Origin: Terriglobia bacterium
GTDB lineage: Bacteria; Acidobacteriota; Terriglobia; JAJPHL01; JAPKYU01
Assembly: GCA_965206645.1 (NCBI GenBank)
Contig: CBDBKE010000003.1
Coordinates: 704,001-768,000 of the forward strand
Length of the DNA stretch: 64,000 nt
Direction: 5' to 3'
Shown: in pieces, positions 1-64,000 of the stretch
Numbering within the stretch: position 1 is the stretch's first letter
How the letters are laid out: the number at the start of each line of letters is the position of its first letter
The notes under the pieces: model-generated
What the model was told of the DNA's origin: nothing
Databases searched by the model: none
The model's input: only the letters and a program-made list of their open reading frames with translations
Made by a program: the position numbers and the translations under genes

Positions 1-820
1 CGTCGATGTTCGCCGGGAAGAAGGCGGCGCCGCCGGTGGCTTCAGAGACCGCTTCGATGGATTTGCGCGCCCGACGGGCCGCTCGGGCGCTATCGTCGCC
101 CAAGAGGCCGACGCTGTAAATGACCACGTCGGTTTGCTGAATGTACTTGATGAGCCGCTCCAGAGTGAAGCGGCTGGCATTGTCCTCGCCGTCGGTGATC
201 ACCAGCAGCACCCTCTTGGTCCTCCGACCGCGCCCAGTCACATGGTCCAGCGACATCCGGATGGTGTCGTAGTAGGCGGTGCCCCCGCGGGAATCGATCT
301 TCTCCAGCCCTTCCTTCAGCTCCTCCAAATTGGAGGTGAAGTCCTTGTCCAGGAAAGCCTCGTCATTGAAGTTGACGATGAAGACCTCGTCATTGCGGTT
401 GCTGGTGCGAACGAAGGTCAGTGCGGCGGCATTGACCCTGACCCGTTTGTCCCGCATGCTGCCGCTATTGTCCACCAGGATGCCCACCGAGACCGGGATG
501 TCCTCCCGCTTGAAGTCTTTTATCTCCTGCCTGACGTTGTCTTCCAAGACCTTGAAGTGTTCCCGGCGCAGGTCGGTCACCAGGTGCTTCTGCTTGTCCA
601 GCACAGTCGCGTGCAGGACCACCAGCTTGGTTTCCACCGCAAACCGGGGAACGCCCTTCGGCCGGGCTCGGGATGGCTTGCTTTCCGGAGCCGCTCGCGC
701 CGCGCCCGACTTCCCGCGCTGTGGCGCGGTACGCTGCGCTGGCGTGCTGCCACACCACAGTAGCGCCACCAGGACCAGCGGGACAGCCCGGCGGGCGGAA
801 TGGCTACTCTGTAGGGGCAT
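1..820 (-). CDS. VWA-domain protein (Acidobacterial VWFA-related), runs off the window start
   Basis: Manual minus-strand translation from ATG 820: signal-like N-terminus, VETKLVVLHATV, MIDAS motif DNSGSM, GGTAYYD, ITDGEDN, TGG. Overlaps the stop of the upstream paralog. Not in the ORF track. Confidence 0.9.
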   Translation of the reverse strand, partial: MPLQSSHSARRAVPLVLVALLWCGSTPAQRTAPQRGKSGAARAAPESKPSRARPKGVPRFAVETKLVVLHATVLDKQKHLVTDLRREHFKVLEDNVRQEIKDFKREDIPVSVGILVDNSGSMRDKRVRVNAAALTFVRTSNRNDEVFIVNFNDEAFLDKDFTSNLEELKEGLEKIDSRGGTAYYDTIRMSLDHVTGRGRRTKRVLLVITDGEDNASRFTLERLIKYIQQTDVVIYSVGLLGDDSARAARRARKSIEAVSEATGGAAFFPANID

Positions 821-1802
821 AGTAACCCGTCTTGGCGTACACGTGCAGCGGGGGAAGGCCGCGCGGCGGATTCAGCTTCACCTTGATCTTCCGCCACTTG
901 CCGTCCTTGTCCCTATTGGCGGAGACGTAACCGAGCACGTACTGGTTGCGCAGCTCCAAGCCGATCTTGGCGGCCACATCGGGCAGAGCATTCAGGTTGC
1001 TCACAGAGAACTGCCGGCCGCCGGTCGACTCGGCTAGACCCGTCAGCAGGCCGGGGCCGGCCATTTCTTCCGGCGTGCCACGCGCACTGTAAGAATTGTA
1101 AATGCCGATGGCGTAGATCTGCACATCGGCTTCCCGAACCAGCGACTTGATTTCGTTCTGGCTGTAGCGGCTGTTATTGTCCCCGCCATCGGAGATAATC
1201 AGCGTTGCCTTCTTTTGATGAACGCCATGGCGCATGTGGTTCAGAGCCATGTAGATGGCGTCCAGCAACGCGGTCCGTCCCTTGGCCGCGGTAAAAATCA
1301 GCCGGTCCTGGATGTCCTCGATGCGGCGGGTGAAATCCGACACCAGCCGTGGCCGGTCGTTGAAGTCCACCAGGAAGAATTCGTCCTGAGGGTTCGCCGA
1401 CCTGAAAAATTCCAGCGCCGCCATGCGTGACTTGCGGATCTTGTTCGACATGCTGCCGCTGGCATCGAACACCAGACCCAATGAAATGGGCACGTCCTCA
1501 CTGCTGAAGTGCAGCACCTCCTGCTCCTGCTTGTCCTCAAACACGCGGAAGTGCTCTTTTTCCAGGCCGGTCACCAGCCGGTTGAGCGGGTCGGTGACCG
1601 TTACGGTCACCAGCACCAAGTTGACGTCCACCTGAATGGGGCGCTGGCGCGTTTCCAGTGCCTTGCGGGACTGTCGGGTCTTGGAAGGCTGGGCGGGCGA
1701 TTTGGCCAGATCGTCGGCCGACAGCAGCCAGCCCGCACAGGTGAGCGCGAACAGTAAGAGGGGAAGTGTGAAAAACGCGCGCTGTAGCTTGCCCAATCTC
1801 AT
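804..1802 (-). CDS. VWA-domain protein (Acidobacterial VWFA-related)
   Basis: Signal peptide, VDVNLVLV, DASGSM, GRTALLD, ISDGGDN, TGG, LRNQYVLGY, GYYAP. Confidence 0.92.
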   Translation of the reverse strand: MRLGKLQRAFFTLPLLLFALTCAGWLLSADDLAKSPAQPSKTRQSRKALETRQRPIQVDVNLVLVTVTVTDPLNRLVTGLEKEHFRVFEDKQEQEVLHFSSEDVPISLGLVFDASGSMSNKIRKSRMAALEFFRSANPQDEFFLVDFNDRPRLVSDFTRRIEDIQDRLIFTAAKGRTALLDAIYMALNHMRHGVHQKKATLIISDGGDNNSRYSQNEIKSLVREADVQIYAIGIYNSYSARGTPEEMAGPGLLTGLAESTGGRQFSVSNLNALPDVAAKIGLELRNQYVLGYVSANRDKDGKWRKIKVKLNPPRGLPPLHVYAKTGYYAPTE

Positions 1803-1948
1803 GACTTGCTTAGCGCCGGTGCGTGTTGTCTCCGGCCTCCCTGTAGACCGCCTCTGACTTTATATTACCACGGCCATGCAAGCCTGTGCTAAACTGGCCA
1901 GTACTCACTTCCCAGGGCCGACTCCATTCTGATTCGGGTTGGAACCGA

Positions 1949-4403
<2,455 letters not shown>

Positions 4404-4417
4404 CCAATCCCACGTCG

Positions 4418-4936
4418 ATGTCGAGCAACGTAAAGGAGCACAAGAAGGCTGTCGCGCTTGTCCTTTATGACCAGGACCGGTATGACAAGGACCGGCAGCA
4501 CCTTCTGGTGGTTCGGAGGCCTCCGGAAGACGACCTGCTGCCGAACGTCTGGGGCCTGCCGGCAGCAACGTTGCGCGTGGGGGAAAGTTATGAAGACGCC
4601 GCCGTCAGGGCCGGTCAAGAGAAGCTGGGAGTGAAGATTAGGATCGTCGGGGAAATCGCCGAAGGAACTGCGGACCGAGGCGACCACATTCTGCGCATGA
4701 AGGAATTTGAAGTCGAGATTGCGGAGGGCACGCCGAGTGTGCCCCAGTCAATCCCCCAGCCGATCACCCCGCCGATGGAAGGTGTCACCCAATACCTTGC
4801 CTGCAAATGGGGAGGACCAGATGATCTCGTTGAGGCAACTCGGAAGGGCTCACTGTGCTGCCGGCTGTATCTGTCGAGCATCGGCCAATTTCAGGGAGAC
4901 CAATCGCAAGCGGATTCCTCACGTGGCTCGGGATGA
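4418..4936 (+). CDS. NUDIX-fold protein with degenerate Nudix box
   Basis: LLVVRRP...WGLPAATLRVGESYEDAAVRAGQEKLGV resembles GX5EX7REUXEEXGU. Confidence 0.8.
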   Translation: MSSNVKEHKKAVALVLYDQDRYDKDRQHLLVVRRPPEDDLLPNVWGLPAATLRVGESYEDAAVRAGQEKLGVKIRIVGEIAEGTADRGDHILRMKEFEVEIAEGTPSVPQSIPQPITPPMEGVTQYLACKWGGPDDLVEATRKGSLCCRLYLSSIGQFQGDQSQADSSRGSG

Positions 4937-4963
4937 CAGGGAAGGGGAGAGAATGTGGCGCTG

Positions 4964-5350
4964 CTAGCGCTGGCTGATCCGCATGGTTTCGTCAACGCTC
5001 AGCTCGGGCATGCCGGTGGCCGGCCCGTGGTAGCTGGCGGTGATGACGAAGTGGTTGCCGCTAATATCAATGGAATAGGTGTAGCCAAAGCGTCCCTCGG
5101 AGTTCACGTAGACGTGGCCTTCCGAGCTCAGCTCCTCCAGGGTGGCGTACTTGCCGTTCAGCGCCCTGTAGGACCGTTCGGCGTTGGCCATGGTCATCAA
5201 GTCGTTTTTCACCCCAGACAGATCGGCGGCGGCCCGCGGGTTGTTGGTGCCCTGGGTGATCGAGCTCGTGCCGGTAAATTGTGCGCGGTAAATGAACATG
5301 CCGATGCCCAGAGTCAAGATTAGTCCTATCAAACCCATTACGCCACGCAT
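4964..5350 (-). CDS. Membrane-anchored pilin-like hypothetical protein
   Basis: N-terminal TM helix, then AERSYRALNGKYATLEEL and GYTYSI, like the pilin globular head. RBS GGAGG upstream. Confidence 0.6.
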   Translation of the reverse strand: MRGVMGLIGLILTLGIGMFIYRAQFTGTSSITQGTNNPRAAADLSGVKNDLMTMANAERSYRALNGKYATLEELSSEGHVYVNSEGRFGYTYSIDISGNHFVITASYHGPATGMPELSVDETMRISQR

Positions 5351-5549
5351 GCTGACTTGCTACCCCCCTCCGTTGCGATAGCCCCCCTTGCGATAGCTTG
5401 ACGGTAGGAGAACCGTTCGGGAGAGTCAACCGTGAGGCTTTGCGCCTGCTGATTCAAACGGGTGGCCCAGTCGCTCCAATAAAAGCACTTGACACCTGCG
5501 GGCCAACACCTGAAACCTGACACCTGACAGTCGGCTGCTAGGGGCAAAA

Positions 5550-7178
5550 GTGAAGATCCTGACTGCTGCACAAATGCGGGAAGTGGACCGCGTCACCATC
5601 CGGGAGCTGGGGGTGCCGGGCGTGCTGCTGATGGAGAACGCCGGCATCAGCGTGGTCCGCGTGTTGGAAGAGCGCTTTCGCCCGTTGGCCCGGCATCGTA
5701 TCGCCATCCTGTGCGGCAAAGGCAACAACGGCGGCGACGGCTTCGTGGTGGCGCGGCAGCTGTGGATGCGCGGCCTGCGGCCCCGGGTGTTGCTGCTGGC
5801 CGATCCGGATAGTATTCGCGGCGATGCGCGCATCAACTTCGACATCCTGCTCAAGACAGGCTGCCTGCCCGGTCTGGTGCGCGACCGGAACGACTGGCTG
5901 GCCGTGAAGGCTGACCTGCGCGGGTCCACTCTTCTGGTGGATGCGCTGCTGGGCACTGGCCTGTCCGGCCCCGTCGAGGGCTTTCTGGCCGACGTGGTGA
6001 GCGACCTCAACGCCAGGCTCTCCCACGTTCCCCTGGTTGCGGTGGACATCCCCTCCGGGCTGCCCAGCGACAGTGGCAGGCCCCTGGGAGAATCGCTCCG
6101 GGCCGACATCACTGTCACCTTTACGGCACCCAAAGTTGCCCAGATCTTTCCGCCTAACTGCGAGCGCGTTGGAGAGCTTGTGGTCTGCCCCATCGGGACG
6201 CCACCCGAAGTCTACGAACGACGCGCCGACGTGTACCTGAATCTGATCACTCCAGCGGAACTGGCTCCCTTTGCTCGTCCGCGAGCACGAGCCGCGCATA
6301 AGGGTAACTTCGGTCACGTGCTGGTGGTGTCCGGGGGGCGCGGCAAGACTGGCGCGGCAGCTATGACCGGGGAGTCGGCGCTGAAGATCGGCGCCGGACT
6401 GGTCACTGTGGCCACGGCGGAAAGCGCGCTGTCGGTGGTGGCGGGCTTCGAGCCGGAGCTGATGACCGAGCCGCTGGCCGAAAACGAAGCAGGCAGCATC
6501 TCGGGGAGCGCCCTGGACTACGGGCGGTTCCAGCAGATTCTGGAGAACAAGGACGTGCTCGCCATGGGCCCTGGTCTGTCCACTCATCCTGATACGCTGG
6601 GCTTTGTGCGCCGAGTGGTTCGCGACTTCGCCATCCCTGCCGTCCTCGACGCCGATGCCCTGAATGCCTTCGCCGGGGATCGGGAGCTGCTCCGGGACCG
6701 AAGCTCCCCGCTGGTGCTCACCCCGCATCCCGGTGAGATGGCGCGCCTGATGGGAATTTCCACCGGTGAGGTGCAAGGCAATCGGGTGGAAGTGGCGCGC
6801 CGGCTGGCCATTGAGCTCGGTGTCTTCGTCGTCCTGAAAGGCTTCCGCACCCTGGTGGCTGCTCCCGAAGGACAGGTTTACGTCAACCCCACCGGCAATC
6901 CGGGCATGGCCAGCGGGGGAACCGGGGACGTGCTGACTGGCTTCATTGCCGGGCTGATAGGGCAGTTCGCCCACGAGCCGCTGGCCGAGGTGCTGTGTGC
7001 CGCCGTCTACGTGCACGGCCTGGCGGGGGATCTGGCGCTGGCGAGAACCGGCGAGAAGGCCCTGGTGGCCACCGACTTGATCCGCTCCCTGCCCCAGGTC
7101 TGGGAGCAGCTTGGCGCCCCCGCGCCCGCTTCCGGTTCCGGCGACGCGCTACAGAAGGACGAGCCGGCGCACCGCTGA
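5550..7178 (+). CDS. nnr: Bifunctional NAD(P)H-hydrate epimerase/dehydratase
   Basis: LMENAG, GKGNNGGDG, VDALLGTG, AVDIPSG, HKGNFG, LTPHPGE, GGTGDVL. Confidence 0.96.
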   Translation: MKILTAAQMREVDRVTIRELGVPGVLLMENAGISVVRVLEERFRPLARHRIAILCGKGNNGGDGFVVARQLWMRGLRPRVLLLADPDSIRGDARINFDILLKTGCLPGLVRDRNDWLAVKADLRGSTLLVDALLGTGLSGPVEGFLADVVSDLNARLSHVPLVAVDIPSGLPSDSGRPLGESLRADITVTFTAPKVAQIFPPNCERVGELVVCPIGTPPEVYERRADVYLNLITPAELAPFARPRARAAHKGNFGHVLVVSGGRGKTGAAAMTGESALKIGAGLVTVATAESALSVVAGFEPELMTEPLAENEAGSISGSALDYGRFQQILENKDVLAMGPGLSTHPDTLGFVRRVVRDFAIPAVLDADALNAFAGDRELLRDRSSPLVLTPHPGEMARLMGISTGEVQGNRVEVARRLAIELGVFVVLKGFRTLVAAPEGQVYVNPTGNPGMASGGTGDVLTGFIAGLIGQFAHEPLAEVLCAAVYVHGLAGDLALARTGEKALVATDLIRSLPQVWEQLGAPAPASGSGDALQKDEPAHR

Positions 7179-7184
7179 GACACC

Positions 7185-7640
7185 GTGGCTGGGGAGCAGC
7201 GCAGGCGCGAGTACATCACCGAATCGCACGAACAGACGGTAGGGCTGGGCCGGGAACTGGCCCGGCAGATGCGCCCGCCGTTGCTCGCGCTGCTGGTGGG
7301 CAACCTGGGGAGTGGAAAAACCACCCTGGCCAAGGGCATCGTCAGCAACTTGGGCGGCGCCCCGGAAGAGGATGTGACCAGCCCTTCGTTCACCCTGATC
7401 CACGAATACAGGCACGGCAGTTCAAAAGTGTTTCACGTGGATCTGTACCGGCTGGAGAGCCCGCGCGAAATTGACACGCTGGGCCTGGAAGACCTGTTCG
7501 ACGAGACCGAGCCGGCTGTCGTGCTGGTGGAGTGGGGCGAAAAACTGCGTCAGATGATGCCGGGGCCGCGCTGGGAGATTCACTTGGCCGATTTGGGCGA
7601 GGACCGCCGTAAAATAGTGGTGGAGGAATGGAATGGTTGA
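7185..7640 (+). CDS. tsaE: tRNA threonylcarbamoyladenosine biosynthesis ATPase
   Basis: GNLGSGKTT, VTSPSFTLIHEY, HVDLYRL, VEWG. Follows nnr as is typical. Confidence 0.96.
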   Translation: MAGEQRRREYITESHEQTVGLGRELARQMRPPLLALLVGNLGSGKTTLAKGIVSNLGGAPEEDVTSPSFTLIHEYRHGSSKVFHVDLYRLESPREIDTLGLEDLFDETEPAVVLVEWGEKLRQMMPGPRWEIHLADLGEDRRKIVVEEWNG

Positions 7641-8436
7641 AAACAACAAGCGGCTGTGGGCGCTGATCTTGGGCGCCTCCAGCGGTTTCGGCGAGGCCAA
7701 TGCGCGCGAACTGGCGCGGCTGGGCTACAACATCCTGGGCGTGCACCTGGACCGCCGGGCCACGCTCCCGCACGTGGAGGAGATCATTGCGGCCATCCGC
7801 GCCGAGGGCTCCGAGCCGGTTTTTTTCAATGTCAACGCCGCCGACGCCGAAAAGCGTAAGCAGGTGATCACGCAGATCCGGGCCCGTCTGGACGGCAGCC
7901 AGGGCCCGCCAGGAACCGTTCGCGTCCTGCTGCATTCGCTGGCGTTCGGCACGCTGAAGCCGTTCGTCAATATAGAAAACCCAGTAGTGCGGGACCAAAT
8001 CGAGATGACCGTGGATGTGATGGCACATAGCCTGGTCTACTGGGTCCAGGACCTGCTGGCCTGCCACCTGCTAGAGCGTGGAGCCCGTGTTTTCGCCATG
8101 ACCAGTTCCGGCGGCACGCGCGTGTTGCCCACCTACGGCCCGGTTTCGGCCGCCAAGGCGGCCCTGGAATCCCACATCCGGCAACTGGCCATGGAACTTG
8201 CCCCGCTGGGCATTACTGCCAATGCCATACGCGCCGGTGTCACCGACACCCCGGCTCTGCGAAAGATCCCGGGACACGAAAAGCTGATTGAGTTTGCGCG
8301 CCAGCGGAACCCGCACGGTCGCCTGACCACTCCGCAGGACGTAGCGGCCGCCATTGGGGTGCTTGCCCGACCGGAAACTTACTGGATCACGGGCAACGTC
8401 ATCGGTGCGGATGGTGGCGAAGACGTTGTTGGCTAG
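7633..8436 (+). CDS. SDR oxidoreductase, enoyl-ACP reductase (FabL/FabI-like)
   Basis: GASSGFG Rossmann motif, YGPVSAAK (YX6K), NAIRAG, ITGNVIGADGG. Confidence 0.8.
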   Translation: MVENNKRLWALILGASSGFGEANARELARLGYNILGVHLDRRATLPHVEEIIAAIRAEGSEPVFFNVNAADAEKRKQVITQIRARLDGSQGPPGTVRVLLHSLAFGTLKPFVNIENPVVRDQIEMTVDVMAHSLVYWVQDLLACHLLERGARVFAMTSSGGTRVLPTYGPVSAAKAALESHIRQLAMELAPLGITANAIRAGVTDTPALRKIPGHEKLIEFARQRNPHGRLTTPQDVAAAIGVLARPETYWITGNVIGADGGEDVVG

Positions 8437-8467
8437 CAAACAGCCGGTCGCGGCAAGCCGCGTGGAC

Positions 8468-8686
8468 TTAGTCGCCAAAGAGAAACTTCATCGTCACGTA
8501 GAATTGTAGCAAGAACAGGGCCAGCAGCAGCGCCGCGCCCCCGCGCCGGAGTAGGCGGTAGGTGAAAGGCAGTTCGATCGGTTCTTCCGAGGCTGACAGA
8601 GGGAGGTGCGCGTCACAGAATTCGGCGCCTTCTATAGGGACCATTGAGCAGCTTCTTCCGCGTGAATCAATGTGGAGGCAGCGCAT
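8468..8686 (-). CDS. Small protein with C-X9-C-X10-C-X2-H metal-finger motif and C-terminal TM helix
   Basis: MRCLHIDSRGRSCSMVPIEGAEFCDAH followed by a hydrophobic C-terminus. Confidence 0.6.
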   Translation of the reverse strand: MRCLHIDSRGRSCSMVPIEGAEFCDAHLPLSASEEPIELPFTYRLLRRGGAALLLALFLLQFYVTMKFLFGD

Positions 8687-9062
8687 CGTCTACAAACAGT
8701 TGCTCATTGAAAGTGTGCCTCAGTTTATCGCAACCCCCTGCCGAGTGCAGAATGTGCCGCAACCAAAGCTCGCGACAAACCTGGCTCGCAACAAAAATGC
8801 TCACCTTCCGGTGAGCATTTTGTGTCCCCTTCTCCTGGGGACCATAGGGAGAAAGCTCCGACGGATGCGCAGCCGCCAAAACTTTTCAGGGCCAGTGTAT
8901 TCCGCGGGCAGGGGGCTGTCAAGGGAAAACTCCTGCAAATCGTAATCCAATAAGTCTTTTTAAATCAAAAGATTATAGGGAAAAGCGTTTTCTCCTCCGC
9001 TTGCCTTCCGAAACCGGCGGCCCGGCCCAAGAAACCCCATTTCGGAACTAAACAGTGTTTTT

Positions 9063-10256
9063 TCAATGGCTTATGTTGAGGCGAATGATCTCCGTCTCTT
9101 CCAACCGGTCGAAGAACCGCCCAGGGTAGCGCTGCTTCAGCAGCATCCGTAGAAAACCGAATCCCAACCCGGCAATGAGCGCGAACACAAGCAGCGCTCC
9201 GATCAGCGCAATGATGTTTAAGATCAACTGCGCTAAATCGGATGCGGTCACTTCTTCCACCGGCTCATTCCACACAACATCGGCGGTGTAGGAGATGCGG
9301 TTCAGAAGCTGATCGGCTTGGCTCTTTTCCGTGGCGCCGAGAACAAATCCCACCAGCGGGCCAACTCGACGAGCGTATAACTTCTGAGCGACCGAGTCGC
9401 TACCTCCGGCAGGTAAGTCTTGCCAGGCTTTCATCTTGCTTGCCGCCAGTTGTGCTATGGGATAGCTGAGCAACAGCAAGGTCAACGGTGGCTTTCCCGG
9501 AAATTGGTAGAGGGCCAAGTTGGCTTCGGCGCCCATCTCGAAGTCCACCAGTTCCGACGGTATCTCGGGCGCTAAGCGAGCAAGGGCCACTGGCCCCAGG
9601 ATGTATTTGCGACTCTCGGGGAGAACACCACGCTTGGGAAGATACAGTCGCAGGGGCGGCAGCGGACCTCCGCCCAAGGTCTCAAGTCCAGCAGCCAATT
9701 CGCGGAGCTCGGCGACGCTGAGCCGGGCGTTGGACGAGCGCCCCTGCAAAGACGCACGGACCAGCACTTCCTCCTTCCGCAGCAAGAAATCAGTTCCGCG
9801 CCAGGCAAGCTGCTCCGTGCCGGTTTCCCGGGTGGTCCAGTCTTGCCCGCGATATAAGGTGAACAGCCCATAGCTGCCCGAGGCGTCTTTCAGGCGCACG
9901 GCTTCCACGCTCAGGGTCTGGCTCTCTTTGGTGAACTGCCGCCGCTCAGCCCCAACGTACCCGTATTCCACCAGGATGGGCGCTTCGTCTCCAGCCAGCG
10001 TGGCCGCGCTGTAGCGCCCAAAGGTCCGGGCAGCCGTGCCCGCCCATCCGGCAAAGGTGTCTGGGAGGATGGTGCCGCGCTTCGGGCCAGTCGTGGGAGT
10101 GGAACTTGCAGGAGGCCGGCTGGCCGTCTTCGCCGCGTCAGGCGGGGCGGCGGGAAGCTCCTTCAGCGCCCGCCGGCCTTCTTCGGGTGAAACCAGCGTG
10201 ACCTGACCGAAGACCGTGCTGGAAAAAAGGAAAAGCAGGACATGCCAGGACTTCAT
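9063..10256 (-). CDS. Secreted/membrane-anchored hypothetical protein (DUF6599-like)
   Basis: Signal peptide MKSWHVLL, LVEYGY, DASGSYGLFT, YILGP, LLLLSYP, C-terminal TM helix. Confidence 0.7.
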   Translation of the reverse strand: MKSWHVLLFLFSSTVFGQVTLVSPEEGRRALKELPAAPPDAAKTASRPPASSTPTTGPKRGTILPDTFAGWAGTAARTFGRYSAATLAGDEAPILVEYGYVGAERRQFTKESQTLSVEAVRLKDASGSYGLFTLYRGQDWTTRETGTEQLAWRGTDFLLRKEEVLVRASLQGRSSNARLSVAELRELAAGLETLGGGPLPPLRLYLPKRGVLPESRKYILGPVALARLAPEIPSELVDFEMGAEANLALYQFPGKPPLTLLLLSYPIAQLAASKMKAWQDLPAGGSDSVAQKLYARRVGPLVGFVLGATEKSQADQLLNRISYTADVVWNEPVEEVTASDLAQLILNIIALIGALLVFALIAGLGFGFLRMLLKQRYPGRFFDRLEETEIIRLNISH

Positions 10257-10521
10257 GACGGCCTGAGCTTGATCATAGCGCACCTTGCTCACGCTCGGAT
10301 AGTTTAAGTGGACTCCTCCGAAATTCAGGGCTAGCCGACCTACTCCCGCGGTGGGTCGTCCCCGGTCATCGCGCCAATGGCTGGTCACCTCGGACGAACC
10401 CGCACCGGCTCGCAGGCGGATGGGAAAGACGCTCGGCGCACGGTCGCTCCTGCCCTCTGCGAATTTTGGCCATCAACGCTCTGTTTCCGTTGTATATCTA
10501 CTTGTCTATCTGGCGGTTCGC

Positions 10522-11889
10522 ATGCTGGCTAACCGGTTGTTGGTAGTTGGAGGACAGGGTGCAGGACTGAGTGCGGCCAGCCGGGCGCGCCGGCTGGACT
10601 CGCAGCTGCATATCACCGTCTTGGAACAAGGGCACCATATCTCCTACAGCGCCTGTGGCTTGGCCTATTTACTCAGCGGACAGGTGCGGCGAGCCGAGGA
10701 TCTGCTGGTGTACTCGGCCGAATTTTTTCGGGAGCAGCGCAACATCGAGGTCCTGGTTGGCATGCGGGTGGTTGAGATCGAGCCGGGACAGCGGAGGGTA
10801 CGCGCCCTGGCCGTCGAGACCGGGCAAGAACACCTGTTCCCTTACGACCGGTTGGTTCTGGCAACGGGCACCCGGCCAGACTGGCCCTCCATTCCCGGCA
10901 TGGATTTACCCGGCGTCTTCCAAGGGAACAACCTGGCAGGGACGCTGGCCCTACAGGCCTTCCTGGAAACCGGCCAGCGGCCTCGTCGGGCCGTCGTCCT
11001 GGGCGGTGGCTATATCGGGCTGGAGTACGCCGAGGCGCTGCGCCAGCGAGGTCTGCACGTTGTGGTGCTCCACTGCAGCAGCGAGCTATTGGAGGGATTC
11101 GATCCGGAAATCACCGAGCTGGTGGAACAGAGGCTATTGCAACACGGCGTGGAAGTGTTCAAGGGCACTCCGGCTACCGCGATCCTGGGCCAGGGGCGCC
11201 TGCAGCAGGTGCTCTCTGCCGCCGGGCGGCACGAGGCGGACCTGGCGTTAGTGGCCACCGGCGTTGTGCCACGTTCCGAGGTGGCCCTGGCCGCCGGCCT
11301 GGCCACCGGGGTGAGGGGTGCAATCGTTGTGGATGAGCGGATGCAAACCAGCCTACCCGGCGTCTATGCCGCCGGCGATTGTGCTCATACGGTTCACCTG
11401 GTAACCGGGCGTCCTGTCTACATCCCCTTGGGCACGACCGCAAACAAACAGGGCCGCGTCGCGGGCGAGAATGCCGCCGGTGGCAACGCGCGATTTGCAG
11501 GCATCGTAGGCACCACTGTCACCCGGGTGTTCGAACTGGAGTGCGGCCGCACTGGTTTGTCGGAACCCGAAGCGCGCGCCGGCGGGTTCCGCGTGGTCAC
11601 CGCCGTCATCGAGCACGGGAGCCGTGCCCACTACTTTGGAGCCAAGCAGATGCGGGTGAAGCTGCTGGCTGACCGCGCCAGTGGACGCCTCCTAGGGGGG
11701 CAGCTGGTGGGCGAGGAAGGGGTGGCCAAGCGGGTCGACGTGGTGGCCACGGCCCTGCATGCGCGTATGAATATTGAGCAACTGGCTGGCCTGGACTTGA
11801 GTTATGCGCCGCCGTTCGCCCCGGTTTGGGACCCGCTTCTGATTGCCGCAAATGCTCTGGGCCGGAAACTTCGTGGCGGTCGTGACTGA
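10522..11889 (+). CDS. CoA-disulfide reductase / NADH oxidase family flavoprotein
   Basis: GGQGAG FAD motif, SYSACGL active-site Cys, GGGYIGLE, YAAGDCA, PLGTTANKQG, DLSYAPPF. Confidence 0.92.
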   Translation: MLANRLLVVGGQGAGLSAASRARRLDSQLHITVLEQGHHISYSACGLAYLLSGQVRRAEDLLVYSAEFFREQRNIEVLVGMRVVEIEPGQRRVRALAVETGQEHLFPYDRLVLATGTRPDWPSIPGMDLPGVFQGNNLAGTLALQAFLETGQRPRRAVVLGGGYIGLEYAEALRQRGLHVVVLHCSSELLEGFDPEITELVEQRLLQHGVEVFKGTPATAILGQGRLQQVLSAAGRHEADLALVATGVVPRSEVALAAGLATGVRGAIVVDERMQTSLPGVYAAGDCAHTVHLVTGRPVYIPLGTTANKQGRVAGENAAGGNARFAGIVGTTVTRVFELECGRTGLSEPEARAGGFRVVTAVIEHGSRAHYFGAKQMRVKLLADRASGRLLGGQLVGEEGVAKRVDVVATALHARMNIEQLAGLDLSYAPPFAPVWDPLLIAANALGRKLRGGRD

Positions 11890-11956
11890 CAGTGGCTTTC
11901 GTGGCTGGCAGTGGCCTGCGCTGACACTGGCCAGCTAGGATAAGCGCCGGCGCAAG

Positions 11957-11985
11957 TTGACACCTCATGCTCGGCAGTTTATATC
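11957..11985 (+). promoter_or_regulatory. Putative sigma70 promoter of the thioredoxin-fold gene
   Basis: TTGACA-17 nt-TATATC, then RBS GGGAGG and ATG 12011. Confidence 0.5.
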
Positions 11986-12010
11986 CACACTGATAGGGAG
12001 GAAGCGACGT

Positions 12011-12526
12011 ATGAGTGCTTTGGAGGCAGAGTCGCGGGCGGCGGACTTTCTTCTGCCGGGCCTGGACAACAAGACATATTCGTTGGCGGAATCGTTGAAA
12101 GAGGGGCCGGTGCTGGCCGCTTTCTTCAAGTCAAGTTGTCCGGTCTGCCAACTCACCTTTCCATTCCTGGAACGGTTTCAGCGCCATTTCCGCGAAACCA
12201 AGGCGCACATCTGGGCTGTCAGCCAGGATGAGCCGGAGGAGGCGCTAACGTTCGCCACCGAATACGGGCTCAGCATGCCGGTGCTCCTGGAGAATGTAGA
12301 ACACAACTATCCGGTATCAAATGCCTACGGCCTGACTCACGTCCCCACGGTCTTCCTGATCGGTCAGGGCGGTGACATCCTGCAGACCTCGGTCGGTTTC
12401 GTACGCAAAGAGCTGGTCCAGATGGGCCGTAGGCTGGAGATGCTCACCGGCAGAAAGGGTTTCGTGCCTTTTGGGGAAGAGGACGAGGTCCCGGAATGGC
12501 AGTCCGGTTGAAGATCCAAGAACTAG
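12011..12526 (+). CDS. TlpA/redoxin-like thioredoxin-fold protein (CPVC), probable C-terminal selenocysteine at UGA 12509-12511
   Basis: AADFLLPGL, FFKSSCPVCQ, VPTVFLI. After TGA the frame reads AGA TCC AAG AAC TAG. Hairpin CCCCC-GTC-GGGGG follows and tRNA-Sec lies about 330 bp away. The CDS is secure; the Sec extension is inferred. Confidence 0.8.
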
Positions 12527-12542
12527 CCCCCGTCGGGGGTTT

Positions 12543-12713
12543 CTAATCCCGGTCGACTTCCCGCAGCAGGTTTTTCTTGTGCTTGGGGGTCTTTCGTTTC
12601 CGCGTATCCGGAATGGGGCGGGAGGGAGGAGGCGTGCCCAGGCGCTCGCGCGCGATCGCCCGAACTTCTTTGCCAGAGCTGAACCGGCGGCGACGCCTAC
12701 CAGAACGAACCAT
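12543..12713 (-). CDS. Small basic hypothetical protein (56 aa)
   Basis: MVRSGRRRRRFSSGKEVRAIARERLGTPPPSRPIP...KHKK. Confidence 0.6.
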   Translation of the reverse strand: MVRSGRRRRRFSSGKEVRAIARERLGTPPPSRPIPDTRKRKTPKHKKNLLREVDRD

Positions 12714-12850
12714 CGGGTGATCCCAACATGAGGTGATCCCAACATGAACCGAGCGGTACGACAACTGTTTGCCCTTACCTGATCTTCGCGAGCCCTCGCC
12801 GAGGCTCACTCAATCGGCAATCAGCCCATCGGCAATGACTCAATCAGAGA

Positions 12851-12945
12851 TGGCGGAAGGTTATGGGAATCGAACCCATCGCTGCTCGTGAGAAACAGCC
12901 ACCGGCTTTGAAGGCCGGGCGAGTCACCAGACCCGATTACCTTCC
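12851..12945 (-). tRNA. selC: tRNA-Sec (anticodon UCA)
   Basis: Reverse complement GGAAGGTAATCGGGTCTGGTGACTCGCCCGGCCTTCAAAGCCGGTGGCTGTTTCTCACGAGCAGCGATGGGTTCGATTCCCATAACCTTCCGCCA: 95 nt, extended acceptor stem, anticodon arm CCGGC-CTTCAAA-GCCGG, long variable arm, TTCGA T-loop, encoded CCA. Confidence 0.96.
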
Positions 12946-12989
12946 AGGCCCAGTATAGCTCGATATCCGAAGGCGGCAGGCGGTGGCCG

Positions 12990-15464
12990 TCAACGAGAGG
13001 CAGTTCGTTCCAGAGCCCGCTCGGTGTACCGATACACCAGGTGGTTGGTGCATACTTCGTAGTAGCGCCGCTGGGTATACTCCTTCAAGCTGAAGGAGTG
13101 GGCATCCACAAAGGGAATCTGCGCTTCGCGCACCACCAGCCGCTGGAACACTTCGTTGGGCAAGGGGAAGGCACCACAGTGCAGCGTCACCTTTTCCGGC
13201 TGCCAGAGCAGGGGCATCTCCAGCTCGACCGGCTGGAGCGAAATCTCCTCTTGCAGTTTGTCAAACGCCTCCTCGCTCAGGCAAATCCCGGTGTTGTAGC
13301 GGACCAGGAACTCTTCCATGGCGCCTGCGGCGGCCTCTTCGGTGATGGTCTGGAACACGAACGCCCGGAAGAGCGACTGCTTGCTATCCAGCGCGCGGCG
13401 GGCCAGCTTGCTGCACCCGCTGAGCCGGTCGGCCAGGTTGATGGCCGAGGAGATCATGATCCGGGTCTCGCCGTCCAGCAGGTACATGGGCGTCGAGTTC
13501 TGCCAGCAGATTCCTATGCCAATCTCCAGCCGCGGCAAGTCCGCCTTCTCGGCCCTCGCATTGTACTGCTCGACCACGGCCATGATCTCCCGCGCCAAGC
13601 CACAGGCCCGGGCCACGGGATAACCGCCCAGCGCCGCACCTTATTTCTCGAACATTGCCAGAATCACCGCGTCGCCCTCAATGAACACCTTCTCACCGGC
13701 GTACTTGGGCAGCAGCTTGTTCAGCGGTTGGTAAAAGTTCAGACTGAAGTGGCTGGCCGGATTCAGGCCGCGGGCGAACAGGTCGGCGGTGAGCCGGGTG
13801 GAGTCACGCACGTCGGCTTTCAGAATCACGTGGCCTAGTATCTGTTCGCCCTGCGGCTTGTCCTCCGCCGGCAGCAGGAACTCGTACAGGGTGTTGTTGA
13901 TTCGGGAAAGCTGCCGGGTTTTTTCCTCAAATAGCAGGTTGACCCGCTCCATCAGGCCTTGCAGGGCCTGTAGTAGGCAATTGTCGCGGTGGTGCCGCAG
14001 GAAATCGCGAACGAAGCGAACGAGAAAGGCGCGGAGGTCACGTGGTTGATAGGTACGCACTCGCGCGGCGGCCTCTTCCAGGGTGCCTACGCTGGCCCGG
14101 GTCAGCTTGTAATGCGTGATCAGGTCGGTCACCTTCTTGAGTTCGGAAGGGTCCAGGAGGGCGCGTTTCAGTTGCTGCGGATGGATCGGCGGGCAGTAGT
14201 CCTGGTAGACGTTCGCCGTCTCGTAGGCGGCGGCGAAGCAGGGCAATAGCCCCAACTGCTGCGCTGCGTTATAAAATTCATCAACTAGCTGGCGCTGGAT
14301 CTCTAGCCTTTCCTTCAGGGCGCTCAGTTCTTTCCGCGGTGCCTTTCGCGCCTGCGCCTCAGCCAGCAGTTGCTCGGTGCGCACAGTACCGAGCAGCTGC
14401 TCCACATTTTCGGGGACGTTGAGCATCTCCGTCAGGTGCGCGTCGTAGGCTTCCGTCAACAGCCGCAGTTGTTCGGCCGACTGCCTCAGTTGTCTCTCCG
14501 GCTCCTCCAGGCGCCCCGCAAGATCGGGAGAGGCCGGAGGCGGGGTCTCGGGGCGGGGACCGAAGAGGCGTCCCAATCCCAATCCCAGCCCGCGCTCGGG
14601 AGGCTGGAGCTGGTCGCGCAGAGATGAGGTCCGGCTGGCCAATTGGTGATACTCCTGCTGACGGGTCTCCAGCTCGCGCGCCTCCGGTCCGACTGCGTCC
14701 ACCCCCTTGAGCATGGACTTCAGCCAGCGCTCCACGGATTCGTACAGGTCCGGGTCGCGGTGGAAGTTGCCCAACATGACGTACTTGGTTAGCTGAATGT
14801 AATCGTCACGGCCGGTTTCGGTGAACACCAACGGGTGAGAAAAGTAGGTGAACCAGGGACTGGCTTCGTCGCCGAAAAAGGATTCGCGCGTCTTGCGGAC
14901 CACACCAGCCTGCACTTCGTTAGCCAGCGACAGTAGTTCATTCGAAACGCGTCGGAAGACGTTCTTCTTGTCGGCCTGAAACTCGCTGAAGATTTCCTTC
15001 AGTTGGAAGGCGCGCAAGTTCCGATCGTGGCGCGGCCCTTCATACATCCGCAGCTTGTTCTTGCCCTCCATCTGGATGCGGCCGTACTGTTGCTGCACTT
15101 CCCAGCTCAGGTACTTGAAGAGGGCGACGTTTCCCAATAGGTCGATGTCGGGGTTGCGCGCCTCCTTGGCGTGACTGAGCGCACTGAGCAGTACCTCCTG
15201 CAACAGACGCTTGAATTCGTTGCGCTCCTGCGGCTTGGGCGGGCCCGGGTTCTGCTCCGCCAGCTCAGGCGCGCGGCTGTGCTTCATAAAGAGCTTGAGA
15301 ATGTAGCCCCTGGTGAAGCCGATGAAGCGGGAGCTCAGGTGGACGTCGTGGCGGACGTTGTCCACGCCCGGCACTAGCGATGGAAAGCGCAGGTCCGGCG
15401 CGGACCCGGCGAGGCGAACCGCCGCATACACGCGTTCCGGGCTGGAACGGGAGAACAGCGGCAT
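12990..15464 (-). pseudogene. Large protein with C-terminal class III nucleotide-cyclase-like domain, interrupted by an in-frame TAA at 13641-13643
   Basis: ORFs 13641-15464 and 12990-13616 share a frame (MFEK*GAALGGYPVARAC). Cyclase-like motifs KADVRDST and FIEGDAVI precede the stop; IGIGI and AINLADRL follow it. Confidence 0.75.
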
Positions 15465-15872
15465 CGTTTCGGCAGTCTAGCAGAAAAACCGCGACCGGAG
15501 AGCAACAGAACACTGAGGGCCAAGTTCAAGTTGGAACCGGGAAGCTATGGTTTAGCCAGCGCTTCCTTGTTGCCAGCCATCCTTGCCAGCCCATCACACA
15601 CAGTGAGTTGCACCAAGCCAAAGAGATGGGAAAAATAGGGGTGCGCGGGAGAGTGATTTCCCGCCCGCAAGAACCCGTGATGGGGACGTGATCGAAATTG
15701 CCAGGGTCAAACTGCCGTTCAGTTTAAGAAAGTAGAGTCGAACACTCACTCACTCGCCCACCAGCCACGCGAACTAGCTCCGCACACAGCATTCTGCTGA
15801 AGGATCCCCGACGGATCGGGGGGCCACCAGTGATGGCGGCCCTGTCATCGAAGCAGCTCTGCCCGGGGCCGG

Positions 15873-16055
15873 CTATGAGGCTCGAAACAGCAGCGGACGT
15901 GCGCGGATGGCTTCCCCCGCTGCCTCCAGAGCCGCAAGTTCGCTGTCCATCACCGCAAGCCGCCGGGAAAAGCCGGCGCAACTCCAGCAAGCGGCTCGCT
16001 TCATCTCATCCCGCGTCATCAGGAGTTCTCCGCAGGCGCATTGGTTTGGTTTCAT
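15873..16055 (-). CDS. Small Cys-rich (CxC...CxxC) putative zinc-binding protein, 60 aa
   Basis: Strong RBS GGAGGT 5 nt before ATG; MKPNQCACGE...AACWSC. Confidence 0.55.
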   Translation of the reverse strand: MKPNQCACGELLMTRDEMKRAACWSCAGFSRRLAVMDSELAALEAAGEAIRARPLLFRAS

Positions 16056-16204
16056 CTTTCACCTCCAACGCCTGCAAAGATATGCGCGCTCCACCCGACT
16101 GGCAATAGAACGCCCGTCTCATTTTGCGTGGAACTGCAGTACTGAGCCCGCCCACCCCGATGGTACTGCGTGTCCTAGCTGGCCCGAACCGCGCTGGCTC
16201 CCGC

Positions 16205-16750
<546 letters not shown>

Positions 16751-16928
16751 ATGCCTACCTCCAGTTTCTTGCAATTTCGGGATTCGCACAGGATTCCGTC
16801 CATGCGTTCGTTCCTTGCACGACCCCCGAATTATGCACCTAAATCCTGGCTTCGTCCAGTTTCTGGTAGCGGACACTCCAGTGCGGCAAGCGTCCTGCAT
16901 GGGCGGTGCGAGTTTACGGCTTTCCATC

Positions 16929-16957
16929 TTGACACCACGAGGACCCGAAGCTAGGAT
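16929..16957 (+). promoter_or_regulatory. Near-consensus sigma70 promoter
   Basis: TTGACA (16929-34), 17 nt spacer, TAGGAT (16952-57). Confidence 0.7.
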
Positions 16958-16963
16958 GCCCCT

Positions 16964-17160
16964 ACACGAGAAAGGAGGTGGTCGATGTTGCAGGATTCAT
17001 TATGTAGGGCCCGTGAGGTGGTCGCGCCTTAAGGCGGAATTTGCCTCAGAGCCGTCGTGTTTTCTTTCTGCTTGCCTGTGGCTGTAAAATTCCGCCCCAG
17101 GTAGTCTCACGCGGCTACCGGCGCCGGGCAGAAGGGGTCGGCCCTTCGGCCCGGCGTTTT
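16964..17160 (+). ncRNA. Putative ~195-nt structured small RNA carrying a 15-codon ORF (16985-17032, MLQDSLCRAREVVAP)
   Basis: Lies between the promoter and the terminator. SD AAAGGAGGTG; stems 17033-42/17087-96, 17100-06/17113-19 and 17122-56. Confidence 0.55.
17122..17160 (+). terminator. Intrinsic terminator-like hairpin (may also terminate the convergent mla operon)
   Basis: CGCCGGGC-A-GAAGGG-GTCGG-CCCTTC-G-GCCCGGCG followed by TTTT. Confidence 0.65.
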
Positions 17161-17267
17161 GCTTCTATCAGGGTGCTGGAAAACTAGCGGCTGGGGCCGC
17201 CCAGAACCGCTTGCTGACGCGCGCAGTTCCTTAACTGTAACCACTTGCCAAGCCGCAACCCACTGAT

Positions 17268-18341
17268 CTAAAACAGCTTGAACTTGATGGTCAGATACTT
17301 TTTCGGGTCCTTCCGGAAGTCGGCGATCAGGCCGCGCATCTCCAGGCTGAAGGTATTAACGTTCTCATAAAAAGCCTGGTCATGAAGGAACCTGCCGAAG
17401 GAACCCTCACCGCGTTCCAGCCGGGCGGCGATCTTGTCAATACGGTCCATCGCGGAATTGGCTCGGTTGTAAAACGACTCGTCCTTCAACAGCCGGCCGA
17501 CCGTCCCACGCCCAGCGTTCACGTCAGTTACCACACGATTGGCCCGGGTCATCAACTGGTCGGCGTTTTCGTAGAGCCCGGGATCATAGATGAACCTGCC
17601 CAAGGAACCCTTGCCCTCGTGCACTTCGTCAAGCACTCCGTCCACTTTCGTCACGCTGCTTCGGATCTCGTTGTACAGATCCTCGGTCATGAGCAGCTTG
17701 CCCAGGGTCCCCTTTCCCGCAGCAGCATTGGCAATTAGAAGGCGCGCGTCATTCACGGTCTGGTCCGCCTTCCGCCACAGCGCCTCGTCGTAGAGGAGCT
17801 TTCCCAGACTGCCTTCTCCGGACTCGACCTGCTCTATAACGCGGTCCACACGCCCCGCGATGCGGTTGAGTTTGGTCATTGCGTCGGCGCCCGTAGCTAG
17901 GACCTCACTGAGTTCCGGGGTTTCCTTGAGCTTGATCTCCCCGCCGGCCTGGATCAGCGGCTGCCCGGGACTACCCCGCGTAATATTGACGAAGCGTTGG
18001 CCCAGCAGCCCTTCGGCATCCAGCCTGGCCAGGGAGTCGGTGCGCAGTTCCTGCTGATACTTGCGCAGGATGCGCATGACCACCTCCACTGAGCGGTCGG
18101 TCTCGTGGCTGCCAGAGATGCGGATTTCCGCCACGTTGCCCACGTCAATGCCGGTCAGGCGCACCGGGTCGCCGGTCTTCAGCCCGGCGGCGTCCGCCAT
18201 GAAGACGCTGATGAGATATTTGCGCTCCAACAGGCCTTCGCCGGTCATCAGGAAGACCACGGTGGCAAAAATGATCAGGCTGGTCAGGACCAACAGGCCA
18301 ACGCGCAGTTGGGTCCACTGAAGTTGCTTGGGTTGCGGCAT
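17268..18341 (-). CDS. mlaD: MCE/MlaD family protein
   Basis: N-terminal TM, AAGLKTGDPVRLTGIDVGNV, GLLGQRFVNI, repeated G(T/S)LGKLL helical segments. Confidence 0.92.
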   Translation of the reverse strand: MPQPKQLQWTQLRVGLLVLTSLIIFATVVFLMTGEGLLERKYLISVFMADAAGLKTGDPVRLTGIDVGNVAEIRISGSHETDRSVEVVMRILRKYQQELRTDSLARLDAEGLLGQRFVNITRGSPGQPLIQAGGEIKLKETPELSEVLATGADAMTKLNRIAGRVDRVIEQVESGEGSLGKLLYDEALWRKADQTVNDARLLIANAAAGKGTLGKLLMTEDLYNEIRSSVTKVDGVLDEVHEGKGSLGRFIYDPGLYENADQLMTRANRVVTDVNAGRGTVGRLLKDESFYNRANSAMDRIDKIAARLERGEGSFGRFLHDQAFYENVNTFSLEMRGLIADFRKDPKKYLTIKFKLF

Positions 18342-18359
18342 GGGACCTCCTCAAGGAAA

Positions 18360-19175
18360 CTACAAGACAAATTTTCGCACGTATGAGTCCTGCGAGCGAA
18401 ACAGTTCCTGATGGCTGCCGTCGAAGACGATTTCGCCTTCGCGCAGGACCAAGAACGAAGTGTTGGTGTCCACCTGTCGACCGTCGGAATCAGCGGGCAG
18501 CAGGCGACCAGCCGTTTCATCAAAATAGTAGTTGGCCACCACGTCGGCGTCCTGGAGGCGGTGCGTCACCAGCAGGCTGCTGACGTCCTGCAGGTCGCCC
18601 AGCCGGATGATCAACGAGACGATGGTGCGGCTGGTGACCGGGTCCAGGCCGCCGGTGGGCGAATCGTAGAGCATCAGCGGCGGCTCGCCGACGAAAGCCC
18701 GAGCAATCGCCACCCGGCGGCGCATGCCCCCGGACAGCTCCGAGGTCAGTTTTTGCATGGCGTCTTCCAGGTCCACAAAGCACAGCGCCTGGCGCACCCG
18801 TCGCTCCTCCTCCTCGGGCGGTAGGGCCCGGTCCCCCTGGAAGACGTAGCCGACGTTCTCGGCCACACTGAGCGAGTCGAACAGCGCGCTTTCCTGGAAC
18901 ACCATGCCGATTTTCCCGCGGATGGGATACAGCTCCCGCTCACGCAACTCCGTGATGTCCTGTCCAAACACCGAGACGCGACCCGAATCGGGACGGAACA
19001 GCCCCAGCGCCGTCTTCAGCAATACCGATTTTCCCGAGGCCGTGGCTCCCAGTAGCACCTTGGTTTCACTGCGCGCGAGCCGGAAGCTGATGTTGCGCAG
19101 CACGGGCGCATCGTCCAGGGTCAGTCGGACCCGGTCGAACTCCAGCATCACCTCCGAACTGCGCTTCAGCGCCAC
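18360..19175 (-). CDS. mlaF: Mla-type ABC transporter ATPase
   Basis: GATASGKS, VFQESALFDSL, LSGGMRRRV, YDSPTGGLDP, VTH. Confidence 0.9.
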   Translation of the reverse strand: MALKRSSEVMLEFDRVRLTLDDAPVLRNISFRLARSETKVLLGATASGKSVLLKTALGLFRPDSGRVSVFGQDITELRERELYPIRGKIGMVFQESALFDSLSVAENVGYVFQGDRALPPEEEERRVRQALCFVDLEDAMQKLTSELSGGMRRRVAIARAFVGEPPLMLYDSPTGGLDPVTSRTIVSLIIRLGDLQDVSSLLVTHRLQDADVVANYYFDETAGRLLPADSDGRQVDTNTSFLVLREGEIVFDGSHQELFRSQDSYVRKFVL

Positions 19176-19954
19176 TACATGACGGCCAGGAGGAACTTGG
19201 TAATGAAGAAATCGGTAGCCAGGATCAGCACCGAAGCGGCCACCACCGCCTGGGTCGTCGAGCGTCCCACCCCCTCGGTGCCGCCACGGGTGGTCAGTCC
19301 GAAATAACAGCCCACCACGGAGATGATGAAACCGAAGACGAACGGCTTCACCAGGCCCTGGAACACGTCTTCGAATTCCAGGGCCTGATAGGCGCTGGTC
19401 CAGTACTGGATCGGGTCCATTCGGATGATGAAGAAGGAGACCACGAAGCCGCCGACCAGACCCACGAAATCGGCGATCACCGTCAGCAGCGGCAACATCG
19501 TCACTGTAGCCACCACCCGAGGGGTCACCAGTTTCTTGCTGGGGTCGGTGCCCAGGGCGCGCATGGCGTCTATCTGCTCGCTCACCACCATGGAGCCCAG
19601 CTCACTGGCCATGCCAGAACTGTTGCGCCCGGCCACCATCAACGCCGTCAGAACCGGTCCCAGCTCTTTGACTAGCGACAGGGCCACCAGTTGACCGGCG
19701 AGGGAGACAGCGCCGAAAGTTTGCAGCATCTGGGAGGTCTGCAACGCCAGCACCGCCCCGGTGAAGAACCCGGCCAGGATCGCAATAGGCAGCGAGCCTA
19801 CACCGATGATGTCCATCTGGACCAGAATGTCGGCCCAATAACGGGGGCGGGAGAAGAGGTTTCCGATGGCCCGCGCGCCCAGAAAGGTGAACTCCTGGAC
19901 GGCGAAGACTTTGCCTTTGGCAAAATCGGCAGGCAGGGTGAAGATGCGGTTCAA
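19175..19954 (-). CDS. mlaE: Mla-type ABC transporter permease (start uncertain)
   Basis: [42 protein letters not shown]. Confidence 0.92.
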
Positions 19955-20059
19955 GGTGATTCGTTTTTTCTCACCGCGCGGCTTCCAAATTCCAATGTAA
20001 CACAAACTGCCCGCTCCGACGCACGCGCTCCCAGCGGTACAATAGAATGCCAACGCGCG

Positions 20060-21199
20060 ATGAGTACCCCTATCCTAGGCATCGAGTCCTCTTGCGATGA
20101 GACGGCAGCCGCGGTCGTCGAACAGGGGTCGCGCGTGCTCTCCAATGTAGTGGCATCGCAGATCGCCACTCATCAGCCCTATGGCGGAGTGGTGCCCGAA
20201 CTGGCGTCGCGAGAGCACCTGAAGGCCATCGTGCCGATCGTCGGCAGGGCATTGGCGGAAGCCGGAATCGGCTGCGACGGGCTGGAGGCGGTCGCCGTCA
20301 CCCAGGGGCCCGGACTGGTCGGCTCCTTGCTGGTGGGGGTGACTTACGGCAAGGCGTTGGCCTTCTCGCGGAGCTTGCCGTTGATCAGCGTCAACCACCT
20401 GGAAGGCCACATCCACGCGGTGCTGCTAGAGCAGCGACTGGCGGGCAGCCCGGAGGTGGAGTTGCCGGCTCTGGCCCTGGTCGTCAGCGGCGGCCACACT
20501 CTAACTTGCCTGGTGGAGCGGGAGAGTGGCCGCTTCCGGTACCCGGTGCTGGGCAGGACCCGCGACGATGCAGCCGGCGAAGCCTTCGACAAAGTGGCTA
20601 AGCTTCTGGGGCTCGGCTATCCGGGCGGCCCAGTCATTGACCGCCTGGCTGCTCACGGCAATCCCCACGCGGTGCGCTTCACCCCGCCAAAGATCAAGGG
20701 CAACTCACTGGATTTTAGCTTCAGCGGCATCAAGACTGCCGTGCTGCGCTATGTGGAATCCCATGCGCTGGCCGCGGAAATCGAGCGCCGCCGCGTCCGG
20801 CTCGAGCGCCAACCCCTGGCCCCGATTGAATCTTTCCTGAAGCTCCCGACTGAATCTTTTCTGGAGCTATCGAGCCCGACCACGCTGGATCTGGTGGCCA
20901 GCTTCCAGCACTCTGTGGTCGAGCAACTGGTGGAGCGCACACTGGCTGCCGCCCAACTGCGCGACGTGCGCGCGATCATTGTTTCGGGCGGCGTGGCCTG
21001 CAATTCCCTGCTGCGCGCGCGCTTCCAGCAGCTCCCTGGCAACCGGCGGATTCCCGTGTTCTTCCCCAGCATGGCCCTTTCCACCGACAACGCAGTGATG
21101 ATCGCTGCGGCCGCCTATCCCAAGTTTCTGGCCCAGGATTTCGCCGGCTTCGACCTGCCCGCAGAGCCGGGCTTGCCGCTGGACGGAAGCGGCGGCTGA
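20060..21199 (+). CDS. tsaD: tRNA N6-adenosine threonylcarbamoyltransferase
   Basis: [58 protein letters not shown]. Confidence 0.97.
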
Positions 21200-21244
21200 T
21201 GGGCAGCCCTGGCGACGGGTGCCTTTTGGGGCGGCGATGCGTGC

Positions 21245-21568
21245 TTATTTGGCGCGGAACACGACCCAGGAGAAGACGATCGCAGCCAGGACGCTAATGA
21301 TCAGAAAGATTCCAGTGGGGATGAAGTTTCCGGTCTTGGCTACCCGCATGGAGAAATTGACCGTCAGCAACAGCGCCGCCACCGAAGCGATGGCAAACCC
21401 CGGCCGTGGGCGGGTGCGGGACACGGCGAAGGCGCCCAGCAGCACGATCGCGCTGCCGAAGCCCCCGATGAGGGAGGCGGTGCTTCCGGCGGCGCGGTAG
21501 CCCATGATGCCGCCGATCACCGTCAACGCAGCGTAAGTCAGAAGAGCAATCGTCGCAAATCTGGTCAT
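21245..21568 (-). CDS. TMEM14 family small membrane protein
   Basis: YAALTVIGGIMGYRAAGSTASLIGG...KTGNFIPTG; 3-4 TM helices. Confidence 0.85.
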   Translation of the reverse strand: MTRFATIALLTYAALTVIGGIMGYRAAGSTASLIGGFGSAIVLLGAFAVSRTRPRPGFAIASVAALLLTVNFSMRVAKTGNFIPTGIFLIISVLAAIVFSWVVFRAK

Positions 21569-21586
21569 TGCCTGACTCTAATACTA

Positions 21587-23218
21587 TCAACGAATCGCCA
21601 CATTGACTTGGTTGCTGGTTACTCCTTCTACCGCAAGCGTCAGCGGAATTTCATCTCCGGTTGGCGCCAGCGAAGGCACACTCAGGTTGACCTGGCACAC
21701 CCCTGCGAAACCGGGCGCCAGCCCGGAAAACAGCACCGGCGCCGGAGTACCGCCTAGCATGGCCGTGACGGGCAGGGTGCTGGTCGTCAGGGGCAGAGCG
21801 GGTGCGGCCTGGCCTGCTTCGACTGGCGGCTGCACCGGTCCCAACCCGGCAGCAAACACAGCCAATACCTCGCCTGGCGTTGCCGGGGAGGAGTCGGTCA
21901 CCGGTTGGAAGGTGCTGTTGTGCAGCACCGCGCCGGCGAAGATGCCCGGCGCGGCTTGCTCCACGGTCACGTCGAATGTCGCGCCGTCACTCCGCGCATT
22001 GCGTAGCTGCACGGCAACCGTTCCCGTCGCGTTAAATGGCAACTGGAAGTTGACCTGGCTTTCACTGACGAAGAGCAGAGGGGCCGGCTGCCCGTTCACC
22101 CAGACGCTCGCCTCAAACAGGGAATCGGGCAAGGGGAATCGGGAGGCTTGAGCCGACGCATCCGCCAGCGCCGTCCCGAACAGAGAGACCAGGCCCCCGG
22201 CCGTCAGGCGCGGCTGAAAGGAAGCGGCGTCCACGACCCCTGCTTCGGTCGCCTCCGGTGGTCGGTCCGGCGGGAAGAAGAACACCTCGTTAACGGCGGA
22301 GGTGGACAACCCGGCGCGCGTGCCGCCGCCGGGGGCGTACAAGCGGCCGTTCAGCGCCACTCCATAGAAGCCGTGCCGCGGAGTGGGCAGCGGCGCCAGC
22401 GGCTGCCAGGTATTAGTGGCCGGCTCGTACTCCTCGTTCTCCTGAAACGTGCCGCCGGGTTGGGTGGAAGTTTCTCCTCCCAGCACCTGGATCCGCGCGC
22501 GCAGCGTGCCGGAAGCGATTCCGCTGCGCGGGGTCGGCATCGGCGCCACCGGTGTCCAGGTATTCGACTGCGGGTCGTACATCTCCACGGCTCCTGTCAG
22601 CGGAGGGCGGCCGCCAATGGCGTAGAATTTGCCGTCCAGCGCCTGCGCGGTGAGGTGGTTGCGCGGGGTCGGCATGGGAGGCAGCTCCGTCCAGGTGTTC
22701 GTTGCAGGGTCGAAGACGGCAAACTCCGCCACCGTGAGGCCGCCGCGCTGCCCCCCTGCGACATAGATTTTTCCACCCAATTCCGCAGTGCCGGCGGCGC
22801 CGCGGGCCGTCGGCAACGGCGCCTTTTCCGTCCAGGAGCTGGTGGCGGGATCGAACTCAAACGTCCTCGCAGTGGCCCGGCCCTGGACAATGGCCAGCCC
22901 GCCCAGTACGTAAAGCTTGCCGGCGGCGGCGGCCACGTTGGGGTGATCTATGCCACCTTCCAGGGGCAGGGGCGGGCCCAGGGTCCAACTGTCCAGGAAC
23001 GGATCATAGATTTGCAGCGTGGTGCTGGGCGCCCCGGTGATGGTCAGGCCTCCCACGACGTAGATCCTTCCCCCTACCGCGGCGGTCCCCACTTCGCTCA
23101 AGGGAACCGGCATCGGGCTGCGCGGCGCCCACATTCCTCCCGTCTGCTGGCTCGGCATTCTTGGGACCACTAAAAGGAGGAGAGAGAGGAGGAGAAGTCC
23201 AAGACGCCGGGGGTTCAT
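21587..23218 (-). CDS. Secreted Kelch-repeat beta-propeller with Acidobacterial TIGR03437-like C-terminal domain
   Basis: About six Kelch repeats (IYVVGG...YDP...W), then VDAASF, LVSLFG, PLLFVSESQVNFQLP, APGIF, FSGLAPGFAGVCQVN. Confidence 0.88.
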   Translation of the reverse strand: MNPRRLGLLLLSLLLLVVPRMPSQQTGGMWAPRSPMPVPLSEVGTAAVGGRIYVVGGLTITGAPSTTLQIYDPFLDSWTLGPPLPLEGGIDHPNVAAAAGKLYVLGGLAIVQGRATARTFEFDPATSSWTEKAPLPTARGAAGTAELGGKIYVAGGQRGGLTVAEFAVFDPATNTWTELPPMPTPRNHLTAQALDGKFYAIGGRPPLTGAVEMYDPQSNTWTPVAPMPTPRSGIASGTLRARIQVLGGETSTQPGGTFQENEEYEPATNTWQPLAPLPTPRHGFYGVALNGRLYAPGGGTRAGLSTSAVNEVFFFPPDRPPEATEAGVVDAASFQPRLTAGGLVSLFGTALADASAQASRFPLPDSLFEASVWVNGQPAPLLFVSESQVNFQLPFNATGTVAVQLRNARSDGATFDVTVEQAAPGIFAGAVLHNSTFQPVTDSSPATPGEVLAVFAAGLGPVQPPVEAGQAAPALPLTTSTLPVTAMLGGTPAPVLFSGLAPGFAGVCQVNLSVPSLAPTGDEIPLTLAVEGVTSNQVNVAIR

Positions 23219-23964
23219 CGAGTGAGCTTCCGGTAGTCCTCGGCGACGATATCAACCACGCGGCACATTTCTTGCAGACGGGACGTCACTCGCGCTCCCA
23301 GGCGCTCTTCGAAGGTTGCATACGTGCGGCGCTTTCCTGGCATGCCGCTCACGGGCTCCTCCTTCAGATTGGCCGTGAGTAGCGTGGGCTTCTTCTCGTT
23401 GTAGCGGTGATTGAGGAGGTAGTTGATAGTGTCTTCCACCCACTCGGAAACGCGGTTGGCTCCCAGATCGTCAATCACAACCACTTCGGTCTCCAGTACC
23501 GGCCGCATCACCTCGCGCTCGGCGGTCAGCGCTCTGTGGTCGTAACTGGACTGGATGCGCTTCAGCAGTTCCTGGTAGTCCAGGAACAGGACTTCGGCGC
23601 CCTTCTCGACGAGACCTTTCAGCAGAGCCACCGTCAGGTGGGTCTTGCCGACGCCGGTCTCCCCCATCAGTAGCAGGCCCTTGCCGTCCACCAGCGGGTA
23701 GTCGGCCAGGTACTGATCCACGACGCCTAAAGCTTTCCACAACGACTCGTTCCGCGGGCCGCCGCGCGGCGGGTACAGCTCAAAATTGGTGAAGGCGCAG
23801 GCCTGATACCGCGGCGGAATCCGCGCCGCAGCCAGTGCGCGCTCCAGGCGGGTCTGGGTGCGGCACTCACAGGGCTCCACGGCGTCGCCGGTTCCGCTGG
23901 AGCGCCAGCCGGTGCCCGAACACAGCGGACACGCCGCAGCCGCATTGCTCATCGGGGAAGCCAT
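23215..23964 (-). CDS. DnaC/IstB-like AAA+ ATPase with N-terminal Cys cluster (helicase-loader-like)
   Basis: CPLCSGTGW...PCEC, GETGVGKTHL, VVVIDDLG, RYNEKKPTLLTAN, SRLQEMC. Confidence 0.85.
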   Translation of the reverse strand: MASPMSNAAAACPLCSGTGWRSSGTGDAVEPCECRTQTRLERALAAARIPPRYQACAFTNFELYPPRGGPRNESLWKALGVVDQYLADYPLVDGKGLLLMGETGVGKTHLTVALLKGLVEKGAEVLFLDYQELLKRIQSSYDHRALTAEREVMRPVLETEVVVIDDLGANRVSEWVEDTINYLLNHRYNEKKPTLLTANLKEEPVSGMPGKRRTYATFEERLGARVTSRLQEMCRVVDIVAEDYRKLTR

Positions 23965-24070
23965 TTTACCCAATTCAAAACTGCTTTACAGCCAAGTGGA
24001 CCGCCCGGCGCGGTGATCCTCGAGCGCACGCTCCGCGAGGGAATCCAGCTTGCCAGCCTTCACATCCGCT

Positions 24071-24526
24071 TCAAACACGCTTGTGGATTCGTTGATCATC
24101 GGGGACTCTGCGCGAAAGCTTCCGCAGTTCGGAAACAGGAAACGACAACTGCTCCTTGCCGATGCCTTTGCGGTGGCAATACCGTTGAAATATTACATTA
24201 CCAGGACCGTTAAAGATTTCCTCGTATGTTCCGTCTTCAGCCAGTTTCAAGCCAAGATAGAAGTCGGGAACGGTCGTCAACGTAAGATGATCTTTGAACG
24301 TAGCTTTGATCTGAACTCGACGCCCGTCTGACGATTCTCCGTCGTGATTGGCCTGCGATGTCTTATTAAGTTTGACGTCGTATTCGCGAGCGGCAGTAAC
24401 CTCACCAATGTCGCCTACAAGACGTCCGTCGATTGTGAAGGCCCGGTTCGGAAACATCTTCTTGAGACGTTGAATCCCTTGGAATATGTCAGCCAAGGCC
24501 TGAGAGATGGCTTGGCGCTGAGGCAT
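24071..24526 (-). CDS. Orphan restriction-endonuclease-fold-like protein (DUF6998-like)
   Basis: FTIDGRLVGDIGEV...HDG...VQIKAT...EEIFNGPG; visibly AT-richer than its neighbours. Confidence 0.7.
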   Translation of the reverse strand: MPQRQAISQALADIFQGIQRLKKMFPNRAFTIDGRLVGDIGEVTAAREYDVKLNKTSQANHDGESSDGRRVQIKATFKDHLTLTTVPDFYLGLKLAEDGTYEEIFNGPGNVIFQRYCHRKGIGKEQLSFPVSELRKLSRRVPDDQRIHKRV

Positions 24527-24841
24527 GGGTGAATCCTATCATCATGGGGCTCGCCCGCGGCCGCTCAAGTCTCGCGAGGCCGAGCAGTGCGACAAACACG
24601 AACTGGAACTCCCGAAGAATCGCCACAACCCGATTCGTAAGCACTGCTTCGGCAGACATAGACAAAAACATGCGAAACCGCCAACTTTAGGCCCCTACAG
24701 AAATTATACCTGACCGGGATTCCTCCCTGCGGTCGGGTCGTTGCTGCCTTTTTTTTGGTGTGCTAGGATGGGCGTTTTGTAAGGTGCCAGGAAGATCTAC
24801 CGGGGCGGAGCCTTCCCTTCCCGCCCCAAGGAGCTTCTGCC

Positions 24842-26947
24842 TTGAAGGTGTATCACGGCAAAGACATCCGCAACGTCGGCGTGGTCGGCCACGGGGATGC
24901 CGGTAAGACCACGCTGGTCTCCGGGCTGCTCTACACGGCCGGCATTGTGACCCGGCTGGGCCGCGTAGACGACGGCAACACGGTGACTGATTTCGACGAA
25001 GAGGAAATCCAGCGCCGGGTGAGCATCTCGACCGGGCTGGCCTACCTGGAATGGAAGAAGGTCAAGGTCAATCTGCTGGACACGCCCGGCTACAACATCT
25101 TTTTGAATGACGCCAAAGGCAGTCTGGTCGCCGCCGATACCGCGCTGGTGGTAGTGGACGGGGTGGCGGGGGTGGAAGTGCAGACCGAAAAAGTGTGGGG
25201 CTTTGCCGAGGAGAACAGCCAGCCCCGCCTGCTGGTGATCAACAAGATGGATCGGGAGCGGGCCAGCTTCGAGCGGGCGCTGGAATCCATCGGCAACGTA
25301 TTTGGCCGCGCGGCCATTCCCCTCCAGTTACCGATCGGAGAAGAACGCGGCTTCCGCGGCGTGGTGGATCTGCTCCGGATGAAGGCGTTCACCTACCAGA
25401 ATGACGGTGACGGCAAGGGAGCAGAAGGGGAGATTCCCCCGGAGCTGGCCGAGGCCGCCGGGGCTGCCCGCGACAAGCTGGTGGAGATGATCGCCGAGGG
25501 CAAAGATTTGCTCATGGAGGAGTTCTTCGACCAGGGCACCCTGAGTCCGGAACATCTGCAGGAGGGGCTGCAGGAAGCCATCCGCGCCAGCAGGATTTAT
25601 CCCGTGTTTTGTGTCTCCGGCTATCACAACGTGGGCAACGACCTGTTATTGGATTTTCTGGTGGATTTCTTGCCCACCGCGGTCGAGCGCGGTTCGGTCT
25701 CTGGCAGCGTTCCAGGAGACGGCGCCGGGCCGCTCGCCCGGAAGCTGGCGGACTCCGAACCTGTTTCCCTCTTTGTCTTCAAGACCAGCGCCGACCCGTT
25801 CGCCGGCCGCCTCTCTTACTTCAAGGTCTACTCCGGAGTGCTGAAGAACGACGCCACCCTGGTGAATTTCAACAAGGGACACCAGGAGCGGCTTGCTCAC
25901 ATCACGGTGGCGCAGGGCAAAGATCATGCCGGAGTGCAGGAGATCCGGGCGGGGGACCTGGGGGTGGTCACCAAGCTGAAAGACACCGTAACGGGCCAGA
26001 CGCTGGGGGACAAGGCGGCCCCGATTCTGTATTCCCCCGTGAAGCTGCCCGAGCCGCTGATTGCCTTCGCCATCCAGCCCAAGTCGCGGGCCGATGAGGA
26101 CCGCCTGGGCCCCGCCTTGCACAGGATCCTGGAGGAGGACCCGTCACTGCGCTTCTACCGCGACCCGCGAACCAACGAATTCCTGCTAGCCGGGGCCGGG
26201 CAGCAGCACGTGGAGGTGATCGTCTCCCGGCTCAAGCGGCGCTACCACGTGGAGGTGCAGTTGAAGGCGCCCAAGGTGCCCTACCGCGAGACCATCCGCG
26301 GCACTGCCGACGTAGAAGGCAAGCATAAGAAACAAACGGGCGGCCACGGCCAGTTCGGCGTCTGCCAAATCAAGATGGAGCCGACGCCGCGCGGGGCCGG
26401 CTTCGAGTTTGTCAACGACATCTTCGGTGGGGCCATCCCCAAGAACTACATCCCGGCGGTGGAGAAGGGCATCGTCGAGTCTGCCCACCGCGGCTTTCTG
26501 GCAGGCTATCCGGTGGTGGACTTCCGCGCCACCCTCCATGATGGGAAGTATCACGATGTGGATAGTTCAGAGTTGGCCTTCAAGATTGCCGGTTCGCTGG
26601 CCTTCAAGAGCGCCATGAAGGAGGCCAAGCCCATCTTACTGGAGCCGATCATGAGCGTGGAAGTCCTCTCGCCGGACCAATTCGCCGGCGACCTCATGGG
26701 AGACCTAAACTCCCGACGGGGCCGCATCCAGGGCATGGAGAACCGGGGGACGCTCACGGTGATCAAGGCGCAAGTGCCGATGGCCGAGATGCTAACCTAT
26801 GCCACCGACCTGACCTCCAAGACCCAGGGGCGCGCCAGCTATAGCATGGAATTCTCCCACTACGACACGGTGCCACAGCAGATTGCCGATAAGGTGATCG
26901 CTGCCACGAAAGCGGCGCGTGCGGCCGAGGGAGAGGGAGAAGCATAG
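24842..26947 (+). CDS. Elongation factor G paralog (EF-G II type)
   Basis: GHGDAGKT, DTPG, NKMD, KKQTGGHGQF, YHDVDSSE, LLEPIM. TTG start after RBS AAGGAG. Stand-alone, outside the str operon. Confidence 0.93.
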   Translation: MKVYHGKDIRNVGVVGHGDAGKTTLVSGLLYTAGIVTRLGRVDDGNTVTDFDEEEIQRRVSISTGLAYLEWKKVKVNLLDTPGYNIFLNDAKGSLVAADTALVVVDGVAGVEVQTEKVWGFAEENSQPRLLVINKMDRERASFERALESIGNVFGRAAIPLQLPIGEERGFRGVVDLLRMKAFTYQNDGDGKGAEGEIPPELAEAAGAARDKLVEMIAEGKDLLMEEFFDQGTLSPEHLQEGLQEAIRASRIYPVFCVSGYHNVGNDLLLDFLVDFLPTAVERGSVSGSVPGDGAGPLARKLADSEPVSLFVFKTSADPFAGRLSYFKVYSGVLKNDATLVNFNKGHQERLAHITVAQGKDHAGVQEIRAGDLGVVTKLKDTVTGQTLGDKAAPILYSPVKLPEPLIAFAIQPKSRADEDRLGPALHRILEEDPSLRFYRDPRTNEFLLAGAGQQHVEVIVSRLKRRYHVEVQLKAPKVPYRETIRGTADVEGKHKKQTGGHGQFGVCQIKMEPTPRGAGFEFVNDIFGGAIPKNYIPAVEKGIVESAHRGFLAGYPVVDFRATLHDGKYHDVDSSELAFKIAGSLAFKSAMKEAKPILLEPIMSVEVLSPDQFAGDLMGDLNSRRGRIQGMENRGTLTVIKAQVPMAEMLTYATDLTSKTQGRASYSMEFSHYDTVPQQIADKVIAATKAARAAEGEGEA

Positions 26948-27092
26948 CCTGCGCGGGCAATCTTGTTAATCCTCTGAGCGCGCATTGCTTTCCGTTCTCA
27001 ACCGGCGGGTTCCAACCGGCTACCATCAAGATTCCATCCTTTTGGCAAACCTACACGCCTATTGGCGGGACACTACCCAGCAGGCTATTGGG

Positions 27093-27122
27093 TTGACCTG
27101 TGGCAATCCTGTGTAGTAAACT
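27093..27122 (+). promoter_or_regulatory. Putative sigma70 promoter of the lytic transglycosylase gene
   Basis: TTGACC-18 nt-TAAACT. Confidence 0.4.
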
Positions 27123-27205
27123 TTTTTGACGGATTGTAAACGTAGCGAGTGGGAAGCCAACCTAGTGGGAAGCAAACCTAGAGGGACAGCATTCTTAGAA
27201 AATTT

Positions 27206-29035
27206 ATGAAACGGGGAAGTGTTGTCCTCCTGCTTGGGCTAGTGTTCCTGTTGGTGGGGTTGTCGGGCTGCGAAATGCCCGGCAGAAAAAGGGTCCTGGT
27301 CGTTCCTCCCGTTAAACACATTCCTCCTCCTTTGCCTTTAAAGCCGGCCCCCGAGCTGGTGACCGAGAATGTGGTGGCGGCTTCGCCCGCGCTTCCACAG
27401 CCAAATCCCGCGCAGGAGCTGATTGTCCAGAGTGAGGCGGCGTATCAGGCGGGGGTCGCAGCGTATGAGTCTGGCCACCTGGAGCGAGCCAAGCGCGAGT
27501 TCGATCAGGCGGTGGACCTGCTACTGGAAGCACCAACCGACTTGGCGGCCGACGCCCGGATGGAGAAGCACTTAGAAAAGCTGGTGGACCAAATTCACAA
27601 TTATGAGCTGCTGGCTCTACAGGAGGGGGACGGCTTTACCGAGCAGCGTCCCGTGCCGGCTGCGGTGGACGAAATTGCCGACCTCACCTTCACCTTCTCC
27701 TCCAGCCCAATCCTCAAAGAAAAGGTCGAGCAGGAGGTCCGGGAAACAACCTCCGACCTTCCGCTGGTCATCAACGACCACGTGCTGGGCTACATCAATT
27801 ACTTGTCTACCCGGGGCAAAGGCGGCCTACAGACCACCTTGCAGCGGGCCGGCCGCTATCGGGCCATGATCTCCCGCATTCTGCGCGAGGAAGGCGTACC
27901 CCAGGACCTGATTTACCTAGCCCAGGCGGAATCGGCCTTTCAACCCTGGGCGGTTTCTCGAGCCGGGGCCCGCGGGCTGTGGCAGTTCATGCGCAGCCGC
28001 GGCCGCGAGTATGGCCTAAAAATCAACTGGTGGGTGGATGAGCGGCAGGACCCGGAAAAGTCCACCCGCGCGGCGGCTCGCCACTTGAAAGACCTCCATC
28101 AAGCCTTCGGGGATTGGTATCTGGCGATGGCCGCCTACAATTCCGGACCCGCCAGGGTGCAACGCGCGATTCAACGAACCGGGTATGCCGATTTCTGGGA
28201 GCTGCTGAAGCGCAACGTGCTGCCGCGCGAAACCCGGAACTATGTACCGATTATCTTGGCCATCACCATCGTGGCCAAAAACCCGGAAAAGTACGGGCTC
28301 GACCGTGTCTCACCGCAATTGCCGGTGGCGCTCGAGACGGTGACAATTTCCACTCCTACCGACCTGCGGCTGATCGCCGAGACCATAGATTGCAGCGTCA
28401 ATCTACTGCAAACCGTGAACCCCAGCCTCCTCCGGCTCGTTACTCCCAAAGGGGAGTTCGACTTGAAACTGCCTGCCGGGACGAAGCAGCGTTTCCTGGA
28501 GCAGATTGCCCGGATCCCGGAGAACAAGCGGGTGTTCTGGCGTTGGCACCGTGTGGCTCCAGGTGAGAGCCTCGGCAAGATCGCTGGCCGGTACAAGACG
28601 ACGGTGGCCGCCATCGCCAAAGTCAACGGACTGAAAGTCAAGGCTCCTTTGCCGGTGAACGCCAAGCTGGTGATTCCGGTCACCAGCAGGCAGGTGGCAC
28701 GCGCGGGGACGGTACGACTGCGCTACCGGATCCGGTGGGGCGATACCTTGTCCGAACTTGCCAAGCGCTTCGGTGTTTCCATCTCGAACCTCCGCCGGTG
28801 GAACCGCATCCGAGGCAGCCGCCTGATTGCCGGGCGCTTTCTGGTCATTTACGCCAAGCAGCCGGGCACGGGTCGCACGGTCTCCAGGCTGCGTTCGTCC
28901 AGCAAGGCGAGAGGAAAGGCGGTTCGCACTTCTGACGCCAACCACAAGGGAAACAATAGGTTAGCAAAGACCAGGACTTCCCCTGCCAGCCTTCCCCTGC
29001 CCCCTGTGACTGGAACGCGCCCCGCAGTTCGTTGA
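27206..29035 (+). CDS. MltD-like lytic transglycosylase lipoprotein with LysM domains
   Basis: Lipobox LSGC, AQAESAF catalytic Glu, GLWQFM, AAYNSG, ETRNYVP, two C-terminal LysM repeats. Confidence 0.92.
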   Translation: MKRGSVVLLLGLVFLLVGLSGCEMPGRKRVLVVPPVKHIPPPLPLKPAPELVTENVVAASPALPQPNPAQELIVQSEAAYQAGVAAYESGHLERAKREFDQAVDLLLEAPTDLAADARMEKHLEKLVDQIHNYELLALQEGDGFTEQRPVPAAVDEIADLTFTFSSSPILKEKVEQEVRETTSDLPLVINDHVLGYINYLSTRGKGGLQTTLQRAGRYRAMISRILREEGVPQDLIYLAQAESAFQPWAVSRAGARGLWQFMRSRGREYGLKINWWVDERQDPEKSTRAAARHLKDLHQAFGDWYLAMAAYNSGPARVQRAIQRTGYADFWELLKRNVLPRETRNYVPIILAITIVAKNPEKYGLDRVSPQLPVALETVTISTPTDLRLIAETIDCSVNLLQTVNPSLLRLVTPKGEFDLKLPAGTKQRFLEQIARIPENKRVFWRWHRVAPGESLGKIAGRYKTTVAAIAKVNGLKVKAPLPVNAKLVIPVTSRQVARAGTVRLRYRIRWGDTLSELAKRFGVSISNLRRWNRIRGSRLIAGRFLVIYAKQPGTGRTVSRLRSSSKARGKAVRTSDANHKGNNRLAKTRTSPASLPLPPVTGTRPAVR

Positions 29036-29218
29036 AAATCATGCTCCCCTGCCCGTCTGACTTTTTCCTGTGCCGCATCTAGTCTGTTCTTGACAGCTTG
29101 GTGGCAGTGGAGTTAATTTCGCGGGGAAAACGTTTATCCGCGCATCTGTTTGATCAAGGTTCTCGTTGATCAAGGTTCTCGGAAATCTACACCAAAGCGG
29201 TAGTGAGTGGAGCACATG

Positions 29219-29686
29219 ATGGCGATCGACTATCGGCAGGAGGAAGACAACGAGATGGAAGAGCTGGAACGAGGCTCCCAACATGAGGAAGAAGCGGAGG
29301 GGGAAACACTGGAACAAGAAGTGATCGGCGGCGTGCCTGAGCTGTTCCCACCTGCTCCCGTGCCTCTGCCAGCGCCGGCCGCTCCGGCACCCCCAAGGGT
29401 CCGGAGGGCAGCCAGGAAGAAGCCAGCCCGCAGGCCAGCCAGGAAGAGGCCAGCCAGGAGAAAGCCAGCCCGCAGGCCAGCCAGGAGAAAGCCAGCCCGC
29501 AGGCCAGCCAGGAGAAAGCCGGCTCGCAGGCCAGCCAGGAGAAAGCCGGCTCGCAGGCCAGCCAGGAGAAAGCCGGCTCGCAGGCCAGCCAGGAGAAAGC
29601 CGGCCCGCAGGCCAGCCAGGAGAAAGTCGGCTAGAGCCAGACCCAAGAGGAGAGCGAAGGCCAAGAAAACCCGGCGGCGGCGCTAG
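29219..29686 (+). CDS. Histone H1/protamine-like protein: acidic N-terminus plus Arg/Lys/Pro/Ala repeat tail
   Basis: Glu-rich first ~35 aa, Pro linker, (ARRKPARRP)x6. RBS GGAG. Hairpin 29690-29720 follows. Confidence 0.7.
   Translation: MAIDYRQEEDNEMEELERGSQHEEEAEGETLEQEVIGGVPELFPPAPVPLPAPAAPAPPRVRRAARKKPARRPARKRPARRKPARRPARRKPARRPARRKPARRPARRKPARRPARRKPARRPARRKPARRPARRKSARARPKRRAKAKKTRRRR
29453..29614 (+). repeat. 27-bp coding tandem repeat, six full copies plus degenerate flanking copies
   Basis: Unit GCCAGGAGAAAGCC(A/G)GC(C/T)CGCAGGCCA; differences between copies are synonymous. Confidence 0.95.
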
Positions 29687-29798
29687 GCTGAGCAGCGGCA
29701 GAACAAATCTTCCGCTGCTCACTGCTTCCCGATTGGCGTTCCGGCGGTTTTTGCTGCGGTGGGCTTGCTGAGCAGGTGGCTGAGCAACCTTCATTTAA

Positions 29799-31446
29799 CC
29801 CGGATTTCCTTTTTGAAAACGCAGCGGCAACCTTCAGCTAACCTCCAACGTCAATATTGATACTGGTTGCAGCATCAATCGGAGCGTTCGGAGGCGTAAA
29901 CCCAATGGGTGAGAGCGGAAAACAGGGATTTCAGCTGTCGTTCAACCGATTTCTGCGAGTCGGATTTCAGGGATCACGGGTGACTTCCAATGGTGGACTG
30001 ATTCTGGTCCGGGAGTTGGATGAGCGTCTGGGATTCAGCGAACTCATTGACGAGCACCTGACCGATTCGCGGGCAAACAATGCTCGGTTTTCTTTCGCGG
30101 ACTTGCTGCGGCAGTCGGTCTACAGTCGCCTAGCTGGATACGAGGATGTAAATGATACCGAGCGGCTGTCGCAAGACCCGACCTTTCGGCTGATTGGTTC
30201 AGAGAAGACTTGGGAACGAGGCGCGGCGCTGACCTCCAGGTTGCAAACTTTCGAGACGGAGATGCTGGCGAAGGTGGAGAACTTCGTCGGGTTAGCCCGG
30301 ATCAACCGGGAACTGATCGGAAAGGTCGAAGCCTTCCAGTGGCACTACCGAGCGGTGCTGGATATGGACTCAACCGAGATTCCGGTCTACGGGGAGCAGG
30401 AACAGAGCGCCTACAACGGGCACTTCGAGTCCACTTGCTATCACCCGCTGCTTTTGTTCAATCGAGACGGCGACTGTCTGGCGGCCCAGCTGCGTCCGGG
30501 CAACGTGCACAGTGCCGAGGGTTGGGAGAAACTCCTGTTACCCGAGATTGAGCGCCAGCAAAGAATGGGAAAAGAGATTGCGTTTCGGGCGGACGCGGCC
30601 TTTGCCAAGCCGGAGGTGTACGAGGCATTGGAGGAACGGGGTGTGAAGTACGCAATTCGCATCCCGGCCAACGATATTCTGCAGCGAGACATCGAAGAGC
30701 TACTGAAACGCCCCGTGGGAAGGCCCACCAAGAAACCGCTGGTCGAGTACAAGGGGTTCTTGTACCAGGCAGCCGGTTGGAAGACGGCTCGAAGGGTGGT
30801 GGCGAAAGTAGAGCATCATTCCGGGGAGTTGTTCCCGCGAGTGGGGTTCATTGTAACGAATCTGACGCTGCCGAATCGGGCGGTGGTGCGATTCTATAAC
30901 AAGCGCGGCACCGCAGAACAGTGGATCAAGGAAGGCAAGCAGGCGGTGAAGATGACGCGGCTCAGTTGCCACAAGTTCCGATCTAACGAGGTACGGCTTT
31001 GGCTGACGATCATCGCCTACAACCTGGGCAACCTGTGGCGACGGCTAGTGCTGCCACAGAGAATCGAGAAATGGTCCTTGACGAGCCTCCAGCAGCGGCT
31101 GGTGAAAACCGGAGGACGGCTCCTAAAACACTCACGGTACTACTGGCTCCTGCTGGCCGAGGGCCATTTGACCCGACGGCTGTTTGCCAGCATGCTGGGG
31201 CGGATCGATGGATTGGCACTCCCGTCGGGATAGCCTGGGCTACGGCACACAAGAAAACGATGCCGCTATCCCCCAGGTATGGAGAGTTGTCTGAAAAAGC
31301 TGGGTTTGGATGCTGATTGGACGGTTTTAGGGGACCCCGAAAGGGACGCTCGGAGCCGATGGTCCTCTCGGAGAAAACATTGTACTCGCTGGGACGCAGA
31401 TGCGTGTATATTTCCAATCGCCGGAAGGCCAAAAAGGAAATTCCGG
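29799..31446 (+). mobile_element. IS1380-family insertion sequence
   Basis: Terminal IRs CCCGGATTTCCTTTTTG (29799) and CAAAAAGGAAATTCCGG (31430-46) match 15/17. Flanks TTTAA / TTTAC suggest an imperfect target duplication. Single transposase gene. Confidence 0.9.
29905..31233 (+). CDS. IS1380 family DDE transposase
   Basis: VTSNGGLIL, AGYEDVND, LDMDST, YHPLLLF, LRPGNVHS, FRADAAF, FYNKRGTAEQWIKEGK, AYNL. Confidence 0.95.
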   Translation: MGESGKQGFQLSFNRFLRVGFQGSRVTSNGGLILVRELDERLGFSELIDEHLTDSRANNARFSFADLLRQSVYSRLAGYEDVNDTERLSQDPTFRLIGSEKTWERGAALTSRLQTFETEMLAKVENFVGLARINRELIGKVEAFQWHYRAVLDMDSTEIPVYGEQEQSAYNGHFESTCYHPLLLFNRDGDCLAAQLRPGNVHSAEGWEKLLLPEIERQQRMGKEIAFRADAAFAKPEVYEALEERGVKYAIRIPANDILQRDIEELLKRPVGRPTKKPLVEYKGFLYQAAGWKTARRVVAKVEHHSGELFPRVGFIVTNLTLPNRAVVRFYNKRGTAEQWIKEGKQAVKMTRLSCHKFRSNEVRLWLTIIAYNLGNLWRRLVLPQRIEKWSLTSLQQRLVKTGGRLLKHSRYYWLLLAEGHLTRRLFASMLGRIDGLALPSG

Positions 31447-31547
31447 TTTACGGCGCAAAAGGCAACGCTAGCCGTCCCGGGCTCTGCGGCTTGCTGGCGC
31501 AGGCGGAATACCCTTCCGCTTCCGGGCAGGAGTCGTAAGCTAGCTTG

Positions 31548-31769
31548 CTAGGCCGTTTCCACCGCTTTTTCCACCGCAGCCCGGCAACGGTGGTACAGTT
31601 TCAGCAAACTCTCAGCTGCGTCTTCGCTCTTCTCCGGCTTGGCCTGGAATCCTGCCGGGACAGCCGGGCGGTCGTATCCCGTTGTTATGGCGATGAACTT
31701 CATCAAGTCCAGGGCAATATCCTCCACCCGCCGCGTGCCCGATCCCACCGCAATGGATTCTTCCGGCAT
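31548..31769 (-). CDS. Small hypothetical protein (73 aa)
   Basis: RBS AGGAG; VEDIALDLMKFIAITTGY...LLKLYHRCRAAVE. Divergent from the phosphatase gene across a 26-bp gap. Confidence 0.7.
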   Translation of the reverse strand: MPEESIAVGSGTRRVEDIALDLMKFIAITTGYDRPAVPAGFQAKPEKSEDAAESLLKLYHRCRAAVEKAVETA

Positions 31770-31795
31770 GTGTGCTCTCCTAAAGATTTCGTCTG

Positions 31796-32314
31796 ATGGC
31801 GCACAGCTACTATACTTGCTGTGTGGAAGACTGGGAAAGCGTCGCGTTACGGGGACCGGCGCTGGACTACGACTGGGTAACAGATCGGCTGGCCGTGGGC
31901 GGCGCCATTTGGACCCGCAGAAACATGCAATTGTTGGCCGCCGCCGGCATCACCCATGTTGTGAACATGCAGCTGGAGTTCAACGACTCGCAGATCTCCG
32001 ACGGCACCGGCGTGTCCGTGCTGTGGAACCCCTGCGATGACGATTTTCTGGAAAAGCCACCGGAGCTGTTTCGGCAGGGAGTGGAGTTCGCCCTGCATGC
32101 CTACCAGGAGCCTGGCTCGCGGATCTACTTTCACTGCTCGGCCGGCGTTCACCGTGGGCCCATGATGCTGCTAGCGTTTCTGAGCGCCCAGGATATGAGC
32201 ATGGACGAGGCCGTGGCCCTGATCCGCACCAAGCGTCCCGGCGCCGACTTCCCCGCCGTCTACCGGAACAGCGTCGAGCGTTTCCTGGCCACCTACCGCA
32301 GGCTGTCCAAGTAA
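31796..32314 (+). CDS. Dual-specificity (Cys-based) protein phosphatase
   Basis: WVTDRLAVGG, GITHVVN, P-loop HCSAGVHR (CX5R). Confidence 0.9.
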   Translation: MAHSYYTCCVEDWESVALRGPALDYDWVTDRLAVGGAIWTRRNMQLLAAAGITHVVNMQLEFNDSQISDGTGVSVLWNPCDDDFLEKPPELFRQGVEFALHAYQEPGSRIYFHCSAGVHRGPMMLLAFLSAQDMSMDEAVALIRTKRPGADFPAVYRNSVERFLATYRRLSK

Positions 32315-32365
32315 CTGGGCTCGTTTTCCCGAGACTAGTCAGGCTTCCAGAATGGGCTGCCGATT

Positions 32366-32409
32366 CCGGAACTTGCCCCACTTGGGCCCGGAATTTGCCC
32401 CACTTGAGC
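32366..32409 (+). repeat. 22-bp tandem direct repeat upstream of the kinase (operator-like)
   Basis: CCGGAACTTGCCCCACTTGGGC / CCGGAATTTGCCCCACTTGAGC (20/22). Confidence 0.8.
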
Positions 32410-32424
32410 TAAGATGGCGCCGTC

Positions 32425-33240
32425 ATGCCCAGGGCCCTCTTCCAGGTGCAGCGCATGCGCGGCGGAGCCCAATCGCACCTGATTTTCTGTGAAGATGGCA
32501 GCTTCTATGTCGTGAAGTTTCAAAACAACCCCCAGCATGTCCGTGTTTTGGCCAATGAAATGCTGGCTACTTCGCTGGCAAACTTTCTTGGGCTACCGGT
32601 CCCCGAGTTTGCCGAGGTAGAGGTGTCAGCGGAGCCGTTGGAGCGCGCTCCAGAGCTGAGTTTCCAGGCTGTCCAGGGACGTGTGGGTTGCGCCGCCGGC
32701 CGGCACTTCGGCTCGAAGTTGCGGGTCAATCCCTCGCGCGAACCACTCTACGATTTTGTCCCGGACCAGACGCTGGCGCTGTTAGCGAATCGACAGGCCT
32801 TCGCCGGCATGTTGGCCTTTGACCAGTGGACGTGCAATGCCGACGCACGCCAGGCAGTGTTCTGTCGAGCCCCGGATTCGGAGGGTCGTTACCGGGCTCT
32901 GATGGTCGATCAGGGCTTTTGCTTCAACAATGGCGAGTGGAATTTCCCCGACTCGCCTCTCCGCGGGCTGTATCCGCGGTTGGTCGTTTATGAGGGCGTG
33001 ACGGGCTGGGACAGCTTTGATCCCTGGTTGACGTTGTTGCGCGAGATGGACTGGCGCGTGGCGGAAGAGTTTGCCGGCCGGGTTCCGCCCGCCTGGTACG
33101 ACGCAGAGGACGCGGCCTTACAGCAGTTGGTGGAAGCTCTGGACCGTCGTCGGCGCCGCCTTCCTGAACTCCTGGAGGCCGTGCGGCGGAGCCCGAAGAA
33201 TCCGTTCCCCAACTGGCGATTGCAACTGGCCACCAGATAA
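32425..33240 (+). CDS. HipA-like (PI3/4-kinase-like fold) kinase
   Basis: GGAQSHL Gly loop, YVVKF, LANE, LGLPVP, FDQWTCNADAR catalytic loop, MVDQGFCF. Confidence 0.88.
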   Translation: MPRALFQVQRMRGGAQSHLIFCEDGSFYVVKFQNNPQHVRVLANEMLATSLANFLGLPVPEFAEVEVSAEPLERAPELSFQAVQGRVGCAAGRHFGSKLRVNPSREPLYDFVPDQTLALLANRQAFAGMLAFDQWTCNADARQAVFCRAPDSEGRYRALMVDQGFCFNNGEWNFPDSPLRGLYPRLVVYEGVTGWDSFDPWLTLLREMDWRVAEEFAGRVPPAWYDAEDAALQQLVEALDRRRRRLPELLEAVRRSPKNPFPNWRLQLATR

Positions 33241-33276
33241 TGAGTAGCGGCCAACGGGTGCCGGACAACGGGCCGT

Positions 33277-33355
33277 GGATAACCTCCAGGGAATAGCTGG
33301 CCGGTGCATAGCCGCCATTGAATAGCCGCCGCTGAATAGCCACCGGTGGATAGCC
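33277..33355 (+). repeat. Array of six GnATAGCC-like cores at ~14-bp period
   Basis: Cores start at 33277, 33291, 33306, 33320, 33334 and 33348. Confidence 0.75.
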
Positions 33356-33420
33356 AGAAGCCTAGAAGCGCCGCGGGCAAACTACGGCGATAGTCAGGAA
33401 GCGCAACAGGGAGGTAGCAG

Positions 33421-34206
33421 ATGGAAACGTTTCGATTTCAGTTGCTGCGCTACGTGCCCGATCCAATCAAGAACGAATTCATCAACATCGGCGTGGTGCT
33501 GCTGGATGACCTCAGCCGCTCGCTGGGCGTCCACATGGCCACTGAGGCCGACCTGAGGCGCGTGCGCTGTGTCCATCCGGGCGCCGACCTGGAGTTGCTT
33601 CGTTCTTGGCAGGCCACCGTGGAAGACGAACTGGCTCGCCAGCCCGAGGCGGCGGGCGAGTGGCTGCGTTCCCTGGAGGAGGTGGCTTCCCACTCGCTTC
33701 GCTGGACCTCGCCGGCGGGTTGCCAGGGCCGGGACGCACCGGTCGCACTGCAGGAACTCTACGAGCGGTTCGTGGCCTCACCGCCGCGGGCCGCTGTGGG
33801 CGTCCGTCCTGGGACCGCTGCCTGGGTGAAGCGGGAGGCCGACAGCGTATTCCGCGCTGCGGGGTTGCTGGAGCATTTCCAAAGCGGGGTTTGGGCCCAG
33901 CGCTTCACCCATCCGGGTGACCCATTCCGCATTCACTACGCCTATAGCAACGGCGTGCCTCGCTACATCCACATGCTCTCTCTTGAGCATTCGATACAGC
34001 AGGCCAAGGTCCTGGCATTCACCTTCGAACGCATCCAGCGCAACGGGCAGGGGGCTCTGACCGCGGTGGTGGAGCCGGAACCCCGGCCCATCCCGACGGT
34101 CCAGTTCACGCGCCAGTTGCTGGAACAGAGCGGCATTGAAGTCGTTTCACTGAACCGCATCCAAGCCTTGGTGCGGAGGGCGCGGGAGGAACTCCGCCTC
34201 GTTTAG
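33421..34206 (+). CDS. DUF3037 domain protein
   Basis: FQLLRYVPDPIKNEFINIGVVL N-terminus, LYERFV. RBS GGAGG. Downstream of a HipA-like kinase as is typical for DUF3037. Confidence 0.85.
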   Translation: METFRFQLLRYVPDPIKNEFINIGVVLLDDLSRSLGVHMATEADLRRVRCVHPGADLELLRSWQATVEDELARQPEAAGEWLRSLEEVASHSLRWTSPAGCQGRDAPVALQELYERFVASPPRAAVGVRPGTAAWVKREADSVFRAAGLLEHFQSGVWAQRFTHPGDPFRIHYAYSNGVPRYIHMLSLEHSIQQAKVLAFTFERIQRNGQGALTAVVEPEPRPIPTVQFTRQLLEQSGIEVVSLNRIQALVRRAREELRLV

Positions 34207-34335
34207 CGATCGCGTTAATCAAGCTTCTGCGTTTCTATCTGCGAAATCTGTGTAATCTGCGGATTGATTCCTGTCTGGATTTAAGAAACACTGATCAACT
34301 CGCGGATTTCTGCTTAGGACCGAGGAGGTCCCCTA

Positions 34336-35298
34336 GTGGGTGAGGTTATTCTGCCGGCGGCAGTGCGCGTGCCGGGCTCCAGCGCCAACCTGGGGCCGGG
34401 CTTCGACGTGCTGGGCCTGGCACTGGAAATCTACCTGGAGGCGCGAGTCGAGCGGTCGACCCCCGGCAAAACCCCGGTGCGGCTCACCGGTCCCCACATC
34501 GAAAGAATCTCCACCGACGATTCCAACCTGGTGCTGACCGCTTTTCGCACTGCCTTCCAGCGCGCGGACAAGCAGGCCCCCCCCGTCAGCCTGGAGCTGC
34601 GCAACGGGATTCCTCTGGCGCGGGGATTAGGCTCCAGCGGCGCCGCTGCCGTGGCAGGAGCCACGCTTGCCAACCACTGCGGCCGCCTGGGGTTGTCCCG
34701 AATCGACATGGTGGCGCTGGCCGCTGAACTGGAAGCTGGCCATGCGGACAACGTGGCCGCCTCCTGCCTGGGTGGTTTGGCGGTGGCCTGCCGGGGTGGC
34801 AGCGCGGAGGGCGGCGCCGCGGGGGGAATTCAAGTTCTGGCCTTGCCCTGGCCGCAGGAGATCGTACCGGTGCTGGCGATTCCGCAGTTACACCTCGAAA
34901 CCCAGGAGGCGCGCAGCGCGCTGCCGAACTCCTACAGCCGCGCCGACGCCGTGTTCAACCTGCAGCGGGTAGCGCTACTGGTGGGGGCGCTGGTTTCCGG
35001 GCGCGGGCGTGAGCTGGCCGACGACTCGGAACTGTTCGCCGCCGCGCTCGCCGACCGCCTGCACCAGCCCTACCGCGCCCCTCTGGTACCGGGACTTCGC
35101 GAAGCGCTCGGGCTCCGTGTCCCTGGCCTGCTCGGCGTGGCCCTGAGCGGGGCAGGCCCTTCGCTGATTGCCTTCGTCCGAGGCGCGTCCCAGCCCACCG
35201 TGGCCGCCCTGGAGCAGCTTTACCGCGACCTTCGGCTCGCAGCCGAGGTGCGGCCGGTGAAGGTAGACACCGAGGGCGCCAGAATGATTAACGATTAA
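34336..35298 (+). CDS. thrB: Homoserine kinase
   Basis: VPGSSANLGPGFD, IPLARGLGSS, HADNVA, DRLHQPYR, LSGAGPS. Confidence 0.96.
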   Translation: MGEVILPAAVRVPGSSANLGPGFDVLGLALEIYLEARVERSTPGKTPVRLTGPHIERISTDDSNLVLTAFRTAFQRADKQAPPVSLELRNGIPLARGLGSSGAAAVAGATLANHCGRLGLSRIDMVALAAELEAGHADNVAASCLGGLAVACRGGSAEGGAAGGIQVLALPWPQEIVPVLAIPQLHLETQEARSALPNSYSRADAVFNLQRVALLVGALVSGRGRELADDSELFAAALADRLHQPYRAPLVPGLREALGLRVPGLLGVALSGAGPSLIAFVRGASQPTVAALEQLYRDLRLAAEVRPVKVDTEGARMIND

Positions 35299-35402
35299 CC
35301 CATTGACGATTGGATCATGCGCCTGCAAGCTCCGGCTTCCGAGGAATCAATCGACAATCATTCAATCCTCAACGTGTCCATTCTGTGGTTTCATAAGGCT
35401 GA

Positions 35403-36713
35403 ATGAACGGCTATTTCCGCTGCGTGCAGGAGAGGTGCGGCGCCGATTTTTCCCTGAGCGAAAACATCCACACCTGCCCACGCTGCGGCGGCCTGTTGGA
35501 CGTGCTGTTCGAATTTGACCGGGACGCCGCGCGCCAGTGGCCGGAGTTGTGGCAGCAGCGCCGGGCCTCGCTCCACAACCTGGACGCCAGCGGCATCTGG
35601 CGCTTCCGCGAACTGATCCCCTTCCTGGACGACTACGGCGCGGTGGCCACGCTCGGAGAGGGGAACACGCCGCTGCTGGAGTCGCCCAGAGCAGCGCGCT
35701 TTGCCGGGGCGGAGAACCTTCGCTTCAAGCACCAGGGCTTCAACCCTACAGGCTCGTTCAAGGACAACGGGATGACCTGCGGGGTCGCCCGGGCGCGGGC
35801 GCTGGGCATGAGCCTGGTGGGCTGCGTTTCGACCGGCAACACCTCGGCTTCCATGGCCGCCTATGCGTCCCATGGGGGACTGCGTCCGGTGGTCTTCGTT
35901 CCTCACGGCAGGATCGCGATGGGCAAACTGGCCCAGGCGCTGGAGTATGGCGCCGTCACCTTTCAGGTAGAGGCTAACTTCGACGGGATCCTGCGACTCA
36001 TTTTGCAGATAGCCGACCAGGTGGGCCTCTACCTGCTCAACTCAGTGAACCCGTTTCGTCTGGAGGGCCAGAAGCTCATCATGGTTGAGCTGCTGGAGCA
36101 GTGCGGGTGGAAAGAGCCCGATTGGATCGTGCTGCCCGGCGGCAACCTGGGCAACGTCTCTGCTTTCGGCAAGGGGCTGCGGGAACTGTTGGACCTGGGT
36201 TTGATTCGCAGGCTGCCGCGGCTGGCGGTGGTGCAGGCCGAAGGGGCTGCCCCGCTGTATCGCATGCTTTCGGCAGGCGCGGAGCAACTCCAGCCGCTGG
36301 AGCACCCACGGTCGCTGGCCACCGCCATCCAGATCGGCGCGCCGGTCTCCTGGCCCAAGGCCGTCCGCGAATTACGGGCATCGGCAGGGGTTTGCGAAAT
36401 CGTCAGCGAGCAGGAGATCGCCGATGCCAAGGCGGCCATCGGCCGCGCCGGGATCGGCTGCGAGCCCGCCTCGGCCGCCAGCCTGGCCGGCGTCAAGAAA
36501 CTGATTGCCTGCGGAAAAATCTCTTCCCACGAGGACGTGGTGGCCGTGCTGACCGGCCACCTGCTGAAAGACCCCGACTACATCTTGCGCTACCACGCCG
36601 GGGAATTGGAGTGCGCCGGGCAGCTCCTGGAGAGTCGTTTCGCCAATCGCCTCCGACAGGTCCCTGCCGACAGCGCCGAGCTAGAACGCGCCATCCTCTC
36701 TATAGGGTCTTAG
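35403..36713 (+). CDS. thrC: Threonine synthase
   Basis: N-terminal Zn-ribbon, LGEGNTPL, NPTGSFKD, STGNTSAS, NSVNPFRLEGQK, PGGNLGN, EPASA, LTGHLLKD. Confidence 0.95.
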   Translation: MNGYFRCVQERCGADFSLSENIHTCPRCGGLLDVLFEFDRDAARQWPELWQQRRASLHNLDASGIWRFRELIPFLDDYGAVATLGEGNTPLLESPRAARFAGAENLRFKHQGFNPTGSFKDNGMTCGVARARALGMSLVGCVSTGNTSASMAAYASHGGLRPVVFVPHGRIAMGKLAQALEYGAVTFQVEANFDGILRLILQIADQVGLYLLNSVNPFRLEGQKLIMVELLEQCGWKEPDWIVLPGGNLGNVSAFGKGLRELLDLGLIRRLPRLAVVQAEGAAPLYRMLSAGAEQLQPLEHPRSLATAIQIGAPVSWPKAVRELRASAGVCEIVSEQEIADAKAAIGRAGIGCEPASAASLAGVKKLIACGKISSHEDVVAVLTGHLLKDPDYILRYHAGELECAGQLLESRFANRLRQVPADSAELERAILSIGS

Positions 36714-36917
36714 AACTCAGAAGCAGACGCAAATCTGTGCAGTCGGGAGTTGGTCGGTGCCGACCAAAAGAAAGTCCCGTGACTTCTGCTTCCGTCAGTA
36801 AAACATTCTGCTTGTATTCTGTTTGACTCCGTTCCATCCTAAGCGTGGGCCTAAGCGAGGAACGGAAGGCCCAAGGATGGGCACCAGCAGCCATCTCCGG
36901 AGCGTTTCATAACTGAG

Positions 36918-37943
36918 ATGGCAATCCTGACTGTATCTCGACAGTTTGGCAGCCGCGGGGATGACATTGCCCGGGAGCTGGCGCGGCGCAACGGATTCCG
37001 GCTCCTCACCCGAGAAATTGTCGAGCAGCAGATGCGCGAGCTGTGCGGCGTGGAACCGCCAGCCCAAGCCACCGAAAGTGAAGAACCGGACGCCAACGGG
37101 AGTCCTAATGGACGTCCGGCCGCAGAACTGAACCTCTACGCCGACCTGGTGACCACCGTGGTGGCGGACCTGGCAACGGTTGAGGATTTTGTATTGGTGG
37201 AACTGGGCGGCCAGTGCCTGTTCCACGAGGCGTCCTGCGCGGCGCACCTGCGCGTGGTGGCGCCGCGCTCCTGGCGCGCTGCGACGGTGGCCGCCGAGCT
37301 GGCACTGGCTCCGCCCGCCGCTGCGCAACTGGTGGCCCGCCAGGACGCCGCCCAGGCGCGGTACCTTCGGACGGTTTTCAGGCGCAGCGCGGAGCGCTCC
37401 GATCTCTACCATCTGGTCCTGAACACCGCGGCGCTGGATCAGGATCACGCCATGGACCTGGCGATGTCCGCCGTGGATTCCATCCGGTTGCGCAGCGCGG
37501 GCCGGCTTTCGGCCGAGGCCGGCGAGCGCATGAAAGTGCAAAGCAAGATGCGCCTGGCCCGGCACGTTTCCGACCTGCCCGCCTCGGCGCTGCTCGAACA
37601 CGTCTCCTTTGCCCATCCCAGCGAGCGCGTCTTCGCCCGCCTGATGGACTTTTATCGCATCGAGTGGGAGTACGAGCCGCGCACGTTCCCCATCGAGTGG
37701 AACGAGCAGCGCGTCGCGGTCGAAGCCTTCACGCCCGACTTCCACCTGCCCGAACTGGGCTTGTACGTGGAATTGACCACCATGAAGCAATCCCTGGTCA
37801 CCCGCAAGAACCGCAAGGTCAAGCGGCTGCGTGAGTTCTACCCCGAGATCAACATCCGCGTCTTCTACCAGAAGGACGTCGAAGACTTGATCTTCAAGCT
37901 GGGAGCGCCGTATCGACGCGAAGAGTTGAGCGTAGGGAGTTGA
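36918..37943 (+). CDS. Cytidylate-kinase-like domain fused to a C-terminal PD-(D/E)xK-like domain
   Basis: N-terminal ILTVSRQFGSRG...YHLVLNT. C-terminal FAHPSE...WEYEPRTF...FTPDFHLPELGLYVELTT. Confidence 0.8.
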   Translation: MAILTVSRQFGSRGDDIARELARRNGFRLLTREIVEQQMRELCGVEPPAQATESEEPDANGSPNGRPAAELNLYADLVTTVVADLATVEDFVLVELGGQCLFHEASCAAHLRVVAPRSWRAATVAAELALAPPAAAQLVARQDAAQARYLRTVFRRSAERSDLYHLVLNTAALDQDHAMDLAMSAVDSIRLRSAGRLSAEAGERMKVQSKMRLARHVSDLPASALLEHVSFAHPSERVFARLMDFYRIEWEYEPRTFPIEWNEQRVAVEAFTPDFHLPELGLYVELTTMKQSLVTRKNRKVKRLREFYPEINIRVFYQKDVEDLIFKLGAPYRREELSVGS

Positions 37944-38020
37944 CAATCGCGTGGTGGCGCGTGCTGGGTGGTCTTGGCTTTTAACTTCTCACGCTTCATT
38001 CTAAACTGTCCACTCATCCC

Positions 38021-38557
38021 ATGCATCCGGACGTGGAACGCATCCTGTTTCCCGAAGAAGAAATTCGTCGGCGCGTGGCCGAGGTGGCCGGCGAAATCTC
38101 CGCCGACTATGGCGGCAAGGAGCTGACGCTGATCACCGTGCTTCGCGGGGCGCTGTTTTTTGGCGCCGACTTAAGCCGCGCCCTGCGGCCGCCTGTGCGC
38201 ATGGATTTCCTGGCTGTCTCTCCTTTTCCACGCGCCGCCGACTCGGGCGTGGTCCGGATTGTCAAGGACCTGGACGAAAGCATCTCTGGAGAAGACGTCC
38301 TGCTGGTGGAGGATATCGTGGACACCGGTCTGACCCTACGCTACCTGCTCAAGACCCTGGCGGCGCGCCAGCCCAACAGCCTGGCCGTCTGCACCCTGCT
38401 GGACAAGACGCCCCGACGGCTGGTCGAGGTGCCGGTGCGCTACCGTTGCTTCGAAATCCCCGACCGCTTCGTAGTAGGCTACGGGCTGGACTACCAGCAG
38501 CGCTATCGCAACCTGCCTTACGTGGGGGTGCTCAAGGCGGAAGTGTTCCGCGGCTGA
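38021..38557 (+). CDS. hpt: Hypoxanthine phosphoribosyltransferase
   Basis: VLRGALFF, VLLVEDIVDTGLTL, LLDK, FVVGYGLDY, YRNLPY. Confidence 0.95.
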   Translation: MHPDVERILFPEEEIRRRVAEVAGEISADYGGKELTLITVLRGALFFGADLSRALRPPVRMDFLAVSPFPRAADSGVVRIVKDLDESISGEDVLLVEDIVDTGLTLRYLLKTLAARQPNSLAVCTLLDKTPRRLVEVPVRYRCFEIPDRFVVGYGLDYQQRYRNLPYVGVLKAEVFRG

Positions 38558-38595
38558 GCGTTTTACGGCATTTTGGCTTGCGAGCGTAGCGCCGG

Positions 38596-39930
38596 TCAGA
38601 ATTTTGTGACTTCGGTGAAGTGGAAGTCGCGGACCTTCATCGGGGGCACCACCATCTCGAAAGACTCTTCGCCGGCCGCGCGCTCGGCAACCCCAAGCAC
38701 TTCCACATTGTTGAGCATCTCGACCAGGCTTTGGTTGAAGCGGAAGTTGAAGATACCGCGGCGCAGTTTCCCCTCTTCCACCAGGAAGGTGCCGTCCCGG
38801 GTCATGCCCGTCAGAATCTTCTGGTACGGGTCCACTTCGCGGATGTACCAGAGGCGGGTCACCAGAATGCCGCGCCCGGTCGAGGCGATCATGCTGTCCA
38901 GCGAGGCACTGCCGCCCGCGAACACGATGTTCATGGGAGCCTCGCCGACCTCGTTGGGAAGGGGAAACCCGTGCCCGGTGGACTCAGTATTCATGACGCG
39001 GGCGGTCTGCCGGGAATAGACCAGGTTGGCGGCCACGCCACGCTCCACCAGCACCACCGGCTTGCGGCACGTCCCTTCGCCATCAAACGGGGCGCCGGAT
39101 TGCAGCGGGTGGTGGACATCATCCACTACGGTGATGTTCTCACCAAACAGCTTGGTTCCCAGGCGGCCAGTCAAGAAGCTGCGCTTGTCATACACCGAGC
39201 GTCCGGCAAAGTCGTAGAACAGGAAGCCGACCAGGTCCAGCACGGCGGAAGGCTCCAGCAAGACAGTGTAACGGCCGGGAGGAATCTCTGCGGGATCAGC
39301 GCTGAGCGCGGCCTTGGTGGAGGCGCGCAGCGCCAGCTCCTCGACCGGGATGCCCCGCACGTCCGTCGCATTGGCCTTGGCCCAGCCTGAGCTGTTCTGG
39401 GCCAGCATGGTCACGGAGAACTCCGCGTCGGTTTCCCTGTGGTAGGCGAACAGGCCGCGGGAATTCAGCATGGCCAGCATATCGGTGCCGCTGGAGAGGA
39501 TTCCGGCCGCGGTCTGGCCGTGCTGCTGGGCCACCTGGACCGCCTGGCGGACGCCGGTGGCGCGCGCTTCCGGCGTCATGGCGGCAGTGGCCTCAAAATA
39601 GCGCTCCACACCGGGACAGTTCTCCGGGCCGGGCAGGGGCGGCAGCTCGGGGTCGGGTTGCTGCTGGCGGGCCACCGCAGCTGAAGCGGCCACCACCCGG
39701 CGGATGGAATCGTCGTCGAACTTGTTGGTGGTGGCACGCGCCGTCCGAGCGCCATAGACGGTGCGCACCGAAAGCACGTAGCCCTCTTCCGCTACGTTCT
39801 GGTGAATGCTGTTATTGGCAAAGCGGGTCAGTTCGTGGACGCCGCCCTCGATCAGCGCTTCGGTTTCGTCGGCGTCGCTGAACTTCCGGACCTTCTCGAA
39901 AATTTCTTGGCAGCGTTCAGGTTCTAGCAC
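38596..39930 (-). CDS. TldE/PmbA family protein
   Basis: TRFANNSIHQN, PGRYTVLLEP, PFDGEG, TGMTRDG; no HExxxH; paired with tldD. Confidence 0.9.
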   Translation of the reverse strand: MLEPERCQEIFEKVRKFSDADETEALIEGGVHELTRFANNSIHQNVAEEGYVLSVRTVYGARTARATTNKFDDDSIRRVVAASAAVARQQQPDPELPPLPGPENCPGVERYFEATAAMTPEARATGVRQAVQVAQQHGQTAAGILSSGTDMLAMLNSRGLFAYHRETDAEFSVTMLAQNSSGWAKANATDVRGIPVEELALRASTKAALSADPAEIPPGRYTVLLEPSAVLDLVGFLFYDFAGRSVYDKRSFLTGRLGTKLFGENITVVDDVHHPLQSGAPFDGEGTCRKPVVLVERGVAANLVYSRQTARVMNTESTGHGFPLPNEVGEAPMNIVFAGGSASLDSMIASTGRGILVTRLWYIREVDPYQKILTGMTRDGTFLVEEGKLRRGIFNFRFNQSLVEMLNNVEVLGVAERAAGEESFEMVVPPMKVRDFHFTEVTKF

Positions 39931-40084
39931 GAGCTTGGTCCTAATCTTTCGGAGTCAGAAGAACTGAATCGAAAAAAACCATCCGCAGATTTCGCAGAAC
40001 TAAGATCTTTGCATTCCGTGAAAACTCAGTGAGGCCACGAAAATTTGTGGATATGTTCGAAATCCGGAATCCCGAAATCCGCAC

Positions 40085-41542
40085 TCAGCCGGAATAGGCT
40101 ACGCCCACCTTCACGCCACGGAAGCGGGCCGGGGATGCGCCGTGGCCGGTCCCCATCGTCTGCGACGGCTGGCCTTTACCGCAGTTGGGGGTGCCCCACA
40201 ACACCCAGTGGTCGCGGTTGGCAATGGCGTCACAAGAGTTCCAGAACTCGGTGGTGATCCCACTGTAGCTGGGGTTCTTCACCATCCGGGTCTTCTTGCC
40301 GTTCTTGATTTCCCAGCCCACCTCGCAACCGAATTGGAAGTGGTAGCGCTTGTCATCAATGGACCAGCTCCGGTTGGTTTCCATGTAGATGCCGTCGTCG
40401 GTGGAGGCCACGAGGTCTTCCTGGCTGCAGTCTCCGGGCAGCAGGCTGACGTTGGTCATGCGGATCAGCGGGATGCGGTTCCAGCTCTCCGCCCGCATGG
40501 TTCCGTTGGAACGCGGCAAGCCGAGGGCCGGAGCCGTCTCCCGAGAGGTGAGGTAGCCTGTGAACTGCCCATTGCGAATGATGTCGGTCGATTGCGCAGG
40601 GACACCCTCGTCGTCGAACGCAAACGTGCCCAGCCCGGGGCCATGTTCCGGGCGGGCGTCGGCAACCACGTTGACGATTTCCGAGCCATACTGCAGGCGG
40701 CCAAGTTGGTCCAGCGTGAGGAAGCTGCCGCCGGCGAAATTCGCCTCGGTCCCCAGCACCCGGTCCAATTCGATGGGATGGCCGATGGATTCGTGGATTT
40801 GCAACGCCAGTTGTGAGCTATCCAGGACCAGGTCCCGCACGCCTTCCGGGCACTGGTGGGCGTGATGCAGAGCCACCGCTTCCTCGGCGATTCGTGGCGC
40901 ATTCTCCACCAGCCGCAGTTCTTCAATGAGGTCGTAGCCCCGGAGCTGGTACTGTCCGCCGAAGGAGCTGGGATAGGAGCGCTTCTGGATCTCGTTTCCG
41001 GAAAAGGCAAAGGCGGCGAATCCGCCGCCGGTCACATAGCGAGTCTGGTGAATCACCGAACCCAGCGTGCTCAGGAAGAGCTGCTCCTGGCGCCGGAAAT
41101 CCAGCGCAGCTTCTGCCAGCGTGACCCCGACCACGCGGCGCAGTTCCCTGTCCACTTCGAGCAGCAGGGCGATGTTCTCATCAATGCCGGTGGCAAACGG
41201 ATCCTTACCGACAGGGGACTCCCAGGCGGCCTCAATTTTTTCTTCGGGGGCCAACACCACATCGCGCTGCTTGACCAAGGCGGAAGCGTGTGCAATGGCC
41301 ACGGCCCTCGAGGCGGTCTCTTCGACCCTCGCCCGGGTGAGCGTGTCGGTGGAGGCAAACCCCCAGGCGCCTCCGGCCAGCACCCGGACGCCCAGCCCCA
41401 GCGTTTCGCTGACGGCGGCCTGGCCTACCTTGCCGTTCTTGGTAGAAACAAAGCGCTCTCGCGTCTCTACCACCCGGACGTCCGCATAGCTGGCACCCAA
41501 AACTTCGGCGCGGTTGAGCGCCCAAGAGCCCACGTCCCGCAT
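40085..41542 (-). CDS. tldD: TldD family metalloprotease
   Basis: GAWGFAST, IHESIGH, FDDEG, PLIRMTN, CGKGQP. Confidence 0.92.
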   Translation of the reverse strand: MRDVGSWALNRAEVLGASYADVRVVETRERFVSTKNGKVGQAAVSETLGLGVRVLAGGAWGFASTDTLTRARVEETASRAVAIAHASALVKQRDVVLAPEEKIEAAWESPVGKDPFATGIDENIALLLEVDRELRRVVGVTLAEAALDFRRQEQLFLSTLGSVIHQTRYVTGGGFAAFAFSGNEIQKRSYPSSFGGQYQLRGYDLIEELRLVENAPRIAEEAVALHHAHQCPEGVRDLVLDSSQLALQIHESIGHPIELDRVLGTEANFAGGSFLTLDQLGRLQYGSEIVNVVADARPEHGPGLGTFAFDDEGVPAQSTDIIRNGQFTGYLTSRETAPALGLPRSNGTMRAESWNRIPLIRMTNVSLLPGDCSQEDLVASTDDGIYMETNRSWSIDDKRYHFQFGCEVGWEIKNGKKTRMVKNPSYSGITTEFWNSCDAIANRDHWVLWGTPNCGKGQPSQTMGTGHGASPARFRGVKVGVAYSG

Positions 41543-41554
41543 TTCTATTTAGGA

Positions 41555-42829
41555 TCAGGTCCCTTCTGACCAGGAAGCCAAGTAAGCTTCCTGTTCTGGA
41601 GTTAAGCGGTCAATTTCCAAGCCCATGGACTCCAGCTTCAGCTGGGCCACGTTCTTGTCAATCGCCTCGGGCACCGGGTACACCTTGTTCTCCAGTTGCC
41701 CGGTGCTCTTCACCAGGTATTCGATCGACAAGGCCTGGTTGGCAAAGCTCATGTCCATCACTGCTGCCGGATGGCCCTCGGCCGCGGCCAGGTTAATCAG
41801 GCGGCCCTCGGCCAGCAGGTAGATCTTCCGGCCGTCGCGCATGGAATATTCGTCCACAAACTCGCGACCGCGGCGCTTGGCGGAGGCCATCTTTTCCAGC
41901 GCGGGAATGTCAATCTCGACGTTAAAGTGGCCGGAGTTGGCCAGTACCGCTCCGTTCTTCATAAGTTCAAAGTGTTCGCGGCTGATGACGTTCTTATTGC
42001 CGGTCACGGTGACGAAAATGTCGCCAATGCGGGCAGCTTCAGCCATGGACATGACGCGGTAGCCTTCCATGACCGCTTCCAGGGCCCGCGTGGCATCTAC
42101 CTCGGTGACAATAACCTCGGCGCCCAAGCCTCGCGAGCGTGAAGCCAGCCCGCGACCGCACCAGCCGTACCCGCCCACCACTATCTTGAGACCGGCCAGC
42201 AAAAGGTTGGTCGCCCGAAGGATGCCGTCAATGGTGGACTGGCCGGTTCCGTAGCGGTTGTCGAACAGGTGCTTGGTGTGGGCATCGTTCACCGAGACCA
42301 CCGGGTAGGGCAGCACACCTTCGCGGGCCATTGCGCGCAGCCGGATGACTCCGGTGGTGGTTTCCTCGGTCCCCCCGATGGCCTCGGCCAGAGCCTCGCG
42401 GCGCTTCGTCAGACCGGTGGTGATCAGGTCGGCCCCGTCGTCTACGGTGACCTGCGGCCGGTGGTCCAGGGCCGCATCGACATGCGAGTAGTAGGTTTTG
42501 TCGTCCTCACCCTTGATGGCGAATACCGGGATGCTGTAGTCGCGCACCAGCGCGGCCGCCACGTCGTCCTGGGTGCTGAGCGGGTTGGAGGCGCACAAGA
42601 CCACCTGGGCACCGCCGTCCCGCAGGGTAATCGCCAGATTGGCCGTCTCGGTGGTGATGTGGAGGCAGCCGGAAATCCGGATGCCCTGCAAAGGCTGGGC
42701 CTTGATGAACTGCTTGCGGATCAACTGGAGCACGGGCATGGATTGGTTGGCCCAGTCAATGCGCCGTCTGCCCGAGTCGGCCAGGCCAGGATCCTGAATA
42801 TCGCACGTCATCTTGGGAACAGTGGACAT
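41555..42829 (-). CDS. ahcY: Adenosylhomocysteinase
   Basis: [53 protein letters not shown]. Confidence 0.97.
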
Positions 42830-42847
42830 GGTAGTCTTCGAGTTTCC

Positions 42848-44023
42848 TCAGTGGGCTTGGGCGGTCGCGGGAACCCCGGCGGCGCTGCGCAAGTCCGCCA
42901 CCTTGTCGGTGCGCTCCCAGGTGAACTCCGGCTCGGTACGGCCGAAGTGCCCGTAGGCCGCGGTCCTCCGGTAAATCGGGCGCCGAAGCTGCAAGTGGTC
43001 AATGATTCGCAGGGGGGTCAGAGAGAAAGTGTCGCGGACCAGTTCGACCAGCCGGTCCTCAGGCATGGCTCCCGTCTCGAACGTGTCCACCATCACCGAG
43101 ACCGGCTCGGCCACTCCAATGGCATACGCCAGCTGAACCTCCGCCCGGCGGGCAAGCTCGGCTGCCACCAAATTCTTGGCAATGTATCGGGCCATATAGG
43201 CGGCGGACCGATCCACCTTGGAGGGGTCCTTGCCGGAAAACGCCCCGCCGCCGTGGCGGCCAACACCTCCATAGGTATCGACGATGATCTTTCGTCCGGT
43301 CAAGCCGGTGTCGCCGTGCGGGCCGCCGCACACGAAGCGCCCGGTCGGGTTGACGTGGAACTTGATTCTCTGGTCGCTCAAGTGGGAGGGCAGAACCGGC
43401 TTGATGACCTGTTCCATAACGTCCCGGCGGAGTTGTTCCATCCGAACCTGTTCGGCGTGCTGCGCCGAGATCACGACCGTATCCACCCGCACCGGCTGGT
43501 CCCCTTCATACTCGACTGTTACCTGTGACTTGCCATCCGGGCGCAGGTACTCCAGGAGGCCTTCCTTACGGCACTGGGTCAGACGACGGGTGAGCTTGTG
43601 CGCCAGCAATATGGGCAGCGGCATCAACTCCTCGCTCTCGTCCGAGGCGTAGCCAATCATCATCCCCTGGTCGCCCGCTCCCCCTGGATCCACGCCCATG
43701 GCAATGTCGGGAGACTGCTCGTGGATGGCGGTTAGCACGGAGCAGCTTTCATAATCCAGCCCGTACCGGGCATCGGTATAGCCCAGCTCCTTGATCGTGT
43801 TGCGAACGACCGTGGGATAGTCCACGACCGCCCTGGTGGTGATTTCCCCTGCAACCAAGGCCAGCCCGGTGGTCAGCAGGCATTCGCAGGCTACCCGTCC
43901 GGTGGGGTCTTTGGTCAGGACCGCATCCAGGACGGCGTCGGAAATCTGGTCGGCGATCTTGTCCGGGTGCCCCTCGGTAACCGACTCGGAAGTAACCAGA
44001 TAGTGAAGACGCGACTTGGCCAA
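42848..44023 (-). CDS. metK: S-adenosylmethionine synthase
   Basis: [54 protein letters not shown]. Confidence 0.98.
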
Positions 44024-44208
44024 TGAAGATGCCTCCTTCGCTCAACCTTACATTCTAAACCAGCAGGGGAGAATCACGATAGACACCCAGCCTTGCCGGT
44101 GGCCAGGCGCCGGTGGCCAGGCAAGGCGTCAACCTAGCAGAGCTTTCGCGGAACTGTCAAACAATTTCCCCCGGCGGCTCTCGCGCTCCGTTCCAACTGC
44201 TTGTCATT

Positions 44209-44312
44209 CTTCACGGAAGGCCGCTTCGGGCTTCACCGAAGGCCGCTTGCGGATGTCCGCAGCCTTGTAATTTGAAAAGCTTACCGAGCGTAGTTTGAAA
44301 AGCTTACCGAGC
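44209..44312. repeat. Two tandem duplications (22 bp and 23 bp) in the divergent intergenic region
   Basis: CTTCAC(G/C)GAAGGCCGCTT x2 (44209-52); GTA(A/G)TTTGAAAAGCTTACCGAGC x2 (44267-312). Confidence 0.85.
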
Positions 44313-44440
44313 TGGCGTCGTCATGGAGCAGTCAAGCCGGAGGTCGTCCCAGCAACCTGCCACAAGCAGAACTGCACGCAACTATTAGTGACCTCGGCCC
44401 GTCTAACGTGAGCAGGACAGTTTCAAGGGAGGGCAGCGTC

Positions 44441-44701
44441 ATGGCCACTGCGCTTAAGGCGTTGAAAGAAAAGATGATACGGTCGAAGGTCTATTGCACC
44501 CTCTGCACCCGAACCGTGGAGGCCCAGGTTGGTTTGACCACCAGCGTAGTGGGCAGGCGTCGTCTTGTTGCGTCTCCCGGGCAGAAGTGCCCGCGGTGTG
44601 AGGCTCCGCTGGATGCGGCGTTCGTCCTCAATAAACTCCCATTCGTTGCAGCAGTCTGGTCCTCCCAACCCACCTTAGCCAGCAGTTCGCCGCGCCCGTA
44701 G
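44441..44701 (+). CDS. Small zinc-ribbon protein (CxxC...CxxC)
   Basis: RBS GGGAGGG; YCTLC...KCPRC. Confidence 0.65.
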   Translation: MATALKALKEKMIRSKVYCTLCTRTVEAQVGLTTSVVGRRRLVASPGQKCPRCEAPLDAAFVLNKLPFVAAVWSSQPTLASSSPRP

Positions 44702-44813
44702 CGCAGCCTGACCGCTGCAGCCACGGGCCTGGAACCTCCAGGCCCGTGCTGACCTTGCAGGTGCAGGACTACCCGTTCAATCATTTAGAACTTCGACAGT
44801 ACAAATTTCAATT

Positions 44814-45425
44814 TTATTGTTTGTTGCAAGATTCCAAGTGTATTTGTAACTCTTGCCATTCCGGCACATCGCGCAAGGGAACTGCCAGCTCCAGCGGCGC
44901 CTGTACCTCGCGAAAGGCGTGGGGAGCCAGCGTGCCGCGCAGTTCAAACAAGAAGGAGGCCAGCGCCGGGCGATCGTGGCTGCCAGCCTGCCGCAGGTCC
45001 ACCCGACAGGAAAGATTCTCCAGTACCTCTCTGCTATGGTTGGTGACCAGGGCCATGACGCGGGCGCGCGCGGCCCGGTCGGTGTAAATCCGCACACCGG
45101 AAACCTCCAGGGTCCCGCGAAGCGGCTCAGCGCGCTCCGGGGGCAATAGCACTAGCTGGGGGGTGGTGGGCGCTGCTGCGGGCGCCGGGCGCGCACGCAA
45201 TGGCCGCAAGAAAGCCAGCACCGGAGGCAGAGCCAGGTAGACGATAACGGCCAACATCGCCAGGATTCCACCCATCACCGCCCAGCGCCGCGGCCCGGTC
45301 ACGCGCACCCGAACACGCCTGCCGCCGGGCAAAGGTTGCTGACTGGGACGCCCGGCGCACTGCGGACATTCCGATACGGATACGTCCAAGACACGACCAC
45401 AGCTGTTGCAAATCCACTGAAACAT
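44814..45425 (-). CDS. Zinc-ribbon / TM / Ig-like hypothetical membrane protein
   Basis: WICNSCG...ECPQC, TM helix, Pro/Ala linker, beta-rich C-terminal domain (VTNHS). Confidence 0.7.
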   Translation of the reverse strand: MFQWICNSCGRVLDVSVSECPQCAGRPSQQPLPGGRRVRVRVTGPRRWAVMGGILAMLAVIVYLALPPVLAFLRPLRARPAPAAAPTTPQLVLLPPERAEPLRGTLEVSGVRIYTDRAARARVMALVTNHSREVLENLSCRVDLRQAGSHDRPALASFLFELRGTLAPHAFREVQAPLELAVPLRDVPEWQELQIHLESCNKQ

Positions 45426-45625
45426 GATTGCCTCTTCCGCGACCACGCTGACGCTAGGGCATCCAGCATTTTACCGCCGCTCGCCAGCAAACGCGCCCCT
45501 TTCACCTTGACACCAACTTGATATCGGAGCTATTCTGCAGCTGGCTGATTTGCGCCGCCGACCTCCCTCGGAACGGAGCATTGGGCACCCTTTTCCGGGT
45601 GGCCAGCGGGGCCTGAGGAGGAGCA

Positions 45626-46008
45626 ATGGCCTCGACCCCCTGTATCCTCGCTGTAGTCGGTGAAGCGTCAGATTTCGGCACACCTACAACCCAGTGGGCT
45701 TACGCTGCACCGCGCGGATGGCCTGCTGGACGCCGTCCTGCGTCAGGCTGATTCCCCAGCCAGCGTAATGCTCTGCGATGCCGACGGCTTGGATTGGAAG
45801 GAAGCGGTGAATCTGTTCCGGCGCACGAAAACGCCCGGCGCGGTCGTCCTTTTGACTCGTCTGGCCGACGAGCGCCTTTGGGTGGAGACACTGGACGCCG
45901 GAGCCTTTGACCTGTTTGGAGAAACCCTACCGGCCCGAAGCCCTGTGCTGGGTGGTGTCTACTGCCCTGAAGCGCCGCTCGGCACAAGCTGCCAGCAGCG
46001 CGGCATAA
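45626..46008 (+). pseudogene. Frameshifted receiver-domain-like protein
   Basis: Promoter TTGACA-18-TATTCT (45507) and RBS GAGGAGG. MASTPCILAV shifts frame into ...VMLCDAD...VVLLTRLADERLWVETLDAGAFDL. An extra T at 45915-17 breaks LEKPYRPEALCWVVSTALKRR. Confidence 0.7.
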
Positions 46009-46080
46009 GAGCTCCCTCGGCTTACTCAGGCAACTACGCGGATGCATCCCACTCAGGGGGGATGCTCTGCGCGACTGCCG

Positions 46081-46212
46081 CTACCGCGCCCGCCGCTTGT
46101 TCCTCACCCGGCTGGCGTGCAACTTAGCTTTCTTGCGTTTCGGCTTGGAAATCAGAAAGGTGCCGCTGCCCATGTTCTTCGCTTGCCAGGTCTTTTTGGG
46201 TTCCTGAGCCAT
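46081..46212 (-). CDS. Very basic 43-aa protein, not in the ORF track
   Basis: MAQEPKKTWQAKNMGSGTFLISKPKRKKAKLHASRVRNKRRAR; RBS GAGGA 6 nt upstream. Confidence 0.55.
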   Translation of the reverse strand: MAQEPKKTWQAKNMGSGTFLISKPKRKKAKLHASRVRNKRRAR

Positions 46213-46356
46213 TCAATGTCCTCTTCTTCAGGCGAGCTACAGGGCTCGCTTCGGGACTTCAATCTTACACTCTCTCACTCGACGCGTCCAGCGGGCCGCT
46301 CCGGTGACGAGGCCGGTCGTTGGTGCCTGCAATCCTCAATCGAGCACGCAGTAGCC

Positions 46357-47634
46357 TCAATCGGGCACATGGTAGATAGTTAGGCCGGAGAGAAGCTTCG
46401 GGTAGAAGTCGGTGGATTTCTGCGGAAGCACACCTCCACTGAAGGCGATCTCTCGCACTTGTTCAATCCGCACGGGGTTGAGGAAGAAGCAGGCAGCCGC
46501 CCCGTCGGCCACTGCCTTGAGACCCGCTTCAAATTCCCGCACGTACTCCAGGAACTTTTGCTCGCGGACGGCCCGCTCGTCGATCCCCAGGCAGCGGGCC
46601 AAGAGCAGATTGTGCAGCACCACCACGTCCAGGCTGCGCTGGGCGGGAGATGATTCAGCCAGCAAGGCGGCCAGATCGGTTTCCGAGCGCAAGCGGAGCA
46701 GGAAAAAATCGGGGCTGCCCACGCCGGCAAGCGCGAGGCCGAGAGCCTGGCCGGCGCCATACGTAGTCAACCGCCGCCGACCTTCCTCCGGGCTCATCGG
46801 CAGCGACTCAAAGTAACGCCCCACGGATTCCAGCAAAGCGGCTCGGTCCAAGCCCGGCAGGCGCGCCAGCAGGCGGTGGGTGGGCAGGATGGTCAGCCCC
46901 GACGCCTCCATGTTCACCAAGGTCATCATCACCGCCTCGCACCGGCCACCAGGACGGTGTTCGGGCGAGCGCCGGCATTCCTCGCGAAAGGCCAGCGCAG
47001 TCTCGTAGCGGTGGTGGCCATCGGCGATCAGCAGTTTCTTGTCGGCCATGGCCCGCTGGATGGCTTCAATGGCCGCAGGCTCTTCCACGCGCCACACCAT
47101 GTGCTCACCGCCATACTCGTCGCTCAACCTCTGGAGCGGTTCGGCGGCCGTGGCTGCGTCCAGCAGGCGCTCCACTTCTCCGGCCGGGTCGGAATAGAGC
47201 ATAAAAAGCTGGCCGAAGTGAGCGCGGGTGGATCGCAGCAATTCCAGGCGATCCTGCTTGGGACCCGATAGCGTCTGTTCGTGACGGTATACCACGCCGG
47301 CCCGATATTCTTCCAGCCGGCCGGCGGCAATAAACCCCTTGCGAGTGAGCACCTGATCCGAACCGGGCAGATGGTATCTCAAGAAGTAAGGATAAATTGC
47401 AGGGGCCGGATCAGCTCGCAGCGCGCCCTCCGCCAGCCAGCCCTTCAGACGCGCCGCCGCTCCCGCGTAGTCTGTGGTCTTGAGGACGTGCGCCAGGTTG
47501 TAGGGGCTCAGGCGCTGGTAGCGCGACAGCATCGGGGCAGTGATCTTGTCGTAGGGTTGGGTGATGACGCTCTCCAGCGGACCTACCTTTTCTGCTGCGT
47601 AACGCAGAGCCGCGAAGGGGAAGACTTGGGCCAA
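46357..47634 (-). CDS. DUF1015 family protein
   Basis: PFAALRY, QPYDKI, RHEQTL, IADGHHRYETA, LPTHRL, PQKSTDFYPKLLSGL. TTG start after GGAGG. Confidence 0.92.
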   Translation of the reverse strand: MAQVFPFAALRYAAEKVGPLESVITQPYDKITAPMLSRYQRLSPYNLAHVLKTTDYAGAAARLKGWLAEGALRADPAPAIYPYFLRYHLPGSDQVLTRKGFIAAGRLEEYRAGVVYRHEQTLSGPKQDRLELLRSTRAHFGQLFMLYSDPAGEVERLLDAATAAEPLQRLSDEYGGEHMVWRVEEPAAIEAIQRAMADKKLLIADGHHRYETALAFREECRRSPEHRPGGRCEAVMMTLVNMEASGLTILPTHRLLARLPGLDRAALLESVGRYFESLPMSPEEGRRRLTTYGAGQALGLALAGVGSPDFFLLRLRSETDLAALLAESSPAQRSLDVVVLHNLLLARCLGIDERAVREQKFLEYVREFEAGLKAVADGAAACFFLNPVRIEQVREIAFSGGVLPQKSTDFYPKLLSGLTIYHVPD

Positions 47635-47672
47635 GGGTACTCCTCCGTCAGGATGATACAATAGCCCGAGCG

Positions 47673-48380
47673 ATGCAGATTCGCCTGCTGATTTTCGATC
47701 TGGACGGCACGCTGATTGACTCCAAGCTCGACCTGGCGGTGGCGGTCAACGCCACCCGCGCTTCCCTCCACCTGCCGCCCATGGACGAGGGGAAAATCTA
47801 TTCCTACGTCGGCGAAGGCGCGCCCAAGCTGATTCGGCGCGCGATTGGGCCGAAGTTTAGCGAAGAGGAGCTGGTGCGAGCGGTCGAGTTTTTCCTGGCC
47901 TACTACCGAGACCACAAGCTGGATCACACGCGTTTGTATCCCGGCGTGCCCGAATCCCTGGAGGCGCTCAGCGACCGCATTCTGGCGGTGCTCACCAACA
48001 AGCCGGTGCGCATCAGCCGGGAAATTCTGGAAGAGCTGGGAGTTGCCAGCTGCTTCCGCCACGTGTTCGGCGGAAACAGTTTTACTACCAAGAAACCTCA
48101 CCCGGAGGGTGTGTTCACGATCCTTCAAGATACCGGAGTTCCGCCCGAGCAGGCGATGATGGTGGGCGATTCCGGTGTGGACGTGCTCACCGGGCGCAAC
48201 GCAGGCATCCAGACCTGTGGGGTCAGCTACGGCTTCGCGCCGGAAACCTTCGAGCAGCACCCACCTGACTTGATGGTGGACAGCCTCTCTGAGCTGGCAG
48301 CGCTGCTGAACTCAGCCCCATCGCAATCCGGTCCGACCTTGGCTGTTCCACTGATCCAGGACAGCAAGCCCCTTCCTTAG
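47673..48380 (+). CDS. HAD hydrolase, phosphoglycolate phosphatase-like
   Basis: FDLDGTLIDS, LYPGV, LTNKP, KKPHP, MVGDSGVD. Confidence 0.9.
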   Translation: MQIRLLIFDLDGTLIDSKLDLAVAVNATRASLHLPPMDEGKIYSYVGEGAPKLIRRAIGPKFSEEELVRAVEFFLAYYRDHKLDHTRLYPGVPESLEALSDRILAVLTNKPVRISREILEELGVASCFRHVFGGNSFTTKKPHPEGVFTILQDTGVPPEQAMMVGDSGVDVLTGRNAGIQTCGVSYGFAPETFEQHPPDLMVDSLSELAALLNSAPSQSGPTLAVPLIQDSKPLP

Positions 48381-48724
48381 AAGTTCCCGTTTCCGGCAAT
48401 TCATCTCCAACACCCGCTCAGCTGTGCGCTACTGGATGTATAACGCGCTTATCGGAAACTGACCCACTAGCCAGCGCCGACCGAGCGGCTTAGTGGTTGC
48501 CGGTTCGGGAGGTCTTGATTAGCAGCTTTCGGGTCTACGTGCGGCAGTCAGGCCAGAGTTAAGAGCGGTCCCTAAATAGCAGTGCCACTATCTAGATGAC
48601 GGGTGGCGGAATCGCTATCCTGGGTTTCAGATGATCTTCAGTATTCATATGCGCACACTATCGCAGGGGGCCCTAGCTCTTGTTTAGGTCGCTGTAGGCG
48701 ATGGTCCAGGTTGCACACGAGACG

Positions 48725-49138
48725 CTACTCTCCTCGAATTTCCGTGAAGAAATAGAGGGTAAGACCATCCGGCTCAGACACGCAGAAACTCCGGTGGCCC
48801 CAATCCTGGTCTCTTATTTCCTGCTTGATTGCGAGCCCCTTCTCGACTGCGAGCAGATACTCTTCCTCGACGTCGCCCACCTCGATCACCATGAACACAC
48901 CTTGCGGAGGCCTGTCATCCCAGAGGTGAGATGATTCGCCGCACTTCGGCAGCGCCAGCACCTCGATCACCCCAGACGCGGCACCAAAGAGGATCCCTCG
49001 GTCATCGGGATTGCGGTCCCAGGATTCTATGACGGGAAGCTCCAACCCGTCCCGATAGAATGTGACAGTCGCCTCGTACGCGGGGGTGAAGTACGAAAAC
49101 CGGAACTGGCCTTTACTCACAACAATCCTCCGGGCCAA
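48725..49138 (-). CDS. VOC/glyoxalase family protein
   Basis: FYRDGLEL, IEVGDVEE, QDWGHRSFCVSEPDG. Confidence 0.85.
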   Translation of the reverse strand: MARRIVVSKGQFRFSYFTPAYEATVTFYRDGLELPVIESWDRNPDDRGILFGAASGVIEVLALPKCGESSHLWDDRPPQGVFMVIEVGDVEEEYLLAVEKGLAIKQEIRDQDWGHRSFCVSEPDGLTLYFFTEIRGE

Positions 49139-49481
49139 TCGAGCCTAAAAACAAGGGGGCGCGCCTTAACATCCATACCCTTAGCTTCATTTTCTCCACA
49201 GGACACAGGCTAGGCAAGGCGTCTTTTCCCAAGGCGACAGGCTGCCCCATCGCCTTTTCCGAGGTCCGCGACTGGCCATGCCACGTCGCCGCTCATCCCT
49301 GACACCCCTCGATGCAAAGCAAAGCGGGGCCAGTTGGCGCAGGAACCTCTACCTGACAAGGCGGGGCCTATCTACTCTCAGCTATTAAAGTGACGCTGCC
49401 TCTAAGGTAGGCACTTGTCCGGTAAGCCGACTACACGGCCTCCAAGAGAGCCGGCCTTAAGTGGGCCGGCCGGTCACGGGA

Positions 49482-49796
49482 CTAGTGCGTGACGCGCCGA
49501 ATGTGGGCCAATTCCCGGTGCTGCTCAGGCGAGATGAGCCCCAGCTCCAGCGCTTCGTCCAGGATGTAGAGGACTTGGGGCGAGGTGGCAGCTGTGTGGG
49601 CGTAGAGGTTCCAATAGCGTTTGGAGCGCATCTGGTGCTGGTGGATCGCTTCGTCCACCGCAAACACAGTCCCCTCGCCCTCGCGCCAGCGCTGGATCGT
49701 CTCCTCCACCGGGGCCAGCGATTCGGCCAGCCTTCGCTCGTGCACCTGCGCAATCACGGCGCGGATGCGCCTCTCCAGGCTTTTGGGAAGCGCCAT
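49482..49796 (-). CDS. Hypothetical helical protein (104 aa)
   Basis: Starts 1 bp after the gpmI stop, with typical codon usage. Confidence 0.7.
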   Translation of the reverse strand: MALPKSLERRIRAVIAQVHERRLAESLAPVEETIQRWREGEGTVFAVDEAIHQHQMRSKRYWNLYAHTAATSPQVLYILDEALELGLISPEQHRELAHIRRVTH

Positions 49797-49797
49797 C

Positions 49798-51345
49798 TCA
49801 GGCGGAACCTGGCAACAGGCGCAGGTCGCTGCCGCTCATCTCTTTCGGCTGGGGCAGGCCGAGCATGCTCAGGACCGTGGGAGCGATGTCGCGCAACGAG
49901 CCGTCGGTGCGCAGCTTCCAGGCGGAGGCGCCTTCGGCGGCGATCAGCAGCGGCACCGGGTTGGTGGTATGGAAGGTGTGGGGACCACCGCTGGCTGGGT
50001 CCACCATGACCTCGGCATTGCCGTGGTCGGCGGTGACGATCAGCGCGCCTCCTCTTTGTCGCAACGCGCGATGAACCCGGCCCAAGCAGGCATCCACCGC
50101 TTCGACGGCCCGCGTCGTCGGCTCCAGTTTCCCGGAGTGGCCCACCATGTCGGCGTTGGCAAAATTGACCACCAGCAGGTCAAAGGACCCGGAGGCCACC
50201 GCCTTCTCCACCGCTTCGGCGATTCCCTCCGCGCTCATCTGGGGCATCAGGTCGTAGGTGGCCACCTTGGGGGACGGCACCAGCATGCGCTCCTCCCCGG
50301 CATAAGGTTTCTCGACGCCTCCGTTAAAAAAGTAAGTGACGTGCGCGTATTTTTCCGTCTCGGCCACGCGCAGATTCTTCAAACCCTCAGCGGCCAGGAT
50401 CTGGGCCAGGATCTTGTCGGAGGTTTGGGGCTGGAGCAGGAAGGGCACCTCCAGGGTCTTGTCGTAGCGGGTCATGCCCACGAAAAAGAGGTCGCGGGGC
50501 ACGGTCGAGCGCGGGGGCTGCTCCAGTTCGGGATCGGTGAGGGCGCGCGTCATCTGGCGGGCGCGGTCGGCGCGGTAATTGAAGAAGATGACCGCGTCGC
50601 CCTCGCGGATGCGGGCCAGCGGCTCGCCGCGTTCGTCGGTCAGCACGATCGGTTCGATGAACTCGTCGGTGACGTCGTGCTCGTAGCTGGCCCGGACCGC
50701 GGCCAGCGGGTCGCGGGCGCGGAGGCCTTCGCCCAGCACCATGGCGTTGTAGGCGCGCTCGATGCGCGGCCAGCGCTTGTCGCGATCCATGGCGTAGTAG
50801 CGCCCGTTGACAGTGGCGATCTGCCCAACGCCGTAAGTGCGCATCCGCTGCTGGAGCTGCTCAAGGAACCCGACGCCGCTGTGGGGCGGCGTATCGCGGC
50901 CGTCCATGAAGGCATGGACGAAGGTGCGCTCTACCTTGTTCTCGGCGGCCATGCGCAGCAGCGCATAGAGGTGCGTCAAGTGGGAGTGAACCCCGCCGTC
51001 GCTGACCAGACCCATCAGGTGCAACTGGCGCGGCCGGGCGTGCTCCATGGCCTGGAGCAGCAGCGGCTGATGAAACAACTCGCCGTTCTCAATCATCAGG
51101 TCCAGCCGGGTCACGTCCATGTTGATCACCCGGCCCGCGCCCATGTTGAGGTGGCCCACTTCGCTGTTGCCCATCTGCCCGTCGGGCAGGCCGACGGCCC
51201 GTCCCGAGGTATGGATCAGGGTGTGGGGGAAAGACGAGGCCAGCTCTTCCCAGGTGGGTTTGCGGGCCAGGGCGATCGCGTTGTTCTCCGCCTTGGGGCT
51301 GTGCCCCCACCCATCCAGGATCACTAACACCAGCGGCCGCGGCAT
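49798..51345 (-). CDS. gpmI: 2,3-bisphosphoglycerate-independent phosphoglycerate mutase
   Basis: [54 protein letters not shown]. Confidence 0.97.
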
Positions 51346-51355
51346 TGTTTTCTCG

Positions 51356-52717
<1,362 letters not shown>

Positions 52718-53971
52718 TCACTCGACGGCGAACGCAAGTTCTTCTCCGAACTCCCGCGTGGCGGCCTCCCGCGGCACCACCACAATCCCCGAGTCGGTGA
52801 CATGATAGCCGCGGGCCTGGTCCTGCTCCAAATTAAACCCGATCTCGCTGTTCTCCGGAATCTGCACATCGCGGTCAATGATCGCCCGGCGGATACGGCT
52901 GTAGCGCCCCACGTTCACCCCGGAGAACAGGATCGAGCTGTCCACCTCAGAGTAGCTGTTGATGCGCACCGAGTGCGACAGCACGCTGCTGATCACGCGG
53001 CCGCCGCTGATAATGCAACCCGAGCCGACGATGGAATTCATGGCAACACCCACGCGGTGGCCTTCGTCGGCAAACACGAACTTGGCGGGAGGCGATTGCG
53101 GCGGGTAAGTCCGGATGGGCCAATGCGCATCGTAAAGGTTGAACACCGGACTCACCGCCACCAGGTCCATGTTGGCTTCGTAGTAAGCGTCCACGGTCCC
53201 CACGTCGCGCCAGTAAAGCTCTTTCTTGTTCTCATCAATGAAGTCGAAGGCATGGACGCGGTACTGCCCAATGGCTCGCGGCAGGATATCATGGCCGAAA
53301 TCGTGAGCGGAGGTGGCATCCTCGGCGTCCTGGCGCAGCGCTTCGACGAGCACCTGAGTACTGAAGACGTAGATGCCCATGGAGGCGCTGATCATCTCCG
53401 GATTATACGGGGAGCGCGACTGCGGAACGGCCGGCTTCTCCTCGAAACCGATCACGCGCCCGTCGCCGTCCACCTCGACCACCCCGAAGCGGTAGGCCTG
53501 CTCGGCCTTTTCCTGAATCGTGCCCACCGTAATCTCGGCTCCGGACCGCACGTGCTGGGCCACCATCCTGGCATAATTCATCTTGTAGATGTGGTCGGCG
53601 GCCAGAACCAGCGCGTAGCGCAGCTCTTCCTGTCCTACGATGCTGTACAGGTTTTGATAGACGGCGTCGGCGGTCCCCAGGTACCAATCTTCACTGATCC
53701 GCTTCGTGGGCGGCAGGACCTCGATGAACTCACCCAGCTGCGGCGCCAGGATGCTCCAACCCTCGCGGAGGTGGCGATTGAGCGACAGCGCCTTGTACTG
53801 AGTCAAGATGAAGATGCGGCGCAGTCCGGAATTAATGCAATTGCTGAGGGTAATATCAATGATGCGGTAGCTGCCCCCAAAAGTGACGGCTGGCTTGGCG
53901 CGGTCACGGGTCAGCGGGTATAGCCGCTCGCCGGCGCCTCCCGCCAGCAGAAGAGTCAACACCTGATTCAT
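52718..53971 (-). CDS. glgC: Glucose-1-phosphate adenylyltransferase
   Basis: LAGGAGERLYPLT, AKPAVTFGG, WYLGTADAV, DHIYKM, EEKP, SMGIYVF, YWRDVG. Confidence 0.97.
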   Translation of the reverse strand: MNQVLTLLLAGGAGERLYPLTRDRAKPAVTFGGSYRIIDITLSNCINSGLRRIFILTQYKALSLNRHLREGWSILAPQLGEFIEVLPPTKRISEDWYLGTADAVYQNLYSIVGQEELRYALVLAADHIYKMNYARMVAQHVRSGAEITVGTIQEKAEQAYRFGVVEVDGDGRVIGFEEKPAVPQSRSPYNPEMISASMGIYVFSTQVLVEALRQDAEDATSAHDFGHDILPRAIGQYRVHAFDFIDENKKELYWRDVGTVDAYYEANMDLVAVSPVFNLYDAHWPIRTYPPQSPPAKFVFADEGHRVGVAMNSIVGSGCIISGGRVISSVLSHSVRINSYSEVDSSILFSGVNVGRYSRIRRAIIDRDVQIPENSEIGFNLEQDQARGYHVTDSGIVVVPREAATREFGEELAFAVE

Positions 53972-54326
53972 GTCGTTTCCGGCCAGAGGACCTTCTTGCC
54001 CAGGCTGGTTCGGGCAGCGTTCACCGCAGCTCCCTCCGGCGGCCTGGGCCGGCAGGGTGCGCCAAGCGGAAAATCCCCCCCCTAGTGTACCGCACAACAT
54101 GGTTTCAAAGCCACGCCAGGCAACCCAAGGTAACGGGTCAGTTTCCCGAGAAGCCGACTATTCGTCCAACTGAAACCGGGCCAACTGACACCGGGATTGA
54201 TAAACGCTAGCCCGTTTGTGGGGACCTATCCGGCATCGCTGGAGGCAAGGCGGTGTATCTCGTGCCGCTTGGACTCCGCCAGTACAGCATCGGAAGACCA
54301 CCGTCGCGACTGGTCGGCTCCCCGCG

Positions 54327-54355
54327 TTGACTTGCCTGCGGCCGGGGCGTAGCAT
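54327..54355 (+). promoter_or_regulatory. Putative sigma70 promoter of the kinase locus
   Basis: TTGACT-17 nt-TAGCAT. Confidence 0.55.
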
Positions 54356-54382
54356 GGCCGCCAAGAGGGAGGCTTCTTGCCC

Positions 54383-54454
54383 ATGGTCGGCCGGACGCTC
54401 GGGCACTACCGCATCCTGGAGAAGCTGAGTTGGAGCAGGGGTGTGGCTGGATGA
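54383..54454 (+). pseudogene. 23-codon remnant of a paralogous kinase N-terminus, overlapping the main kinase start (ATGA)
   Basis: RBS GGGAGG; MVGRTLGHYRILEKL resembles MVGKTISRYRVLAKL in the downstream kinase. Confidence 0.7.
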
Positions 54455-57057
54455 AGCCCGAACGTTGGCAGAAAGTCGAGCAGATCTATCACTCCGCTCT
54501 GAAACGAGAGCCGGTCCAGCGGGCCACATTCCTAGACGAAGCCTGCGGTGGGGACGATTCCCTGCGGCAGGAGGTCGAGTCGCTGCTGACGCAGGAGGGG
54601 GCGACGGGGAGCTTCCTGGAAGCGCCGGCTCTGGAGGTGGCCGCCCGTTCCTTGGCCCAAGAGCAAGCCGGGTCAGAGGGAGATGGGGGAGGCATGGTCG
54701 GCAAGACCATCTCCCGCTACCGGGTCTTGGCGAAGCTGGGTGCCGGCGGGATGGGCGAGGTCTATCGGGCCCACGATGAACGACTCCAGCGCGATGTGGC
54801 CCTGAAGGTGTTGCCCGCCCACATTCTGGCCGATGAGACGGCTCGCAATCGCTTCCGCAAAGAAGCCCTGGCTCTCTCCAAGCTGAAACATCCCCACATC
54901 GCCACCGTGTACGACTTCGACACCCAGGACGGGGTGGACTTTCTGGTGATGGAGTATGTGGCCGGGGCCACGCTGGCGAAGCGGATCACGGACGGTGCCT
55001 TACCCGAGAAGGAAGTGGCGCAGCTGGGGATCCAGATCGCCGCGGCCCTGGAGGAGGCCCAGGAGCAGGGCGTGGTGCATCGGGACCTGAAGCCGGGCAA
55101 CGTGATGGTGACCCCGAAAGGCCAAGTGAAGGTCCTGGACTTCGGGCTGGCCAAACTGGTGCGACCAGTAGCCGACACGGCTGCGACCATGAGCATGACG
55201 GAGACACCCGCGGCGGCGGGGACGCTGCCGTATATGCCGCCGGAGCAGTTGCAGGGCAAGGTGGTCGATGTGCGCGCGGATCTGTACGCGCTGGGGGCGG
55301 TGCTCTACGAGATGGGCACCGGACAGCGGGCCTTTCCGGAGCGGGAGTCGCATCGGCTGATCGCTGCAATCTTGCAACAGACACCGCCGGCACCGGGCGA
55401 AGTCAACAGCCAGGTTTCAGCGGGGCTGGAGAGCATCATCTTCAAAGCCTTGGAGAAGGACCCGGAGCGGCGCTACCAGTCGGCCCAGGAGTTGCGGGTG
55501 GACCTGGAGCGGCTGAGCGGGCCGGAGCCATTCCTGGCGACTCCGCGCAGGCCTGGTCTGACTCGCCGACAACTCGTCGCTATGGCAGGAGTGGCGCTCG
55601 TAGCCCTGCTGGCGGTGCCTTTGGGGCTAAATGTGGGCGGACTGCGCGACCGGCTGTTGGGGACAGCCCCTGCGCCACGGATTGAATCCATCGCGGTGCT
55701 GCCGCTCGCGAACCTCTCGGGTGATCCCGAGCAAGACTACTTCGCCGCGGGGATGCACGAAGCGCTGATCACCGACCTGGCCAAGATCGGGGGCTTCAAG
55801 CGGGTGATCGCACGCTCCTCGGCGATGCGCTACCAGGACACCGACAAACCGCTGCCGCAGATTGCGCGGGAATTGAACGTGGACGCCGTCATTACCGGGT
55901 CGGTGCTGCGTTCGGGCGACCGCGTGCGGATCACCGCGCAGTTGATCAACGCGGCCACTGAGGAGCACCTGTGGGCCGAGCGCTACGAGCGCGAGCTCCG
56001 CGACGTGCTGTCGCTGCAAAACGAAATCGTGGCGGCCATCGCCCGTGAGATCAACTTGCAGCTCACCCCGGAGGAGCAGACACGGCTGGCCAGCGCCCGC
56101 ACGGTCAATCCCGAGGCTCATGAGGCCGTTCTCCGGGGCAGCTTTCACATTGACAAGCTCAACTCGGAAGACATCGAGACCGCGATGCAGTACTTCGAGT
56201 TAGCGCTGGAGAAAGACCCGAATTACGCCCGGGCCTACTTGGGTATCGGCGGCGTCTGGTTCGTCCGCACCTTACTGGAGGTCGTGCCACCCCGTGAGGC
56301 AGGGCCAAGGGCGAAGGCGGCTGTGTTGAAAGCCCTGGAATTGGATGACACGCTCTCGGAAGCGCATTCGTTTTTGGCCTATGTTAGGTTTTCTTACGAA
56401 TGGGACTGGGCTGGCGCTCAGGCAGAGTTCCGGCGGGCGATCGAGCTCAACCCCAACTCTGCGGAGGTGCGCGCACTTTACGGCGATTTTTTGACCGCGA
56501 TGAACCGTCCGGAGGAAGCGACAGCGCACCTTGAGCGAGCGTTAGAATTGGACCCGTTCAATTTCAAATACCAGGTGATTTATGGTTGGCACTTGTTTTG
56601 TGTTCGCCGGTACGACGACGCCATCTCTCAGTTCCGCAAGGTGCTCAAAAAGTCACCTAACGACCGGTTTTCGCTGTTTAGCCTGACGACCGTCTTCATC
56701 GCGGCGGGAATGTATGCGGAGCATCGGGAATTAAATAAGAAGTTCATCAATGCCGGGCTGAGTACTGATGGAGTCGCCGAAGAGATTGAGCGTGGCTACG
56801 CGCAGGGAGGGTTCCAGGAGGCGATGCGACGGGGGGCGGAGATGCTGGCAGCGCAATCGAAACTAGCCCCCCCGATGCTTGTTGCGTATATGTATACATA
56901 CGCGGGGGAAAACGACCTAGCCTTGGAATGGCTGGAGAGATCCTACGAGGCACGAACCTTCGGCTTCCATTTTCTCAAGGCGGGTCCGGAATGGGATCCG
57001 CTGCGCGACGACCCCCGCTTCCAGGACCTGCTGCGCCGCATGAACTTCCCGGAGTAA
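54451..57057 (+). CDS. Hanks-type Ser/Thr kinase with TM segment, TolB-N-like domain and TPRs
   Basis: GAGGMGEVY, VALK, HRDLKPGN, DFG, GTLPYMPPE, SIAVLPLANLS, TPRs, WDPLRDDPRFQDLLRRM. Confidence 0.95.
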   Translation: MKPERWQKVEQIYHSALKREPVQRATFLDEACGGDDSLRQEVESLLTQEGATGSFLEAPALEVAARSLAQEQAGSEGDGGGMVGKTISRYRVLAKLGAGGMGEVYRAHDERLQRDVALKVLPAHILADETARNRFRKEALALSKLKHPHIATVYDFDTQDGVDFLVMEYVAGATLAKRITDGALPEKEVAQLGIQIAAALEEAQEQGVVHRDLKPGNVMVTPKGQVKVLDFGLAKLVRPVADTAATMSMTETPAAAGTLPYMPPEQLQGKVVDVRADLYALGAVLYEMGTGQRAFPERESHRLIAAILQQTPPAPGEVNSQVSAGLESIIFKALEKDPERRYQSAQELRVDLERLSGPEPFLATPRRPGLTRRQLVAMAGVALVALLAVPLGLNVGGLRDRLLGTAPAPRIESIAVLPLANLSGDPEQDYFAAGMHEALITDLAKIGGFKRVIARSSAMRYQDTDKPLPQIARELNVDAVITGSVLRSGDRVRITAQLINAATEEHLWAERYERELRDVLSLQNEIVAAIAREINLQLTPEEQTRLASARTVNPEAHEAVLRGSFHIDKLNSEDIETAMQYFELALEKDPNYARAYLGIGGVWFVRTLLEVVPPREAGPRAKAAVLKALELDDTLSEAHSFLAYVRFSYEWDWAGAQAEFRRAIELNPNSAEVRALYGDFLTAMNRPEEATAHLERALELDPFNFKYQVIYGWHLFCVRRYDDAISQFRKVLKKSPNDRFSLFSLTTVFIAAGMYAEHRELNKKFINAGLSTDGVAEEIERGYAQGGFQEAMRRGAEMLAAQSKLAPPMLVAYMYTYAGENDLALEWLERSYEARTFGFHFLKAGPEWDPLRDDPRFQDLLRRMNFPE

Positions 57058-57365
57058 GCTTGGGACTCCCTCCCGCCCGGTAATCCCGGTAGACCGCGCT
57101 CGCGGTATAAGACAGGGCAGCAAGCAAACGTGACGCGGCATTATGTCGCTGTAGCGAAGCTGGTTTCTCCAAACTTTTTCGATAGGTTCCCACTTGTCGG
57201 CTAGCGTTTACCGATGCTGCCACGCCGCCTACTTGGACGTAAAACGCCCCTACCGTAAATTGACCCATTACCCAACCCGAAACCCGTCCACAACTCCAGC
57301 GGGTTTCGGCTGCTGCTATTCGATTTCAGATCTGTCACTCACAAACAAGACGGCGCAGAATTCCC

Positions 57366-57393
57366 TTGACTTCGGTCGGCAAACGCCTATGAT
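57366..57393 (+). promoter_or_regulatory. Putative sigma70 promoter of rpsU
   Basis: TTGACT-16 nt-TATGAT; RBS GAGGAGGT before GTG. Confidence 0.6.
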
Positions 57394-57438
57394 TAGCTGC
57401 CGAAGCTAACTCCACAGCAGCGAGGAGGTGTTTTCCGA

Positions 57439-57636
57439 GTGGCCGAAATCAGGGTACAAGAGGGAGAATCCCTCGAGAACGCCCTGCGCCGGTTCAAAAG
57501 GAAGGTACAGCAGGAAGATATCATTAAGGAGGTCAGGCGGCATTCCTTCTATTTGAAACCCGGCGAAAAGCGTCGAACGAAGGAAGCCTTGGCCAGGAAG
57601 CGAAACCGCAAGAAGATGCGGCGCGAGCAGGAGTAG
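57439..57636 (+). CDS. rpsU: 30S ribosomal protein bS21
   Basis: EGESLENALRRFKRKVQ...FYLKPGEKRR. Confidence 0.96.
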   Translation: MAEIRVQEGESLENALRRFKRKVQQEDIIKEVRRHSFYLKPGEKRRTKEALARKRNRKKMRREQE

Positions 57637-57934
57637 CGTTGCCAAGATGGGCTCTCCGTTCTCTGTGCTGTTGTTTGAGCTGGCTAACAACCCAGGTCGC
57701 CGTGGGCAGCGTGCTGCGGCCCTGGGGTAAGTGAATGCTTCCGGGAGTTGCACATTCTTCAAGCTGTTTACAGGTTTCCCACGGGCGGGAAAAAGGCAAC
57801 CCAAAGGCTGGCAGCACCTTGCGGGGGAATTTATGTCTCGATTTGGCTCCCTTCTCAAAGCAAGGCCGGGGGCCGAACAGGTCGGAGCTGCTGGCCGATG
57901 ACTCGAAACATGGGCTAGAGGGGGCGTGTGTCCA

Positions 57935-58237
57935 ATGGTCGAATACGCGGACAGGATCTTGAAGTGCGTGGATTGCGGTGCGGAGTTCGTCTTCACCGCC
58001 GGGGAACAGCTGTTTTTCGCCGACAAAAACTTTAAGAACGAACCGAAACGCTGCAAGGCGTGCAAGGGCAAACGAAATACCGCCTTGGGGGGGGCCGGCC
58101 ACGTCCGGGTGGAAACCACCACAAAGTGTCACCAATGTGGGAGAGAAACCACCGTTCCTTTCAAGCCCACTCAGGGGCGTCCGGTCTACTGCCGTGAGTG
58201 TTACCAGCAACGCCGCACGGCCTCGGCGGCGGTCTGA
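57935..58237 (+). CDS. Zinc-ribbon protein (zf-trcl plus CxxC-x17-CxxC)
   Basis: CVDCGAEFVFTAGEQLFF...NEPKRCKAC...CHQCG...VPFKP...RPVYCREC. Confidence 0.92.
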   Translation: MVEYADRILKCVDCGAEFVFTAGEQLFFADKNFKNEPKRCKACKGKRNTALGGAGHVRVETTTKCHQCGRETTVPFKPTQGRPVYCRECYQQRRTASAAV

Positions 58238-58331
58238 AGTCGTAGCCTGGCTAAATGAAGGTTGCCGACAACCTCTAGGGTGACTGCTCTGTTGACGGTC
58301 GCTGGGGCTCATCTCCACTAGAATCAAAAAC

Positions 58332-59723
58332 ATGCCCAGCTTTTTCGTGCAAAACTTTGGCTGCCGAGCTGCCCAGGCCGATGGCGCGGCCCTGGAGCAC
58401 GAACTGGCGACTCGCGGCTTGGCCCGCGCCGCCGAGGCCCGTACGGCGGACTTGGTGGTGCTAAATACCTGCACGGTGACTGCCTCGGCCGACGAGGATG
58501 CCCGCCAGGCCATTCGCCGCCAGTTCCGCAACAATCCCGGTTGCCGCATCCTGGTCACCGGCTGTTATGCCCAGCGCGCGCCGAACGAGCTGGCTGCGCT
58601 TCCCGGGGTGACCTGGGTGGTCGGGAATTCGCACAAGACCCGGATCGGGGAGATTGTGGCGGGCAGCGGAGCTCTGGTGCCTCTGTCGGCGCTCGGCAGG
58701 GCGCCAGCCCCGACAGCTTCGCCAGATCCGCCAGCTCCCGAAGCTCCGCCAGCTCCGCCAGCTCCGAAAACTCCGCAGGTCATCATCGGGGACATCTTCG
58801 CCCACACCGAGCTGCTGGCAGCGCCCGTCTTTGGCGCTGGGGCCGAGCGCACCCGGCCGAACGTGAAAATTCAGGACGGGTGCAACAACCGCTGCTCGTT
58901 CTGCATCATCCCCGCAGTGCGCGGGCGCAGTCGAAGCCTGCGGCCGGAAGCCGTCCTCGCACAGGTGCGCGCGCTGGAGCGCGCCGGCTACCGCGAGATT
59001 GTCCTCACCGGCATCAACCTGGGCCGCTACGGCCGCGACCTGGAGCCCCGCCTTAGTTTCCTGGCCATGATGCGCGCCATCCTGAGCGAGACGGTAATCG
59101 AGCGCATCCGACTCAGCTCGGTCGAGCCGCTGGACTTTACCAACGAGCTTCTGGAGCTGATGGCCAGCTCCTCCCGGATCGCCCGGCACGTGCACGCACC
59201 GCTGCAAAGCGGCTCGGACCGCGTACTGCGTCGCATGCGCCGCCGCTACCGCGCCGCGCATTACGAGCAGCGCCTGTGGCGCGCGCACCAACTACTGCCC
59301 GAGGCAGCCTTCGGTGCTGACGTGATGGTCGGCTTTCCCGGAGAAAGCGACGAGGACTTTGAGCAGACCCGGGCGTTAGTAGAGCGCCTGCCCTTCACCT
59401 ACCTGCACGTGTTCACCTACTCGCGCCGAGAGGGGACGCCGGCCGCCACCATGCCTGACCAGGTACCCGTCCGCGTGGCGCGGGAGCGCAACCGCCTCTT
59501 GCGCGAGCTGGCCGCCCGGAAGAACCTGGAATTTCGCCGCCGCCAGGTGGGGAGCCGCCTGTCGGTGATCACGCTTGAGGCCGGCACGCTTGAGGGCGGG
59601 TCGGCGCTGAGCAACAACTACCTGAAGGTTCGCCTACGTGGATCGCGGCTCGGGCCCAACCGTCTCGTGGAGGCACTGATCACTGGCGTAGAAGAACCTG
59701 GCCTGGCGGGCGTGGTCTTCTAG
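58332..59723 (+). CDS. mtaB: tRNA t6A37 methylthiotransferase (MiaB-like radical SAM)
   Basis: NFGC, NTCTVT, VTGCYAQ, KIQDGCNNRCSFCIIP, RLSSVEP, VGFPGE, LHVFTYS. Confidence 0.92.
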   Translation: MPSFFVQNFGCRAAQADGAALEHELATRGLARAAEARTADLVVLNTCTVTASADEDARQAIRRQFRNNPGCRILVTGCYAQRAPNELAALPGVTWVVGNSHKTRIGEIVAGSGALVPLSALGRAPAPTASPDPPAPEAPPAPPAPKTPQVIIGDIFAHTELLAAPVFGAGAERTRPNVKIQDGCNNRCSFCIIPAVRGRSRSLRPEAVLAQVRALERAGYREIVLTGINLGRYGRDLEPRLSFLAMMRAILSETVIERIRLSSVEPLDFTNELLELMASSSRIARHVHAPLQSGSDRVLRRMRRRYRAAHYEQRLWRAHQLLPEAAFGADVMVGFPGESDEDFEQTRALVERLPFTYLHVFTYSRREGTPAATMPDQVPVRVARERNRLLRELAARKNLEFRRRQVGSRLSVITLEAGTLEGGSALSNNYLKVRLRGSRLGPNRLVEALITGVEEPGLAGVVF

Positions 59724-59748
59724 GCCAATCAAGTAAGGTCCCGAGCCT

Positions 59749-60126
59749 TCAATCTTCAAGGATCACCTGGGCCACGGCCTGCGTCTGGGTGTGGGTGAGC
59801 GATAAGGCGACGTTGCGCACCTTCTGCTTCTGGGCGATGCGCGCGGCCACTCCCGAAAGCCGAAGTTCCGGTTTCCCCCCCCGCTGGTTCACCACCTCCA
59901 GGTCACGCCACCGCACGCCGCTCCGCCAGCCGACTCCCAGGGCTTTCATGCCCGCCTCCTTGGCCGCAAAGCGGGCGGCGTAACGCTCGAAGCGATTCTT
60001 GTGGCGCTCGCAATATTCAATCTCGCGCGCGGTGAAGACGCGCTCCAGAAAGCGCTGGCCGTGCCGGGCCGTCGCCTGTTCCAGGCGCGCAACCTCGGCC
60101 ACGTCAATGCCGGTGCCGACGATCAT
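59749..60126 (-). CDS. acpS: Holo-ACP synthase
   Basis: GTGIDVAE, RFAAKEAGMKALG, GKP, LSLTH. Confidence 0.96.
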   Translation of the reverse strand: MIVGTGIDVAEVARLEQATARHGQRFLERVFTAREIEYCERHKNRFERYAARFAAKEAGMKALGVGWRSGVRWRDLEVVNQRGGKPELRLSGVAARIAQKQKVRNVALSLTHTQTQAVAQVILED

Positions 60127-60188
60127 TTTGTTCCCAAGAACTTCACCCTAAGAACCTCACGAGGCTGCGAGCTATTATAACGAGCAGG

Positions 60189-60413
60189 ATGGCCAGCAGC
60201 GACTTCGTGAAGTTCCTGGGAACGGCCGGCGCGCGCTTCATGACCGCGCGCCAGTTGCGCTCTACCGGCGGCGACTGGTATTCCCTCCAGGGCTTCCAGT
60301 TTCTGCTGGGCCCCGGGCTGGGCACGCTGGTGCGCTGCGCCGCCAGACGCCCTCGTCTGGACCCGTTGAGGCTCGATGCCCTGATCCTGTCTCACAACCA
60401 CCTGGACCAGTGA
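60189..60413 (+). pseudogene. Truncated metallo-beta-lactamase-fold hydrolase
   Basis: VKFLGTAGAR...LDALILSHNHLDQ* stops at the HxHxDH motif, and the usual DPG motif is degenerate (GPG). Confidence 0.75.
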
Positions 60414-61228
60414 TGGGACAACCTTCAAGCTTTAACATCACAAAGACCTGGCTGGTTGCCCGCGCCTGGCAGCGGCTGCCGGCGGTCGTGCACGGCTTCA
60501 GCACGCGCCACAGCTCGCGCCGAGATTTCTTTGCTCGCGTTGCCTCAGAGGAGAAAGAGCTACGGCCGGTTGAATTGCGCCAGATTCACTCGGCGACGGT
60601 ACGGACCATAGATGTTGTGCCGGAGCGCCTCCCGGTGGGCGACGCCCCGGTTGGCGATGCCATGGTCACCGCCACGGCCGGTCTGGCGCTAGCGGTGAAG
60701 ACGGCGGACTGCCCTCCCATCCTGCTGCTGGACCCGGTGGCGCGAGCCGTGGGCATCGTGCACGCCGGCTGGCGCGGCACGGTACGCCGCATCACGGAAA
60801 AAACCGTCGGCACCATGCGCGCCCACTACCGCGCCGACCCGACGAGGATGCGCGCAGTCATCGGCCCGGGAATCCATGCCTGCTGCTATCAGGTGGGCGA
60901 GGAAGTGCTGGAGCAGTTCCGCTCCCAGTTCCCTTACGCTGAGGAACTGTTCTCGGGTTTGGAGCCCGAAAACCCCGCGGATACTCTGCTGCCACGGCAG
61001 ATCATGAGAGATCGCATCTCCATCATGCGCCCCCTCAACCCCGCCACCGCCTACCTTGACCTGGAGGAGGCCAACCGCAGGCAGTTGCTGGCGGCGGGGC
61101 TGAGGCCGAAGAACATCGTCACCGGGGCGCCCTGCACCGCTTGCCGCACCGACCTTCTCTACTCCTACCGCCGCGAAGGGACTGCCGCCGGCCGCCTTTA
61201 CGCCATGATCGCCCTCCGCCCGACGTAG
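60410..61228 (+). CDS. pgeF: PgeF/YfiH laccase-domain protein
   Basis: HGFSTR, QIHS, DAMVT, KTADC, HAGWRG, IGPGI, CTAC, YSYRR. Confidence 0.92.
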   Translation: MMGQPSSFNITKTWLVARAWQRLPAVVHGFSTRHSSRRDFFARVASEEKELRPVELRQIHSATVRTIDVVPERLPVGDAPVGDAMVTATAGLALAVKTADCPPILLLDPVARAVGIVHAGWRGTVRRITEKTVGTMRAHYRADPTRMRAVIGPGIHACCYQVGEEVLEQFRSQFPYAEELFSGLEPENPADTLLPRQIMRDRISIMRPLNPATAYLDLEEANRRQLLAAGLRPKNIVTGAPCTACRTDLLYSYRREGTAAGRLYAMIALRPT

Positions 61229-61298
61229 CGGCAGGCTTCAGTCTGCCACCTACGATGGAACCCCGAAGGCGATGGCGCCCGAAGGGCGCCGCTACGTC
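61222..61298. repeat. GTAG-type REP/REPIN-like palindromic element
   Basis: Terminal IR GACGTAGCGGC / GCCGCTACGTC with internal hairpins GGCAGGC-TTCA-GTCTGCC and GGCGCCC-GAA-GGGCGCC. Confidence 0.75.
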
Positions 61299-61358
61299 AT
61301 GGCCCCGCCGCCCGAGTAGGAAATGGCCGCTCGACCCTGCGTGTTATACTCGCGGCCG

Positions 61359-62660
61359 ATGGCGCTGCGCGGTGACATTGTGCCGCGGCTGGTTGAGTTG
61401 GTTGGTCCGGAACACGTGGCTGGTGACACCGTTTTCCCCGGCACCGCTGAGGAAGTCGCCGCCGTGCTCGCGCTGGCCAACACCGAGCACCTCCGCGTCA
61501 TCCTGGCGGGAGGCTCCACGCAGCAGGAGCTGGGCGCAGCGCCCGGCGGCGGCGACCTGACCGTGTGCCTGCGGCGCCTGAACCACCTCAAGCAGTACGA
61601 ACCGGCGGACCTGACCGCCAGCATGGGAGCAGGTTTGACGATGGCTGAGCTTTCCGCCGCTCTGGCGCCGCACCGGCAGTGGCTCCCGCTGGGGGTCGCC
61701 TGCCCCGAGCACGCCACCATCGGCGGCGCGCTGGCAACCAACTCCAGCGGCCCGTTCCGTCTCTTCTACGGCACCGCGCGCGACATGGTGATCGGGATGC
61801 ACTTCGCCACCGTCGAAGGGAAGGTGGTGAAGAGCGGCGGCATGGTGGTGAAAAACGTCGCGGGCTACGACATGGCCAAGCTCATGATCGGTTCGCTCGG
61901 GACGCTGGCCGTCATCACTGACGTGACTCTTAAGCTGTTCCCACGGCCCGCGACCGAAACCAGCGTGCTGGTGTTCGGCTCGCTGGCCCATGCGCTGGAG
62001 GCGCGAGGCGCGATCCTGAGGTCGGTCCTCTCGCCGCTGGCGCTGGACCTGCTGGACGGTGGCGCCGCCTCATTGGTGGGCCAAGCCGCTGCCCGGCAGT
62101 TACCGCGCGGCGAGTTTTTGCTGGCGGTAGCCTACGGTGGCGTAGAACGTGTGATCGAGCGCAGCCGCGGCGAGGTAGCCACACTGGGCCGGGACGCCGG
62201 CGCCACCGACTCCGCCACCCTGGCCGGCGAGCAGGAGCATCACCTGTGGCAGGCCGTCTGCGACCTGCCGGCGACCTTCTCTGCCGCCCATCCACACAGC
62301 GCCCGCCTTAAGCTCTCCTCGACACTGCTAGGGATGCAACCCCTGCTGGAGACCGCCATAGGCGACCTGCGCCGGCAAGGGGCGGAAACGGCGCTGGTCG
62401 CGCGCGCAGGTTCCGGCGTATCCTATCTGTACGTCTGTGGCTTGTCCGTCAGTGGGGCGGACCTGCTCGGGTTTTGCCGAAACACTCAGCGGGTGGCTCT
62501 CTCGCTCGGTGCGCACGTCGTGATTGAATTCGCCCCGCCGCCGATTCAGGCCCAACTGGACGTTTTGGGTCCGCCTCGGGACGACTACGCCATCATGCAG
62601 AAACTCAAACAGTCCTTCGACCCCAAGGGCATCTTGAACCCAGGCCGGTTCGTATGCTGA
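61359..62660 (+). CDS. glcE: Glycolate oxidase FAD-binding subunit
   Basis: YEPADLT, ATIGG, GGMVVKNVAGYDMAKL, GSLGTL, FDPKGILNPGR. Confidence 0.9.
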   Translation: MALRGDIVPRLVELVGPEHVAGDTVFPGTAEEVAAVLALANTEHLRVILAGGSTQQELGAAPGGGDLTVCLRRLNHLKQYEPADLTASMGAGLTMAELSAALAPHRQWLPLGVACPEHATIGGALATNSSGPFRLFYGTARDMVIGMHFATVEGKVVKSGGMVVKNVAGYDMAKLMIGSLGTLAVITDVTLKLFPRPATETSVLVFGSLAHALEARGAILRSVLSPLALDLLDGGAASLVGQAAARQLPRGEFLLAVAYGGVERVIERSRGEVATLGRDAGATDSATLAGEQEHHLWQAVCDLPATFSAAHPHSARLKLSSTLLGMQPLLETAIGDLRRQGAETALVARAGSGVSYLYVCGLSVSGADLLGFCRNTQRVALSLGAHVVIEFAPPPIQAQLDVLGPPRDDYAIMQKLKQSFDPKGILNPGRFVC

Positions 62661-64000
62661 CCCCTGTAGAAGAAACCACGGCCGGCACCTCCGGCGGCAC
62701 CTCTGGCTTCCGGGGTCCCGATCGGCCGCTGTGGGAGGACTACTCCAAATGCATTCATTGCGGGCTGTGCCTGAACCATTGCCCCACCTACCGAGAGCTG
62801 GGTGTGGAAATGGATTCGCCGCGCGGCCGCATCTACCAGATGATCCAGGTGGACCAAGGGCGCCTGCCGCTGGGCGACAGCTTCGTGAAGCACATTGATC
62901 TGTGCCTGGATTGCCGCGCCTGCGAAACGGCCTGCCCCTCTGGGGTGCAGTACGGAAGGCTGGTTGAGGCGGCCCGGGCGCAGATCGAACAACAGTACCA
63001 GCGGCCGCTGCTCCAGCGCGCCGTGCGACGTTTCGTCTTCCGGCACCTTCTGAACAGCCCGGCGCTGCTGCAACTGGCCGGCTGGGGCTTGTGGTTCTAC
63101 CAGGCTTCCGGCCTACAGCAGATGGTGCGGCGCGCCGGCCTGCTGGAACACCTTGGGTTGGCCAGCATCGAGGCGTTGTCGCCGCCCGCCGAGCCACCCT
63201 TCTTTTTCCGCCAGCTCGGCAGGATGTACCCGGCGCAGGGACGGCGGCGCTACCGGGTGGCGCTGTTCGCCGGCTGCATCGCCAACGTCAGCTTCGCCCG
63301 GCTGAACGAAGCCACGGTGCGGGTGCTCACCGCCAACGGGTGCGAGGTCGTTATTCCTCGTGAACAGCTCTGCTGTGGTGCTCTGCACGTCCACGCCGGA
63401 GTGCGCGACGAGGCCCAGCGTCTGGCCCGGCAAAACATTCAGGCCTTCCTGGCCGAGCCATTTGACGCGTTGCTGACCAACGCCGCCGGATGCGGCTCGA
63501 CGCTGAAGGAGTACCACGAGCTGCTGGCCGGCGATGAGGAATACGGCGAGCGCGCCGCGATTTTTGCGGAGAAGGCGAAGGACGTGACCGAGTTCCTGGC
63601 CGAAGCGGGCCTGGTGCAACCACTGGGAGAAGTGGCTGTACGGGTCACTTACCAGGACCCCTGCCACCTGATGCACGGGCAGCGTGTCCGCTCGGCGCCC
63701 CGCGAGCTGATCCGGCGCGTGCCCGGTATCGAGTTCTGCGAACTGCCTCTGGCTGAGATTTGCTGCGGCAGCGCCGGCATCTACAATATCTCGCATAACG
63801 ATCTGTCCATGGAGCTGCTGGAGAAAAAAATCCAGGCCGTCAACACCACCGGGGCCGAGCTGGTGCTGACAGCCAACCCGGGCTGCCTGCTGCAGCTTCG
63901 CGCTGGCATCGCCCGCTGGGGCCGCGGCCAGCGCGTGGGGCACGTGGTGGAATTGCTGGACCAGGCAGCTGACGCTGCCGCAGGGCGGCGGGCGGTCCGC
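62654..64000 (+). CDS. glcF: Glycolate oxidase Fe-S subunit, stop codon lies beyond the window
   Basis: Manual translation: CIHCGLCLNHCPTY, SPRGRI, CLDCRACETACPSGV, CCG motifs, YQDPCHL, ANPGC, HVVELLD. Confidence 0.93.
   Translation, partial: MLTPVEETTAGTSGGTSGFRGPDRPLWEDYSKCIHCGLCLNHCPTYRELGVEMDSPRGRIYQMIQVDQGRLPLGDSFVKHIDLCLDCRACETACPSGVQYGRLVEAARAQIEQQYQRPLLQRAVRRFVFRHLLNSPALLQLAGWGLWFYQASGLQQMVRRAGLLEHLGLASIEALSPPAEPPFFFRQLGRMYPAQGRRRYRVALFAGCIANVSFARLNEATVRVLTANGCEVVIPREQLCCGALHVHAGVRDEAQRLARQNIQAFLAEPFDALLTNAAGCGSTLKEYHELLAGDEEYGERAAIFAEKAKDVTEFLAEAGLVQPLGEVAVRVTYQDPCHLMHGQRVRSAPRELIRRVPGIEFCELPLAEICCGSAGIYNISHNDLSMELLEKKIQAVNTTGAELVLTANPGCLLQLRAGIARWGRGQRVGHVVELLDQAADAAAGRRAVR

Follow-up and report, generated by a model that had tools for sequence, protein, structure and literature searches.

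A putative structured mini-mRNA of the Ms_IGR-5 family, with a strictly kept short reading frame, in a Terriglobia bacterium

A single-copy RNA gene of the Ms_IGR-5 type, filed by Rfam as actinobacterial, is present well outside the Actinomycetota, in the genome of a Terriglobia bacterium. The gene lies in a 64,000-nucleotide stretch of DNA, called the window here. It bears a short open reading frame (ORF) that is kept with unusual strictness among its homologues, and its two Shine-Dalgarno (SD)-like sites appear to differ in role, one being displayed and the other paired to an internal anti-SD look-alike. Judging the whole explanation as one, we consider it on balance probable that this element of ~200 nt is an independently transcribed, single-copy, structured mini-mRNA and the acidobacterial (Terriglobia-type) member of the Ms_IGR-5 family, a distant relative of the actinobacterial sRNA.

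RESULTS

Locus, promoter, and predicted transcript

All of the sequence features listed for this locus in a first-pass annotation of the window were found again, among them a TTGACA-17-TAGGAT promoter, which scores 10/12 in a promoter scan that returned 2 promoter-like sites in positions 16400 to 17700 versus 0.6 expected. In homologues, too, ACAC is preceded at the same distance by TTGACA and by a -10 box of the form TAnnnT. Because of the promoter spacing and the conserved ACAC, we infer that the transcript starts at position 16964. Matches to the Rfam family RF02471 (Ms_IGR-5) and to our model R1 extend from this position to 17164 and to 17120, respectively. At the other end, the computed fold contains a 3' hairpin (17120 to 17158) followed by GUUUUGCUUC. 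A strict terminator scan did not call a terminator at 17120 to 17164, and the assignment comes from the fold and from the comparison with homologues.

The next gene downstream (17268 to 18341, minus strand) is convergent and matches MlaD, and the other neighbor of the element is a divergent AhpC-type gene. These features support the earlier proposal of a self-contained small transcript that would have its own promoter and terminator, with the next gene on the opposite strand and no gene downstream on the same strand, hence not a normal attenuator. The element RNA has an MFE z-score of -2.86, and 3 of 200 shuffles fold as well. Metatranscriptome contigs cover the element in four runs, all from one study and with DNA carry-over possible. 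These contigs, which may stem from contaminating DNA, span 16973 to 17223 and 16985 to 17156, and two of them extend into the neighboring gene. Positions 16820 to 16963 are free of RNA-library contig cover in all four runs, which is no evidence on the start site.

The features of the locus are as follows.

16929 to 16957, plus strand: sigma-70-type promoter (TTGACA at 16929 to 16934, 17-nt spacer, TAGGAT at 16952 to 16957)
16964 to 17164, plus strand: predicted transcript, with putative start (A of ACACGAG) and putative end (after the terminator U-run)
16965 to 16968, plus strand: 5' strand of helix P-1, CACG, pairing with CGUG at 17012 to 17015
16969 to 16983, plus strand: site 1, extended SD AGAAAGGAGGUGGUC, complementary to the genome's own 16S 3' end
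16980 to 17011, plus strand: hairpin P0, GGUC (16980 to 16983) with GGCC (17008 to 17011), read by eye
16985 to 17032, plus strand: 15-codon ORF MLQDSLCRAREVVAP and stop (ATG at 16985; TAA at 17030 to 17032)
17012 to 17026, plus strand: site 2, CGUG (P-1 3' strand), A, then GGUGGUCGCG (P1 5' strand)
17028 to 17042, plus strand: P2 5' strand CUUAAGGCGGAAUUU, holding the stop codon UAA (17030 to 17032) and pairing with 17087 to 17101
17043 to 17086, plus strand: variable distal region, including the UUUCUUUCU loop, of lineage-dependent length and sequence
17087 to 17101, plus strand: P2 3' strand AAAUUCCGCCCCAGG
17102 to 17109, plus strand: 3'-side bulge UAGUCUCA, family consensus (G/U)AAUCC
17110 to 17119, plus strand: P1 3' strand CGCGGCUACC, anti-SD-like, from the duplex and covariation
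17120 to 17164, plus strand: predicted terminator, a hairpin (17120 to 17158) and then UUUUGCUUC, from the fold and from homologue hairpins directly after the P1 3' strand

Site 1 is complementary to the 3' end of 16S rRNA

The first SD-like site, AAAGGAGGTGGTC (16971 to 16983), had been described as pairing over 13 nt with the 16S tail. The genome's own 16S gene terminates in GGCUGGAUCACCUCCUUUC, with which AGAAAGGAGGUGGUC (16969 to 16983) can pair over as many as 15 nt, one pair being G-U, provided that the mature 16S rRNA includes that much of the 3' end. The 13-mer AAAGGAGGTGRTC has three occurrences in the 4.4-Mb genome, one in this element, one on the strand opposite the 16S 3' end, and one where a mobile-element-like gene begins; a reversed control pattern has none. 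Because the 13-mer is rare and the whole architecture recurs in other phyla, we regard this SD complementarity as more than chance. Site 1 is invariant across phyla in alignment A2; the pattern scan required both sites to be intact, so that invariance of the sites within the scan set is by construction. The link to the ribosome made in the first-pass annotation is reasonable, and stalling or sequestering of ribosomes is a possible role.

The reading frame is kept in all distinct homologues

A search for homologues, as had been suggested, yielded 142 distinct sequences. The start codon is in frame with GAG-GUG in 142/142 of these, at 27 spacing configurations, and the stop codon lies exactly 3 codons after GUG in the same number, counts that overstate independence because the homologues are related by descent. 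Of the alternative frames, +1 is open in 0 and +2 in 13 of the 142. The homologue ORFs have 11 to 21 codons, with indels inside the ORF only in multiples of three. In the pattern scan, which did not select for start codon, frame, or stop, the ORF frame was kept in 119 of 120 loci. Left out of the count of 142 are two copies of the window (L001 and L143), three loci that are not the element (L002, L144, and L172), and L091. This last locus, from Rhodobacteraceae, fits the DNA pattern but has no ORF and scores 14 bits with R1 (E 0.058), and it was treated as a chance match.

These comparisons support a short ORF that is real in the sense of a conserved frame. The "conservation" of the peptide is mostly an RNA-level effect: because paired nucleotides explain nearly all of the conserved residues, these residues are no argument for coding, and only the frame is.

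Covariation places site 2 in two helices

The second GAGGTGG had been interpreted as an SD-like site placed before the stop codon. The copy, GAGGTGGTCG, is present at 17015 to 17024, but the interpretation as a free site did not hold, since covariation puts it in two helices, P-1 and P1. The comparative evidence therefore supports a fold in which site 2 would not be a free SD. The fourth pair of P-1 shows all four Watson-Crick types in the 100-sequence alignment (GC 51, CG 15, AU 11, UA 7, GU 2, other 8). P1 is a 10-bp duplex of -19.2 kcal/mol (RNAduplex) that is 89 to 92% paired, with 7 of its 10 pairs changed on both sides. A perfect 10-bp stem, GGCGGAATTT (17033 to 17042) with AAATTCCGCC (17087 to 17096), is the inner part of P2, and a palindrome, CGCCTTAAGGCG (17025 to 17036), covers the stop codon. 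Hairpin P0, which encloses the start codon and the first codons, is the weakest helix: it is 77 to 84% paired in the actinobacterial register, its two middle pairs are unpaired in 28 to 31 of 100 sequences, and the register differs between phyla, the one used for the window being putative.

The distal region is absent from the minimal form, L018. At the bulge position, alignment A2 contains a near-invariant AAUYC block; the conserved single-stranded parts of the RNA are the SD and this AAUYC bulge.

With 58 sequences aligned by MAFFT, 81.8% of cells are paired, versus 29 to 40% when the 3' partners are slid, and the covariation score is 0.258, versus 0.045 to 0.080 for slid partners, with 0 of 500 shuffles reaching 0.258. 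The corresponding values in the 100-sequence model alignment, from which L010 to L013 (matched by R1 only with long inserts or low scores) were left out, are 83.7% versus 34 to 40% paired and a covariation of 0.315 versus 0.048 to 0.074; alignment A3 had been fitted to the structure that it supports. RNAalifold, run unaided on nine acidobacterial sequences, recovered P1, P2, and the terminator.

We also found that a 6-bp pairing of site 1 with the 3' strand used by site 2 is available in nearly all of the 58 sequences. In forced-pair folding, from which L011 was left out, the site 2 pairing was the more stable one in 68 of 90 sequences (median, -3.2 kcal/mol), and in the window's own sequence the site 1 pairing was favored (-57.3 versus -49.0 kcal/mol). 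Thermodynamic prediction for the window sequence favors the SD-masked conformer, and the proposed fold with a displayed SD comes from comparative evidence, not from energy.

Several other pairings were set aside. The pairing of CGUGAG (17012 to 17017) with CUCACG (17106 to 17111) is in the MFE fold of the window and, by eye, is not conserved in other lineages. The SD-complementary loop noticed in the first-pass annotation, TTTCTTTCT, is present, but it and its hairpin are conserved only within the genus, and pairing of the UUUCUUUCU loop with the SD region (8 bp by eye) was rejected as a family mechanism on the ground that the loop is genus specific. Two candidate pseudoknots seen by eye, one between the AAUYC bulge and AUUC/GAUUC in the ORF and one between GUCC of the actinobacterial terminator loop and the GGAC strand of P0, were too noisy to be put forward.

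The element is a member of the Ms_IGR-5 family

An Rfam scan of the window at gathering thresholds gave no match at the locus. In a scan by E value, RF02471 matched with 31.8 bits, below its gathering score of 45, at an E value of 1.9e-5 (local scan). This match is full length and colinear (model positions 1 to 184 of 184 on 16964 to 17164), with the conserved blocks in order in alignment A2, and it is the best RF02471 match in the 4.4-Mb genome (E 2.8e-5). The first-pass annotation had been unable to assign the RNA to a known family and had itself named a match to a described Rfam family as ground for giving up that orphan status, which the element has now lost. The candidates suggested there, 6S, Acido-1, and Acido-Lenti-1, were not found; RF02471 is the only Rfam family that matches positions 16700 to 17400 at an E value of 10 or less.

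Of 16 loci tested, 8 reached the RF02471 gathering score and 8 scored below it; R1 matches all 16. The passing loci are all five of the actinobacterial loci tested (66.8 to 185 bits), L142 from Zixibacteria (55.9 bits), and the acidobacterial loci L053 (51.6 bits) and L060 (49.6 bits). Because L142, L053, and L060 act as a bridge, the window is continuous with accepted Ms_IGR-5 members. R1, which was built partly from these sequences, gives the window 73 bits and matches all 100 loci searched at an E value of 1e-5 or less. We found relatives in Actinomycetota, Acidobacteriota, a Rokubacteria-type phylum, Zixibacteria, and one Planctomycetota MAG, nearly always as one full-length match per genome. 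Within the window's phylum, 22 of 151 sampled genomes have an R1 match; the Actinomycetota sample has 74 such genomes out of 151, and the Rokubacteria-type phylum has 53 out of 61. RF02471 matches below the cutoff, at an E value of 1 or less, were seen in the Caulobacter and Thermus control genomes and were treated as noise; the Corynebacterium glutamicum control genome had no RF02471 match at an E value of 1 or less.

The element shares with Ms_IGR-5 the same 5' ACAC..GGAGGUGGUC, GUGAGGUGG, the AAUYC block, the anti-SD-like strand, and the terminator, as well as a short ORF ending E-V-x-x-x-stop and the status of a stand-alone gene with one copy per genome. In contrast, the element lies in another phylum, its ORF has 15 codons rather than 12, its distal insert is larger, and its P0 is in another register. 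As far as its CS line is readable, the Rfam consensus structure of RF02471 has neither P-1 nor P1, and its anti-SD-like strand is unpaired.

Rfam lists RF02471 as "Gene; sRNA," actinobacterial. The accessible text of one paper equates IGR-5 with ncMSMEG15794c of Mycobacterium smegmatis, that of PMC4974804 reports that the Ms_IGR-5 homologues of M. abscessus and M. smegmatis have ribosome-protected reads, and that of PMC8079986 describes RNA-seq validation of Ms_IGR-5 in S. lividans. In literature searches for Ms_IGR-5, IGR-5, and RF02471, we found no functional study in the accessible parts of the papers, which only list the family or note ribosome reads. The same searches returned no sRNA name for the Rv0811c-Rv0813c locus, and the accessible parts of PMC4633059, PMC9094748, and PMC7017587 held nothing relevant.

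DISCUSSION

The most likely reading of these data, which we hold with somewhat more confidence than doubt, is that the element is a structured mini-mRNA whose translation would remodel the RNA. In the fold that covariation supports, CACG (transcript nucleotides 2 to 5) pairs with CGUG of site 2 to form P-1, and the start codon is held in P0; the 12- to 15-nt SD is single stranded between P-1 and P0 and displayed to 30S subunits. The rest of site 2 (GGUGGUCGCG) lies in P1, opposite a 3' strand similar to the anti-SD tail of 16S rRNA. The P2 5' strand contains the stop codon, and the terminator directly follows P1. Capture of a 30S subunit by the long SD would melt P0, and the ribosome, as it translates the 15 codons, would unzip P-1, P1, and P2 in turn and always stop at the same point in P2, after which the RNA would refold. 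Translation may thus switch the RNA back and forth between a compact form and an opened one that frees the 3' strands and site 2, and an SD-masked alternative state could arise when site 1 replaces site 2 on the 3' strand. The peptide would be mainly a by-product, with selection acting on translation itself, in a fixed frame to a fixed stop, and the output of the cycle may lie in RNA stability, ribosome binding, or targets in trans. An RNA so conserved and so shaped around contact with the ribosome probably touches general translation control in soil bacteria. Members of the family also occur in laboratory species that are not pathogens.

tmRNA, too, is structured and has a very short reading frame with its stop codon in a helix. 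The element differs from it in lacking a tRNA-like domain and in carrying an SD and a start codon of its own; ARAGORN found 0 genes in positions 16700 to 17400, and there was no Rfam tmRNA match. Leader-peptide attenuator RNAs with an additional action in trans, such as rnTrpL/peTrpL of Sinorhizobium (PMC6614838), resemble the element in being small transcripts that combine a short translated ORF with alternative helices and end in an intrinsic terminator; RNA and peptide can both matter. The element differs from that system in having neither a downstream biosynthetic operon nor a regulatory codon run, and no sequence relationship is expected.

Other readings of the same data differ in what they make of the ORF. 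A purely non-coding base-pairing sRNA, with an incidental, untranslated ORF and SD-like sites that serve as seeds or structural strands, would agree with the Rfam type of the family, with helices that explain most of the conserved codons, and with the highly structured RNA (z-score, -2.86). We consider this reading unlikely: it leaves unexplained a frame kept in 142/142 sequences at 27 spacings, with indels in multiples of three and an invariant stop, and homologues have ribosome-protected reads in the accessible text of PMC4974804. At the opposite extreme, the locus could be a functional micropeptide gene whose product, of 11 to 21 residues, ends in x-E-V-x-x-x and whose 3' structure only stabilizes the mRNA. 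The conserved frame and stop, the invariant E-V, and the acidic or Ser/Cys-rich N-terminal parts that recur within lineages fit such a gene, but we judge it very unlikely, as the residue before E (R, S, C, or G) tracks its paired 5' nucleotide exactly, the actinobacterial R/W-T corresponds to the GGAC strand of P0, and the V-A-x codons correspond to the P1 strand. In addition, lineages differ in how long the N-terminal part is and in its composition, and no partner gene is conserved nearby.

Two further readings are a ribosome decoy and an attenuator. 6S RNA is stable and structured, imitates the usual substrate of a core machine, and is released by synthesis of a short product. By analogy of function only, and with the ribosome in place of RNA polymerase as the target, the family could be a "6S RNA for ribosomes," an mRNA mimic, abundant and stable, to which small subunits or whole ribosomes would dock via a 13- to 15-bp SD-aSD duplex. 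Such a ribosome-parking decoy would detain 30S or 70S particles at the start and, via site 2 once this is unzipped, at the stop, until synthesis of the short peptide released them. In at least three large soil phyla, the free ribosome pool would then be coupled to translational capacity. The complementarity of up to 15 nt to the genome's own 16S end, the invariance of site 1 across phyla, the strong promoter, and the single copy with wide spread are all in keeping with this idea, as are the fixed place of site 2 at 3 codons before the stop, which would put GAGGUG at an initiation-like spacing from the last sense codon, and the conservation of GUGAGGUG, which exceeds what pairing would require: there is hardly any variation at the first three P1 pairs or at the CAC:GUG pairs. 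However, site 2 is paired in the resting fold, and we regard the decoy as quite unlikely. More improbable than any of these is a leader-peptide attenuator or other cis-regulatory leader whose downstream gene has been lost or is only sometimes present. The layout of a short ORF, alternative pairings, and then a terminator is that of an attenuator, but the terminator stem has no visible competing helix, the alternative pairings involve site 1 or 2 with the 3' strand, and the window's next gene, MlaD on the minus strand, is convergent. When ORFs of at least 80 residues around the 142 loci were clustered, many of them spurious high-GC frames, we found no neighbor common to the phyla. The biggest conserved clusters downstream, seen in lineages other than that of the window, are on the opposite strand, namely a FABP-like gene (25 loci) and a NUDIX gene (15 loci); the cluster names (ABC ATPase, FABP-like, YgfZ-like, and NUDIX) were read from representative sequences, not Pfam. 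The attenuator reading does draw on four Bryobacterales-type loci (L040, L047, L059, and L121), in which the ribosomal protein L31 gene (rpmE) lies downstream on the same strand and starts 210 to 304 nt after site 1.

A divergent member of the Ms_IGR-5 RNA family

All of the sequence features that the first-pass annotation had named in this small-RNA locus (about 16929-17164, plus strand; the element) were recovered in place:

16929-16957, plus strand: promoter TTGACA-17-TAGGAT (consensus scan score 10 of 12)
16971-16983, plus strand: core of site 1, AAAGGAGGTGGTC, the extended Shine-Dalgarno (SD)-like stretch before the ORF start (read in sequence)
16985-17032, plus strand: short ORF, MLQDSLCRAREVVAP* (read in sequence)
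17015-17024, plus strand: site 2, GAGGTGGTCG, the second SD-like copy near the stop (read in sequence)
Spanning the stop codon, plus strand: palindrome (read in sequence)
17033-17042 with 17087-17096, plus strand: perfect 10-bp stem (read in sequence)
Present on the plus strand: CU-rich loop (read in sequence)
17120-17158, plus strand: strong 3' hairpin, then UUUUGCUUC (predicted fold)

The hairpin at 17120-17158 was not called as a terminator by a strict terminator scan. Because the flanking genes are divergent (AhpC/TSA-type) and convergent (an MlaD/ABC/MlaE operon), nothing lies downstream of the element on the plus strand, as that annotation had held.

It had also assigned the element to no known family and proposed a check against 6S, Acido-1 and Acido-Lenti-1. 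At gathering thresholds, Rfam gave no match at the locus. An E-value scan of 16700-17400 returned none of those three and a single family, RF02471 (Ms_IGR-5, "Actinobacteria sRNA"), which matched 16964-17164 over its full length (model positions 1-184 of 184) at E 1.9e-5, with 31.8 bits, below the gathering score of 45. The element was also the best place for RF02471 in the whole genome (E 2.8e-5). In 16 loci tested with this model, the gathering score was reached in 8, comprising all 5 actinobacterial loci (66.8-185 bits), a Zixibacteria locus (55.9 bits) and two acidobacterial loci (51.6 and 49.6 bits), while the other 8 fell below it. Since RF02471 passes its threshold in these loci, acidobacterial ones included, the element appears from sequence to be a divergent, far-end member of a continuous family and not a new one, and we regard its membership in Ms_IGR-5 as highly probable.

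Distribution and genomic context

A DNA search of the window's genome and 60 relatives found matches in 19 of the 61 genomes, the whole genus of the window included. These relatives share a common plan, consisting of a TTGACA promoter, an ACAC transcript start, GAAAGGAGGUGGUC(C), the short ORF and GUGAGGUGG, a stop codon within GCUUAG, CCUUAA or GCUUGA, and then a variable insert, CCGCCUCAGGnAAUC, a strand with an ACCG end and a terminator. Scanning one genome per prokaryotic species for AAGGAGGTGGTC-N18-48-GTGAGGTG gave at least 120 stretches; among the matches listed were many from Actinomycetota (Mycobacterium, Mycolicibacterium, Micromonospora, Rhodococcus, Nocardioides, Cellulomonas and others) and many from Acidobacteriota (Terriglobia, Blastocatellia, Bryobacterales and Polarisedimenticolia), as well as two Rokubacteria MAGs, one Planctomycetota MAG, one Zixibacteria MAG and one MAG labelled Heliobacteriaceae, the element of which is Blastocatellia-like. 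A Rhodobacteraceae match to the pattern was set aside as a chance match.

The covariance model that we built (R1) identified a single genuine copy of the element in the window's genome. Genome surveys with R1 (Infernal stricter filters, E <= 0.001) yield lower bounds, because genomes were sampled and weak matches lost: matches were present in at least 22 of 151 sampled genomes from the window's phylum. In the phylum to which a Mycolicibacterium belongs, at least 74 of 151 genomes matched, or 68 of 145 when six genomes flagged unpublished are excluded; in that of a Rokubacteria MAG, at least 53 of 61 did, or 51 of 59 when two flagged genomes are excluded. Matched genomes nearly always carried a single copy.

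Around the homologous loci we found no neighbor gene common to several phyla; both the window and the largest neighbor clusters of other lineages have a convergent gene downstream of the element. In four Bryobacterales-type loci (L040, L047, L059 and L121), the ribosomal protein L31 gene (rpmE) lies downstream on the same strand, 210-304 nt from the element. The 3' halves of these four are divergent (24-32 bits with R1), and in this lineage the RNA may serve as an rpmE leader or be read through into one.

Fold and covariation

The GGUGG... part of site 2 can pair through 8-10 bp with the strand that immediately precedes the terminator (RNAduplex), and the window's duplex, GGUGGUCGCG with CGCGGCUACC, scores -19.2 kcal/mol by the same program. 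Many changes in this pairing are compensatory (GGUGGCUGUC with GACAGCCACC, GGUGACCACC with GGUGGUCACC, GGUGGCUACG with CGUAGCCACC). We wrote a four-helix structure on A2, a MAFFT alignment of 58 sequences:

P-1: 5' CACN with N'GUG
P0: GUCC with GGAC
P1: site 2 with the 3' strand
P2: strand that carries the stop codon, paired with the strand preceding AAUCC

On A2, 81.8% of cells were paired, compared to 29-40% with partners slid, and the covariation score was 0.258, compared to 0.045-0.080 when slid; 0 of 500 shuffles reached 0.258. P1 was 91.6% paired, with both-side changes in 7 of its 10 pairs. An R1-based alignment of 100 loci, which leans towards the structure, gave 83.7% paired cells compared to 34-40% slid; its fourth P-1 pair was GC in 51 sequences, CG in 15, AU in 11, UA in 7, GU in 2 and other in 8. 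RNAalifold, supplied with nine acidobacterial sequences and no structure, predicted P1, P2 and the terminator. The Rfam model of Ms_IGR-5, as far as its structure line is readable, differs in leaving the P1 3' strand unpaired and in lacking P-1.

From this fold, site 2 is predicted to consist of the P-1 3' strand, one A and the P1 5' strand and to be buried at rest, with site 1 single-stranded between P-1 and P0. The first-pass annotation had noted that the second copy sits at an SD-like distance before the stop codon; covariation places it in P-1 and P1.

In actinobacterial loci (e.g., L023, L024 and L027), the terminator hairpin has a conserved GUCC(A) in its inner loop. GUCC is also the P0 5' strand, so the loop could compete for the GGAC strand within the ORF, as a possible pseudoknot or alternative pairing.

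Complementarity to 16S rRNA

The 16S gene of the window's genome ends in ...GGCUGGAUCACCUCCUUUC, so that a duplex of up to 15 nt, including one G-U, can form between it and site 1, AGAAAGGAGGUGGUC. In this 4.4-Mb genome, the 13-mer AAAGGAGGTGRTC has only three occurrences: in the element, antisense to the 16S 3' end and before a mobile-element-like gene. This last copy (contig C4, 1167441-1167453, minus strand, in genome G000; locus L173) precedes a second SD and a gene start by about 60 nt, and the gene, judged by eye, resembles an IS30-type transposase.

The only other R1 match in the same genome, a weak one (16 bits, E 0.29; contig C2, 257231-257269, plus strand, L144/L172), lies antisense to the 16S rRNA 3' end. 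The RNA family's first 18 nt nearly match the reverse-complemented 16S end (AAAGGAGGTGGTCCAGCC in locus L118, AAAGGAGGTGATCCAGCC in the latter), and CGGCTACC is common to the window's P1 3' strand and the antisense of helix 45. This likeness could reflect convergence or common origin.

Conservation of the short ORF

Of the 120 loci listed from the pattern scan, 119 carry a start codon that is in frame with GAG-GUG and lies 13-21 nt downstream of AAGGAGG. The ORF count covered all loci with both sites, minus L091 (a chance match), two window copies and three unrelated loci. These 142 distinct sequences are related and both sites were selected by the search, but start codon, phase and stop were not. 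The ORF, 11-21 codons long, is in frame with GAG-GUG in 142 of 142 across 27 combinations of start offset and site-2 offset, and GUG is followed by exactly three codons to the stop in every one; the +1 frame is open in none and the +2 frame in 13.

E is preceded by R, S, C or G (CGU, AGU, UGU or GGU), in step with the 5' nucleotide paired there; R/W-T in actinobacterial peptides corresponds to the P0 GGAC strand, and the V-A-x codons to the P1 strand. The amino acids are thus mostly dictated by RNA pairing. From this and the invariant frame and stop, we conclude that selection probably acts on translation phase and end point and very little on the peptide sequence. We consider it likely that the ORF is translated.

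Expression

Contigs from four metatranscriptome runs of a single study cover the element: one spans 16973-17223, one is a variant with 10 differences over 16985-17156, and two run from 17002 into the neighboring gene. Because such libraries may contain DNA, we take these contigs as weak support for transcription. The two bridging contigs (1088 and 756 nt; window 17002-17400) join the 3' two-thirds of the element to the end of the mlaD-type gene convergent with it. Should they derive from RNA, mla transcription may continue through a shared bidirectional terminator and enter the element in antisense.

We found no functional study of Ms_IGR-5 in the literature searched. Published reports describe ribosome-protected reads on its homologues in M. 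abscessus and M. smegmatis (PMC4974804), list the S. lividans copy as RNA-seq validated (PMC8079986), list an S. avermitilis match (PMC8780764) and equate IGR-5 with ncMSMEG15794c (PMC10454040).

Proposed mechanism and alternatives

Our comparisons show a fold, a displayed SD, a conserved phase and stop, a single copy and a stand-alone position, and we lean towards a composite reading of the element as a structured, translation-toggled mini-mRNA. A 30S subunit would bind the long SD, and extension of the duplex into GGUC would melt P0 and free the start codon. The ribosome would then unwind P-1, P1 and P2 and terminate at a fixed point within P2. With the ribosome at the stop, the 3' strands and the conserved AAUYC bulge would be unpaired and site 2 would lie at SD-like spacing behind the last codons; the RNA would refold upon release. 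Candidates for the toggled output are RNA stability, ribosome availability and a trans target.

In nearly all sequences, the 3' strand that pairs with site 2 can alternatively form 6 bp with site 1. When either pairing was forced, 68 of 90 sequences folded more stably with site 2 paired (median -3.2 kcal/mol); for the window, the SD-masked pairing of site 1 was predicted to be more stable by 8.3 kcal/mol and is also the MFE fold. Since site 1 has this second partner, which is favored in the window, two-state behavior is plausible, particularly in the window's lineage.

A purely non-coding sRNA would share the covarying helices, and the ORF is kept in all 142 sequences; we regard this reading as unlikely. 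A decoy that parks ribosomes, to be set beside the long 16S complementarity and the invariant stop, seems slightly less likely still. A functional micropeptide gene would share the conserved frame, and its residues largely follow the RNA helices; we think it improbable. An orphan attenuator, beside which the next gene downstream is convergent, is very improbable. Within the limited literature covered, four aspects did not turn up in published work: the occurrence outside Actinomycetota, the strict maintenance of the mini-ORF, the P-1 and P1 helices, and the interpretation of the second SD-like copy as one strand of a pairing. Each may be known elsewhere.

Neighboring minus-strand genes

Pfam (E <= 0.001) gave no match for a 607-residue ORF at 13641-15464 (minus strand). 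The gene divergent from the element, an AhpC/TSA-type peroxiredoxin at 16205-16750 (minus strand), has an in-frame TGA (16526-16528) at the expected catalytic Cys (..AFTGG-U-TKEL..). When TGA is read as U, the PF00578 match spans this site (E 1.4e-39). A tRNA-Sec lies 3.6 kb away at 12855-12945 (minus strand), and the peroxiredoxin is probably a selenoprotein.
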